In this document: in pieces, positions 1-64,000 of the stretch
Layout: every line of letters begins with the position of its first letter
Position numbering within the stretch: position 1 is the first letter of the stretch
From: Mobula hypostoma
Lineage: Eukaryota
Reading direction: 5' to 3'
Assembly (NCBI RefSeq): GCF_963921235.1
Contig: NC_086097.1
Span: 88,848,001-88,912,000, forward strand
Length of the DNA stretch: 64,000 nt
Notes under the pieces: model-generated
Told to the model about the DNA's origin: nothing
Database searches by the model: none
The model's input: only the letters and a program-made list of their open reading frames with translations
Position numbers and translations under genes: made by a program

Positions 1-1385
1 GAGACCCATATCAGAATCAGGCTTATCATTATATAATTATTAACATTCTCCACTCACATCAGAAGCAAATGCTTCAATGTGCACTCCAAAACTTGTGCAT
101 GTGGTCTAAATTTAGAGGACGGCACTTGCAGACGATATACCTCTCAGGTACACATCCAGTGACATTATTCTGAATAAAACCTCAACCCTAAGTGCAATCT
201 TAACTTCTGAATAAGTACTTATCCTCCTAACCAAAACTTCTCTGCTGTTGGCTGTTGCCAAGTGGAAATTTTTGTTCCTAAAATACATCAAGAACAGCGC
301 TTTGAAGCTGTCTATCGTTCACTTCATGTTATGCTGCATGGGACATTTTCGAACACCAAAGGAAACCTTTTCTCGTCCTGGGCTCTTTACCAGGAGGCGA
401 GATTCCTGCTTCCCACAGTTGATCAAGGAGAGAATGAAGAGGCTTAGAGACTGGAACCTACAGCTATTTATCTTCCTGCTGCTGTATTCACTCACTGTGT
501 TCCATTCTTTGTTGCTGTAACTGATCTCGGCCCCCAAGGAGTGAGCCTGTTCTGTTTTATGAACAAAACAGCGACCTCATTGTGCCAGAGTTACTGGAGA
601 TACTTTGAGATCCATCCAACTGATAGAGATATTCAGCAGCAGACATAACGTGAATTCCCTGAATAGAACCAATGTTTCTAAATTCCCACAAAGCTCACTG
701 TAAAAAAAAGAGCAAAAACCAGCTGTTCTTACCAGCAGGTGCTATATCACATTTTCCACAAATGACAACCCGCTTCGTTTAAGTTTATTGTTTTGCATCA
801 AACCTTTGAGCAATATTCGCCACTATTACCGGGACTGCTCCGCATCACCTCAGCCTTTGTTTTGCCATACAGTCCCACACACTTTTACAATCCGTTTCAG
901 TCTACAGGTGCGATCAACAAGGAACTAGCAACAATTGCTTTCCATCAACGGAGCCTTCCAACGCTGAGGTTCTGAAAAAGTTTTATTAATTGATTTTTTT
1001 TCTTTCAGGGGCACCCGGAAATTAAATACTTCAAAACAAGTGCAGCTTCGAACAGAAGACATAAAGGAAATTAAAAAAAACAAACACTGTAAGGAGTAAG
1101 AGAAAGGAATGAGAATTAGAAAAGAGACGTAGACAAACATGAGAAAGACTTGTATTTAAGCAACATTTTCAACTAGTGCAACACTTCCAATGTGAAGCTC
1201 AGAGAGTGATTTCAATGTATGAATCAGACCTAATACAAAGCTTCCAAATTGTGATTCAGAACTAATAGAGCTGTTTTAATGAAAGCAGATGGTACATCTT
1301 TTTTGATGTGCAGACCACAACTTGCCTAGTGTGTTGTACGTGTAGTTCTCAAACAGTGAAGTGCTTTCAGCATGGAGTTCATAGG

Positions 1386-1443
1386 CAGTGTAGTTTCAGA
1401 CTGTGCAGTGACTTCAGTGTGTAGTTTGATTGTGCAGTCATTT
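1386..1443. repeat. Left part of the same minisatellite, separated by the CR1 insertion
   Basis: cagtgtagtttcagactgtgcagtgacttcagtgtgtagtttgattgtgcagtcattt matches the unit at 4408-4690. Confidence 0.9.
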
Positions 1444-4407
1444 AGAACCATAGAACCATAGAAACTACAGCACAGAAACAGGCCTTTTTGGCCCTTCTTG
1501 GCTGTGCCGAACCATTTTCTGCCTAGTCCCACTGACCTGCACACGGACCATATCCCTCCATACACCTCCCATCCATGTATCTGTCCAATTTATTCTTAAA
1601 TGTTAAAAGAGAACACACATTTACCACTTTGTCTGGCAGCTCATTCCATACTCCCACCACTCTCTGTGTGAAGAAGCCCCCGCTAATGTTCCCTTTAAAC
1701 TTTTCCCCCCTCACCCTTAACCCATGTCCTCTGGTTTTTTTCTCCCCTTGCCTCAGTGGAAAAAGCCTGCTTGCATTCACTCTATCTATACCCATCATAA
1801 TTTTATATACCTCTATCAAATCTCCCCTCATTCTTCTACGTTCCAGGGAATAAAGTCCTAACCTATTCAACCTTTCTCTGTAACTGAGTTTCTCAAGTCC
1901 CGGCAACATCCTTGTAAACCTTCTCTGCGCTCTTTCAACCTTATTTATATCCTTCCTGTAATTTGGTGACCAAAACTGAACACAATACTCCAGATTCAGC
2001 CTCACCAATGCCTTATACAACCTCATCATAACATTACAGCTCTTATACTCAATACTTTGATTAATAAAGGCCAATGTACCAAAAGCTCTCTTTATGACCC
2101 TATCTACCTGTGACGCCACTTTTAGGGAATTTTGTATCTGTATTCCCAGATCCCTCTGTTCCACTGCACTCCTCAGTGCCTTACCATTAACCCTGTATGT
2201 TCTACCTTGGTTTGTCCTTCCAACATGCAATACCTCACACTTGTCTGTATTAAACTCCATCTGCCATTTTTCAGCCCATTTTTCCAGCTGGTCCAAGTCC
2301 CTCTGCAGGCTCTGAAAACCTTCCTCACTGTCTACTACACCTCCAATCTTTGTATCATCAGCAAATTTGCTGATCCAATTTACATTATCATCCAGATCAT
2401 TGATATAGATGACAAATAACAATGGACCCAGCACTGATCCCTGTGGCACACGACTAGTCACAGGCCTCCACTCGGAGAAGCAATTCTCTACCACCACTCT
2501 TTGGCTTCTTCCATTGAGCCAATGTCTAATCCAATTTACCACCTCTCCATGTATACCTAGCGACTGAATCTTCCTAACTAACCTCCCATGCGGGACCTTG
2601 TCAAAGGCCTTACTGAATTCCATGTAGACAATATCCACTGCCTTCCCTTCATCCACTTTCCTGGTAACCTCCTCGAAAAACTCCAATAGATTGGTCAAAC
2701 ATGACCTACCACGCACAAAGCCACGTTGACTGTCCCTAATAAGTCCCTGTCTATCCAAATGCTTGTAGACTCTGTCTCTTAGTACTCCCTCCAATAACTT
2801 ACCTACTACCGACATTAAAGTTACTGGCCTATAATTTCCCGGATTACTTTTCGATCCTTTTTTAAACAACGGAACAACATGAGCCACTCTCCAATCCTCT
2901 GGCACCTCACCTGTAGACAGCGACACTTTAAATATTTCTGCCAGGGCCCCTGCAATTTCAACACTAGTCTCCTTCAAGGTCCGAGGGAACACCCTGTCAG
3001 GTCCCGGGGATTTATCCACTTTAATTTTCCTCAAGACAGCAAGGACCTCCTCCTTTTCGATCTGTAGTTTCCATGATCTCACTACTTGTTACCCTTAATT
3101 CCATAGACTTCATGCCAGTTTCCTTAGTAAATACAGATGCAAAAAACCTATTTAAGATCTCCCCCATTTCCTTTGGTTCCGCACATAGCCGACCACTCTG
3201 ATCTTCAAGAGGACCAATTTTATCCCTTACAATCCTTTTGCTCTTAATATACCTGTAAAAGCTCTTTGGATTATCCTTCACTTTGACTGCCAAGGCAACC
3301 TCATGTCTTCTTTTAGCCCTCCTGATTTCTTTCTTAAGTATTTTCTTGCACTTCTTATACTCCTCAAGCACCTTATTTACTCCCTGCTTCCTATACGTGT
3401 CATACAACTCCCTCTTCTTCTTTATCAGAGTTGCAATATCCCTTGAGAACCAAGGTTCCTTATTCCTATTCACTTTGCCTTTAATCCTGACAGGAGCATA
3501 CAAATTCTGCACTCTCAAAATTTCTCCTTTGAAGGCTTCCCACCTACCGATCACATCCTTGCCAGAGAACAACCTGTCCCAATCCACGCTTTTTAGATCC
3601 TTTCTCATTTCTTCAAATTTGGCCTTCTTCCAGTTAAGAACCTCAACTCTAGGACCAGATCTATCCTTGTCCATGATCAAGTTGAAACTAATGGTGTTAT
3701 GATCACTGGAACCAAAGTGCTCCCCTACACAGACTTCTGTCACTTGTCCTAACTCGTTTCCTAACAGGAGATCCAATATTGCATCCCCTCTAGTTGGTCC
3801 CTCTATATATTGATTTAGAAAACTTTCCTGAACACATTTTACAAACTCTAAACCATCTAGACCCCTAACAGTGTGGGAGACCCAATCAATATATGGAAAA
3901 TTAAAATCCCCTACCACCACAACTTTATGTTTCCTGCAGTTGCCTGCTACCTCTCTGCAGATTTGCTCTTCCAATTCTCGTTGACTATTGGGTGGTCTGT
4001 AATACAATCCCACTAATGTGGCCATACCTTTCCTGTTTCTCAGCTCCACCCATAAGGCCTCAGTAGACAAGCTCTCTAATCTGTCCTGCCTGAGCACTGC
4101 TGTAATATTTCCCCTAACAAGCAATACTACTCCCCCACCTTTCACTCCTCTGCCTCGATCACATCTGAAACATCGGAACCCTGGAATATTAAGCTGCCAG
4201 TCCTGCCCCTCCTGTAGCCAAGTTTCACTAATTGCTATAACGTCATAATTCCACATGTCAATCCATGCCCTCAACTCATCCACCTTCCCCGCAATACTCC
4301 TAGCATTGAAATATATACACCTCAGAAGATTTTTACCACCACTCACAACCTTTCTATTAGCAGATTTGCTTGAACTTTTAACATAATTTATTTTCACCCC
4401 AGCCACA
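1444..4407 (-). mobile_element. CR1-clade LINE, 5'-truncated just before ORF2; APE + RT nearly intact
   Basis: APE motifs YFNARSI, ISETWL, VGDFN and SDH; RT motifs PGPD, NYRPV, VPQGSVLGP and FADD; CR1-type (TTCTATGG)n tail at about 1444-1465. Confidence 0.96.
1523..4406 (-). pseudogene. CR1 ORF2 (endonuclease/reverse transcriptase) split by one frameshift near 3060-3070
   Basis: Overlapping ORFs 3021-4406 (461 aa, APE) and 1523-3082 (519 aa, RT); the reading switches frame at EIMET / QIEKEEV. Confidence 0.9.
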
Positions 4408-4690
4408 CAGTGTGTAGTTTCAGACTGTGCAGTGATTTCAGTGTGTAGTTTGACTGTGCAGTGATTTCAGTGTGTAGTTTGACTGTGCAGTGATTTCAGT
4501 GTGTAGTTTCAGACTGTGCAGTGATTTCAGTGTGTAGTTTCAGACTGTGCAGTGATTTCAGTGTGTAGTTTGACTGTGCAGTGATTTCAGTGTGTAGTTT
4601 GACTGTGAAGTGATTTCAGTGTGTAGTTTGACTGTGAAGTGATTTCAGTGTGTAGTTTCAGACTGTGCAGTGATTTCAGTGTGTAGTTCA
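4408..4690. repeat. 29-31 bp minisatellite (cagtgtgtagttt[ca]gactgtgcagtgattt)n, about 9-10 units
   Basis: Directly visible tandem units; about two more units at 1386-1443 on the other side of the CR1. Confidence 0.95.
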
Positions 4691-4908
4691 GAAATAGTAC
4701 AGCGAATAGAACAAAGACAAGAGCAGAAATTACAGTGTGTGTTCGCAGTGCAGAGATTACAGAGCATGTTTCACACAGACACTGCAGTTAATTTAATGTA
4801 CAGTGCACAGACAGCAGAGTGTTTTCAATGTACCCTTCCAGGTAATGTGCTTGAAACTGAGAGTTATGTCTGTGCTGAGGGTTATGGCAACAATCTAGTG
4901 AAACTTAC

Positions 4909-5034
4909 GTGAGTCTAAAGCAAGGCGGCAATCAAAGCCAGCCCAACCAGCACGGCAGAGACAGGCATAGCGGTTTACATCATCCACGCACGTCCCACCA
5001 TTGAGACAAGGATTACTGGCACACTCATTTATAT
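4909..5034 (-). CDS. FBLN7: Fibulin-7-family gene, coding exon 4 (calcium-binding EGF domain); not in the ORF track
   Basis: Acceptor ctctcttcctgcag|AT, donor TCAC|GTAAGT; 126 bp, phase 1-1. Encodes (N)INECASNPCLNGGTCVDDVNRYACLCRAGWAGFDCRLALDS with six EGF cysteines, in frame with exon 3. Confidence 0.93.
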
Positions 5035-6019
5035 CTGCAGGAAGAGAGTACAGGCAATGGGCAGAATTAGTGCTTAAGCTGATGCGCTGCTCTTGAGCTG
5101 ATTAAAGCAGCAAGTATTTACATGCCACCTTTATTAATCAAATGGAATCCCAAGTTCCCAATGTTTGACACCGAGACTCAAAAGAGATTAGGACACTTGG
5201 GCAAATAGTTTCAAGGGAACATATTGAAGGAGGAAAGTGAATTAAGAAACGCAGGCAATTCAAGCAGGGAATTGGAATTCATTGGCTCCGGGTAGATGAA
5301 AGTATTGTAAACAGGGGACTGCTCTATAGATCAGTGTCGTTGGAATGGTTAATCTAGGAAGCACAAGAGACTAGAAGCAGAGAAAACTCAGAAGGCTGCA
5401 GGGCATGAGGAGGTGGCAAGGAAAGGAAATGGAGAGATTTAATACTCATAACAGTTCAATAGTGTGTGGTGGGTTATCAACTGTCCGGGAGGATTTATGT
5501 CGTGGTGGGGGGTGGAGTTTATCCACATTAAAGTTCTTTCACTCCTGCCGGAGGAAAGGGCAAGTCCAAGGTTTTCATTTGAACTTGAATACAACAGGGC
5601 AGTTATCCTGCCTAATATGAGTGAAACTGGTGCTGAGAACAATGGCTACCCAAACAGTATGGGACTAAGAGGGGCTGTTATACCAGCAATGAGACTCCAG
5701 AGACTAAACCACTCCTTCCATTCGCTGCACATGATTGAGGACTTCCTGCACTGACAACAAAGCCATGCTTGGACTGTAGTCAGAGACAACTCCCAGCTCA
5801 CAGATCACTTATATAGAGAGCACAGTGATGTGCCAACCAATAACTTGGGGCAGGGATAACACAACAGGACTTCTCAGAAATAGCAATCTAATTTGTAACA
5901 GCTCAGCTCAAAGAAGAACTTTCAGCTCCATAAAACCCATACTTCAGTCTGGATGCCGCATTATAGGAAGCATGTGGAGGCTTTAGAAAGGGTACTTTAC
6001 TAGGAATTTGAAGTGACTT

Positions 6020-6612
6020 GGCATGTCAATAAATACACTCTAAAACTTCTATAGTTGTACCATGGAGAGCATTCTGACAGGCTGCATCACTGTCTGGTAT
6101 GGAGGGGCTACTGCACAGGACCGAAAAAAGCTGCAGAAGGTTGTAAAGCTAGTCAGCTCCATCTTGGGCATTAGCCTACAAAGCACCCAGGACATCTTTA
6201 GGGAGCGGTGTCTCAGAAAGGCAGCGTCCATTATTAAGGACCTCCAGCACCCAGGGAGTGCCCTTTTCTCACTGATTGTACCATCAGCTAGGAGGTACAG
6301 AAGCCTGAAGGCGCACACTCAGCGATTCAGGAACAGCTTCTTCCCCTCTGCCATCCGATTCCTGAATAGACATTGAAGCTTTGGACACTACCTCACTTTT
6401 TTTTTAATATACAGTATTTCTGTTTTTGCACATTTTTTAAAAACCTATTCAACATACATAATTGATTTACTTGTTTATTTATTATGTTTTAATTATTTAT
6501 TATTTTCTCTCTCTCTCTCTCTCTGCTAGATTATGTATTGCATTGAACTGCTGCTGCTAAATTAATAATTTCATGTCACATGTAGGGGCCAATAAAACTG
6601 ATTCTGATTCTC
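6020..6612 (+). mobile_element. Rex1/Babar-type LINE 3' fragment inserted in an older CR1 fragment
   Basis: ORF 6062-6376 ESILTGCITVWYG...RCLRKAASIIKDLQHPG...NSFFPSAIRFLN, the same C-terminus as 30979-31803; (attctg)n tail. Confidence 0.85.
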
Positions 6613-6614
6613 TA

Positions 6615-7075
6615 ATCTACCGGACACTGCCTAGATTTCAAAGAATATCTTAAGGAAAAGTTGAGAGATTTAGAGCTTTTCTCCTTGGAGTGGAGGATGA
6701 GAGGTGACTTGATAGAGGTACAAGATGATAAAAGGCATAGGTTGAATGGACAAGTAGCACCATTCTCCCCCAGAATGGAAATGGCTACCAAGGGACATAA
6801 TTTTAAGGTGATGGGAGAGAAGTATAGGGGGATGTCAGAGACAAGTTTTTCTTTTGCAGAGGGTGGTGGATGTGTGTAATGTGCTGCCAAGGGTGGTGGG
6901 AGAAGCAGATATACAGTCTTAGGGACATCTCAGAGAGTCTTACGAAGGCATGCAGTTGAGAGAGAAATGGAGAGCAATATGGGAGGGAAGGGTTAGACCG
7001 ATCTTGGAGTCGTTTAAAAGCTGGCACAACATCATGAGCTGAAGTCCCTGTACTATGCTGTAGTGTTCTATACAG
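6615..7075 (+). mobile_element. Degenerate CR1 3' fragment
   Basis: LELFSLEWRMRGDLIEV and TKGHNFKV motifs, matching the CR1 C-terminus seen in 1523-1870. Confidence 0.8.
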
Positions 7076-7329
7076 TGCTTTCCACATCTTCTAGCCATTC
7101 CAAAGCATTTTGCTGCCTATGGAATGCTCTTGATATGTGGATGCTATGGAAAATTTGACAACATGAATCAAAGGCTTGTGTGAATGAGAGTGCAGGGTAT
7201 GAGGAAATGGGTGAATGGGGATGATTGGCTGGGTGTTGATAAAGACCCATTAGATTGAATAGTCTCCTTCCTTGTTGTAGTCAATCTGCCTATAAGGAAA
7301 ATCACACAGTCAGCAAACAATATTAACCA

Positions 7330-8395
7330 GAAATCTTGAGCAACACAAAGTGCTGGAGAAACTCAGCAAGTCCGGTAGCACCTATGAGTGGGAATAAGCA
7401 GTCGACGGTTTGGACTGAGACCCTTCATCAGGCCTGGAAAGGAAGGGTGCAGAATCCAGAATAAGAAAGTGGGGGAGGGGGAAGATGTACAAGCTGACGG
7501 GTAATAGGTGAAGAATGAGGGAGGATGAGTTATATAAGCTGGGAGGTGATAGGTGGAAGAGGTAGAGGGCTGAAAAGAAGGAATCTGACAGGACAGGACA
7601 GTGGACCATGAAGGAAAGGGAAGGAGGAGGGCCAGAGAGAGGTAAGGAGAAAAGAAGGGGTGAGAGAGAAATCAGAATGGGGAATGGAAAAAAGGGAAAG
7701 GGGAGAAATTATTGGAAGTTAGAGAAATCAATGTTCATTCATCATGTTGGAAGCCACTCAAGACAGAATATGAGGCATTACTCCTCCAATCCAAGTATGG
7801 TCTCATGTGATAGTACAGGAGGCCTTGTACTGACATACCGGAATGGGAATGAGATGTCGAAATTAACTGGGTGGCCACTGGGAAATCCCAACTCTCGTGG
7901 CAGACAGAGCCAAGGTGCTCAGTGAAGCAGTCCCTCAAAATACGTCAGGTCTCACTAATGTAGAGGAGGCCACATCAGGAGCACCAGATACAGTACATGA
8001 CCCTGACAGACTTGCAGGTGTAGCACTGCCTTAACCTCAAGCACTGTTTGGGGCCCTGACTGGAGTTGAGGGAGAAGGTGTAGGGGCAGGTATAGCACTT
8101 GTAGGGATAAGTGCCAGGATCAGTGGTGAGAGACGAGTAGGCAAGGGAGAATTTCTTCAGCCTTTACCTCTTCCCATCACTTCCCAGGTTCTTACATCAC
8201 CCCGCGCCCACCCCCCCCCAACTTTCCCTTCACCTGGTTTCAACTATTACCTGCAAGTTTCTACCCCCTCCACTCCCTTTTTTCTAATTCTAGCTTCTAC
8301 CCCCTTCCTTTCCAATCTTGACGAAGGGTCTCAGCCTGAAATATTGACCGTTTATTCCTCTGCATAGATGCTGCCTGACCTGCTGGAGTTTGTTC
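7330..8395. mobile_element. Penelope-like element remnant with inverted arrangement (minus 7330-8150, plus 8152-8395)
   Basis: pLTR-type motif at both ends in opposite orientation (7401-7435 and 8317-8350); degenerate GIY-YIG region (MRDCFTEHL...FPVATQL). Confidence 0.8.
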
Positions 8396-9106
8396 AAGTG
8401 ATAATACTTAGGAGCAAACACTGGCTCAAACTTGCACGTTTCTCTTCAAAACAGCACCATATAGATGTGAGAGAACAGTTATGTGACATCCTACCTGTAA
8501 GACATCTCTAAATGACGCCCCCCCCCACCCACTCTATAACAGCACCCCACCCCTATTAGTGCTCAATGCTTCTATGGAACGATCAGCATAGATTTCACAG
8601 TCATGTTGCTGGAGAGCAACCAACAACCTGCCACTTACAATGCTGACGTCCCACAGCAAAGACAAATTCACTTTCACCTCACGTAGTCAAAGTTACACAA
8701 GGGCAAAGTAGTATTTGACATCAAGAATGTGCGTAACCTTTTTCTGCAAGAACAACGAAACTGTGGAGCGGACTGCAGGGAAAATTGTTGAATGGCAGTT
8801 CTGTAAATTTCATCAAATGAGATCCACAATGTTGAAGCTGATGCAGAGATTAGCTTATACACGAGTCTGATTAGCCTTAGCTTGGGCCATTGCATTATCT
8901 GAGAGAAATGCAGTCCAGGAGAAATTTTCAAGAACTATCCCGAGAAATTCCCTGAACTAGATTTTTGTTTTCTGGATTTAACTTCCTTTCCCAGGAGATG
9001 CTGGAGCGGGGGCCTGAAATGCAAGGAATATGACACTGGGATGCATCAGACAGTCTGACTGGACAAAAAGCCCATTTCATCCCTGTTCAGGTTATGTTAC
9101 TAGCAA

Positions 9107-9663
9107 ACTTCCAGTTTGGTCACCGGCCATTCGTCCATGGTTTTCGGTCGGGCCCCGGGCACTCGGAGAGATTCGGCGGGGGGGGGGGTGGGCGTACAGC
9201 GCTCGGCGACTTGGGCCAGCTCCCCCACCGGACTTAGTCTGGTGAGGAGGGTGTGAGGATACCCAGCAGGACTAAAAAAGACAAAACCTGATAAAGGGCG
9301 GATGAGCTCCTTGTGAGCCAACAGCCATCTTCTGTGGAAGAGATTAAAGCCTCCCCACGTATTTACGAATCGTATGCTATGCACTTAGTTAGAAGAAACA
9401 TGATGAACTTGGGCGCTGCACCGTGTGCCTGGATCTGCCCAAGGCCTCCGTCTAAGGAAGGGCCAAGCTCGAAGAAGCGGCCGCGGCTGGAGGCCGATAC
9501 GGCCTCGGGCTCGAGTTCAGAGGGGGCGGCGGCGGGCGGTGCCAAGGCGGCCAGCGAGAACAAACTGGAGGAGAGGCTGTACTCGGTGCTGTCGCAAGAT
9601 CGAAGAAGGTGGAGGTGCATAGCCGCCAGCCCTGGATTCGGGACGGCACCCACTGACTGACTG
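9107..9663 (+). mobile_element. Small non-autonomous RTE-like element carrying a gene-fragment insert
   Basis: Direct repeat actagcaa at 9099-9106 and 9664-9671; (ctga)n tail. With the insert removed, the 3' part reads approximately MNL-AQDRRRWR, an RTE-type ORF C-terminus. Confidence 0.65.
9415..9592 (+). pseudogene. CYHR1: Circularly permuted fragment of a CYHR1/ZFTRAF1-like coding sequence
   Basis: 9417-9452 reads [12 protein letters not shown]; 9457-9591 reads EGPSSKKRPR...[12 protein letters not shown]. Recalled vertebrate CYHR1/ZFTRAF1 reads [25 protein letters not shown], so the two blocks are in the opposite order here. Confidence 0.85.
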
Positions 9664-10614
9664 ACTAGCAAGCAACCTGGTGGCTACACAAGTTCAAATC
9701 ACATCTTGGCAGAATGGAAATATGATTAATTAAATAAATTCTAAAAATAAAACAAAGATGGCAGCTATAAAGCTTGCAGATTCTTATATCAGACTGACAG
9801 TATCTGGCTTACCAGTGGCACTTAATTGAGAAAATTACATCCTTGACGTAATGTAGCTCATTGTTAACTCCCCTACAATGCACAACGAGGGATCAGCAAT
9901 GGATATTCACTTTTCATTAATGCACATGAGCTGTAAATGCAAATAGTTTAGTTTCTTTCTGTCAATATAAACACCAACCAATATTTACGTTAAATGTTTT
10001 CAGTCTACAGGCAACATGTTCCTTCTAAGAAACTTCCTTTGAAAACTAAAATTCTATTATTATCTGTCTTCTATGTGTTAATGGTAATAACCAATGTTAG
10101 CCTCAATTGTTCAAACAAATTATTTTCAAGAATGCTATAAAATGTCCATAGTTAGTACACATTTTTAATGGAGAGTAATATATTTCAGTGTGTTTTAAAC
10201 AGCCTGTGTGTCTCAATGTCAGTCCTATTACAAATATACAAGGTAAAAGGCGATGATTTACTCCAATCTGAGACTGGATGCTCATGTGTATTGCTGAGGC
10301 TGCTCCTGAATGCAAACAGGATATATTGCCTTCTATCGACAAATATAAATCTAGCATACATCTCATTTTTTTGCGCCAACACTTTATACACTGGTAGAAT
10401 GTGCTGCATTCGCTCTAGTGAATATAAATATAAAAGGAAGCAAATCTTGTTATTCAAAATTAAAAATCATTGCAGATGCCGGACATTTGAAATGAGAACA
10501 TAAAATGCAAGAGAAATTCAGCTTATCAGCAATACCTTTTTTCTGTTTGTATCAGGGCAGGGCATTTGTCCTCGCCTTTATATTTTCCAGATTTCTTTTC
10601 TTTCGTTTGTACAT

Positions 10615-10735
10615 CCTAGCCAGCTTGGCGCGTTGCCATATGCCCTAGCCTGCTTGGCACGCCCCCCCCCATATGACCTAGCCAGCTTGGCACATTGCCA
10701 TATGCCCTAGCCTGCTTGGCACGTTCCCCATAGAC
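10615..10735. repeat. Short tandem duplication (about 62-bp dimer of about 31-bp cctagcc[a/t]gcttggc subunits)
   Basis: cctagccagcttggc...gccatatgccctagcctgcttggcacg occurs twice. Confidence 0.85.
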
Positions 10736-11537
10736 CAGACTATGCACCATGCAGACTAAGCAGTATTAGAAACACATCACACAGAGAAAGAGGCTTAACT
10801 ATCTATTCAACAACTACATCATTTCATCCTATCACAGACATTCACTTTGTTGCTTCCACTGTCCTTCCCTACGTTCCCTGCTGCTTAGACTAACCCCCTT
10901 TCTTTCTCAGTTCTGATGAAGGGTCTTCAACCTGAAATATTGTTTCTCTTTACGCGCATGCTGCCCAACTTGCTGAGTTTTTCCCCCACATTTTATGCTT
11001 TTACTTCCCTTTCCTGTCTTGTACTGCACCTTGCAAATCCCTGCGCCTAACCATTAATTCTTGTACATGTAAGAGCAGGTTAATGTCAGGAGCTCTGTGC
11101 TGAATTGTACTGTATATGCCTCAGTTCTGATGCAACATCATTTCGACATTACTGCAATTACAGGATCGTTGAAGTGAAGCTGTTTAGCGGCAGGCACGAG
11201 TTTGCTAAAGCATTACTTTTGGTAAAGTAATCCAAGAGGTTTGAACATGTAGGACATTATACTAGTAATTATGAAAGTGTCTGCACTTTTAAGTCAGTGT
11301 AATAAAATGAACTATTTTAGCTATAAGCTCAGAAGGCTTATAAAGTGGTTTCCTCAGAACGGATTATTGCACTAACATGTTCCAGACTGGTGTAATAAAA
11401 AAAGGAGTCATATCATAATTCTTCTGTTTAAACAGCAGGAACTCCTACTGTAGAATGCCCTGTGTTTTCAGCCAGTGGTGTCTTGCAAAGTTTTGCCTTC
11501 CAGCTTTAAAATGGATTCTTCACTTCAGAAGACTTAC

Positions 11538-11708
11538 TTTTACAGAAAGGCAACTGTCCACTCCAGCTCTTGTCCTTAAGGCACACCCTAGTGTTCGACC
11601 CGACCAGGACAAAGCCAGGGTCACAGGCAAAATGCACCTCATGGCCCACCATGTACCTGCTTCCAAATTTCTTCCCATTATTTGGGGCTTGGAGCCTGGG
11701 ACATGTTT
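11538..11708 (-). CDS. FBLN7: Fibulin-7-family gene, coding exon 3 (sushi/CCP domain)
   Basis: Acceptor ttttgtctccacag|AA, donor AAAA|GTAAGT; 171 bp, phase 1-1. Encodes (E)TCPRLQAPNNGKKFGSRYMVGHEVHFACDPGFVLVGSNTRVCLKDKSWSGQLPFCK with the four Cys and the Trp of a CCP module. Confidence 0.95.
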
Positions 11709-12199
11709 CTGTGGAGACAAAAGTCAAAGTGAAACAGGGAGAAAAATAGAATGGGTGGGGGTTGAAGGGCGTTAGGTTGTTCAGGCACAGTATAATCATT
11801 TTTGAATGAATTCCAATCAGCATCACAGAACTAAGAAGAAATTAAATTTACATAGTGATTTTAATGATACTAGGAGTGTTCCAAAGTAGCTTACAGCAAG
11901 TTATAGATATTTCACTTGCAGCAATATAGCCAGAACAAGTTCCCTTAAATAGGTATGAGATAAATGATCAGACAATTTGTTTTCGTTGTGATCTGGGGAC
12001 TTTCTTTTAAATAAGGAGGGCAGACGTTAAAGAGTGCACCAGAAGATATTTTATAGTATTGTCCTCCAAATGTCTTTTTTTTTTACTCAGGAAGGCAAAT
12101 ATAGACTCAGAATGCCTCTTCCAAAGGCAGTACCTCCTACTGAGCAGAAGGTCCTTAAGAAGCCAAGGGGTGTCAGCCTATAGTACACTGTATTTCAAA

Positions 12200-12568
12200 T
12201 CATAAACAAGAGAAAATTAGCAAATGCTGGAAATTCAAGCAACACACAGAATGTTGGAGGAACTCAGGCCAGGCAGCATCTAGGAAGAGTACAGTCAACA
12301 TTCACCGTCTCCCCCCCCCCCACTTTTCTTTCTTTCATGGCCTTCTATCTCTTTCACCAATTCACTTCCCAGCTCTTTGCTTCATCCCTCCCCCTTCAGG
12401 TTTCACCTATCACCTTGTGTTTCTCTCTCCCCTCCACCTACCTTTAAAATCTACTCTTCCGCTTTTTTCTCCAGTCCTGCCAAAGGGTTTTGGCCCGAAA
12501 TGTCAACTGTACGCTTCTCCTAGATGTGCCTGGCCTGCTGAGTTCCTCTAGCATTTTATGGGTGTTGT
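12200..12568. mobile_element. Mini Penelope-derived element with inverted pLTR ends
   Basis: Minus pLTR 12203-12301 and plus pLTR to 12568, flanked by ctgtatttcaaa (12188-12199) and ctgcatttcaaa (12569-12580). Confidence 0.75.
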
Positions 12569-13334
12569 CTGCATTTCAAACCTCTGCTATGCAACTTGAA
12601 ACCATAATGAGCCCAGTGACTGCAAGTTGGTGTGGTCTTTCATTGATTCTTTTACGGTTAATATTCTATTACAGATTTATTGACCATGCTTGGAAATAGA
12701 AAATGAATCTCAGGTTTGTATATGCTGACATGTACATACTTATATAACAAATTTACTTTAAACTTTGGACTGGCCAACTAATTTTGGGACCCGGATCTTC
12801 CAGTCAAAATGTCTCCACGTAGCGATTTTCACTGATGTCATGACCCACTTTGTAGTATTTTAGGTTCATGGGGATGGTTTTGGGGACAGCTTTGTAGATT
12901 AAGGATCAAGTAGGGTTTATGGACATGGGGTGAGGAAGAGTTGGAGGTCAGGGGCAGGAGCCATGTTGGAAGATCCATGGTTGAAAGGCAGCAATCCTGG
13001 AAGTCAGGTTGCAGGCACTGAGACCAACCATCTCTAGATCAGCAAAGCAGCGGTTGAAGGTCAGATGGGCAAGAATCACGAGGAATGGTGAACCCCCAGC
13101 TCACTGGGGTAAGAGGTCTATGCAAGTGCTGGGGTTGAGGCCAGAAGGTCAAACCCATGATCAGCAAGTCCTGGGGTCAGTGAAATCCGGAGGGAAAAGC
13201 CCAAATAGTGAAGCTTCTGGTTTGGCTTGACAGAGGTCAGAGGTCTGAGAGTTCAGGCGAAGGACTGGAAGTTGGAAGCCTGATGTTTGCAAGTCTGGGA
13301 GTCTGGAATCAAGGACTGGAAGCCCAGAGCGGAA

Positions 13335-13595
13335 AGTGTGTGTGTGTGTGTAAGTGTGTGTATGGGGGGGTGGAATAGTGTGTGGGGGGGGATAGTGTGG
13401 GGGCAAGTGTGGGGGGATAGTGTGGGGGGAGTGGGAGTGTGTGGGGGGGGAGCGGGAGTGTGGGTGCGAGTGTGAGTGTGCGGGAGTGTAAGCGTGCCGG
13501 AGTGTGTGTGCGCGTGTGAGTGCGGGTGGGGGTATGGGGGTTTGAGTGTGGAAGTGTATGCATGGGGAAGTGTGGGTGTGTGTGGAAGTGGAGAC
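13335..13595. repeat. GT/G-rich low-complexity tract inside a probable non-autonomous LINE-tailed repeat (about 12950-13815)
   Basis: (GT)n and gtgtggggg runs; downstream gtacatgtgataaataaatctgcatctgaatctg tail. Confidence 0.7.
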
Positions 13596-15199
13596 GTGTG
13601 CAAGAGGTTGTCTTGTTTTGCTTTGCTTTGTTGTTGATGCTGTTCATGTTGTTCTGCTGAGCACTGTGAGCATGCTACGTTTGCGTTGGGACGTGTGGCG
13701 ACACACACAAGCTGCCCCCGGCACATGCTCATGTGTGTTGCTTGTTATCACAAACAGCACATTTCACCCTAAGTTTCGATGTACATGTGATAAATAAATC
13801 TGCATCTGAATCTGGATAATCTCCAGAATCTAAATCAAGCGTGCTATCAGTAAATCAACGTTAACACATCAGCCAAGATTTATGCATATGCTCAACTCAA
13901 AACTCTTATCTTCTGCTGATCTACAAGTCGGGTGCCTTTATTTGGAGATCTCATAGTAACACCCTCTTCCTCTTCCAAATTAAACAGAGGATCCTTCCCA
14001 AGTGGATTATGATGTACTAGGCACCAGCTGACAGACTGTACCAAAGAGTTATGGTTATCCAGGTGTAATCCGGTTACTTCCCTTAATCCATTACAATCGC
14101 CTCTTTCATTTACAAATATTAATTTCAGCCAAAACTACCTAAAGGAGATTCTAAAGGTCTATGGAAATTCCGATCCAAGTTGTGGACAGCACAATGTTGA
14201 GCAGCGCTGAGAAAAGCAGGTTAAAACACTTAGTGCACAGTGGACCAGTGGACCACCAAAGATTGTGTTTGACAGTACATCGTCACAGAACTCAGTAGCA
14301 CATGAGGCCCAGAACGTTATGGATGAAGGAAGATGGAGGGCCAAGCGTGAGGTGAGGGTTAGATTGGTCTCGGAGTAGGTAAAATATTGGCAACGTTGTA
14401 GCTGAAGGACCTGTGCTGTCCTATATTCCACTGAACAGCCCTTAATCGATCAACGGGCTTGCATTTACACGCTCTGAGGCCTGCTTGGTTCAAGAGATGG
14501 GATGGGGATGAAGGTGAGTTGCCGGGGTGGGCTGATGAGTCCTCTGTCGGGGAGGGGTTGACATGGTGGGAAGAGTGGGCCTGGGATCTGTATTCAGAAA
14601 ACAAATAATGGATCACTCGGAGGAAGTCGTCAGATCAGTTGAGGGGAAATCAGTGGGAGTAGAGAAAAGCAAAATAATGTAGATAATGGAAATTTTAAAT
14701 AAGAATAAATAGAGCAACTTAGTGTTTAGTGAACAACAATTTGCAACTATTTAGTATCTTTAAAGCAGCAAAAGCCTCAGTGGGCTTTAGAACTACAATC
14801 AGACAAAAAATGGCTGTTTAAGAGCGGTCTATTGAAATCAGCATTAATTTATGAAGATCAATTGCATAGACAAAGTTTGCCTGAGAACTGATGATGTGAA
14901 ATCCCCAAAACCTGTATATGGAAAATTTGGAAACTTATAGAGATAGTTGGGCATCAGGCACTACAAAACCAAGGTGGGTAACAGGCTCAGGATGCACTCT
15001 GAACTTGAAGGATCTACTGTCTATTTCCTCCTACAGATGGTACATCAACTACTGGGTTCCACCAGCAGCTCATGTTTGTTTGGATACCGTCCAACCTTGG
15101 TCTAGACCAATGGTGAGTATGGTTGTGGTGTGAAATGGCCTGAGACACAGAGGAAAGGTCTCATTATCCTAGTACTTACCTGCACTTCATCTAACTTAC

Positions 15200-15356
15200 C
15201 ATTGTATTTAGAAGCCTGTTTGTTCATTGTGTTCTGCAGTAGGCTAAGCTTCCTCTTCATCATGCGAATCCCCTGACTGTACTGGGCTTCCTGTGCAGAC
15301 AGCAGCTTTTGCATCTGCCGGATGGCACTCAGCACCTGCTGCTTACTGGGACAGCC
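15200..15356 (-). CDS. FBLN7: Fibulin-7-family gene, coding exon 2 (N-terminal coiled-coil-like segment)
   Basis: Acceptor ctccctttgcag|GGC, donor AATG|GTAAGT; 157 bp, phase 0 to 1. Encodes GCPSKQQVLSAIRQMQKLLSAQEAQYSQGIRMMKRKLSLLQNTMNKQASKYN, resembling the recalled fibulin-7 CLSKQQLLSAIRQLQQLL segment. Confidence 0.92.
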
Positions 15357-15554
15357 CTGCAAAGGGAGGCATGCCACAGATCAATCCTGCCCTGCCCACA
15401 CACACACACAAAAACCAATCATTCCAAACTGTTCACGCACCAGAAGTATAAAATTAAAGTCCAACACCACTTTGCCCACATACAACTGATCTAAAACCAC
15501 AATCACTTGAAAAACTTTCCATTCCATCATCTCTGTAAATACAGGAAATATGTT

Positions 15555-16045
15555 AAGGAATTAAGCTGGTGAAAATGCAGAGGAGATTTATGAGAAATTG
15601 CTGGGACTTGAGGGACTGAGTTGTGGCGAGAGGTTGAGCAAGTAGGGACTGTTTCATAGGAGACTGAAGAGCGATCTTAAGGAGGTACATAAAATCATGA
15701 AGGGCATAGATGGGTAAATGCACACAATCTCTTTCCCAGAATTGGAGAATCAGAACTAGAGGACATAGCGTTAACATGAGAGAGGAGAGATTGATAATAG
15801 GAACTTAGGGGCAGCTTTTTCCACCAAGAAATAATAGTCAGTATATGGAATATGCTGCAAAGTAGTTGTTGAGGCAGATACATTAAAAACATTAAAGGGT
15901 ACTTGGACAGATACGTGGATAGGAAAGGTTTAAAGCTTTATGGGCCAAACTCTGGCAAATGGGACTCACATTGATGGGAATCTTGGGTCATCACAGAGCA
16001 GATGGACCGAAGGGCCCAGTTTGGAGCTGCATAACACTTTGATAC
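15555..16045 (+). mobile_element. Degenerate CR1 3' fragment
   Basis: Nucleotide similarity to the CR1 3' end (gcagaggagattta...ctgggacttgagggactgagtt...gaggtacataaaatcatga...aactagaggacatag). Confidence 0.8.
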
Positions 16046-16428
16046 AAATCTGATGTTTGAAGGTAAGACATCAAGAAATGATCAAGAATAGAGAACACAG
16101 AGGTAAAATTAACAAAATCATCCTGAGCCAATGCAGGGACAAAGCCAACTCAACCTAATTTCTATCACAATACAAACCCAAAGCAACTTAACCTTCACAG
16201 ACTTCATCACGTCCTCTTAAAGTCAAATTGCGTAGCTAGGCTCTATTAAGTAGAATGTATTGAACCTGCTTACCACATCCTCAACATTCCCCCCCCCCAC
16301 ACTCTCCCTGAAAGCATAGAAAAATAAACAATTCCATTTCTTCCAGTATCAAACAGACATTAGCCAATTACTCTCACAGGTGAAGTCTTGTTGGCAAGTT
16401 GTTTAATCAAATGTGCAGTAAATATATA

Positions 16429-16963
16429 TGCTCAGTGGCCACTTTATCAGGTGCACCTGCTAATTAATACAAATATTTAATCAGCCAATGATGTGGCAGC
16501 ATCTCAGTGTATAAAAATATGCAGTCACGGTCAAGAAATTCAGTTGTTGTTCAGACCAAACGTCAGAATGGGGAGAAATGTGATCTGACTTTGACTGTGG
16601 AATGATCGTGGTGCCAGACAGGGTGGTTTGTGTATCTCAGAAGCTAATCTCCTGGGATTTTCATGCACAACAGTCTCTCGAGTTTACAGAGAATGGCGCA
16701 ACCAATATAAAACATCCAATGAGCGGCAGTTCTGTGGGTAAATACGCCTTATTAAGAGAGGTCAAAGGAGAATGGCCAGACGGGTTCAAGCTGACAGGAA
16801 GGTGACAGTTAACTCAAATAACCACACGTTACAACTGAAGAGCATCTCTGAATGCATAATATGTTGAACCTTGAAGTGGATGGGCTACAGCAAAAGAAGA
16901 CCATGAACATACACTCAATGTCCACTTTATTAGACACGAGGTACCTAAAGTGGCCACTGAATG
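16429..16963 (+). mobile_element. Non-autonomous Tc1-like element, copy 1
   Basis: TIR ctcagtggccacttt / aaagtggccactga with TA flanks; remnant of the transposase N-terminus. Confidence 0.85.
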
Positions 16964-17239
16964 TATATGGTGAATATCAGTGATATATTTTTAAAATGTA
17001 TCTCACTTGGAGCAGTGCAAAGGGTAAGAGTAAAGTTCTTTGTTGGATGTCCTAATGTTCATCACCCAGAGGGCGCCAGGGGCACCAGCACTGACTGAGC
17101 TGGTCGAGTCCATAAGGGCAAGCTGTTAAAATGGGTCATGGTGAGGGAGCAACAGATCTATTTGATTACTTATTTGATCTCATTTTCACCAAATGACGTG
17201 ATAATGGCAGGAGTGTAGTAGTGGAGACAACACCCCAAC

Positions 17240-17860
17240 CAAGAGCAGTCTGCATTATGTTGTGTGACACTACTAACAGGATTCATACTGGGTTATACTG
17301 TTCAAAATCAGACCCTTCAACTGAACAAGCCCACATCTGCACCAATCCTGGAATGTATGGGGTGTCCAGGGAGGCACAGTACCTCTGGTGTAAGGGCTTG
17401 CAACGTCCATGGCAGGGCACCTCACTCACCTTTGGTCCCCACCGGACACTCAGCTCTCACCTGTAGCTCCAAGAAGCTGTTTGCATGTGACAGCGGCCAC
17501 ACCACTTCAACAGGCGGGCTAAACCAGGCGCGGGCCTCATATCCAGGTGAGTTAGGGATATGCCTGGCCCAGCATGTTGTCAGCTCCAGCAGACTAGGCG
17601 GATGAGATCTACAGTGAGATACAATGGTCAGGAAGGCGGTCCTGCAGTGCTCTCTGGAGACTGAAGGGCATGACCAGGCACAGAAGAAGTCATGGTCAAC
17701 CACCACAACCAAGGATTATCCTAGTCTGTGACACTTGTTCGTACCACTAGACTTGGACGTCTGAGATCAAGAGAGTGGGAGTGCCCCAGCGGAAAGCCTC
17801 TTCCACTTTAAAAAGTCTCCCCCACAGGTTTCCTGTCATCGTCAGAAATGACCACACAAA
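17240..17860 (+). mobile_element. Probable RTE-derived non-autonomous repeat
   Basis: GC-richer block sharing the ggcggatgag motif with the 9107-9663 element; no ORF; boundaries approximate. Confidence 0.35.
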
Positions 17861-18349
17861 TCCCAATTTATTCTCCCCACAGTCCCATTAACTCATCACA
17901 TTTCCCCGCCCCAGATCCTGCCAGTAACCCACAAACCTGGGGTAATTTACAGTGGCCAATTAACCTATCAACCTGCACAGCTATGGGAAACTGGTGTAGG
18001 GAGAACGTGAGAACTCCGCACAGATGGCACAGGAGGTCAGGATTATGAGATAGCAGCTCCACTAGCCACGACACTGTTCATCCCCTTCAGTATTCAATAA
18101 ACAGATCCAGCAGCTCAAATCCAATGCTAGTAAGGCACTGTGAAAAGCAGCCATATTGTACTCCTCCTTTATTCTGTTCATAGACTTCCAAGGTGGAGGA
18201 TGGGTAGTTGCTGTGGTGATGCAGGATCTCTCTGCTGCTAATGATGCTCTTGAGGTTCTCCATCCCATACGTAATGCTTGTCTTGCACGTTGAGTGTTCT
18301 CTGCCAGACACTCTCAGGAGTCAAGAGGAGATATTGCATTTTCTCAAGC

Positions 18350-18765
18350 AGACGATCCTGACCATTGAGCACATCTACATGAAACATTGTCGTAGAAAAG
18401 CAGCATCCATCATCAAAGGTCCTCACCACCCAGGCCATGCTCTTTTCTCACTGCTGTCATCAGGTATAAGGTACAAGAGCCTCAGGACTCTCACCACCAG
18501 GATCAAGAACAGTTACTACCCCTCGACCATCAGGCTCTTGAACAAAAGGGGATAACTACACTCTTCTAAGGACTCTTTATCTTGTTATTTCATGCTCATT
18601 ATTTATTGCTATTTATTTATATCTGCATTTGCACAGTTTATTGTTCATTGATCCTGTTTACAGTTACTACTCTATAGATTTGCTGAGTATGCCTGGAGAA
18701 AAAAAATCTCAGGGTTGTATGTAATGACATGTATGTACTCTGATAAATAAATTTTACTTTGTACC
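18350..18765 (+). mobile_element. Rex1/Babar-type LINE 3' fragment
   Basis: TIEHIYMKHCRRKAASIIKGPHHPGHALFSLLSSG...NSYYPSTIRLLN followed by an AT-rich 3' UTR. Confidence 0.85.
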
Positions 18766-19262
18766 TTGTATCCTCTCATCCCAGGATCTAGCCAAGAACA
18801 TAGAAATCTACAGCCCACAATGTTGTGCCAACCATGTAACCTACTCTAGAATCTGCCTGGAATTTCACTAGTGCACAGCCCTCTATTTTTTTAAGTTCCA
18901 TGTACCCATCTAAGATTCTCTTAAGAGACGCTATTGTGTCCGTCTCCACCACCGTCACCCGTAGTGCATTCCACACACCCACCACTCTGTGTGAAAAACA
19001 TACCCCTGACATCCCCCTTGTACCTATTTACAAGCACCTTAAAACTATACCCCCTCACGTTAGCCATTTCAGCCTGGGAAAAAAACATCTGGCTATCCAC
19101 ATGATCAATGCCCCTCATCATCTTATACTCCTCTATCAGGTCACCTCTCATCCTCTGTCGCTCCAAGGAGAAAAAGGCCAAGTTCACTCAACCTATTCTC
19201 AAAAGGCATGCTCCCCAATCCAGGCAACATCCTTGTAAATTTCCTCTGCACTCTCTGTATAG

Positions 19263-20046
19263 CAGGGGTCCCCAACCTTTTTTGCACTGCGGACCGGTTT
19301 AATATTGACAATATTTTTGCGGACCGGCTGACCTGGGGAGGGGGGGTGTTCAAGTAGGGTTAAATTCACCTCAACATGTCTTTCACAGTTAGGGTTGCCA
19401 ACTTTCTCACTCCCAAATAAAGGACAAAAGTAGCAGTCAAATCCTGGGACACTTTACCCCAGGAAAGACTACCATGACCATGAAGCCTTGCGTGGGCACC
19501 TGTGTGCGCATGTGATGTGCGCATACGCGTACGTGCCGATTTTTCCCCCACAAATGGGTTTTGCCTTCATCTTCCCGACTACACTGTACATGCATTATTT
19601 CTACTTTATATAGGCTGTGTATTTATCATAACATTCCTGCTTGTACAATATGTTAGTGTTATTTATTTTTGGTTTTATGTGTTATTTGGTATGATTTGGT
19701 AGGTTATTTTTTGGGTCTGGGAACGCTCAAAAATTTTTCCCGTATAAATTAATGGTAATTGCTTCTTCGCCTCACGCCATTTCGGCACGAAAGGTTTCAT
19801 AGGAATGCTCTACCTTAGCAGGGGAAATACGGGACAAGAGTGGTCCCGTATGGGACAAACCAATTTAGCCCAATATACGGGATGTCCTGGCAAATATGGG
19901 ACAGTTGGCAACCCTATGTTCAAGTTCAACAGTGCGTAACGGGGAATGAGGAAAGGTGCAGCTGACTCATATCGTTTCTTCATGGTCTGGTAGCACACGC
20001 TCTGCAGCCCAGTACCGGTCTGCGGCCCAGTGGTTGGGGACCACTG
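19263..20046. mobile_element. hAT/Charlie-type (MER1-like) MITE
   Basis: TIR caggggtccccaacc / ggttggggaccactg; 8-bp TSD ctgtatag (19255-19262) / ctttatag (20047-20054). Confidence 0.9.
19355..19916. mobile_element. hAT (Blackjack-like) MITE nested in the Charlie-type MITE
   Basis: Perfect 8-bp TSD tgttcaag at 19347-19354 and 19917-19924; termini tagggtt / gttggcaacccta; subterminal gggac repeats. Confidence 0.8.
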
Positions 20047-21939
20047 CTTTATAGTATCCACATCCTTCCTGTTGTGAGCTGACCAGAACCAAACACAGTT
20101 CTGAACACTGAACATAGCCTAGAGAAACTTTTTTAGATTGCCTCCAACTTTGGGGGTATCATCTCCAAAAAATAGACCATGGATGAATAATCTATGTCAC
20201 TTTCACCCTTGAGACTGAGCCATTTCACTGTGTCAGAAAATCCATGCTGCCCTCCAGATCAACATTGTAAACTCTACTATACAGCCCAGAAATGGGCCCT
20301 TCAGCCCACAGTGTTGTTGCAAACTAGTAACTATAAGCACAAGAGATGCTGCAGATGCTGGAGATCTTGATTAACGCATAGAAAATGCTGGAGGAATTCA
20401 TCAGTCAGGCTGAGACCCTTCATCAGGGCTCAGAGTTCCTCTAGCATTTTGTGTGTCTTGCTTGAACAAGTAATTAAAGGCCCAACTACGATGTGGAACG
20501 GAGCTATGATGGTTTTTGGGCAGAGCTACAATGGCGCTAGACGGCGACTTCTTCAAGCTTATTTGCAGAAACAGCTTAATTTCTACCTTTAATGCTTCTC
20601 TTTTCCCTTTTCAAGGTGGACGGTGTTCTGTCGAAGACCCTGACATGGAGCTACACTCAAACTTCGATCCTTTGCAGCGATGGGACCCGCTCCCAGGACT
20701 CACTGATCAGCCGTTTTCAATATCCCAAGGATGCGGCCTAGAAGACAAACACGCCTAAGGGGTTCAGAGGCTTGGCGGCCCTGGGGACGAGCCAATTCTA
20801 TGGCAGTGCCATTGACTCAAGCATCGTGGGAGAAAACGGAATATCGTGAACAGTGGATTGGCTGTCGGTGGACACAGTACTCAGCGAATTGCCTTCTCTC
20901 TCTCCTTGGTGGGGGAAGAGTATGTTGCCAGTTCTCAAGTTGGAGAACTCGGGGCAAAAAAGCGATATGGCAGTCTTCAACACCATAAATGAATGAGTGT
21001 TTCTTTTTGTCTTGTTCATCTCCCCTCTCTTTTTTAAAGGGAGAACGAGAAACTGCGGTATGTCGAATTGTTGGGTGAACAATTAGTTTTTGTTGTACTG
21101 CAGATCATGGTTTCTCCTGGGGGCTTTGCTATTGCTTACCTGGTGGGTGGAAGGTGCTGATGCTTTTATGCTAAAGTAAGTGAGGGGAGGGTCATTGTTT
21201 TGCTTCTGTTTGTGCATGGGAGGAGGGAGTAGGGGGACTTTGGGGCTCTAATGTTTTTACTGCTACTCACTCTTTGGGTACTCTTCTGTTTTTGTGGATG
21301 TCTGTGAAGAATAAGAATTTCAGGTTGTATATTGTATACATTCTGATATTAAATGGAACTACTGAACCAAATTTCTGCCTGCACAATGTCCATACCCCTC
21401 CATTCTCTGTTCATTAGCGTGCCTAAAAGAGCCTCTTAAATGCCTGTATTGTATTTGCCTCCAACAACACGCCGGCAGCACAATCCAGACACTCTACACC
21501 ATAAAAAAAAAACCTTGTTCCACTCATCTCCTTTTACCCCACCCCCCATGTTAAATGCATACACTCTAGGTAGTTTGCAAAAGATACCAGCTGTCTACTC
21601 TATGCCTGTCATAATCTTATAAACTTCCATCAGGTTTCCCCCTTAGCATCTGTTGCTCCAATGAAAACAACCCAGTTTGTCTAATCTCTCCTTATAGTAC
21701 ATGGTCTCTAATCCAGGTAAACCTCTTCTGCACCCTTTCCAAACCCTCTGCATCCTTCCTGTAATGGGACAACCAGAAATGAATACAATACTTTTGATTA
21801 ATCATACTTTTGATTAAAGTATGATTCAGGCCAATGAGACTAGCCAGCACAGGGAAGCAGAAGTATGGCTATATATACCAGCAGCAATTATGGTCCAAGG
21901 ACCCAGGCCAACAAGGACTGACCAAATCGATGGGCCGTA

Positions 21940-22255
21940 CCATGGCACAGAGGGTAGTCCCGCAGCCTCACTGCCCCAGCAACCCAGATCAAATCCAGAC
22001 CTCCCTTGTTGTCTGTGTGGACTTTGCACTCTCTCCCTGAGACCACATGAATCTCTTCGCCGTGCCCCACTTTTTCCTCACATTTCAAATATGTGCAAGT
22101 TGTTAGATTATTAGTCACCATATATTGCCCCATGTGTGGAGAATCTGGGGGGGGAAGGTTTAATGGGAATGCAGGGGTACCAGAAAAATTAGTGAGATAA
22201 TGGAGTTGCCCTGCAAGTGACATGGACTTGATGGACCAAAATAGTCTCCTTCTAT
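21940..22255 (+). mobile_element. Degenerate V-SINE-like element
   Basis: tRNA-like head, gtctgtgtggactttgcactctctcc central domain and CR1-like tail. Confidence 0.55.
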
Positions 22256-23882
22256 GTCAGAAAGAGATACAGAATACCTGGACACAAATATATATACAAA
22301 CACAACACCTCTTGTTTCTCAATTAAAGACTTCAAAATTATGCTCAAAAATCAAAGAACTGAAACACTTCCTTGCAAGCCCCATAATTAGTGTGGCATTA
22401 CTGAATCTGAAAATTGCACTGGTGCAGAACTTCTGAACTTCCAAATAAAGCTGCTTAGATACTTCTACCCGAGTCTGGCCCAAAACCGTCCCAAAGTGAA
22501 TTAAAATAGAGCACACAAAGATTCCTGTGACGTTTTATTGATTACAATGCATTGGGTTCTGAAAAAGATACAAGTATACTTTAAGTTATTTGTCATACTG
22601 AATGGCAAACAGGCCATTTGACATCACCCAGCATGGTACTAACCCTAACATCTTCTCATTGTGAACGTCACATCCACCCAAATACAGACGACTCTTGCAC
22701 ATCCCAACTTTGCGTAGCGCAAAGCTGCACCATCTACACATGCACCAGGAAGTGAGAGTTGGAAAAGCAAATGTATTGATTTATTTGCTTTTTTGCATTT
22801 ATCTTCTGTGTGAGCGAATTTTATTCTGTACCTCAAATCTCTGAGCAGTGACTTTTGAACTCTGTAGGAGCCACATACCTGTTCTCTATCTGCTTTGTTT
22901 CCTGTGTTGTGTATTTATTATGGTAACCAGTCTCATGAGTAGGGGTGTGGTACAAGTGAAGGAGAATAAGTTACGTTTTCTTGCTTATTTCGTGGCAGTT
23001 TGTAGCTTGGGACCGATGGAGGTTGTATCTTTTGCTGACCGCTAAGATAACGCTGAATAATGCTTAGCTTACATGGGTACAGTTAAGTTTCATCACTTCA
23101 AGATTGTATGTTTGCCAATTGCTAATAAAGGATCAAATAAGGGATTTGACTTTTGGAGCAATCATTGCAGCTGGGGGTGTGTCACACAAGTATCGGTCGC
23201 AGGCTAGCAACAATTGTTTTGCTTTGGTTTTGCTGCTACAAATTCTTTAAGGTCAAATTTTGGTTACCCGAGTGGCAGAAATGCACAGGTGGCTTGTAAG
23301 CTGTCTGATTTCAGCTTTTGCTCATCATAATTGGGACATTCTATATCAAAAACAAAAACCTGGGCTAATTCAGAGCAGGAAAGATATGAAATGTGGAAAT
23401 AAATTCCGCCCTTTCTAGGAAATTAAAACACTCTGGTCACAGGGACATAGAAATACAACACAGACACAGGCCCTTTGACCCGGAGCCCATGTTGATTATC
23501 AACCACCCAACTTCATACAAATCCTAACCTAGCTCATTTTATTCTCACCACATTCTCATCATCTGCCTTCCACATTTGATACAGCCCATTTATACATCAG
23601 TTTCAATTCAGAATGATCAATTAACCCATCAACTCTCACATATTCAGGATCTAGGTGGAAACAAGAGCACCCTGAAGAAACCCATGAGGTCACAGGGAGA
23701 ACTTGCAAATTGCACACAGACAGCACATGAGGTCTGGGATTAATGTGCTTGTGAGGCAGCAGCTCCTCTAGCTATGTCACTGATCCTGAATACTTCGAGT
23801 ACTCTGACTTGCAAGATATCAGATTAGACCCAATCACAATTGACATCTGAAGGCTGGCAGCTGTAACCAACTTCAACCTAGA

Positions 23883-24879
23883 GACAAGAGCATCGGCTCT
23901 CACCCCATCCTCCCTCCAGCCTACCAGGGATAAGGTTCCTCTTGTCCTCACCTACCACCCCTCCAGCCTCCGCATCCAGCACATACTTCTCCAAAACTTC
24001 CGCCACCTCCAACTGGATCCCACCACCAAGCACATCTTTCCCTCCCCCTCCCCCCCCCCACTTTCTGCAGGGTTCACTCCCCACACGACTCCCTTGTCCA
24101 TTTGTTCCTCCCCAGTGATCTCCCTCCTGGTACTTATACTTGCAAGCCAAACAAGTGCTACACCTGCCCCTACACCTCCTTCCTCACTACCATTCAGGGC
24201 CCCAAACAATCCTTCCAGGTGAGGCGACACTTCACCTGTGAGTCTGTTGGGGTCATATACTGTGTTCGGTGCTCCCTGTGTGGCCTCTTGTATATTGGTG
24301 AGACCCGACATAGATTGGGAGACTGCTTCACCGAGCATCCACGCTCTGTCCACCAGAACAAGAGGGATCTCCCAGTGGCCACCCATTTTAATTCCACTTC
24401 CCATTCTGATATGTTCATCCATGGCCTCCTCCACTGTCGGGATAAGGCCACACTTAGGTTGGAGGAACATCACCTTATATTCCATTTGGGTATCCTCCAA
24501 CCTGATGCCACGAACATCGATTTCTCAGACCTCCAGTAATGCCTCCCCCCACTTCCCCCTCACCAGTAGCATCCCCTTGTCCCTCTCATGTAATCTCCTT
24601 GGCCGCCCATCACCTCCCTCTGGTACTCCTCCCCCCTTTAACTTTCTTCCTTGGCCTTCTATCTCTTTTGTCAATCAACTTCATCTTCCCCCCTCCAAGT
24701 TTCACCTATCTCCTGGCGTTTCTCTCTTCCCTCCCTCCACCTTTCAAATCTACTCCTCAGCTTTTTTCCTTCAGTCCTGCTGAAAGGTTTCAGCCCTTTT
24801 GGCATAGATCTATGCTTTTTTTCCATAGATGCTGCCTGGCCTGCTGAGTTCCTCCAGCATTTTGTGTGTGTTGCTTGGA
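23883..24879 (+). mobile_element. Penelope-like element 3' part (GIY-YIG endonuclease remnant + pLTR)
   Basis: ORF 24102-24539 GVIYCVRCSLCGLLYIGET...PVATHFN...LRLEEHHLIF; 11-bp TSD ttcaacctaga at 23872-23882 and 24880-24890. Confidence 0.92.
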
Positions 24880-25253
24880 TTCAACCTAGATATAGATGCC
24901 CAAGCTCTGGTATAGTGGAACAAGTCACAAGTGTCAGAGACAATGGCACCTCGATACGAGCTAAGATGTCATCAACTGCATGTCAGTTTGACAGGGGCCT
25001 ACTTAAATTGATTTAAACATATTTCCAGCTTTTAGAGAAATACCTTCCATAAAATAACCTGGCATGTGTAACATTTGGACCAAATATTTACTGTGTGAAC
25101 ATTTGTTAAATGTTTGTGAACATTTACCAGAGCCATCGCAATGTGTTGAACTGCCAGCATCAAAGAAAATTCAGACAAATCTCCAATGATGTAACTGACA
25201 CACATACTGCCCATGTAGAAATGAATTTCAAAGACAGGAATGAGCTTGGCCCC

Positions 25254-27028
25254 CAGGGCCGGATTTAGGGGGGCCGGGGCCCCTGGGCTGGAGGTGCTGA
25301 TGGGCCCCTGCCAACACCGTAAAATGCTGCTGTACCAAGCAAAAAACGGAAAGATCAAAAGCAAAGGTTGTACTGGTCTAAATATCAAAGGTGTGGACCA
25401 AGACACTGGTTTAGTACAATACGTAGGCTATAAACTCACAGGCCTCAAGAGGGAGGACAAAAGTAATGCAGATTCTTAGTCTGAAGGACAACATCACCTG
25501 TTTCAACACAACAGTTGACACTGTTGATTCCAACGAGATTCAATGTGTGTGGTGCACATGGAACCCACTCAGCAAGTGGATTGATTTCCTTGATGCGGGA
25601 GTGTAAGCCCTTGTATGCACCGGACATATTTGCAGCATTGTCATAGCACTGCCCCTGCAGTTGCTTATGTCAATATTCATCACTCCTGAAACTTTGAGCA
25701 CACACTCACATAAAGCCTCCCCTGTGTGACTCTCAATGGGTAGAAATCGTAAGAATCGTTCCTGAATGTTTCCATCAGTTGACACATAACGTAAAATGAA
25801 TATGAGCTGATCTACGTGTGCAACATCTGTGCTTGAATCGATGCTAATAGAAAAATATTTGGCCATTTTGACTTCACTGACGATCCCTGACAGAACTCCA
25901 TCACTCATGAGCTCAATAAACTCCTCACGTTTTAGGTGAAAGATTTGAAGGGGTGCCTGATCCTGCATTTCCAAATTTCTGTATGTGCACCTTCAAAAAC
26001 AGGTCAAACTCACTTATTTACCTCTAGAATGCCTATGTAGTTGCCATTATCAGGCCTGCCAAATATGTCACAGGAGCTTCAGATAGCCGGTCCCCTCTCG
26101 ACCAAAAACTTCACAACCGCCACCACTCTTCTCAATACGTCGGTCCAGTAGACACACTCTGGCTCCATCTGCTTTTGCAGTTCTGTATCTATTTTTCCAC
26201 TGTCAGATGCTAGTGTAACATAGGTCAGTGTCGTTTTCCTGTGGTGTTGGCTATTTTCATGCTCTCCTATGCGCTCAGCGGCATGTTTCCAGTCGCTAAA
26301 GCCAGTTTCGAAGATGGGCTGACAGCTACCATCACTGAAGATGCGGCATGCAAAACAAAACACACAGCTGGTGGAAAGCCAGCCTTGATAATGTACTCAC
26401 CATTTACGAGCTTGCGTTTGAAGTGAAATCTGGAGGAAAAAATGTCTCTGCTGTTTGTATACTCGTTCCAAAGCTTTGATATCCACATCCTTGTTCTGGC
26501 AGGACTCCGGCCCTTTCTTAGCCCAGTATGCTTGGACTGAATCATCTAACGTTTCCTTTCCCCAGCGAGCAGGATCAGTGCTGTAAGGATCATCAGTAGC
26601 AGTAACGTTAACATTAATGGCGGCCCAACATGGTTGTCGGAGGCCTCTGTGGTCGGGAATCCCAAGGTCATGCTCTCTGCCTCTTCAACGTTAGCCGCTG
26701 ACTGTGGCAAGGACGGTGGTCCTGTGCTAACGCTGGTGTTAGCGCTAGCTGTTGAACAAGTCTCCATTTGTCCATCTGTCTCAGACTGTGACAAGTGTTA
26801 TGGTACTGCTGCATCATCGAGAACAGGTTTAAAAATTCTGTCAACTTCAATGTCTTTTTTAATGCTCCTTTCTCACGGTCCTCTTTTTCTTGTTTCTTTT
26901 TCTTTTCTGTGCTCCACTCTCGTATTTTTTTTTTGTCTGCCATGATGATAGCTACCTATTTTGGGCCCCTCTGCAGCTCGGGCCCCTGGGCTGCAGCCCA
27001 GCCTAGCCCTGCCTAAAGTCCGGCCCTG
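25254..27028 (-). mobile_element. Internally deleted hAT DNA transposon with ZMYM1-like (TTF zinc finger/DUF4371-type) transposase pseudogene
   Basis: TIR cagggccgga / tccggccctg; TSD ttggcccc (25246-25253) / ttggccgc (27029-27036); frameshifted pieces FCFACRIF...GFSDWKH...HENSQHH, YFSISIDSSTDVAHVDQL...ERFL and WVPCAPHTLNL. Confidence 0.93.
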
Positions 27029-27769
27029 TTGGCCGCATAGGTGGAAGAAGAGAAATCTCTTCAGAGCACCAGATTACACAAACGGCAGGGCCTGGAGATT
27101 TAAAATGGAATGCTTTGCAATTGCATGCCTTTGCCTTTCTTTGTTCTATAAATTGGAACTGCCTAGGTCTATAACTCTGGAATTCCAACCCCCCCCCCCA
27201 AATATATGTGTCTTTCTTCCACACTCCCCTCTGAGTTACACCTACTTTTCTGTCCATGCACTTGGGCATTTAACCCAATATCTCCTTACGTAGCTCATGT
27301 GAAATTGGGTCACATTAATATTTTGTGAAGTCTGACGGGACATTGATACACGTTGTTCTGCCAATTTCAATGCGACTCAAGACCGGGCAGCAGAAAAACA
27401 GCTGTTAGAACCCTGGGTTCGGCAGGTGATCAAACAGGTAGCATTGCCATGCCTAGGGGCCAGGTCAGACTTGGCTGTGTGGCTGCACTACACTCGTTAT
27501 TAATGCAGATTACAGGCAGACAGTTGGCCATGGTAAGAGAAGGAGCCACGGGCCCATATTTTCTGATGAGTAATAAGAATTATTTGGTCAGGTGAAAGAT
27601 AAGAGACCAAACACATGGTTTTGAAGCAATCCATAGGAGTCACTTTCCTGTCCAGGATCAGATTAGTAAAAGTCACTTACCGTAAATAAAAGACCCTAAG
27701 TACTAGGGATTGTCCTAAACATCTTAAAAGCAATCTCTTCCTCGTAGTAAGATTACACTTGATGTTCTT

Positions 27770-28150
27770 GCTGTTGTCATCAGAAGGTACAGAAGCCTCT
27801 GAACTCACACCACCAAGTTCAGGAACAGTTATTACCCCTTAACCATCAGACTCTTGAACCAAAGGGGATAACTTCACTTGTCCCATCACTGACATGTTCC
27901 CACAACTATCATGGATTCTTCATCTCATGTTCTTGGATATTTACTGCGTATTAATTATTATTCCTTTCTTTTTGTATTTGAACAGCTTTGGCATCTTTTG
28001 TACCTTGGTTGAATTCCCATGTTAGTGCATCTTTCACTGATTCTGTTATGCTTATTATTCTTTTGTGGATTTCTTGAGTATGCCCACAAAAAATAAATCC
28101 CAGGGTTCTATATGATGACATATGTACATTGATAATAAATTTACTTTGAA
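27770..28150 (+). mobile_element. Rex1/Babar-type 3' UTR fragment
   Basis: Similar to 18450-18760 (aggtacagaagcctc...caccaccaagttcaggaacagttattaccc...gataataaatttactttgaac). Confidence 0.75.
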
Positions 28151-28529
28151 CAAATGCCCCTGTATTCTGAATTCTGCCCCTTCATAACAAGTTCTCTACG
28201 CTTTAAGTGGCAAAAGACAACTGTTTTATCCAATGAACTGTGGAAAACTGGGACTCCTCTCCATGAAATCTTTTGGGACTGGACTAAATGAAGGGTTTGT
28301 AGGTCAAGGGTATTTGGATTATGGAGGTACTACAAATTGGCAGGAATACCCATGGGTTCGAGAGCTCTATAAAACAGCCAACATTGCTAGCATCTCTAGC
28401 TAAAATACTAAACCATGAGAAAGGAAAATAGGCTCAGACAAATTTAAAGAAGGCAGCCAAGACCACCGTGAAAGGTGAAATTGACTTGAAATGCTGAATG
28501 ATCCATAACTGTTCCTTTAAAAATGTATA

Positions 28530-29048
28530 CACTCTGTGGCCAGTTTATTAGGTACACATGCTCCTTAATGGAAATATCTAATCAGCCAATCACGTGGCAG
28601 CAACTCAATACATAAAGGCATGCAGACATGGTCAAGAGGTTCAGAATGGGAAAGAAATGTGATCTAATTTTGACCATGGAACGGTTGTTTGTGCCAGAAA
28701 GTGGGGTGGGGGGTGGGGGTTGACTATTTCGGAAACTGCTGCTCTCCTGGGATTTCCATGCACAATAGTCTCTAGAGTTTATGGAGAATGGTGCGAGAAA
28801 CAAAAATAAATCCAGTGAGTGGCAGTTCTGTGGGTAGAAATGCCTTGTTAATGGGAGAGGTCAGAGAATGGCCTGACTGGTACACGCAGGAAGGCAACAG
28901 TAACTCAAATAACCACGTGTTACAACTGTGGTGCGTGGAAGAGCATCTCCTAATGCACAACATGTCGAACCTTAAAGTGGTTGGGCTACAGCAGCAGAAG
29001 GCCATGAACAGAAATTCGGGAGGTATCTAACAAAGTGGCCACTGAGTG
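28530..29048 (+). mobile_element. Non-autonomous Tc1-like element, copy 2
   Basis: ta|cactctgtggccagttt ... aaagtggccactgagtg|ta; body homologous to copies 1 and 3. Confidence 0.85.
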
Positions 29049-29474
29049 TAAATCTCACATGTTGGTTCAGTTAGAAACAAGGGAAACATCACGTAACAGG
29101 TTAAAGTGGCAAGTGAAAGGCTGCTTGGAACATCAAATTAGTTGGGAGCTATACTTCCAAGGACAGCAGCCCAACAATTTAGCTCATTCACTAATATATC
29201 ATTCACTCAAAACTTGATAATAATGTATCAAACCTCAAAATAACCACTGGCATTTTAGCCACGAGAGCAATTACATACTCTTTGGAATCAGACACTTTCC
29301 CAGAAGCCCTGATTCTAAACCATGGGCTGAAGTCCAGCAGACTGCTATTGCCGTTGGTGTTGTGAGGACCAAGTGTCTCTATGTATCAGGTAGCTTTCTA
29401 AAATGACATTCTGCAAGACCTTTTGTTGTTAAAAAAAGAAACAGGAATGTGTAAATACAAGAGGTTCTACATCA

Positions 29475-29790
29475 GGAATTTGCATTTCTTATGACCTTAA
29501 GACTGCACAAAGTGCTTCACAGCCAACAAAGTATTTTTGCTTTAAGGCACATTTGCAATGCAGAAAATGTACTTGCCACTTTATACACATCAGGGTCCTA
29601 TAAATATCAATGTGATAACAGCCAGATAATCTAGGCATGTTGGCCTTGGGGTAGCTATCAGCCAGGACTGTAGGAAGGGGTTACTTGCTCTTTGAAGTAA
29701 TGAGATCTCTGATGGGTCAGGCAACAACATGGATGACACTTCTAAAATTACAGTGGATCTGACCATACACTCAGCATTCTGACACACTGG
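29475..29790 (+). mobile_element. Old Deu-domain SINE-like remnant
   Basis: caaagtgcttcacagccaa...aagtatttt...aaatatcaatgtgataacagccagataatct pattern; similar remnants near 11850-12180, 38770-38990 and (minus) 43870-44230. Confidence 0.5.
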
Positions 29791-30624
29791 TAGCAAATTA
29801 TTCCGCTGAACTGCAGCTCAGAATGGATATCATGAGGATTCATGCTATAGACCAGAATGAAACATCTGCAGACTGCTACAATGGATGCATCAAAGTGCTA
29901 CAGCTCCTTCTTGCATGGTCAGCTTCACACAAGAAGACCAAAAACACAGGGCTTGTTTGTTATGAAGGCTGTTCTAATTTTATTTCCATGACCTGAACAC
30001 AAAGCTGCTGAGGTGAGTAATATACGATGAAATATGAAAGAACGAGGCTCCCATAAGTCTCCAGTCAGCTGAAATATACCCTTAAGCAAGTAGACTGAAT
30101 GCATAATGGAAAGCTCACAACAACAAATTTGCTGACTTTTCAACAACATGCCTAGGCACCAAAGCAAGACAATTATGAATGTTTAACACTTTCCTCCCCT
30201 ACAGCAGTAGGCAAGAAGAGTTGTGTTATACCAACAGCAAATCTCAAAATCTTATTTTACCCTTTTGTGCTAACTGGAACGAACAACACAATGATTCATT
30301 GGATTTCCTGTTCTTAAAATAAAATGGCACAGCACTTAAGCAAAGTACTATACTGGAAGAATGCAAACGAATCCTTTGTGATTTTTCTTTGGTTGATTTA
30401 AATTACCAATCCCATATAGATTACACTGGTACGACAAATATATGCAGATCAAATCAGACCTGGCCATTAAGGGTAAAGGAGCGAAGTCTAAATCTGTTTA
30501 AAGTTTTGGAGAAAGAAGTACAGTATTTGTACTTATTTACCACCTTTATAACCTCAGAACATCTGAAATTTTACAATCAATAAAGCTCTTCAAGGAGCAT
30601 TCTGACCGTTGCAATATTTTGCAC

Positions 30625-31998
30625 TCGGGCCTGAATGACTTCCGCCCAGGTGCACACACCCCCATCATTGCAAAGTGCTTTGAGAGACTGGTTCTATCAC
30701 ATCTGAAATCCTGTCTGCCCACTACCCTGGACCCCCATCAATTTGCCTATCGCACCAACAGGTCAACAGAGGACGCCATCTCCACGGCACTTCACTCTGC
30801 CCTGACCCACCTGGACAGCCCCAACTCTTACGTCAGAATGCTGTTCGTTGACTTTAGTTCGGCATTCAATACTGTGATCCCCTCCAAGCTGATCGTCAAA
30901 CTTCACCAGCTTGGTATCAGCTCATCCCTCTGCAATCGGACCTTGAACTTTCTGACTAACAGACTCTAATCAGTTAAGTTGGACAACCTCTCCTCCTCCA
31001 CTCTCACCCTGAACACCGGCGTGCCTCAAGGCTGTGTGCTGAGCCCTCTTCTGTACTCCCTTTTCACCTATGACTGCGTTCCTGTACATGGTTCTAACTC
31101 CATAATCAAGTTCGCAGACGACACCACGGTGGTTGGTCTGATCAGAGGAGATGACGAGACGGCCTACAGGGACAAAGTCCAGTACCTGGTCACGTGGTGT
31201 GCCAACAACAGCCTGGCCCTTAACACCCAGAAGACCAAGGAGATCATTGTGGACTTCAGGCATGCTAGGAGCCACACTCACGTCCCCATCTACATCAATG
31301 GAGCTGTAGTGGAGCGTGTATCAAGCTTCAAATTCCTTGGTGTCCACATTTCTGAGGATCTCTCCTGGTCCCTGAACTCCTCCATCCTGATCAAAAAGGC
31401 GCAACAGTGCTTTTATTTCCTGCGGAGCATCAAGAAAGCTCACCTCTGTCCCAGGATACTGACGGACTTTTACCGCTGTACCATTGAGAGCATACTCACC
31501 AACTGCATCTCAGTGTGGTATGGCAATTGTCCCGTATTGGACCGCAAAGCACTCCAGTGTGTGGTGAAAACTGCCCAGCGGATTATTGGCACCCAATTGC
31601 CCACCATTGAGAACATCTACCATAAACGCTGCCTGGACAGGGCAAAATGCATTATCAAGGATGCATCTCACCCTAACCATGGACTTTTTACTCTCCTCCC
31701 ATCCGGTAGGCGCTACAGGAGCCTCCGCTCCCGCACCAGCAGGCACAGGAAGAGCTTCTTCCCTGAGGCCGTGACCCTGCTGAACCTCACATCACAGCGC
31801 TAAGCAGTATTGCACCCATATTGTACTGTCTCAGTACTTTTATATTTGTGTGCTGTAGCACTTACTTTTTATTCACAGTTATTTTGTAAATAACACTATT
31901 CTTTGCATTTCTGGTTAGATGCTAACTGCATTTCATTGGCTTTGTACCTGTACTTGACACAATGACAATAAAGTTAAATCTAATCTAATCTAATCTAA
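30625..31998 (+). mobile_element. Rex1/Babar LINE, 5'-truncated, RT region with one premature stop (30967-30969)
   Basis: [37 protein letters not shown] and YWG-like VWYG motifs; (taatc)n tail at about 31978-31998. Confidence 0.94.
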
Positions 31999-32239
31999 TT
32001 TTGGAATCCTGGAACCAATTTTGACATAGCAAGCATTCACCAACAACTCTCCAGGAATACCAGTTAAACCTTTAGGCAATGAGGGTTGCACATTAACTTG
32101 AACAGTTGGGAAGACGTTGCTGCTCTCTTTAGAATAACTCCTTTGGATTTCCTGCGATTACCTAAAATGATATATTGAAGGAGAAATCAGAGCAAATACG
32201 CAAGAAGGTTTTCTGACAACTACAAAAACACCAAGCCAG

Positions 32240-32490
32240 TCGTAAGGAGAGACTGTGATATCAACTGTTAGTACATCTTGGAGCGTTGGAGTTTGGAGTT
32301 CAATTCTGCTCTCATCTCTAAGGAATGCGTACCTCCTCCCCATGGAATGTGTGGGTTTTCTTCAGCTGCTCCGGTTTCCTCCCACATTCCAAAGACATGG
32401 CAGTTAGTCGGTAACTGATCACTGTAAATTGTCCTGTGGTTAGGCTAAGGTTAAATCGGGGGTTGCTGGGTGTCTTGGCTCAAAGACGAC
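32240..32490 (+). mobile_element. V-SINE-like element (degenerate)
   Basis: ggagttcaattc B-box-like motif and gctccggtttcctcccacattccaaagac V-domain motif. Confidence 0.7.
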
Positions 32491-33009
32491 AGATAGATAG
32501 ATCAAGCAAGCCAGTGTAAGTGTTACAGGGCACAGAATTCATGCAACCACACACTGATAGTCTCCCTGTGTACTTTCCCTGCAAAGGTGCTTCTCAATAT
32601 CCTTCCAAATAGTTAATGCTCATTGAAAGCTGAGTAGTGTAAACAGACCTCTTTGCTTTCTTAATACTAACAGAGATTTTGATCTTGATCCTTATTACTA
32701 ATGTTATGGATACAACACCCAAACCCCATGCGGTCAATTGCCTCTGCTATTCGCCAATCTTCATTAATTGGTTTATGTAAATACACTGTAAACATACATT
32801 AGGCTGCCTACTCTCTCTAGTTTGATTCTGTCCGCCAACCTTCCGGTGCCATTTATCACAACCAATTGTTCTGGCATAAGTCTCTCCTAATTAATGCTAC
32901 CTTCCTTGCCCCATCCCTGCCAAATTAATATAATCCTTTCTCCACTACACGACTGGAATTTTCTGAGAACGTTTTGTTAAGATGATCAGGACCACATCTC
33001 TCATTGCTT

Positions 33010-33143
33010 CTGTCCTGACGAAGGGTCTCGGCCTGAAACGTCAACTGTACCTCTTCCTAGAGAATGCTGCCTGGCCTGCTGCATTCACCAGCAACTTTGA
33101 TGTGTGTTGCTTGAATTTCCAGCATCTGCAGAATTCCTGTTGA
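33010..33143 (+). mobile_element. Solo Penelope pLTR unit with hammerhead motif
   Basis: 134 bp flanked by the 11-bp direct repeat tctcattgctt (32999-33009 and 33144-33154). Confidence 0.85.
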
Positions 33144-33489
33144 TCTCATTGCTTTTACCCACTCCTGAATTGATCCCAACGCTCCAAGAGTTTTAAAAAC
33201 CGTCACTGCTGCACCATCCCTTGAAGCACACAGTTACGTAAGAAAAACAGGGGGAAACAGCTGGAGGTTAATAAAGCAAAGAAATCTCAGATGTGAAAAG
33301 GAGAAATACAGAAACACTCAGCAGATCAGGCAGCATCTTGGAAAAAGAAACAGTTCATGTTCCATGTCAGAGAACTAGACAGAGAGAAGCAAGTCAAAAA
33401 TAGATGGGGGAGGGGATTAGGTAGAACAAAGGAAATATCTCTGGTTGGGTAAGGTAGGATTATGCAATATGGCAGATAAGACCATTTTG

Positions 33490-33778
33490 GGCACAGTACG
33501 GTGGTGTAGTGGTTAGCACAACACCGTACAGTACTGGCAACCTGGGTTCAATTCCCACTGCTGCCTGTAAGGGGTTCATACTCACTCCCTGTGACCGCTT
33601 GGGTTTCCTCCATGTGCTCCGGTTTCCTCCCACAGCCCAGAGACAAACCGGTTGGTAGGTTATTTAGCCATTGTAAATTGCCCCATGATTAGGCTAGGGT
33701 TAAATCGGGGGTTGCTGGATGGGGGCAGCTCAAAGGGTCGAAAAGGCGTATTCTGCACTAGATCACAATAAATAAAGG
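33490..33778 (+). mobile_element. tRNA-derived V-SINE (HE1-like)
   Basis: A-box ggtgtagtggttagc, B-box gggttcaattccc, V-domain gggtttcctcc...gctccggtttcctcccaca, (aata)n tail. Confidence 0.85.
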
Positions 33779-34299
33779 TTATTAGAATCAGATTAGGATA
33801 AACTGTCTGTGTAATGTGATGCCAGTGACACAGATCAGAATGTACAATAAAAAAAGAAAAGGAAAGAAAACTGTTAATGATTAGTGTCTTTTTTAAACTG
33901 GAGAGAAGTACATATTGGATTTCACAGAAATTAGTACAAGGACCATTGTTTTCCTTAATACATGGGTCCTCCCCAAAGTTACATCCTCATTATTCAATAT
34001 ATTTTATTCCAGATAATTGTTCATAACCTGAACAAGTTAGAAACACAGCTACGAACTGAGTTCCATACAGAAGATCCCTGCAAACCCTCCATAAGCAGCC
34101 AGCAAATCTAACCCCCCCAGTCTCCCAGAGGTCCTTAGTATCTACAGGCTGGACACAGAATGGATATGTGTCAGCTGGGGAGGACCTGTTTATGAAAGAT
34201 CTGGTAACAATTACCAAATGACACAGAACTTAGAACTGTAGTGAAGTATGGGGAAGACAATAAAAGACTTCAAGGAGACATACAGGAGAAAGCTCGGGG

Positions 34300-35095
34300 A
34301 TGTAGAGGTAGGCACACATTAGACTTAGGAAGTATATAGTGTTATATTGCAAAGGGAAAATTGAGAAGAGACAACATTTTAGGGACAATCTCCTGAACAG
34401 GTTTAAGAATAAAGATCTCAGAATATATGCATATTTTACTATACAACTGGCAAAGCAGGTCAAGAAAGTGATCAGAAAATCAAACTGGGTCTTGGGTGTC
34501 ATAAACAAGTTGTGATAAATCTTTATAAATCTTTATAAATCTGTGGCCTGGCCAGCATCCACTTCTGAGTGTCACACTTTAAGAAACACCTAAAGGCTTT
34601 AGAAAAGGCAAAACAAGATTAATGAAATGGGATTGGTGTAAATAGCCATTTTGGTTGACATGGTGGAGCTGGACCAAAGGGCCGATTTCTATAGTTCAAT
34701 GTATGTATTAATCTGTGAAAATCATTCCTGGAAATATGGATATAAGTTATGTGAAGTGACTGGAGAAGCTGAGGTGTTCTCTGTGGAACAGAGGAGGTCG
34801 GAAGAATATCTGATAAATGGATTTAAGATCACAAAGAGCACACATACAATGTGTTAAAAGTAGCAGTAGTGTCATAAATCAGGAGATGAAGCTGACAGGC
34901 AAAGGATTTAAAACTGATGTGAGGAAAAACATTTTTATGCACAAGTGTTTGAGGTATGGAATGTTCTGCCAGGGAAAGTAGTGAAGGGATATACAATTCA
35001 AAGTAAGCTGGACAACTGCTTGAAAGGAAACAACAGTAAAATTAGACTATGGGCAGGGCTGAATGGAGTGTGCTCATAATTCTTATATTGTACAG
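34300..35095 (+). mobile_element. Highly degenerate CR1 3' fragment
   Basis: Residual motifs ctttataaatct, cacactttaagaaa, ttctctgtggaacagaggagg and gaggaaaaacatttttatgcac. Confidence 0.55.
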
Positions 35096-36124
35096 CATGA
35101 CTCAGCTTTCAGACAATTGCATTCAGGTTCAGTTATTTGACAGTGAGAGGGATGAAACCAATGGGGTTTATGACAGTGGCTCAACACAGTATCAGCATCA
35201 GACAATAAAATGTCACAATTTAAGGGGAATTTAAAGGTGTGGGAGAAATGAGAGCCTGGCAGAGCCAGGAATCAGGAGTGTACGGGGAAGCTGATGCAGG
35301 TAATGTCAAAGGCGATCATCTCAGTGAGAAAAAGGAGGAAGCCAAGGAAGGATCATGGACATTTTGTGAAAATGATACAGAAGCTGTTGCAAGTGATTCT
35401 CTAGCTATAGCTAAATGAGAACAGACCCAAACAAGCATCGTGGCATCCAGATAGATGATGACCAGGAGTGGGAGGAACACATGTTCAATTGTGCCAAAGA
35501 CTCCAGACCTGTTAGGCAGGGTCTGACCTCCTTTGCCACACAATGCTTTCGATTACTTTGATCATTGTTTCCTTACTCTGACTGGGCCTCAAACTGCATT
35601 AGAAAGTGAACAAACTACACACAAGTCACCAATATTGTCTGGAACACCAGGGGGATATTCCCTGCTCCTCTATCATCTATGTTCATCCGAGCAAGAGTCA
35701 AATATTTGTTCAGCATAATACCCTGACATCTCCTAAGGGCTGAAGATGGTTGAGACCGCTTTCATGAAGCTCATACAAACTTGCTTCCGCAAAAACACCA
35801 GCAGGCACAGATGCACGGGAATACACTCTTCTTCTGGCCAAGACACCCACAGGGATAATGGCAACCATGCATTTGGGTGCAAGACCAAACTGAATTTGGA
35901 TTTTCATGTTCCAGAACTTCTGCATGTCCTAAGCATTTACAAAATATTTCATACAATTTCTCTTGAAGCTTCTACATCCTACCGCTTCCATGGGCCATTC
36001 GGACCTTCCCAAATTGCTTTATTGCCAATTTCAAACAGCAGACACTATTGCAATACAACGCCACAGGTGCCAAACTGCAAGCTTTTAAATCCACCTGAGA
36101 AAGCCAATGGGGCATCAGTTTCAA

Positions 36125-37930
36125 AAACACTAGAAGGTCTACAGATGCTGGAAATCCAAAGCAACATACACACAAAATTCTGGAAGAACTCAGCAAGTCA
36201 CGCAGTGCCTAAGGAAATGAATAAACAGTTCAGGCCAAGACTCTCTTTCAGGACTGGAAAGGAAGGGGGAGGATGCCAGAATAAAAAGGTGGGGAGGGAG
36301 GGGAAGGAAAATAGCTAGAAGGGGATAGGTGAAGCCAGGTGGGTGGGAAAGATAAAGAGCTAGAGAGCGTAGGAATCTGATAGGAAGGAAGAGTGGCCCT
36401 TAGGAGAAAGGGTAGAAGACGGGGACTCAGGGGGAAGTGAGAAGAGATAAAAGGCCAGAGTGGAGAATAGAAGAGGAGAGGGGGAGGGAAAAATCCTCTT
36501 ACTGGAAAGAGACAATGTCCATGCCATCAGGTTGGAGATTACCCAGACAGAATACAATATGCTGTTCCTCCACCTTGAGGGTGGCCTCATCATGGCACAA
36601 GAGGAGGCCATGGACCAACATGTTGGAATGGGAATCAAAATTACAGTGAATGGCCACTGGAAAGTTCCGCTTTTGGTAGATGGAGTGGAGGTGGTCAATG
36701 ATGCAGTCCTCCAATTTATGAAGGGTCTCGCCAATGCAGAGGGGGCCGCATCAGGAGCACTAGACACAATAGATGACCCCACCAGATTCTCAGGTGAAGT
36801 GCTGCCTCACCTGGGAGGGCTGTTTGGGGCCCTGCCTTGGAGGAGAATAGAAAGGTGCAGCACTGAGGCTGCTTATAGGGGTAAGTGCCGGGTGGGAGAG
36901 TAGTGGGAAGGGACGAATGGACAAGGGAATCACAGAGGGAGCAGTTGCTGCAGAAAGCAGGGGGGCAGGGTGGAAAGATATGTTGGTGATAGGATCCCTT
37001 TGGAGATGGTGTAAGTTTGGGAGGATGATGTGTTGGATGCAGAGGCTTGTGGTGGTCGGTACGGACAAGAGGAAATCTACCACTGTTAAGGTGGCAGGAA
37101 GGGGTGAGGGCAGAAGTTCAGGAAATGGAGGAGGAAGGGAAGCCCGTTATTTGAAGGAGGCCATTCTGATGTCCTGGAATAGAAAGCCGCATGCTGGGAA
37201 CAGATGCGGTGGAGATGAGGGAACAGAGGAAAGGAAATAGGTTTTGTTACTGGAGACTGGATGGGAAGAGGTATAGTCATGATAACTATAAGAATCAGTA
37301 AGTTCATAAAAGATGTCAGCTGACAGTGTCTCTCCAGAGATGGAGACAGAGAGGTTGAGAAAGGGAAGGAAGTGTCAAAAATGGACCAAGTGAATTTGAG
37401 GGCAGGGTGGAAGTTAGAGTCAAAGTTGTTGAAATGAACAAGCTCAGCATGCGGTATGAAGCAGCACCAAAGCAGTCATCAATGTAGCAGAGGGTGAGCT
37501 GGCAAGCATTACCAGGGAAGGCTTGGAACATGGACTGTTCTGCGTAGCCAATGAAGAGGCAGGCATGGCTGGGGTCCATGCGTGTGTCCCTCCGAGTCTG
37601 GAGAAAGTGAGAGGAGCTGAAGGAAAAATTGTTGAGAGTGAGGACCAGCTCTGCCAGACGGAGAAGGCTAGTGATGGAGGGGAACTGGTTGGTTCTTTTA
37701 TTGAGAAAGAAGCAGGCAGAGCTTTAAGGCCTTTGTGATTAGGGGGAGGGGATCGATGTCTATTCCCTCCCCCCCCCCCAATTATGAAGGGACTGGACAT
37801 CCATGGTGAAAATGAGGGGGTCAGAGGCAGGGAATTGAAAGTTAGTGAAGGGATCAAGAGCAGGAGAAGTGTCATGGATGTAGGTGGGAAGGGACAGAAC
37901 CAACAGGGATCAAAATGAGTCATCAGTTCA
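36125..37930 (-). mobile_element. Penelope-like element, degenerate RT (YIDD) + GIY-YIG + pLTR
   Basis: CYIDDCFGA in ORF 37316-37579; GPKQPSQVRQHFT; FPVAIHCN...LKVEEQHIVF; pLTR at about 36130-36260. Confidence 0.9.
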
Positions 37931-39019
37931 ATGTTTCTTGTAGAAAATGGCACAAAACACAGCAAGTGCTGTTATGAATTTGGAGGCTTCAGCTCTGTGG
38001 TCCAATCATTACAAGTTAGTTCACCTACATCCCGCTCAGATTCAGATATACAAACAACTGAACCACAGCTGTAAGTAAAGATGCTATTTGCAGGCAAGTA
38101 CACTGATTACAGGGTGTGGTACAGTGGTATATGTGCTTTCACTCTGTCCCTTTCCTGGACTTGCCATCACCACAATCAGTTACAGAAAGCAGAAGATAGC
38201 TCTGCCGTTTAAGAATCTGCCACCAGAACCACAGTAGATCAAGACAATGCTACTTCCAAAATTTATGGTCACTTTAGAGATAGAAGAGATTGCAATGCTG
38301 AAATCTAGAGTAAAAACACATTACTAGAGGAACTCAGCAGGTCAAGCACCAGCTTTTGGGGGGGGGGGGCTGGGAGGAGGGGGAGGAATTTGCAAAATCC
38401 TTAAGTGGATTTTGAGTTCACTGTTCTCAAGTTGTTAATATGGGAATAAATAAAACTAGGTTTTCCAATAAGCCACTGCAGATTTCCTACCTTGAGCGTT
38501 AGGAACCTGGGGTGGTGGAGTGTTGGGGGGGGGAACGCAGGAGGGGGAAGTGGATGGGAATGTGAGGACAACAAAATGGTTGCTTGACATTCAGCATTGG
38601 CGTGATGGACTAATATTTTCATGCTGCATGTCTCAATGAGCACTGTAGTACTATAAACTGGTCCTTTCACCGAATTTATGGAACTAAGAACACTGTTGTC
38701 TCCATTCAGCACTTGCCCGGTCATAGGGAACAGGAAAGAAACTGCACTAAAACCACACCTTACTGACATTTGGGGTCCTGAAGACCTTATGGCTAATGAA
38801 ATGTTTCTGAAGTCCAGTCACTAACATAGAATAGGAGACACGGTCACTGGCAGTCCTACAAACAGCAATGAGTAAATAACCAGAAAATCAGTTTTAGTAG
38901 CATTAGATAAGAAAGAAACATTCACCTGGACTCCAAACTTCCTTGAACAGCAGCAGGAGGTTTACACATCTGTGTCTGTTTAGTTGTGCCTCAGATCATC
39001 TGATTTTAAAAAAAGCAGC

Positions 39020-39447
39020 AACACCAAACATTTTAATTCCAGTTTCCATTCTCATTCCAACATATCTGTCCACAATTTCCTCTATTGCCACGATGAAGCC
39101 ACTCTCAGGTTGGAGGATCAACACCTCATTTTCCACCTGGATAGATTCCAACCTGAAGGCATTAACACTGATTACTCCAACCTCTGGTAATTTTCCCCCT
39201 CCCTTTCCTCAAATTCCCCTCTCTTTCTTCTCCTCACCTATCATTACCCCCTGATGCCCCTCCTCCTTCCCTTCCTCCTATGGTCCATTCTCCTCTCCTA
39301 TCAGATTCTTTCTTGTCCAGCCCTTTATCTTTTCCACCTATCAACTCCCAGCTTCTTACTTCATCCTCCCTCCCCCATCCACCTGGATTCACCAATCACC
39401 TTGAAGCTTGTACCCATTCCTCTGCTCCCACCTTCTTATTCTGGCTA
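39020..39447 (+). mobile_element. Penelope 3' fragment
   Basis: HFNSSFHSHSNISVHNFLYCHDEATLRLEDQHLIF followed by a pyrimidine-rich UTR. Confidence 0.8.
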
Positions 39448-42370
39448 AAAGATCAGCAGAGCATCATTGGGCCTGTATTGTGCTGTACTGTTCTATGCTC
39501 TATGTTCTCTCTTTATACAGCATCTTCCACAACTTCTGGACATTCCAAGGCATTTTGCAGCCATTGAAGTGCTCTTGATGTTTGAATTCTATTGCAAAAT
39601 TGACCAAATGGAACAAAGCTAAGTGTAAATGGAAGAGTTACAGGGTATATGGAAAGAGGGAATGGGGATGATTAACTGGGATTTAGTACAGACCCAAGAA
39701 GGTTGAAAGACCTCCATCCTTGTTGCAGTCAGTTTGCCTGTAGGTAAAAATCACACAGTAAGCAACAATATAATAACCAGGGGGATTTACCTCTTCCATC
39801 TATTACCTTTTTACTTCATCCCTCCTCACCCCCACCCACCCACCTAATGCTTGCCAGCATGTACTCCCTCCTCACCTCCATTTTCTTATTCAGATTTCTG
39901 CCCCCTTCCTTTCCAGTCCTAAACAAGGGTCTCTGCCTGAAATGCCAAACTGTGCATTCCCCTTCATAGATACTGCTGAGTTCCTCCAGCATTTTGTGTG
40001 TGTGTAGCTCCAAATTTGGAGCTCTCCTTCAGTCGGCATACCTTCTCTGTTCAAGCCTCAAATGGAAGCTAGTAGTTTACCACTGACAAGGCAGGCATCA
40101 CTGACATAACTGATGTCCCACCATGCTCAAGTTCAGCTTCTATCCTGTTGTCATCAGAGTCTCAAATGATAAGACGGACACTTGACCTCACACTCCACGT
40201 CCTTGTGGACTTGCACCTTAGTGCAGTGCAGGCGGACAATTGCTCTGTATTTTTATTATTGTTTCCCCTTGTACAACCTTAATACTTTGTTGTAATGAAA
40301 TGAACTGTACAAAATTTTTCAATGTACCTCGATATGTGACAATAATAAACCAATCTCATCTTTCAGTCCAAATGTTGCACATTATTTCCCATCCAGAAAA
40401 CTGAATACAAGCAACAAACTGGCATTCCCTGTGCAGGACTGAATGAATTGTAATTACATTATTATTGCCACATGTACCAAGGCACAGTGAAAAAGCATTT
40501 TTGTTTGTATGCCTTCCAGAAAGACTGCTGCAAACACAAGTATGTTCAGGTAGTAAAACAGAAAAAGAGAAGACAGAATATAACAGCACTTGCATTGGTG
40601 TAGGTAATGTTATCATTAAAGTTACTACAGCACGGAATTAGGACCAGGAGTATGCCAGTTGAACCTTCTGCTCTGCCATTCATCGAGATCATTAATCTTC
40701 TCCCTCATTGTCTTTCGGTTGTATTATCTCCAATTCCTCAATTCCTTTGAGATCCCAGCTTCCTTTCAGGAAGGTCCCCAACAAGTGGTTCAATCTCTCA
40801 GCAAATGTTCACTTTACATTTCCCTTTTCACTGTTGGTGGGAGTTTACTGTGTGCAAATTGACAGCCCTGCTGCCTCTACCATATCAGTCCTTATATTTT
40901 CTAAGTATGTCATTGGTAATCACATCAATGTGGAACATACTGAGGCTTATAGGTTCAGCTTTCCCCATTCACTGCTATCAGCATGTTTATCACAGCCTCG
41001 AACCATTTGGTCTACCTGTGCCAAAGTAAATGATGCTTTAAACTCCAACATAAACACACTCTTCAATTGCTCAGTCACAGTACAATGCACTCATTCTTGT
41101 GCTTCTGTGTTCCAGAAGGCTTCACAACCTTGAGGTTTTCGGACAAATCTGTGCACTGTGCACACACACATGAAATTACACCCACTCTCCCCAAACAAGC
41201 ACACAGGCCACAGTTGTATTACAAGATCACCTGTCTAAAAGGTGGCTGGTAGGATCAAACTTACAGTTCGCTCTGTACCTCCTACACTACTCATGTAAGG
41301 AAATGGTCCCATTTTCTGGTGGACACAGCCAAATATCTCTCAAGAGGAATGAAAGGGCCAAAGATAGACCAATAGCTTTTTGACAAGATTTGAATGGTAC
41401 CATCCAATAGAAACCTCCGACCGACTACAGGTGTAGATAGGGTGACACAAGTTTAGCCTCTAGCACCAGTCTGTTGCAACATTTCTCACACAAAGCACAT
41501 ATTAATGTAGTTAGAACATTAATAAGCATCTCCCAACATTCAGTAACCAAGGGGTAGCATCAAGAATAGCACAATTTCCATTTTACCAAGAAGAGTAGAG
41601 AAAGATCAAAGGTCTCAGCAATATTGCAGTGCAAGTGAGAACACTGATATCATGGGCCCAATAACACTTTCTGCAGTTCTTAATTAACTAATCAGAAATA
41701 TATTAGGATTCACAACGTGACGATTGTATTCTGTGCATTCTAGGTTACAACTCCGCTGAGATGCTTAATATGCCAGCCAGTAACCTGAAGTGCAAAGAAC
41801 CTACTTCACTGCACATCTGCAAATGCACCTCAGCTTCCACAGAAGTGGGCATGGTTTCGCTAATTCTCGGCTTAAATTTCACATTGGTGCCTATGCAGAT
41901 TCCAACTTAATACAAAACTCGAAATCACACTGAACTTAAGAAAGGGCTAAAATATAGACTGCTTTGGAATAACGGAAATTATCAAATGCAAGTCTACCTG
42001 CACGTTCAACTCACTCGTGGAGGCCAGATGTTTCACACAGATCATTACGATGCTATGTAGGGGCCCGTTAGAAGCATTACTATTTCTTCACGATAACAAT
42101 CAGTGTATTGAAACTACCAGCAGTGAATTCCAACACATTAGCTTGCAGTTCATTAAAGACCGTTATTCCTTCTCTTCGAGAGGTGTCACATGCACACTTC
42201 CCGCAAACAAATCCTCCGCATGCTTTACATCTCGAGCGGGTGAAAACAGCGAAGAAAGTTACTTGGCAAACTCGAACGTTAATAAATTCAAATCTTTCTT
42301 GCCTACTGCACGTGAACGCAGCTCTAAGCTGTATCCCCCCCCCCCTCCCCCCAGGTACAAGCCTCCTTAC

Positions 42371-42436
42371 CTGGTCTGCACCAGAAACTAGTTCTAAAAT
42401 ACATAGCATCATCCAGCCAAAAACTCCAAAGATCAT
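42371..42436 (-). CDS. FBLN7: Fibulin-7-family gene, coding exon 1 (signal peptide MIFGVFGWMMLCILELVSGADQ)
   Basis: ATG in an AAGATGA context at 42436; 22 mostly hydrophobic codons ending VSG-ADQ; then donor CAG|GTAAGG at 42370. Phase 0 matches the exon at 15356. Lies beside a CpG-enriched non-repeat region. The link across the 27-kb intron is inferred. The symbol is family-level (could be the fibulin-8 paralogue). Confidence 0.75.
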
Positions 42437-42840
42437 CTTGAATCTGTCAAAACCCAAAACGTCTCGAAGGCGCCGACTTCTGCAGGTTTCTCTTAGAAAG
42501 AAAGCCCTTCTAGGCGTGTTTTGTTCTTTTGTAGAACTCTTGCTCCCAAATGAGGGTTGAAGTTTTGACTTGGTCTGGTCCGGAATATTTATCGTCCGTG
42601 CATCTGTGTGGTTTGCAAATCCAGAGAATTAGATGCTGCGAGTTTGATTGACGTCTAGAAAGCTCTGCGAGCGTGTGTGCGGAGAAAAACGTGGGTGGGG
42701 TGTGGTGCGAGCAGGAATGAGTTTTGCGGAGATTTGGAAATTTATTTTTTTGCCAGTTATTCTGGGCAGGAAATCCACGCTGTGAAATAATGCCAAACGC
42801 CTGAAGTTAACCGGTTTCTATTTATTTAGACTGTCACGCC
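42437..42840 (-). promoter_or_regulatory. Probable 5' UTR and proximal promoter of the fibulin-7-family gene
   Basis: Local CpG enrichment with no recognisable repeat. Contains a TATA-like GATAAATA on the minus strand (42586-42593), CRE-like TGACGTCT (42649-42656) and a CACCC/GT-box GGGTGGGGTGTGG (about 42693-42705). The TSS was not determined. Confidence 0.5.
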
Positions 42841-45800
42841 TTGATGGCTGTTCACATCTCTTACAGATCAAATACCCTGTCTGAACATAACAAATTTGTT
42901 TTATATCCAAGGCAGCAATACACTGTTTCTGTTAAAGGCCATTCAGTACGGGGAGAAAATACATGTTTGAAAGAATATCGAAAAATTTATGACAAGTTCA
43001 TAAGCAATGTTAAACCTGGAAATAAGGAGTTCCTGGAAACGGACCGAGGTAAAATGCAAATTGGTTTATTATCACATGTACCTTTGCATACCGTCCATAC
43101 AAATCATTTTATCTTATCAGGGCATGGAGTTAGTACCAGAGAAAATAATAATGCAGAATGAAGTGTTACAATCACAGAGAAAGTGCAATGCAGTTTCTCA
43201 GTCAGGTGCAAGACCGCAATGAGGTAGGTTGAAGTCAAGAATTCATTTTATGGTAGGAGGGACATTCGATAGTTTTATAACAGCGGGATAGAAGCAGTCC
43301 TTGCACTTGGTGGCACATACTTTCAGGCTTTTGCATTTTGTACCTGATGGGAGGGGGAGAAGAAAGAATATCTGGGGTCTGGGGTCACGGTCGGTGGTCT
43401 CTGTATTATGCCGGTTGCTTTACTGAGGCATTGAAAGGTGTAGAAAGTTTAGAGTGATAATATAAAAAGATTTCTCCCTGCTTATTTTTAGTCATACATA
43501 GCTCAGGGTGGCACAGGCTTGCCGTTGACTCAGAATGCCACAGTTTCAGGTTCACTCTCCAGAAGTGTGAAACAGTCCAGTCAGTCCACTGAAACCACAC
43601 CAGCCATCTATCACACACTGATTCCACTTTCTCTCCCCCACACTCCCCTCAGCCACCCTCAGATTCCGACATCCCAAGGACAGTTTACAGTGGTCAATTA
43701 ATCTATCACTCTGCATGTCTTTGTGATACAGGAGAAAATCAGAAACCTCTAGAGGAAACTTTCGTGGTCACAGGCAGTGCATTCAAACTTCATGTACATA
43801 GGAATGTCAGGATTGAATGCAGGTCACGGGAGCTGAGAGATAGAGACCCTACCAACTATTACTCCAATAAAGGTGTATAGTACTGTTTGCTACAATGCAG
43901 CACAGACAGTTCAGCACCAGTATGGGGATAACACACCAATAGCAATGGTACCTTTTTGATCGTATGTTAAACTGTGGCTGTCATCTGAGGTGGATGAAAA
44001 GGTGTGATCACCATTTGCAAGAACAACAAGGACCAGCAATAATATTGATATTCCCCTCAGAGCTTCGGCAATATATCTGAGATCTTACAGTGCAAAAATT
44101 GCTCATTGCAATTCTGACAGCACTGGGCTTTGGGAAGTATTTAACTGGCTGCAAAGAACTTTGAAATATCCAGAGCTGATTAAAATGAAGTGCAAATGAA
44201 AAGCATTTCATTTCCTTAATAGTAAGCAATCATTCAGTTGCTGTGATGTTATGAAATAGCAAAAAGAAAAATTTCAGTGAGATAGGTCTGATTAACAAGG
44301 TTCGTGAGGGACATGATGAAAAGGGTGTGTGTGTTGCACTTCCAAGAATGAGTGTGATATAGTGCTATCATGCTCTATGGAATGAAAACTCAAGTTCAAG
44401 TTTATTGTCATTCAACCATACGCATATACAGCTAGACAAAATATCATTCCTCTGGGGCCAAGGTGCAAAACACAGTACATACAGTCCCACACAGCTCATA
44501 TAGTTATGATCCAGCACATAGTCACAGAATAATATTAGTACAAGTTACATGGCCTGAATATTTACAGCTTCGCATAAAGTGTGAGGTGCATTTGTACATC
44601 AGACAGTATAATGTTACTAGCAGTATTATAATAGAAACAAGTAGTGTAAATATGTGAAACAGCAGTGATAAAAGATGAAAAAGTAACCAGTCCGATCAAT
44701 GACCAGGGCATTCAGGAGGGTGTACATGTGTGCTGAGTGGTAGCAGTGTGTTATGAAGTCTAACAGTAAGAACAATATACTAATACCTATTTTATTCAGT
44801 TCAATTAAAGAGATCACCAGCTGCTCACTCCCATTCAGTAAAATATTGACCATCTCCCTGTGTAGTTACCCCCCAAATAAAACACCAGTTCCTTCGCAAT
44901 TAACCTACCCACATTTCACAAATTGAATAAAGTCATCGAATTCACTGATTCATCCCAATTAAATAGAACAAGGCTAATTCTTTCCCAGTCACCATTATGC
45001 AATCAAGTACAAAGATAACAATTCATTTGCATTCAGGATAAGAAATAGAATATAAATGAATAATTATGTCCAATTAATTGTAAATTGAACAATTCTTTCT
45101 GTTCACCACAATCCCACAGTGCTAAAGTGAATACAGATCAATTTATGATTTTAAGATATCTACAAGATCCTAGCATTATGAGACAATATAAAGCATCATT
45201 TCCATATTAAGTAAAATATTGATAATCATTTCATTGTCCTTTACTATAATTAATAAACATCAGAATACTAATTCCCTTCCATTCACAAGTAAACTGAATT
45301 GTCAAAGATAAATTATCTTCCTATTTGTCTCAATTAAACAAAATTCCCCTAAAGAAAAACCATTTCTTTTCACCTCAATTAAATGGAATTTCAATAACTT
45401 GCTCTTATCTCATTCAGTAACATTACAGTTCACCTTTAAACTCATCACAATTAAAACAGACTTCATAAAAGCCTCGAATAATTTACTATAATTAAATAGA
45501 ATTCAAATTGAGCTACAGTATTAGTTTACCATGCTTCTTAACTTAATGAATTCCCAATAATTCAATCACCTTTCAACTCATTGCATTTCAACAGAACATT
45601 TGCAAATCTAATTCCATTTGGATTAATTAAATAGAATATTGCTAGATTAGTTCCTATTCACTCCAACCAAATAAAGCAGTCCTCTCCTAATTCACTTCAA
45701 TTAAATAAAATATTCAAATAGATTTCCCATTGATTGTAATTAACAAATTAACAGAATCAATCTCTCTAATATTGCCATTGAGGAACAGCAGAATGATCAT

Positions 45801-46109
45801 TTTTGCATCCATCTGAATGTAAGAAAATTAGCGCAATTCTATTTTGTTCGTCATATTTAAATAGAATTCACAATGGCTTCACGTTTGCTACAATTGAACT
45901 ATTTCAACAGACTTTCCAAATTGCTTTAATTAGTAGATAAGCCTCCACTTCATTAAATAAATGTCTATTAAACTAACCCCTTTTCAATGTTTCTATTTCA
46001 TTGAATTCTAACAGAACAAATCCCTTTCTCATTCACCTATTTAAACTCAAGGTTATTAATTCAGCACATCACTGAAACCAGCCGACCCTCCATTGTCTTT
46101 CCTTACACT

Positions 46110-46430
46110 TCCCGCTGCCTCAGTAAGGCAACCAACATAATCAGTCCTGGTGAAGGGTCTCGGCCAGAAGCATCGACTGTACTCTTTTCCATAGACGCTG
46201 CCTGGCCTGCTGAGTTCCTCCAGCATCTTGTGTGCTGCTTTGGATTTCCAGCATCTGCAGATTTCCTCTTGTTTGCAGTCAAAGTCCACCACCCACTACA
46301 GACATTCTTTCTTCTCCCCCCTCACATCACAAGAAGGTACAAAATCTCAAGGACAGCTTCTACATATGGATGGCATGCAAAACAAGTTTTCCCACTGTAT
46401 CTCAGTTCATGTGACATAATAAACCGATTT
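46110..46430 (+). mobile_element. Rex-type 3' fragment interrupted by a Penelope pLTR (about 46142-46277)
   Basis: cgctgcctcagtaaggcaaccaacataatc is separated from aaagtccaccacc by gtcctggtgaagggtctcggcc...gcatctgcagatt. Confidence 0.65.
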
Positions 46431-46854
46431 ACATTTCCCATCCATTTATATTGACTGTTAATAAATATACTCTACCTCCCATTCACATTGGCTAAATAGC
46501 ATTCCGATGAACCTTCTCAGCCTCATCATTTGAAAAGAATATCAACAGGCCAATCCCTTTCCTGTTCAGTAACTAAAAGTCTCAGTCCTTATGACACAGG
46601 AAGAGGCCATTAATTTATGAAGCTTGTGCTCCATCCTTTCAAAGCAATCCCATCAATCTCATTGCCTTGCTCTTTCCCACGAAAATTATGCAGACACAAG
46701 AGAATGCAGATTCTGGGATCTGGAGTGGACAAATATGCTGCCAAAAGTACCACAGCAAACTTCACTGTAAAGATGACCCTCTGCGTTTTGGCCATTCAGG
46801 TTACAGACGTCCACCTTTACAGAATTCACAAATCACCCTCCAAACATTTGAGAT

Positions 46855-47660
46855 AGAGTCACTACAGCACAGAAGCAGGCCTTTTGGCCCATCGATTCCA
46901 CGATGAACTATAAATCTACCCAGTCCTATCGATCTGTACCCAGACCACGGGCCTCCATGCCCCTCTCATCCATTTACCTATCAAAATTTCTCTTCAATGT
47001 TGAAAGCAATCCAAAATCTACCACTTCAGCTCATTCCACACTCCCACCACCCTCGGAGTGAAGATGTTTTTAAATTTGTTATTTAGTGATACAGTGTGGA
47101 GTAGGCCCTTCCAGCCCTTTGAGCCATACCATCACCCTAGCAACCACCGACATACCCAGATAACCCAAACCTAATCGCAGGACGATTTACAACGACCAAT
47201 TGACCTTCGCTGCAGGTCCTTGGACTGAGGGAGGAAACCAGAGAACGCAGAGAGAACCCACGCATTCTACGGGGAAGACGTACAGAGACTCCCTACAGAA
47301 TGGTGCCGGAATTAAATTCCGAACTCCGGAATACCCTGAGCTATAATAGCGTCGCGCTAACCGCTCTGCTACTGTGATGTGCGTGAGTTCCCTTTGGACA
47401 GTTCACCTTTCACCCTTAACCCATGACCTTCAGTTCTAACTTCACCCAACCTCAGTGGAAAAGACCTGCTAGCATTTGCCCTGTCTGTACCTGTATATAT
47501 AATTTTATATACCTCTATCAAGTCCACCCTTATTCTCCTGCACTCTGGGGATTAAAGCCCTAACGTATTCAATTTTTCACTATAACTCAGGTTCCCAAGT
47601 CCTGGCAATATCCTTGTGAATTTTCCCTGCACTGTTTGAATCGTATTAGTATCTTTCCTG
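46855..47660 (-). mobile_element. CR1 3' fragment with a nested minus-strand V-SINE (about 47075-47378)
   Basis: Colinear with the 3' end of the CR1 at 1444-1960 (actacagcacagaagcaggccttttggccc ... attttatatacctctatcaa); SINE reads gtagcagagcggttagcgcg on the minus strand. Confidence 0.8.
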
Positions 47661-49337
47661 CCAGTCAATATGGAATAAAATTCATTACCATGGAATTTGT
47701 GTGAAAAAGAGAAAATAAATCAATTTAATTTTTTCTTCAACTTGCATTTCTTGAAGCATGTGCAGATTACACATCTTCACCATACAGAAAATCATGATAT
47801 GCACAATTTTCTAGGAACACAGCCCCTCTGTAATGCTGGGATTACTTGCATTGAGTTTCATCTGTCACTTGCTTGCCTAGTCAAACAATCCATCTATGTG
47901 TGTTTCCCTGTCTATTGCTATTTGACTCATTGTTTATCACAGTTCCAGCTTTATATCATCTGTAAACTGGAAATCTTACCCTGCACATGTGTTTCCAAAT
48001 TTTAATATATATTCAAAAAACACTGGCCTCTGGGTAAAATCGTGTCCGCTTCCAAAAAACAACCACTTACAGCTGCCCTCTGCCTTTAAATGAATATACA
48101 GCCCACGCTCCTTCTGATCAATTAGTCCCATCGACCTCAATTTTGGTAACTAGCCCTTTGCAAGGGATTTGTCAGACATTTTCTTAAATTCCATATGGAT
48201 AGCATCTACAGCCCATCTTCATTTATCTCTATTACAACATCAACTATTCAATCCTATTACTTAAACCAGATATCCTTTTAAGAAAGGGGCTCCCAGTCTA
48301 GGGTCTACAGACCCCTTGGTTATTGGTAGGGGTCAGTGGCATAAAAAAAGGGTTCTTAAAGTTTTCTTAAGTCAAACTGCGTATTAAAGATTTCCCAGGT
48401 TATTATTTCTAGAATCCAGTACAATACTGAAGTGGCCCATTTTTCATGTTTTTGGGTTAGACTGGAAGTTAACAGCAAACTATTCCATCATTTCCATTCC
48501 CATCTCTTTCAGCAACCCAAGAGCTATCCTCCCTGAATTTGATTGTTTGCTTGCTTTAAGCTGAGCAGTCTTTTCAGTAATTGGAGCAACGATGAAGGCC
48601 TTTGACCTGAAGTACTGCTCTATTTCTCTCACCAGAGATACTGCTTGACTTGTGAAGGCTTCCAGCCTCCCTTGCTTTCTTCTGATATTTCTACTTCCTT
48701 TATCGGTTTTCACTACCACCATGTCTCTACTATCTTTCTTTCCACTGAGGTACTTCCCAGCATCCTCTTGGTAAAATTCAGCTTCTCTTCAAATTATTCT
48801 AATCCCCTTCTTATTAATTAGTGTGATGGCACAGAGCTCGAGTCTCATTAATATTCTGGGGGCATTAGCTTGAATATGAGCATGGCATCTGAAGGATTTA
48901 AATTGACGCAATTAAAATGACCCATGACCTTCTAATTCACCCCAATTAAATTCAACGCCAATTGACCGATTTCTTCTAATCCTCTGCAATTTAAAAAAAA
49001 TGAACCAAATTCTAAACATTCACTTCAATTGTTTACGTTTAGAATAATCCAACATATGTCCCATACAGTTTAGTTAAATAACCCAGTCATTCGGATTCAT
49101 TTTGATTATACTGATTAATATATCAATTCTTATTTGCCTCAATTAAACAGAATACCCTGCCATTTCACCTCGATAGTATAAAATTTAAATAGGCAACTAG
49201 ATTCCCTTTCAGGAGGCACAAGAGATGACAGATGCTGAAATCTGGAGCAGCAAATAATATGCAAAAAGAACTCAGTGGGTCGATCAGCATCCCTGCAAGG
49301 GTTTTGACTCAAACCATGGAGTTCCTTTCCTCTCGTA

Positions 49338-49417
49338 CAGGGGTTCCCAACCGAGGGTCCATGGACCCCTTGCTTAATTGTAGAGATCCATGGCATAAAA
49401 AAGACTGGGAACCCCTG
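49338..49417. mobile_element. 80-bp Charlie-type mini-MITE inside a pLTR remnant
   Basis: TIR caggggttccca / tgggaacccctg; TSD not convincing; related degenerate copy near 48285-48355. Confidence 0.7.
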
Positions 49418-52400
49418 CTCCCACAGATGCTGCTCGACCTGCTGAGGTCCTGCTGCAGATTATCTGTTGCTTTCTGTTCCCATTCCCCTTATTTTTCAGA
49501 ACTTGAAAAAATCAATGCTTTATCATTCAAATTCATGAACTCATACCCATTAAATCTTCCCTCTCCTATTTAGTCTATTAAAGTGGAACATGAAGGGTTT
49601 GTAAATAACCACGACCAACCTATGGTCTCGCCATTCAATATTGTTAGGTATTGACCAACCACATTCCCAAACAACCAGTTTCATAGATTGTCCACAGTCC
49701 AACATCCTTCTGTTTAAATAGAATAAGTAAAATATTAAGCAAAGCAATTGTCTTTTCATTCACATCAATGAATATATCAAACGATTCAGTTCACACTTCA
49801 GAGTCAACGATAGTTTCTACCACTCTAGTTCAATGGGGTCCAAGGTGAATGTTGAGACCACTTTTTTTCCCCCTATAGTCACTAGTGGAGGATATGCAGG
49901 ACAAAGTAGATGCTAAGGTACCTTAGCATTTACCTCAAGTGGGCTGCTTTGTATTTGATGGTGGTACTGAAAACATATCCAGCCAGGTTCACACTGTACT
50001 GATCTGTGCTTCATGGACAGTGGAAAAGATTTCACAAGGTATAGGATGATACGCTCATCATAGAATACCAGCCTCCAAGTCACCTTGGTGTCATAGTATT
50101 TATGTGGCTGATATTAAATTTCTGGCCAACTATGATCCACTGTGCATCAATAAAGTGAGTCTCAGGGAGGGTAATACTATTGAATTAGAGAAGTAGTTCT
50201 TCATTATACAGCCGTGCACCTTACACATTGTCTTTAAACTATCTGTATTTTGGATATTAATAGGTCCCATTGATACTCTTTACTGTACTTTCTGCAGAGC
50301 CTCTGCACATGGTACATCCATTTCCAGCAAAACATGCTGCACTTCCACAGCTTTCTTACATATAGGACACTCTGGATAAGCTGATGTCCTGCACAGTTGT
50401 TACAATTTAGCCTAATGCCTTCTTCACATTTGCCTCAATCATGTCACATTTGCCACAATCATGTTCTCCACTACATCTACCACATGCCTTTTCACACTTA
50501 CATAAAGCTGCTACACAACTAAACTTCTGGCATTGAAAACATCACAGAGGTACAAAACCTAGAACCATATAATTCATAACCTAAATTAACCCTATCCGGT
50601 AACTTCCTACGCCCCACCAAATTTAATCAACAGCAATAATCTATCTGCTCTAATATCATCACAAACCCCTTTTAAAAGTTTAGGTTCACAACTATTCCCC
50701 CCCAACTAAATTACTTTTATCTTGGTCCATGGATACATCTAGAGGCACTCCAGAGATTACTCCCCAAAGCCACTATAGTTAAATATAATTCCTTGTATTA
50801 CTTTCCTTCCTCCCACAGCTTCTCACATTGCTTACAATCTTTACCAAATACTATGTGCGTTCCACCTCTTAAAAGTTTTATGCCCACAGTATCTCCTAAT
50901 GCTTTTTTTTCCCCAAAATCCTTATTTAGTCTACTTAGATTGATATCAGAAGCAGGTCAACATTCAAAACTCAACAAGAACTTAAACTATTCCTTCCTTA
51001 TCTTATTTAAATGCTGTCTACTGCCTTCATTATTGGACAATAAGCCACTACTGTACAGTCCTCAACCGGCTGTTTATTCTTCTGTTTTCCTGGAATCTGC
51101 CATTCTCTTCCCGCCATAAAACTGCTGTCACCCAATACCACCTCGTGTTCACTACCACTGTCTTCCCTGCCATCTCTACCCCTATCCTGCCTGAGAGAAA
51201 ACTCCCAACAGTTGGCTTAGTCCTTTGCACTAATCTCAATCAACAGTTCAGAGTCTGCTGAGCCCAAGCAGTACGTCCGGTGGCAGCCTGCACCAGGTGC
51301 CAAAAACCATTGAAGACACCAGTTGAGATTCTAGATAAGAAGTTAGGTTCTCTTGTGTTGGAAATGGTTGTAGATTTTATGAAAGTTAATTACCAATTTT
51401 CAGTCAATCTGGATTGTTGCCCAGATCTCCTTTGATTTACTCAGGTAATTAGAAAATCAATAGAATAATAATATGCACTTGGTTTACTCCGGAAAATTAG
51501 ATCAACTACAGAACAATGATCAGAAATTCATCTAAGTGAAATAGAATTCTAATAAAACAGTCTCCTCATGTTCACAGACATTAATTAAAAAATCAATAGA
51601 TTAATCTTTATGGTATTTATCCATAGTAAACTGAAATCAAGTTGAGCAATGCCCTTCCAGTTTACTTCAACTAAATATTCAGTAGTAGACCAATTCCTAA
51701 CTCATTCACTTCTTAATTAAAAAGATTAGTAGACTAAGATCACCGCTAAAACGTATTTGAATTTGATTATGCTCTTTCCATTCAATATTTGAAGTTAAAT
51801 CCACAATGTAACTGTTGTGAGTTGTAAAGACCAAGAGATACTCCATAAGCAACACCTTGCATGTTGCAGTACTCATTAGCCCTGGTGTCAAAGAAATGAC
51901 ATTCTCCCCATCTATTTATCAGTTTTCCCCACTACAAAACCTTTTAGATTCTCATGAGATTCCAGAAGAGCAGAGACAGCAACCAGTCATAACAGGTTCT
52001 GTAGTCAACAAAACCCTTGGATCCCTTTTATTTAATCCTAATCCATAGTAACATCTATTTTTATCTTCTTGTTCTCCATTGTTGATAGTGCGATCTGTAA
52101 CCACGATAAAGAAGGTTCTGCCCACAAGAGGTAGACCTTATCGTACTCCTCCTTCATTTTAAAGTTCAAAGTTCAAAGTAAATTGTATTATCAAAATACA
52201 TATATGTCACCATATACAACCCTGACATTCATCTTCTTGTGGGCATACTCAATAAATCTATAGAATAATTACAGAATCAATGAAAGATCGCTCAACTAGG
52301 GCATTCAACCAGAGTGCAGAAGACAATAAATCGTGCAAATACAAAAAGATAAGAAATTAAACCATGTTGATATAAAAACAAAGTAGCGATATACATTAAG

Positions 52401-55400
52401 CTACAATCTCGAGAGGCCTTGTTCTATTCAGAAGCAAAACTGATTTATCACTGGATATATTTCAGTAATCTGAAAAAAAATTGGTGTATTCTCACAAGTA
52501 CAGAAGGAGATAACATAACAGTCATTATCACGTCTTGACCTGTTCTTTTCCTCTTTCTGATGGCAATCGTAATCACTTTTTGTAATGTCTAGGCTATTGG
52601 TGGCACTGCAACTAAGATGGTAACAAACATTGCAAAGCTGCTCACTTGTGTAGAATAATATTTTTGGAGAATAGTTTGGGATCATTTAACTCTTGAAATG
52701 CTTAATCCTTCAAAAATCCCTTTGTAAACATACAGGAATCAACGTGGAGATGCGTAGTTTCTACCTCAATCAATTTCATCTCTTATCCTTCTACAGGAGG
52801 CCTGTTAATTACATTTTGTTAGTATGTAAATGAAATGCACATCATTAGAGCAATAGCTTTCAATATATTGATCTTGTACATAAATACGTATTATTACCAT
52901 GATGACAGTCAAAACTCTTTAAAGCCAGCTTTAACAGTCTCCTACAGGACCTCCATTGTTGGGGGGAAAAAAAATTTCCTACTTTTCTTCATGATCTGGT
53001 ATCTGCCCACTTCGCAAACAAAAATCTGCATGGGAAATCTTACCATTCACATTACAGGTTTTTGGAAAGCTTGCAAAGCAAAGCCTGTACACAAACCTGT
53101 GGTCCATACATGGCTACTGTGTCAGAAAGTACTGTAGATTTTCACACTTGGGCAGCCACAGTAGAAATCCAAACAGGGAATCAGATGTATAAAAGTTTCC
53201 TTATTTCCTTACAACTTTGAAGAAGATCATTCAATCTATTTGTCTATGCAAGTTCATAGAGCAATTTTATGCCCTGTCTAACTTCCTTTGCAACCTATTC
53301 TCCCTACATTACACCCCCAATTCAACCTACACTTTTGAGACACTTTCCAGTAGACAATCTCGGGGTGTCGGAGTTTGGATTTCAGAGTTTAATCCCAGCA
53401 TCCTCTGTAAGGAATTTGTATGTCCTCCCTGTCGAGTGCGCAGGATTTCTCTGGGTGCTCTGGTTTCCTCACAGTCCACAGGGGTACTGATTAATAAATT
53501 AATTGGGCATTGTAAGTTGTCCCACAAATAAATAAACAAATGAAATGTCTTTGGGATGCAAGAGGAAGCCCACATTGTCTCACGAGTCAGAAGTCAACCC
53601 AGTCTAAGTTTCCTTAGAAGATAACCTGCTCTTTTTAGTCATTACTCTCACTAAACTAGTCTGAAGCCAGCCTCCCCTTTATGAACTTTGTCTAAACTTC
53701 TCTCTGCCTCAGGAAGGTAGCCAACATAATAAAAGTCTCCACCCAACCCCCCCCCCACATTCTCGCTTCTCCCCTCTCCCATCAGGCAGAAGATACAGAA
53801 GCCTGAAAGTATGTATCACTAGGGTCAAGGACTGTTACCAGTCTCTTGAATGAACCCTTTGTACGATCAGAATAACTCATGGCCTCACAACCTACCTTGT
53901 AATGATCTTGTACGTCATCGTTTAACTGCATTGCATTTTTTCAGAAGCTTTTGCACTTTATTCTGCATTGTTATTATTTTACCTTTTTATATCTCAATGC
54001 CCTGTGTAAGGACCTGATCGGTATACACAGTATGTAAGATAAGCTTTTTACTATATCTGGATACCTGTAACAATAGTAAACTAAAACCAATACCAATGAA
54101 CTGCTTCAATCTATTCTTCTGAAACTAAGGAGACCAGTACTGTGAATTATACCCCAGGTTCTGCATTCCGAATAAATGTGTCTTGAGATATGGTGCCTTA
54201 CAACACCAATTTCAAAACAAGTGTGGACATTGCTTGGTGTTTTTTCATGGCCATTTCATTTGGAGAAAGCGACTTGGCAATCTCCCTCCATTCTCTCTGG
54301 GATCATGACAAGGCAAATCATCTCAGGACTATCCTGTTGTTCTGACTTCATGTTAACAGCCACCACAGGCCTCACTGACCCTTCCACTTTCACCTCCTGT
54401 GCAGAGGGCCAAGAGATATGACAGCCCACACACGAGACAAGGCATTACAAGCTCTGTGCTATGGATGGGTGTCCCACACCCTCACCCCCCCAAAACACTG
54501 TAATATCTTCTGTCCACTGATCATAGGCTGCAAAAGAACATCAATAGTTGTTAACTGCCTCTGATGTTCAAAGTTCATTGAAAATCAAATCAAATAGACT
54601 TAAAATTATTTTTAAAACATTTAACAAATAAAAACAAATTGAATGAAGACTGCCAGATGATTAAAGACAAGATAAAGTAAATTTTAGCTAAGGAAATGCT
54701 TACAATCATCTACTATGTTGCATTCCAGCTCAAAACCATATGCACAACAACTTATACACAGAAAAGCCCAAGAATGCATTGATAAGAAAATAATTATCGA
54801 ACTTAAAAGAGTACCTACATATAGGTAGGAAAATGATACTTATAATGTTTAATGTTTCTAACACCAAAGTCAATCCACTGAGGATTATATTGTTTGCATG
54901 ATTTGTTTTTTTTCCCGCACAGAGGGTATTTGACAGTCTTCTGTATTTTAATGAGCTCTTTTGGGTTTCTTTGTTTTGTGGCTGCCTGTAAGGAGACAAA
55001 TCTCAAGATTGTATACAGTATGCATACTTTGAACTTAAATCTGTAACAATGCAAAGTTTCAATTGATATCTGAAGGAAGCTGATCTTCTTTGGTTCCCTG
55101 ACAGCAGCCCAGGTTGAAGAGTGTCTTTCAATTGTAAATGAAAACAGAAGAGTCAGTATCGAAACTGGGTGTTTGAAACTGTGAGGCAGCAGAATTCCCT
55201 GCACTGCCTAGGCAGCCTCTGTTCACTCCCTTGATATGGAAACAAGCCTCAAGGGTTTATAAATTTCCTCTTAATTATCATAACATTTGTCCATGTCAAA
55301 GCACAGAATAAAGAAGAGTTCATGTAATCCTCCTCAAGTTGAATGTCAGCCTGAGACTATAAAGCAACAACTTTGATCTGAAATTACTGCTTCATTTCAA

Positions 55401-56049
55401 TAGTTTTCATTGCTCTTGTTTGGACTGAGGAGATCAAATAAATCTGGGTATAAAGATATGACAGTACATGTCAAAAGGAGATATTTTCGCTCTATGCTTT
55501 GTGTCCAGCTTTGGTCTGCACTAAATTTGCTGACTAGAAGGTGTCACATTTATTAAGAAAAGTGAGAGTGCATTCTCATCAATAATAAAACAAAGAAAAT
55601 CCAAATTCTTTCAGGCTAGGTTCACAATATTGATTAAACCAAGCTGTACCAGGCCAGAGGCACATTGATTATGAAGATTTGGCTGAGATCTCAACTGTAC
55701 CAGATTAAGGTCTGAATGATAATCAATAAAACTGAACTACCACTAGCATCATATTAGTAAAGGACTATAATGGTCATAACAGCAGATCACATATTGATAA
55801 TGGACTGAAATGACCAAACTAAGGGTCACATTCAACACCCATTTCACCAGACTGGCAGCCATTGAAAATGATCTGTGCTGGAATAGAGTCACATTAACAA
55901 AGAACTGATCCGAAGTGAGTTAAATTGGGGCCTGCTTACTAATGAAGTGAGCTGACCTATATGGTCTCATTGTCAATGGATTTAGGTGACTTCCATCAGG
56001 CTGGGGTAGCAGTAGTAATGAACAAAGCTGACCTGTACCAGATTATTCC

Positions 56050-56475
56050 AAATGGGTAGCCTCCAACCTGATGGCATGAACATCGATTTCTCAAACTTCT
56101 GGCAATTGCCCCACCTCCCCTTCACCATTCCCCATTCTTGTTTCCCCTCTCTCATCCTCTTTCCTTACTTCCCCCTGGTGCTCCTCCTCCTTCCATGGTC
56201 TTCTGTCTTCTCCTGTCAGATTCCCCCTTCTCCAGCCCTTAATCTCTTCCACCAATCAACTTTGCATCTCTTTACTTCACCCCTCCCCCTCTCCTGGTTT
56301 CACCGATCACCAGCCGTCATGTACTTCTTCCCTTCTCCCCCCACCTTCTTACTCTGACTTCTCCTCTTTCTTTCTAGTCCTGATGAAGCGTCTTGGGCTG
56401 AACCATCAATCGTTTACTCTTTTCCGTTGATGTTACCTGCCCTGTTGAGTTCCTCCAGCATTTGTGTGTGTTGTA
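56050..56475 (+). mobile_element. Penelope 3' end fragment with pLTR
   Basis: MGSLQPDGMNIDFSNF, pyrimidine-rich UTR and degenerate pLTR. Confidence 0.85.
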
Positions 56476-56728
56476 CCAGAATGGGTTTGCATTTCTAGCC
56501 TACACTGATCTCAGCAAACACTGACTTATTTAGCCAGTATTTAACTGTGCCAAAATGGTTTATATCAGCAAGGACAGATTTGTTGAAAATCCAGGTTTGC
56601 CTCAGTTTTTCATTATCTTGTCTGCACGTCAGTGAGTACAGGGTTTGAGTCTCACTCCAATGATACCAAGAGCACTTGGAGATGGAGGTACCAGCTTTTG
56701 AAAGTAATGATAAAAAGGTAATACTATA

Positions 56729-57303
56729 CACTCAGTGGCCATTTTATAAGGTATGCTGCTCAATAATGCAAATATCTAATCAGCCAATCATGTGGCAGTA
56801 ACTCCTGTGTTCAAAAGCATGCAGAGATGGTCAAGAGGTTCTATTGCTGTTCAGAACAACACCAGAATGAGAAAGAAATGTGATCTAAGTGACTTTGACT
56901 GTGGAATGATTGTTGGTGCCAGACAGGGTAGATTGAGAAGCTCAGAAAGTACAGATCTCCTGGGATTTTCATGCACAGCATTTTCCAAAGTTTATAGGGA
57001 ATGGTGCAAAAAACAAAACAAAAAAATCCAGTGAGTGGCAGTTCTGTGGGCAAAAATGCCTTGATAATGAGAGAGGTCAAAGGACAATGGCCAGACTGGT
57101 TCAAGCTGACAGGAAGGTGACAGTAACTCAAATAACCATGTGTTACAACAGCAGTGTACAGAAGAACAACTCTGAACATACAACACATCAAACCTTGAGA
57201 TGAATAGGCTACAGCAGCAAAAGACCACAAAGATACACTCATTGCCACTTTATTGGGTACATTATTAGATACCTACTGTACCTAATAAAGTGGCCACTGA
57301 GTG
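56729..57303 (+). mobile_element. Non-autonomous Tc1-like element, copy 3
   Basis: ta|cactcagtggcca ... tggccactgagtg|ta; MRKKCDLSDFDCGMIVGARQG...DLLGFS helix-turn-helix remnant. Confidence 0.88.
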
Positions 57304-57305
57304 TA

Positions 57306-57374
<69 letters not shown>
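57304..57374. repeat. Compound (TG)n(TA)n microsatellite
   Basis: Directly visible, abutting the Tc1-like right end. Confidence 0.97.
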
Positions 57375-57378
<4 letters not shown>

Positions 57379-58839
57379 TTGCTTCATCTCTCTCCTAAGT
57401 GAAACCCCTCCCCCCATATTTAAACAGTGTTTCTTTCACAATATGAAACATTATCTCTCACATCCAACCTGTCAAGACCCCCAAGGATCTAATATGTTCA
57501 TATCAAGTCCCAACACATTCTCCAGGAGTCCAGCAAACACAAGCACTGTTTGTTCAACCTTTCCTCACAAGGCACCAGCCTAGCTGTCAGCATTGGAAAC
57601 CTTTTCAACTGCCTCCTACTCATTAACACCCTGATTGAAACCAGGAGATCAACACTATTCACAGTATACCAGACAAGGTCTCACCGAAGTCCTATATAGC
57701 TAATGATGCATGTAGAAGTTTCAGGAAAATCAGAAAAGTTGTCCCCGGTTTCCTGGCTAATATTTATCCCCGAAACATTATGATTAATATTGTTGAGATA
57801 CTCATTACAACTTGTTGTTTCACATATTGTCAACTGTGTTTCCTATATTACAATACTGTTTAAAATTGATCTTGTTTGGCTGTCGATTCTGGCCATTAGG
57901 TTATGCTGGAGCAACAGATATTGTTGAGGGGCACTGGAGCAAACTAAGCAATCAAATTTCTGAAGTCATGATTGATCCTATGACTGTATCAGATACAAAA
58001 ATACTATCTAGAGAACCAATGATACACTTTTATATATGAACACAGATGGAGTTCAAAGTAGGTTAGACAGAATCTATGGAAGGACTAGTCCCAATGGGTC
58101 ATTGATTTTTACTCTGTATTAAACTATTAGCATCAGATAGTTTGACTAAAAGTAACATCTATGCCTACTATAAACACAAGAAATTCTGCAGATGCTGGAA
58201 GTTCAAAGCAACACACACAAGATGCTGGAGGAACTCAGCAGGTCAGGCAGCATCAATGGAAATGAATAAACAGTCAACGTTTCAGGCAAAGATCCCTATG
58301 TATACTGCCCCTTTGTAACTAGTACCATTCGGCTTTTGGTCTGTAGTTGCTAAACTTTAACAATTCTCAAGGTTTAAAATATTCATGACGAAGATAAATC
58401 TCAAGAAAAATACGATCAGACTCTAACATCAAGACCCTTTCATGAATAGCTTGCAATCTGCTGTGTAGCCAAGAGAAACAGAACATTTTCCTCAAGAAAC
58501 ATGGACAGTTTATTTTTAGCAGCCCCTTAATTCTTGAATTTAAAGGCACAGTCTCTACAGAATTAGATAAATGGGATTTAAATGTATATATCTTGTGAAA
58601 TTAGTGTAATCTTAATGTAAAGACACAGTCATCTAGAGTTTTCTGTAAATTGGACTTCAACACAGTCTCCTTTAGTTTAGTGTCAAGTAAATTTAAGATA
58701 CAGCTCCTTTTAGATATACAGTGGATTCTGGCTAATTGGGACACATCAGGACCACTACATTTTGGCTCAATTAAGCAACAGCCCTAATTAGCTAAAGTTT
58801 CTTGGAAATAGTCAAAAAGATATAAAAAGACAAAGATCG

Positions 58840-58873
58840 GTCGACGTTTCGGGCCGGAGCCCTTCGTCAGGAC
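58840..58873 (-). ncRNA. Minimal type I hammerhead ribozyme motif in Penelope pLTR
   Basis: GUC-CUGACGA-A-GGGC(UCCG)GCCC-GAAA-CG-UC^GAC: intact core, stem I GUC/GAC, stem II, palindromic ACGU stem III. Confidence 0.75.
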
Positions 58874-60803
58874 TGTAGGGGGAAGGGGCAGAGGCCCTAT
58901 AAAGAAGGTGGGGGGAGGGTGGGAAGGAGAAGGCTGGTAGGTTCCAGGTGAAAAACCAGTAAGGGGAAAGATAAAGGGGTGGGGGAAGGGAGGCAGGGAG
59001 GTGATAGGCTGGAAAGCTGAAGAAAGAATACGGGAAAACACAATGGGTAGTAGAAGGAGGCGGAACCAAGAGGGAGGTGGTAGGCAGCTGGGGGAGGGGG
59101 CAGAGTGACATAGAGATAGGGGAAGGGAGGGGGAGGGAATTACCGGAAGTTGGAGAATTCTATGTTCATACCAAGGGGCTGGAGACTACCTAGACCGTAT
59201 ATGAGGTGTTGCTCCTCCAACCTGAGTTTAGCCTCATCATGGCAGTAGAGGAGGCCATGTATGGACATATCTGTATGCGAGTGGGAAGCAGAGTTGAAGT
59301 GGGTGGCTACTGGGAGATCCTGTCTGTTTTGGCGGACGGAGGTGCTCGAAGAAGCGGTCCCCCAATCTGTGTCAGGTTTCACCGATGTAGAGGAGGCCAC
59401 ACCAGGAGCACCGGATGCAATAGATGACCCCAACAGACTCACAAGTGAAATGTTGCCTCACTAGGAAGTGCTGTTTGGGGCCCTGAATGGTGGCAAGAGG
59501 GGAGGTGTAGGGACAGGTGTAGCACTTGCGCTTACAGGGATAAGTGCCAGGTGGGAGATCCGTGGGGAGGGGCTGTGGACCAGGGAGTCGCGGAGGGACC
59601 GATCCCTGCGGAAGGCGGAGAGGGGTGGAGAGGGAAAGATGTGCTTAGTGGTGGGGTCCTGTTGAAGGTGGCGGAAGTTGCGGAGGATAATGTGCTGGAT
59701 CCGGAGGCTGGTGGGGTGGTAGGTGAGGACAAGGGGAACTCTGTCCCTGTTGTGGTGGTAGGAGGATGGGGTGAGAGCCGAAGTGCAGGAAATGGAGGAG
59801 ATGCGGGTGAGGGCATCATTGATGATGGCAGAAGGGAAACCACGATCCTTAAAGAAAGAGGACATTTGAGATGTCCTGGAACGGAAAACCTCATCCTCAG
59901 AGCAGATGCGGCAGAGACCGAGGAACTGGGAATAGGGAATGGCATTTTTGCATGTGGTGGGGTGGGAAGAGGTATAGTTGAGGTAGTTATGAGAGTCAGT
60001 GGGCTTGTATAAGATGTCAGTGGATAGTCTGTCTCCAGAGATGGAGACTGAGAGATCGAGAAAGGATCGGTCCCTCCGCGACTCCCTGGTCCACACGTCC
60101 CGCCCCACGGATCTCCCACCTAGCACTTATCCCTGTAAGCGCAAGTGCTATACCTGTCCCTACACCTCCTCTCTTGCCACCATTCAGGGCCCCAAACAGC
60201 ACTTCCAGGTGAGGCAACACTTCACTTGTGAGTATGTTGGGGTCATCTATTGCATCCGGTGCTCCCGGTGCGGCCTCCTCTACATCGGTGAAACCTGACG
60301 CAGATTGGGGGACCGCTTCGTCGAGCACCTTCGCTCCATCCGCCAAAACAGACAGAATCTCCCAGTTGCCACCCACTTCAACTCTGCTTCACATTCCCAT
60401 TCAGATATGTCCATACATGGCCTCCTCTACTGCCATGATGAGGCTAAACTCAGGTTGGAGGAGCAACACCTCATATACCATCTAGGTAGTCTCCAGCCCC
60501 TTGGTATGAACATAGAATACTCCAACTTCCGGTAATTCCCTCCCCCTCCCTTCCCCTATCTCTATGTCACTCTGCCCCCCCTCCCCCAGCTGCCTATCAC
60601 CTCCCTCATGGTTCCACCTCCTTCTACTACCCATTGTGTTTTCCCGTATTCTTTCTTCACCTATCCTGCCTATCACCTCCCTGCTTCCCCTCCCCCACCC
60701 CTTAATCTTTCCCCTTACTGGTTTTTCACCTGGAATCTACCAGCCTTCTCCTTCCCACCCTCCCCCCACCTTCTTTATAGGGCCTCTGCCCCCTCCCCCT
60801 ACA

Positions 60804-60837
60804 GTCCTGACGAAGGGTTCCGGCCTGAAACGTCGAC
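60804..60837 (+). ncRNA. Minimal type I hammerhead ribozyme motif in Penelope pLTR
   Basis: GUC-CUGACGA-AGGGUUCCGGCCU-GAAA-CG-UC^GAC. Confidence 0.72.
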
Positions 60838-60965
60838 CGATCTTTTCCACGGATGCTGCCCGACCTGCTGAGTTCCTCCAGCGTGTTGTGTGTGTTGCTT
60901 TGACCCCAGCATCTGCAGATTATTTTGTGCTTATAAAAAGACAAACTACCATTTAACTGAGTAAC

Positions 60966-61805
60966 TGACATAAGAGGGGACTAAAGGCAGACCCAAATGC
61001 AAGACAGAGACACTGACGTACTGGGAACTGGACTGGACTAGAGACTAGGAGCTGGGACAGGAACACAGACTTGGGCTAGGGCTTCGGCTGGAAAAGCAGG
61101 AGCAGTACAAAGAACTGGGAACTGGGAGCCTGGGTTTGGACTCTGAGCCAGAGACTGGACAAGGACCCAGAGCCTGGGTCTTGACTCGGGCTCAGACCCC
61201 GGAACTAGGTGAGGACATGACATGGCAGCAAGACTGAACGCAGGCTTGGGTTCTTCGAGGCACTTCTGGGCAGAACGAGGTACTCCTTCTCAGAGCACAA
61301 GGCCGGGACCCTTCCTAGGACACCGGGCCAGGATGACCGCGGAGGTAAACCGCCAAGGAAACTTTCAGGGATTCAGATGGGGAGGGGAAGAGAACAGTCC
61401 TGCCTCAGGGTAACGGCAAAGACGGCCTGGCTTACCCAACGGAGGCAAGAACAGGAAGGGACAAATCCAACTGCAGGGTAACAGCAAGGACAGCCTGACT
61501 TACCCCACGGAGGCAGGGGCAGGAAGGGAGCTCAATCCAGGATGACTCCAAGTCTCGGGGCGGCCAGCAACCTGGGCTGGCTACAGAAACAGGCGAATCC
61601 ATACCTAGCTCAAAGTGGCAGACAGCCACTCAGCTGGCCCCAGAAATAGTTGAATCCATACCACGATGACTGCTCCGACCAGAGACAACAAGGCTCCATG
61701 AAGCGGTGGTCCTCCAACCAGGCCTCAAGATCACAAATGGCTGCTCTAGCCTTCCACCAGCAGGTTGCTCCAAGGGGATACTGACAAGACGAACCAGCCC
61801 CCACA
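60966..61805. mobile_element. Probable LTR-like repeat, truncated by the Nimb-type LINE
   Basis: Starts with TG(ACA) immediately after the MITE remnant; GC-richer with internal short repeats (ggaactgg, cttaccc...cggaggca); no retroviral ORF seen. Confidence 0.4.
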
Positions 61806-64000
61806 CTTCTTCCTTGAGTTTTTAACGGCAGTTGGCATCCACACTGTTGCATTACTGCCATCTTCAGGATTTATTGTCCCTCATTGTCCATTCACTTTAA
61901 AGCCGTCTTTCCACTCCCATCACTGTTAAAAAAACTGAACAACCATTTCCTCCCCTGATCACTCCCCCCACATTCCAATAAACCTTTAACACTGTTCTCT
62001 ACCAGTCCTATTTTGCGTAATTGTTGTAACATTTGTTGTCTTTCCTGTGCAAATTTCCTGCATGAAATAAGGATATGCTCTACTGTTTCAGTTTCCTGAC
62101 ATAGATCGCAAAAATCTGTTGGATATTTATTTATGATGGCCAGAGTGCCATTAAGGTTGCTGTGCCCAATTCTCAGTCTACTTATAATTACTTGCTCCTT
62201 CCACTTTACTCCCCTACTTCTTCCCATATCTACTCTGTTCTGAATTGAATGTAAATGTCTTCCTTTTATTGCTCTATCCCAATGTTGCTGCCACTGTTGA
62301 TTTATCCCTCTCCACATTATGCTCTTCCCTTCTTATTTTGATAGTCTAATATTGACCTCTACAGATCCGTTTTTGACTGCTGCTATTGCCAGCCTATCTG
62401 CTGTCTCATTTCCCATAATACCTGAATGTGCTGGAACCCACATGAATGCGATATTTTTGCCTTGTCTAGCCAGTCTTGAATTTGCAAACAGGATTTCATA
62501 AAGCAGATCCTGGTGACCTCTAGCTGTACCCGTCTTAATGCTTGCAAGGGCCGATACAGAATCGTTACATATCACGATATTATTACAATCAACCTACTCA
62601 CTCCATTCTAGTGCTAACAATATGGCAAACATTTCAACTGCATATACTCTCTAACAATCAGGTGTTCTCTTGCTAACTTCCACTTGATAACTTGACAATT
62701 GCAGACCCTGTTGCACCTGTTTCTGGATCCTTTGATCCATCCGTAAAAATCTGTACGCCTTTATAGTTGCATTCCCTATAACTATGATATTCACTGAGTA
62801 TATCAGCTGTCTTATTACTGTGTTTAATCTTAAGCGATTCCAAATCTACAGAGGGATTTTCTAATAGACAGAAAGGTCTGACAGGCCACACCACACATGG
62901 ACAAAACTCTTTATCATATACACCTATATCTTTTGCTGTTTGCTGTTCTGTCCAGCCAAAACTTTCATTTCGGTCCTCTCCTTCTCTCAGCATGTCTGCA
63001 ACACCCTTTTTGTAGGATGGCTATCACCATGCCCCCTTAAATTAATCCAGTGATTGGCCTCCAGCTGTTTACGCCACAGCCCCAGTGGCATTTCATTTGC
63101 CTCAACTTGGAGTGCACACACTGGGGAAGTTCTAACCGCTCCCAAGCACACCCTTAGAGCCCGAGCTTGCACGATATCCAGTTCTGCCAGCACAGATTTT
63201 GCTGCTGACCCGTGTACAATACTTCCATAGTCTAATCTTGATCTCATTAATGCTACATAAATATACTGCAGTGATGCAAAATCAGCACCCCATTCCAATC
63301 CAGCAAGACACCTCATGACATTTATCACATTTTTACATTTAGTAACTACATATCTAACATGGTCTCTCCATGTTAATCTCAGGTCAAAGTGCACTCCCAA
63401 AACCGAAAACTTTCAACTCTCTCCAGATACTTCCATACAGCTTCAAATTAAGTCCCCTGAACTTTTTCCTTGTAAAGAACATGGCTTTTGTCTTATCCAC
63501 TGAAAATTTAGCACCCCACTTTGTCCCCCACTCTTCAACTTGATTAATTCCATCTTGCATTTTCATAACTATACGTTCAATATTTCTCCCTCTTTTCTAC
63601 AAAGCCCCATCATCTGCAAACAATGACCTCCCCACTTCTGTTGGAATATTTACGAATATATCATTTATCAAAATGGAGAATAAAGTTGGACTCACTACAC
63701 TCCCTGATGCGTCCCATTTTCTACAATATACTGGCTTGATAGCTCTGATCCTATCTTCACCTGAATAGTTCTCCCGTTTAGAAAGTCCTTAACCCAATTG
63801 AACATCGCCCCCCCCCACAATTCCCATTAAATGTAGTTTGATTAGGAGCCCCTCTTTCCATAACATATCATAAGCTTTCTCAACATCAAAAAAACTGCAA
63901 CCACTGTCTCTTTATTTACTTGAGCTTTTCTTATTTCATCCTCTAGACACAACACTGGATCCATAGTATTCCTTCCTTTCCTGAACCCGCTGTGATACAT
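61806..64000 (-). mobile_element. I-group (Nimb-like) LINE with RT, RNase H and CCHC domains, frameshifted; continues beyond the window
   Basis: RT LFADD region near 63610-63625; SRLDYGS; RNase H IFTDGSK, ICNDSVSAL and WVPAHSGIMGNETADRLA; RLRIGH...CDLCQETETVEHILISC; 3' hairpin ggcagtaatgc...ccaactgcc and a gaag-rich tail. Confidence 0.9.

Follow-up and report, generated by a model that had tools for sequence, protein, structure and literature searches.

The locus studied here raises the question of how a piece of a host coding exon can come to lie in a genome with its two parts exchanged, and what kind of molecule could have brought it there. The window, by which we mean the whole 64,000-nucleotide stretch of DNA that was analysed (G000:C1:88848001-88912000, from a source genome of 3.48 Gb), carries a GC-rich segment that the initial annotation read as a CYHR1/ZFTRAF1 coding fragment in swapped order, possibly left behind by a small circle of DNA or RNA that had been reopened and integrated at this site.

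A circularly permuted piece of ZFTRAF1 exon 1

Translation of the two blocks gave 45 residues from window 9457-9591 (block B) and 12 residues from window 9417-9452 (block A). A protein database search with the 45-residue block, run among longer proteins (113 candidates), returned four proteins at E<=0.01, and all four are ZFTRAF1/CYHR1 from cartilaginous fishes. In the best match, P0002, the block B protein aligns with residues 65-112 at 34/48 identity, while the 12 residues of block A correspond to residues 114-125, all of them identical.

The parent ZFTRAF1 gene was recovered exon by exon from the same genome, on the minus strand of G000:C5 at 227.93-228.09 Mb. Alignment of the window with the parental 5' exon, the check that the initial annotation had suggested, gave two HSPs that are swapped in the window and abut exactly in the parent. 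Block A (9415..9454, plus strand) equals ZFTRAF1 exon-1 nucleotides 1784-1823 of L014 (reverse complement) at 39/40 positions (E 6e-15), and block B (9455..9592, plus strand) equals nucleotides 1646-1783 of L014 (reverse complement) at 132/138 positions (E 1e-61). The parent reads B then A, without gap or overlap, whereas the window reads A then B. Hence the swapped coding fragment proposed from the letters of the window is borne out by the host's own exon 1, and the new junction (...CTA|AGGAAGGG...) lies where it had been placed. No HSPs other than these two were obtained with the parental exon, which is colinear; the tandem duplication that had been considered in the parent is absent. The 178-nt insert is an exact one-unit circular permutation of ZFTRAF1 exon 1, and the permuted match lies well beyond chance at these E values.

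The ends of the two blocks in the parent do not coincide with splice signals. The downstream edge of block A stops 4 nt short of the parental exon 1 end and is followed there by CC, not GT, and block B begins within the exon, after GG instead of AG. The parental B/A boundary itself sits in a short direct repeat. In the window, the insert amounts to 178 bp, one exact, permuted unit of a GC-rich genic segment, with a GC content of 0.66 in 9400-9599. When the consensus insert of the repeat family described below is compared with the parental exon, 175/178 positions are identical, and with only three differences the exon piece can be said to derive from this lineage's own gene.

The retroposon around the insert and its partner LINE

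The GC-rich segment is larger than the 178-bp island first described: a GC content of 0.57-0.66 spans ~9100 to 9660, between flanks of 0.28-0.43, all of it belonging to a single copy of a repeat. With 311 nt around the insert as query, all 40 scored genome places (40/40) matched at 92-100% over the full query length, from 1320 first-look candidates, indicating that the 178 bp belongs to an interspersed repeat. A query with the 5' part yielded 40 further scored places from 1450 first-look candidates; over the searches, the first-look candidate counts ranged from 900 to 1450.

Target-site duplications at 9100..9108 (CTAGCAAAC) and 9665..9673 (CTAGCAAGC), identical at 8/9 bases, delimit an element that spans ~9111..9664 on the plus strand, its ends being taken from 30 aligned full-length copies. 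This copy of a non-autonomous (bipartite) derivative of an RTE-like LINE is made of a 5' extension (9111..9189), predicted to pair with the first LINE-derived nucleotides in a long hairpin and lacking ~35 nt in the window copy; ~225 nt of the LINE 5' end (9190..9414), comprising the 5' UTR and the ORF start; block A; block B; and the last 72 nt of the LINE (9593..9664), which hold C-terminal ORF codons and end in a (CTGA)3 tail at 9653-9664, within which the stop lies. All of these modules are on the plus strand and in sense orientation. In place of ~2.9 kb of the LINE's interior, the element has 178 nt of ZFTRAF1 exon 1. Comparison of the element with its sources showed that all three internal junctions are blunt, without microhomology.

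Alignment of 30 unique full-length copies gave a family consensus of 574 nt. The copies share a common 3' end with a (CTGA)n tail, their 5' ends are truncated to differing extents, and their target-site duplications are individual (for example in L027, L034 and L035). Divergence from the consensus averages 6.9%, or 4.4% outside CpG sites, and the window copy diverges by 6.6%. The 86-residue frame of the element contains no Pfam domain, and so the element has no reverse transcriptase or endonuclease coding capacity.

The partner LINE was identified through its 3' end. A genome pattern search for the first bases after block B, here joined to preceding sequence other than block B, found 126 exact places (control 0), and all of the loci of that pattern that were fetched (12/12) proved to be the 3' end of a longer repeat, in which the tail is preceded by ORF sequence. 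Two full-length copies of this LINE, L074 and L075 (both on G000:C5), share 3234 nt at 92%, one of them spanning 3226 nt; like the further copies L053-L067, they belong to an element of ~3.2 kb with a (CTGA)n tail. The LINE encodes a reverse transcriptase domain (RVT_1, 2.2e-35) and an endonuclease domain (Exo_endo_phos, 2.4e-7), and its ORF continues into the tail. The longest stop-free frame, of 675 codons, is found in L074, and a single uninterrupted ORF across both domains was seen in no copy.

Both terminal parts of the retroposon match this LINE. Consensus 503-574 aligned with 15/15 LINE loci at 92-99%, always from the same start base. Consensus 100-312 equals the first ~220 nt of the LINE, from the LINE 5' terminus, at 195/219 positions in L075 and 183/218 in L074; by eye, 12 nt beyond consensus 312 also correspond to the LINE, and the 5' part of the retroposon is without 7 nt and 10 nt that are present in the two LINE copies. 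The architecture of the LINE is that of the RTE type, with an APE endonuclease and a reverse transcriptase, a length of ~3.2 kb, a 3' UTR that is very short, and a tail resembling a microsatellite. On this architecture, together with a likeness of its C-terminal motif to that of BovB, the partner LINE appears to be RTE-like.

The first ~99 nt of the element pair with the LINE 5' terminus in a predicted hairpin of ~48 bp that includes several G-U pairs (L027:1474-1603; window 9111-9215, where it is partly deleted), and the LINE 5' terminus makes up the outer 3' arm. Structure prediction for the intact sequence of L027 gave a fold of -81.3 kcal/mol with a z-score of -8.07, and 0/200 shuffles folded as well. 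Outside the inverted repeat, the 5' extension matched neither the parental locus nor any of three LINE copies. The outermost 5' arm is present in 13/30 full copies and is not recognisable in 17/30, and many of these 17, as judged by eye, start at roughly one common position within the hairpin.

A SINE in the strict sense, with a Pol III head derived from tRNA, 7SL or 5S, was considered and ruled out, as ARAGORN and Rfam showed no small-RNA-derived 5' head. ARAGORN reported 0 tRNA genes; the Rfam search of the window copy gave one CRISPR-repeat match (E 0.44), which lies outside the element, and four full copies yielded two matches, both weak and well short of the gathering scores, the best being mir-341 at 28.6 bits compared with a cut-off of 90.

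A search for the exact A|B junction pattern gave 361 places (170 + 191), compared with 0 for its reversed control. Because this pattern is exact in 25/45 unique sampled copies, the family numbers at least ~650 copies, a figure that is a floor since the sample is biased toward well-kept copies. The colinear B-A junction was found at one place, which is the parental exon (control 0). Exact genome patterns for an insert-free form, running from the LINE 5' part to the 3' part across a gap of 0-15 nt, and for a LINE 5' part that continues into sequence other than block A each gave 0 places (controls 0), in searches that demand exact matches and that diverged insert-free relatives could escape. Intermediates that could order the events were likewise not found among the places searched. 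From these counts and the 175/178 identity of the consensus insert to the parental exon, we infer that the permutation probably arose once, in a founder, and was then copied by retroposition. The neighbourhood of the parental exon was considered as a place for a local event and rejected: in the 10 kb examined, 5 kb either side of exon 1, there are no LINE or SINE parts.

Routes to an exact one-unit permutation

We interpret window ~9111-9664 as a retroposed bipartite LINE derivative, a chimera that would have come from a single aberrant round of target-primed reverse transcription on an exon RNA that was closed or was re-entered end to end, and we put the probability of this reading at a little under 60%. 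The terminal 72 nt of the LINE RNA would first have been reverse-transcribed by the LINE enzyme, which would then have jumped to the B/A boundary of a short RNA from ZFTRAF1 exon 1 and read through block B as far as that RNA's 5' end. From there it would have resumed at the 3' end of this exon RNA, which may have been a covalent circle or else a linear 178-nt fragment bridged by an end-to-end jump, and it would have read block A up to the place where it had entered, so that the product held exactly one unit. A switch back to the LINE RNA, ~235-250 nt from its 5' end, would have allowed synthesis to be finished. The product would keep the LINE 5' end, the presumed promoter, together with the 3' recognition end, and with both ends kept, amplification by the LINE in trans would be possible.

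Three features of the element guide this interpretation. The permuted piece is bracketed by both ends of one LINE with blunt junctions, which names the likely enzyme. That the insert is exactly one unit long, entered and left on neighbouring bases, speaks for a template that was topologically closed, and the closed, circle-like intermediate that the initial annotation had called for holds up as the simplest route to such a unit. The sense orientation of all modules is what RNA templates require, whereas capture of DNA gives it half the time. The steps themselves have precedent, as double template jumps in LINE reverse transcription are documented (PMC2104539), as are bipartite non-autonomous LINEs such as Bov-A from BovB (PMC5786205). 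Dong et al. also mention open-ended templates with close ends as an alternative to true circles (PMC4897178).

Two of the earlier suggestions stand in modified form. Template switching during reverse transcription, originally an alternative to the circle, gives the best fit to the flanking LINE parts, but only if both switches used one closed template. As for a reverse-transcribed circular RNA, the closed template is supported, whereas a canonical back-spliced circRNA is not, because the junction is intra-exonic and has no GT/AG. This mismatch to splice sites counts against the RNA route to the extent that the usual production of exonic circRNA is inapplicable; if the RNA was a circle, its maker would have been something other than the spliceosome. 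We regard as less likely than not the narrower version of the RNA route, in which an RTE-type reverse transcriptase copied once round a covalently closed RNA that had been cut and ligated within the 5' exon, not back-spliced, and the resulting chimera gave rise to a family of at least 650 copies.

Among the alternatives, the one that survives best is a DNA circle, which we regard as unlikely. Here, a microDNA of ~178 bp from the CpG-rich ZFTRAF1 exon 1 would have been cut once and end-joined into a double-strand break that deleted 2.9 kb of a LINE, and the repaired copy would have become the master of the family. An exact one-unit permutation with blunt junctions is what a once-cut circle joined by NHEJ is expected to leave, and the size of 178 bp and the GC-rich 5'-exon source suit the microDNA class, whose reintegration would be expected to leave a single exact permuted unit of a GC-rich genic segment of 100-400 bp. 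However, the break, the large deletion, the arrival of a circle from another chromosome and the retention of mobility would all have had to meet in one germline copy, and the sense orientation would be only one of two outcomes. Moreover, the exact genome patterns revealed no insert-free bipartite relative, and the lack of LINE or SINE parts within 5 kb of the parental exon leaves no sign of a local event. Since the two routes explain the exactness equally and the DNA circle needs more coincidences, the RNA route is the likeliest.

It is improbable that the permutation was made without any closed intermediate, either by independent switches or replication slips that fell on adjacent bases by chance, or by a B-A segment captured in colinear order and reshuffled afterwards through duplication and deletions. 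LINE enzymes are known to switch templates more than once (PMC2104539), and the short direct repeat at the parental B/A boundary might favour pausing. Nevertheless, entry and exit on adjacent bases without loss or gain would, by our estimate, have odds of ~1 in 100 or less if the switches were independent, and a tandem duplication in the source would leave the coincidence of adjacency standing. In addition, the exact pattern search showed no colinear or multimeric form outside the parent, and the junctions are without microhomology.

Direct integration at the window site of a free 178-nt circle of DNA or cDNA, as first proposed, would account for the permutation itself, yet it has practically no likelihood left: the identical insert with identical flanks recurs at 361 or more places, those flanks are the LINE 5' and 3' parts and not local site sequence, and the window copy came whole by retroposition, as a complete element with a target-site duplication and a (CTGA)n tail. 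An assembly chimera is excluded by the hundreds of independent copies on many contigs, and chance similarity is equally negligible at E values of 1e-61 and 6e-15 with pattern controls of 0.

Relation to known chimeric elements and features of the family

The element falls into the class of bipartite non-autonomous LINEs and shows each of the class features that we tested for. Known examples are Bov-A from BovB, RIME from Ingi and NARTc from L1Tc (PMC5786205). These elements resemble the present one in retaining nothing of the partner LINE but its 5' and 3' parts, with no reverse transcriptase coding, in being short and of high copy number, and in being mobilised in trans through a shared 3' end and a microsatellite-like tail. 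Unlike them, the present element has its deletion point filled by a permuted host exon fragment and carries an extra 5' hairpin.

With the circRNA-derived pseudogenes of Dong et al. 2016 (PMC4897178), the family shares a non-colinear order of parental exon sequence and the recurrence of a single junction in many copies; the mouse example in that paper comprises 33 copies, associated with LTR elements. In contrast, the junction here is intra-exonic and without splice signals, so that the defining back-splice feature is lacking, the insert is joined bluntly to LINE sequence on both sides, and the copies are more numerous by a factor of at least ten. The same paper called the return of circular RNAs to genomes mysterious. 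If the once-round copying of a closed RNA is true, the family would be a natural record of a circular RNA re-entering genomes, with the enzyme's own sequence on both sides, and since the exact breakpoints are known, the event could be rebuilt in vitro.

The chimeric retrogenes formed by LINE template switching (Gogvadze et al. 2007, PMC2104539) are alike in the direct fusion of retro-copies of different RNAs, in the same orientation and within a single target-site duplication; tripartite cases are documented as well. All of these features were found in the present element, which is a direct fusion in one orientation, with a LINE 3' module and a single surrounding target-site duplication. The differences are that three jumps are called for here, two of them on adjacent bases of one small template, that the enzyme went back to the RNA of its LINE, and that the outcome was a family that amplified.

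Two further systems offer partial parallels. SVA-F1 is a non-autonomous non-LTR composite with MAST2 exon 1, colinear, at its 5' end, acquired by splicing. It is similar in that a CpG-rich piece of a host first exon sits in an amplifying element, and different in that here the piece is internal, permuted and unspliced. The microDNA class, reportedly described by Shibata et al. in 2012, is said to consist of small circles with GC-rich 5'-exon sources. Such microDNA and other small eccDNA share with the insert the size range, the GC-rich 5'-exon source and the exact permutation that a once-cut circle gives, whereas the insert is sense-oriented between LINE parts inside a retroposon. In the freely available literature, we found no permuted exon module in a non-LTR family and no ZFTRAF1/CYHR1 sequence in a retroposon.

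The family demonstrates that a host exon fragment can turn into a fixed body module of a high-copy retroposon, which bears on how the bodies of SINE-like elements arise. It also carries a risk for annotation, as spurious ZFTRAF1-like matches in this genome number in the hundreds. Of the 102 protein-level ZFTRAF1 matches genome-wide, 98 are copies of the retroposon, covering residues ~43-113 only, and gene predictors could take such copies for ZFTRAF1-like exons. For a GC-rich "island" with gene-like coding, repetitiveness is therefore worth testing first.

The element contains a 93-codon open frame (window 9379-9660, consensus 286-567) whose ATG lies in the LINE-derived 5' part. At its start it is in register with the LINE's own open (stop-to-stop) frame. 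Across block A it is out of register with ZFTRAF1; block B, with a KKRPR stretch, is read as in native ZFTRAF1, and the final LINE-derived codons are read as in the native LINE C terminus, up to the TGA of the tail. Selection on this frame was considered and is not claimed: the synonymous share among copy substitutions is 0.42, compared with an expected 0.377 +/- 0.021, a marginal excess, and the frame agreement alone is a 1-in-3 event. The CpG-rich exon piece, lying in one open frame with N- and C-terminal codons of the LINE, may have helped the family.

At window 9451, beside the A|B junction, the parental base is kept in the window copy and a few others (for example L002 and L006) and is changed in most of the copies listed; this base may mark an early subfamily. 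Sequencing runs under four organism labels contain fractions of 0.56, 0.36, 0.29 and 0.20 of the element words sampled from window 9000-9800, a tentative hint that the family may be common to related species. Elsewhere in the window, 6038-6611, 7330-7884, 8288-8385 and 12201-12771 match the flanks of unrelated loci at 64-86%, indicating that further interspersed repeat families lie around the element.
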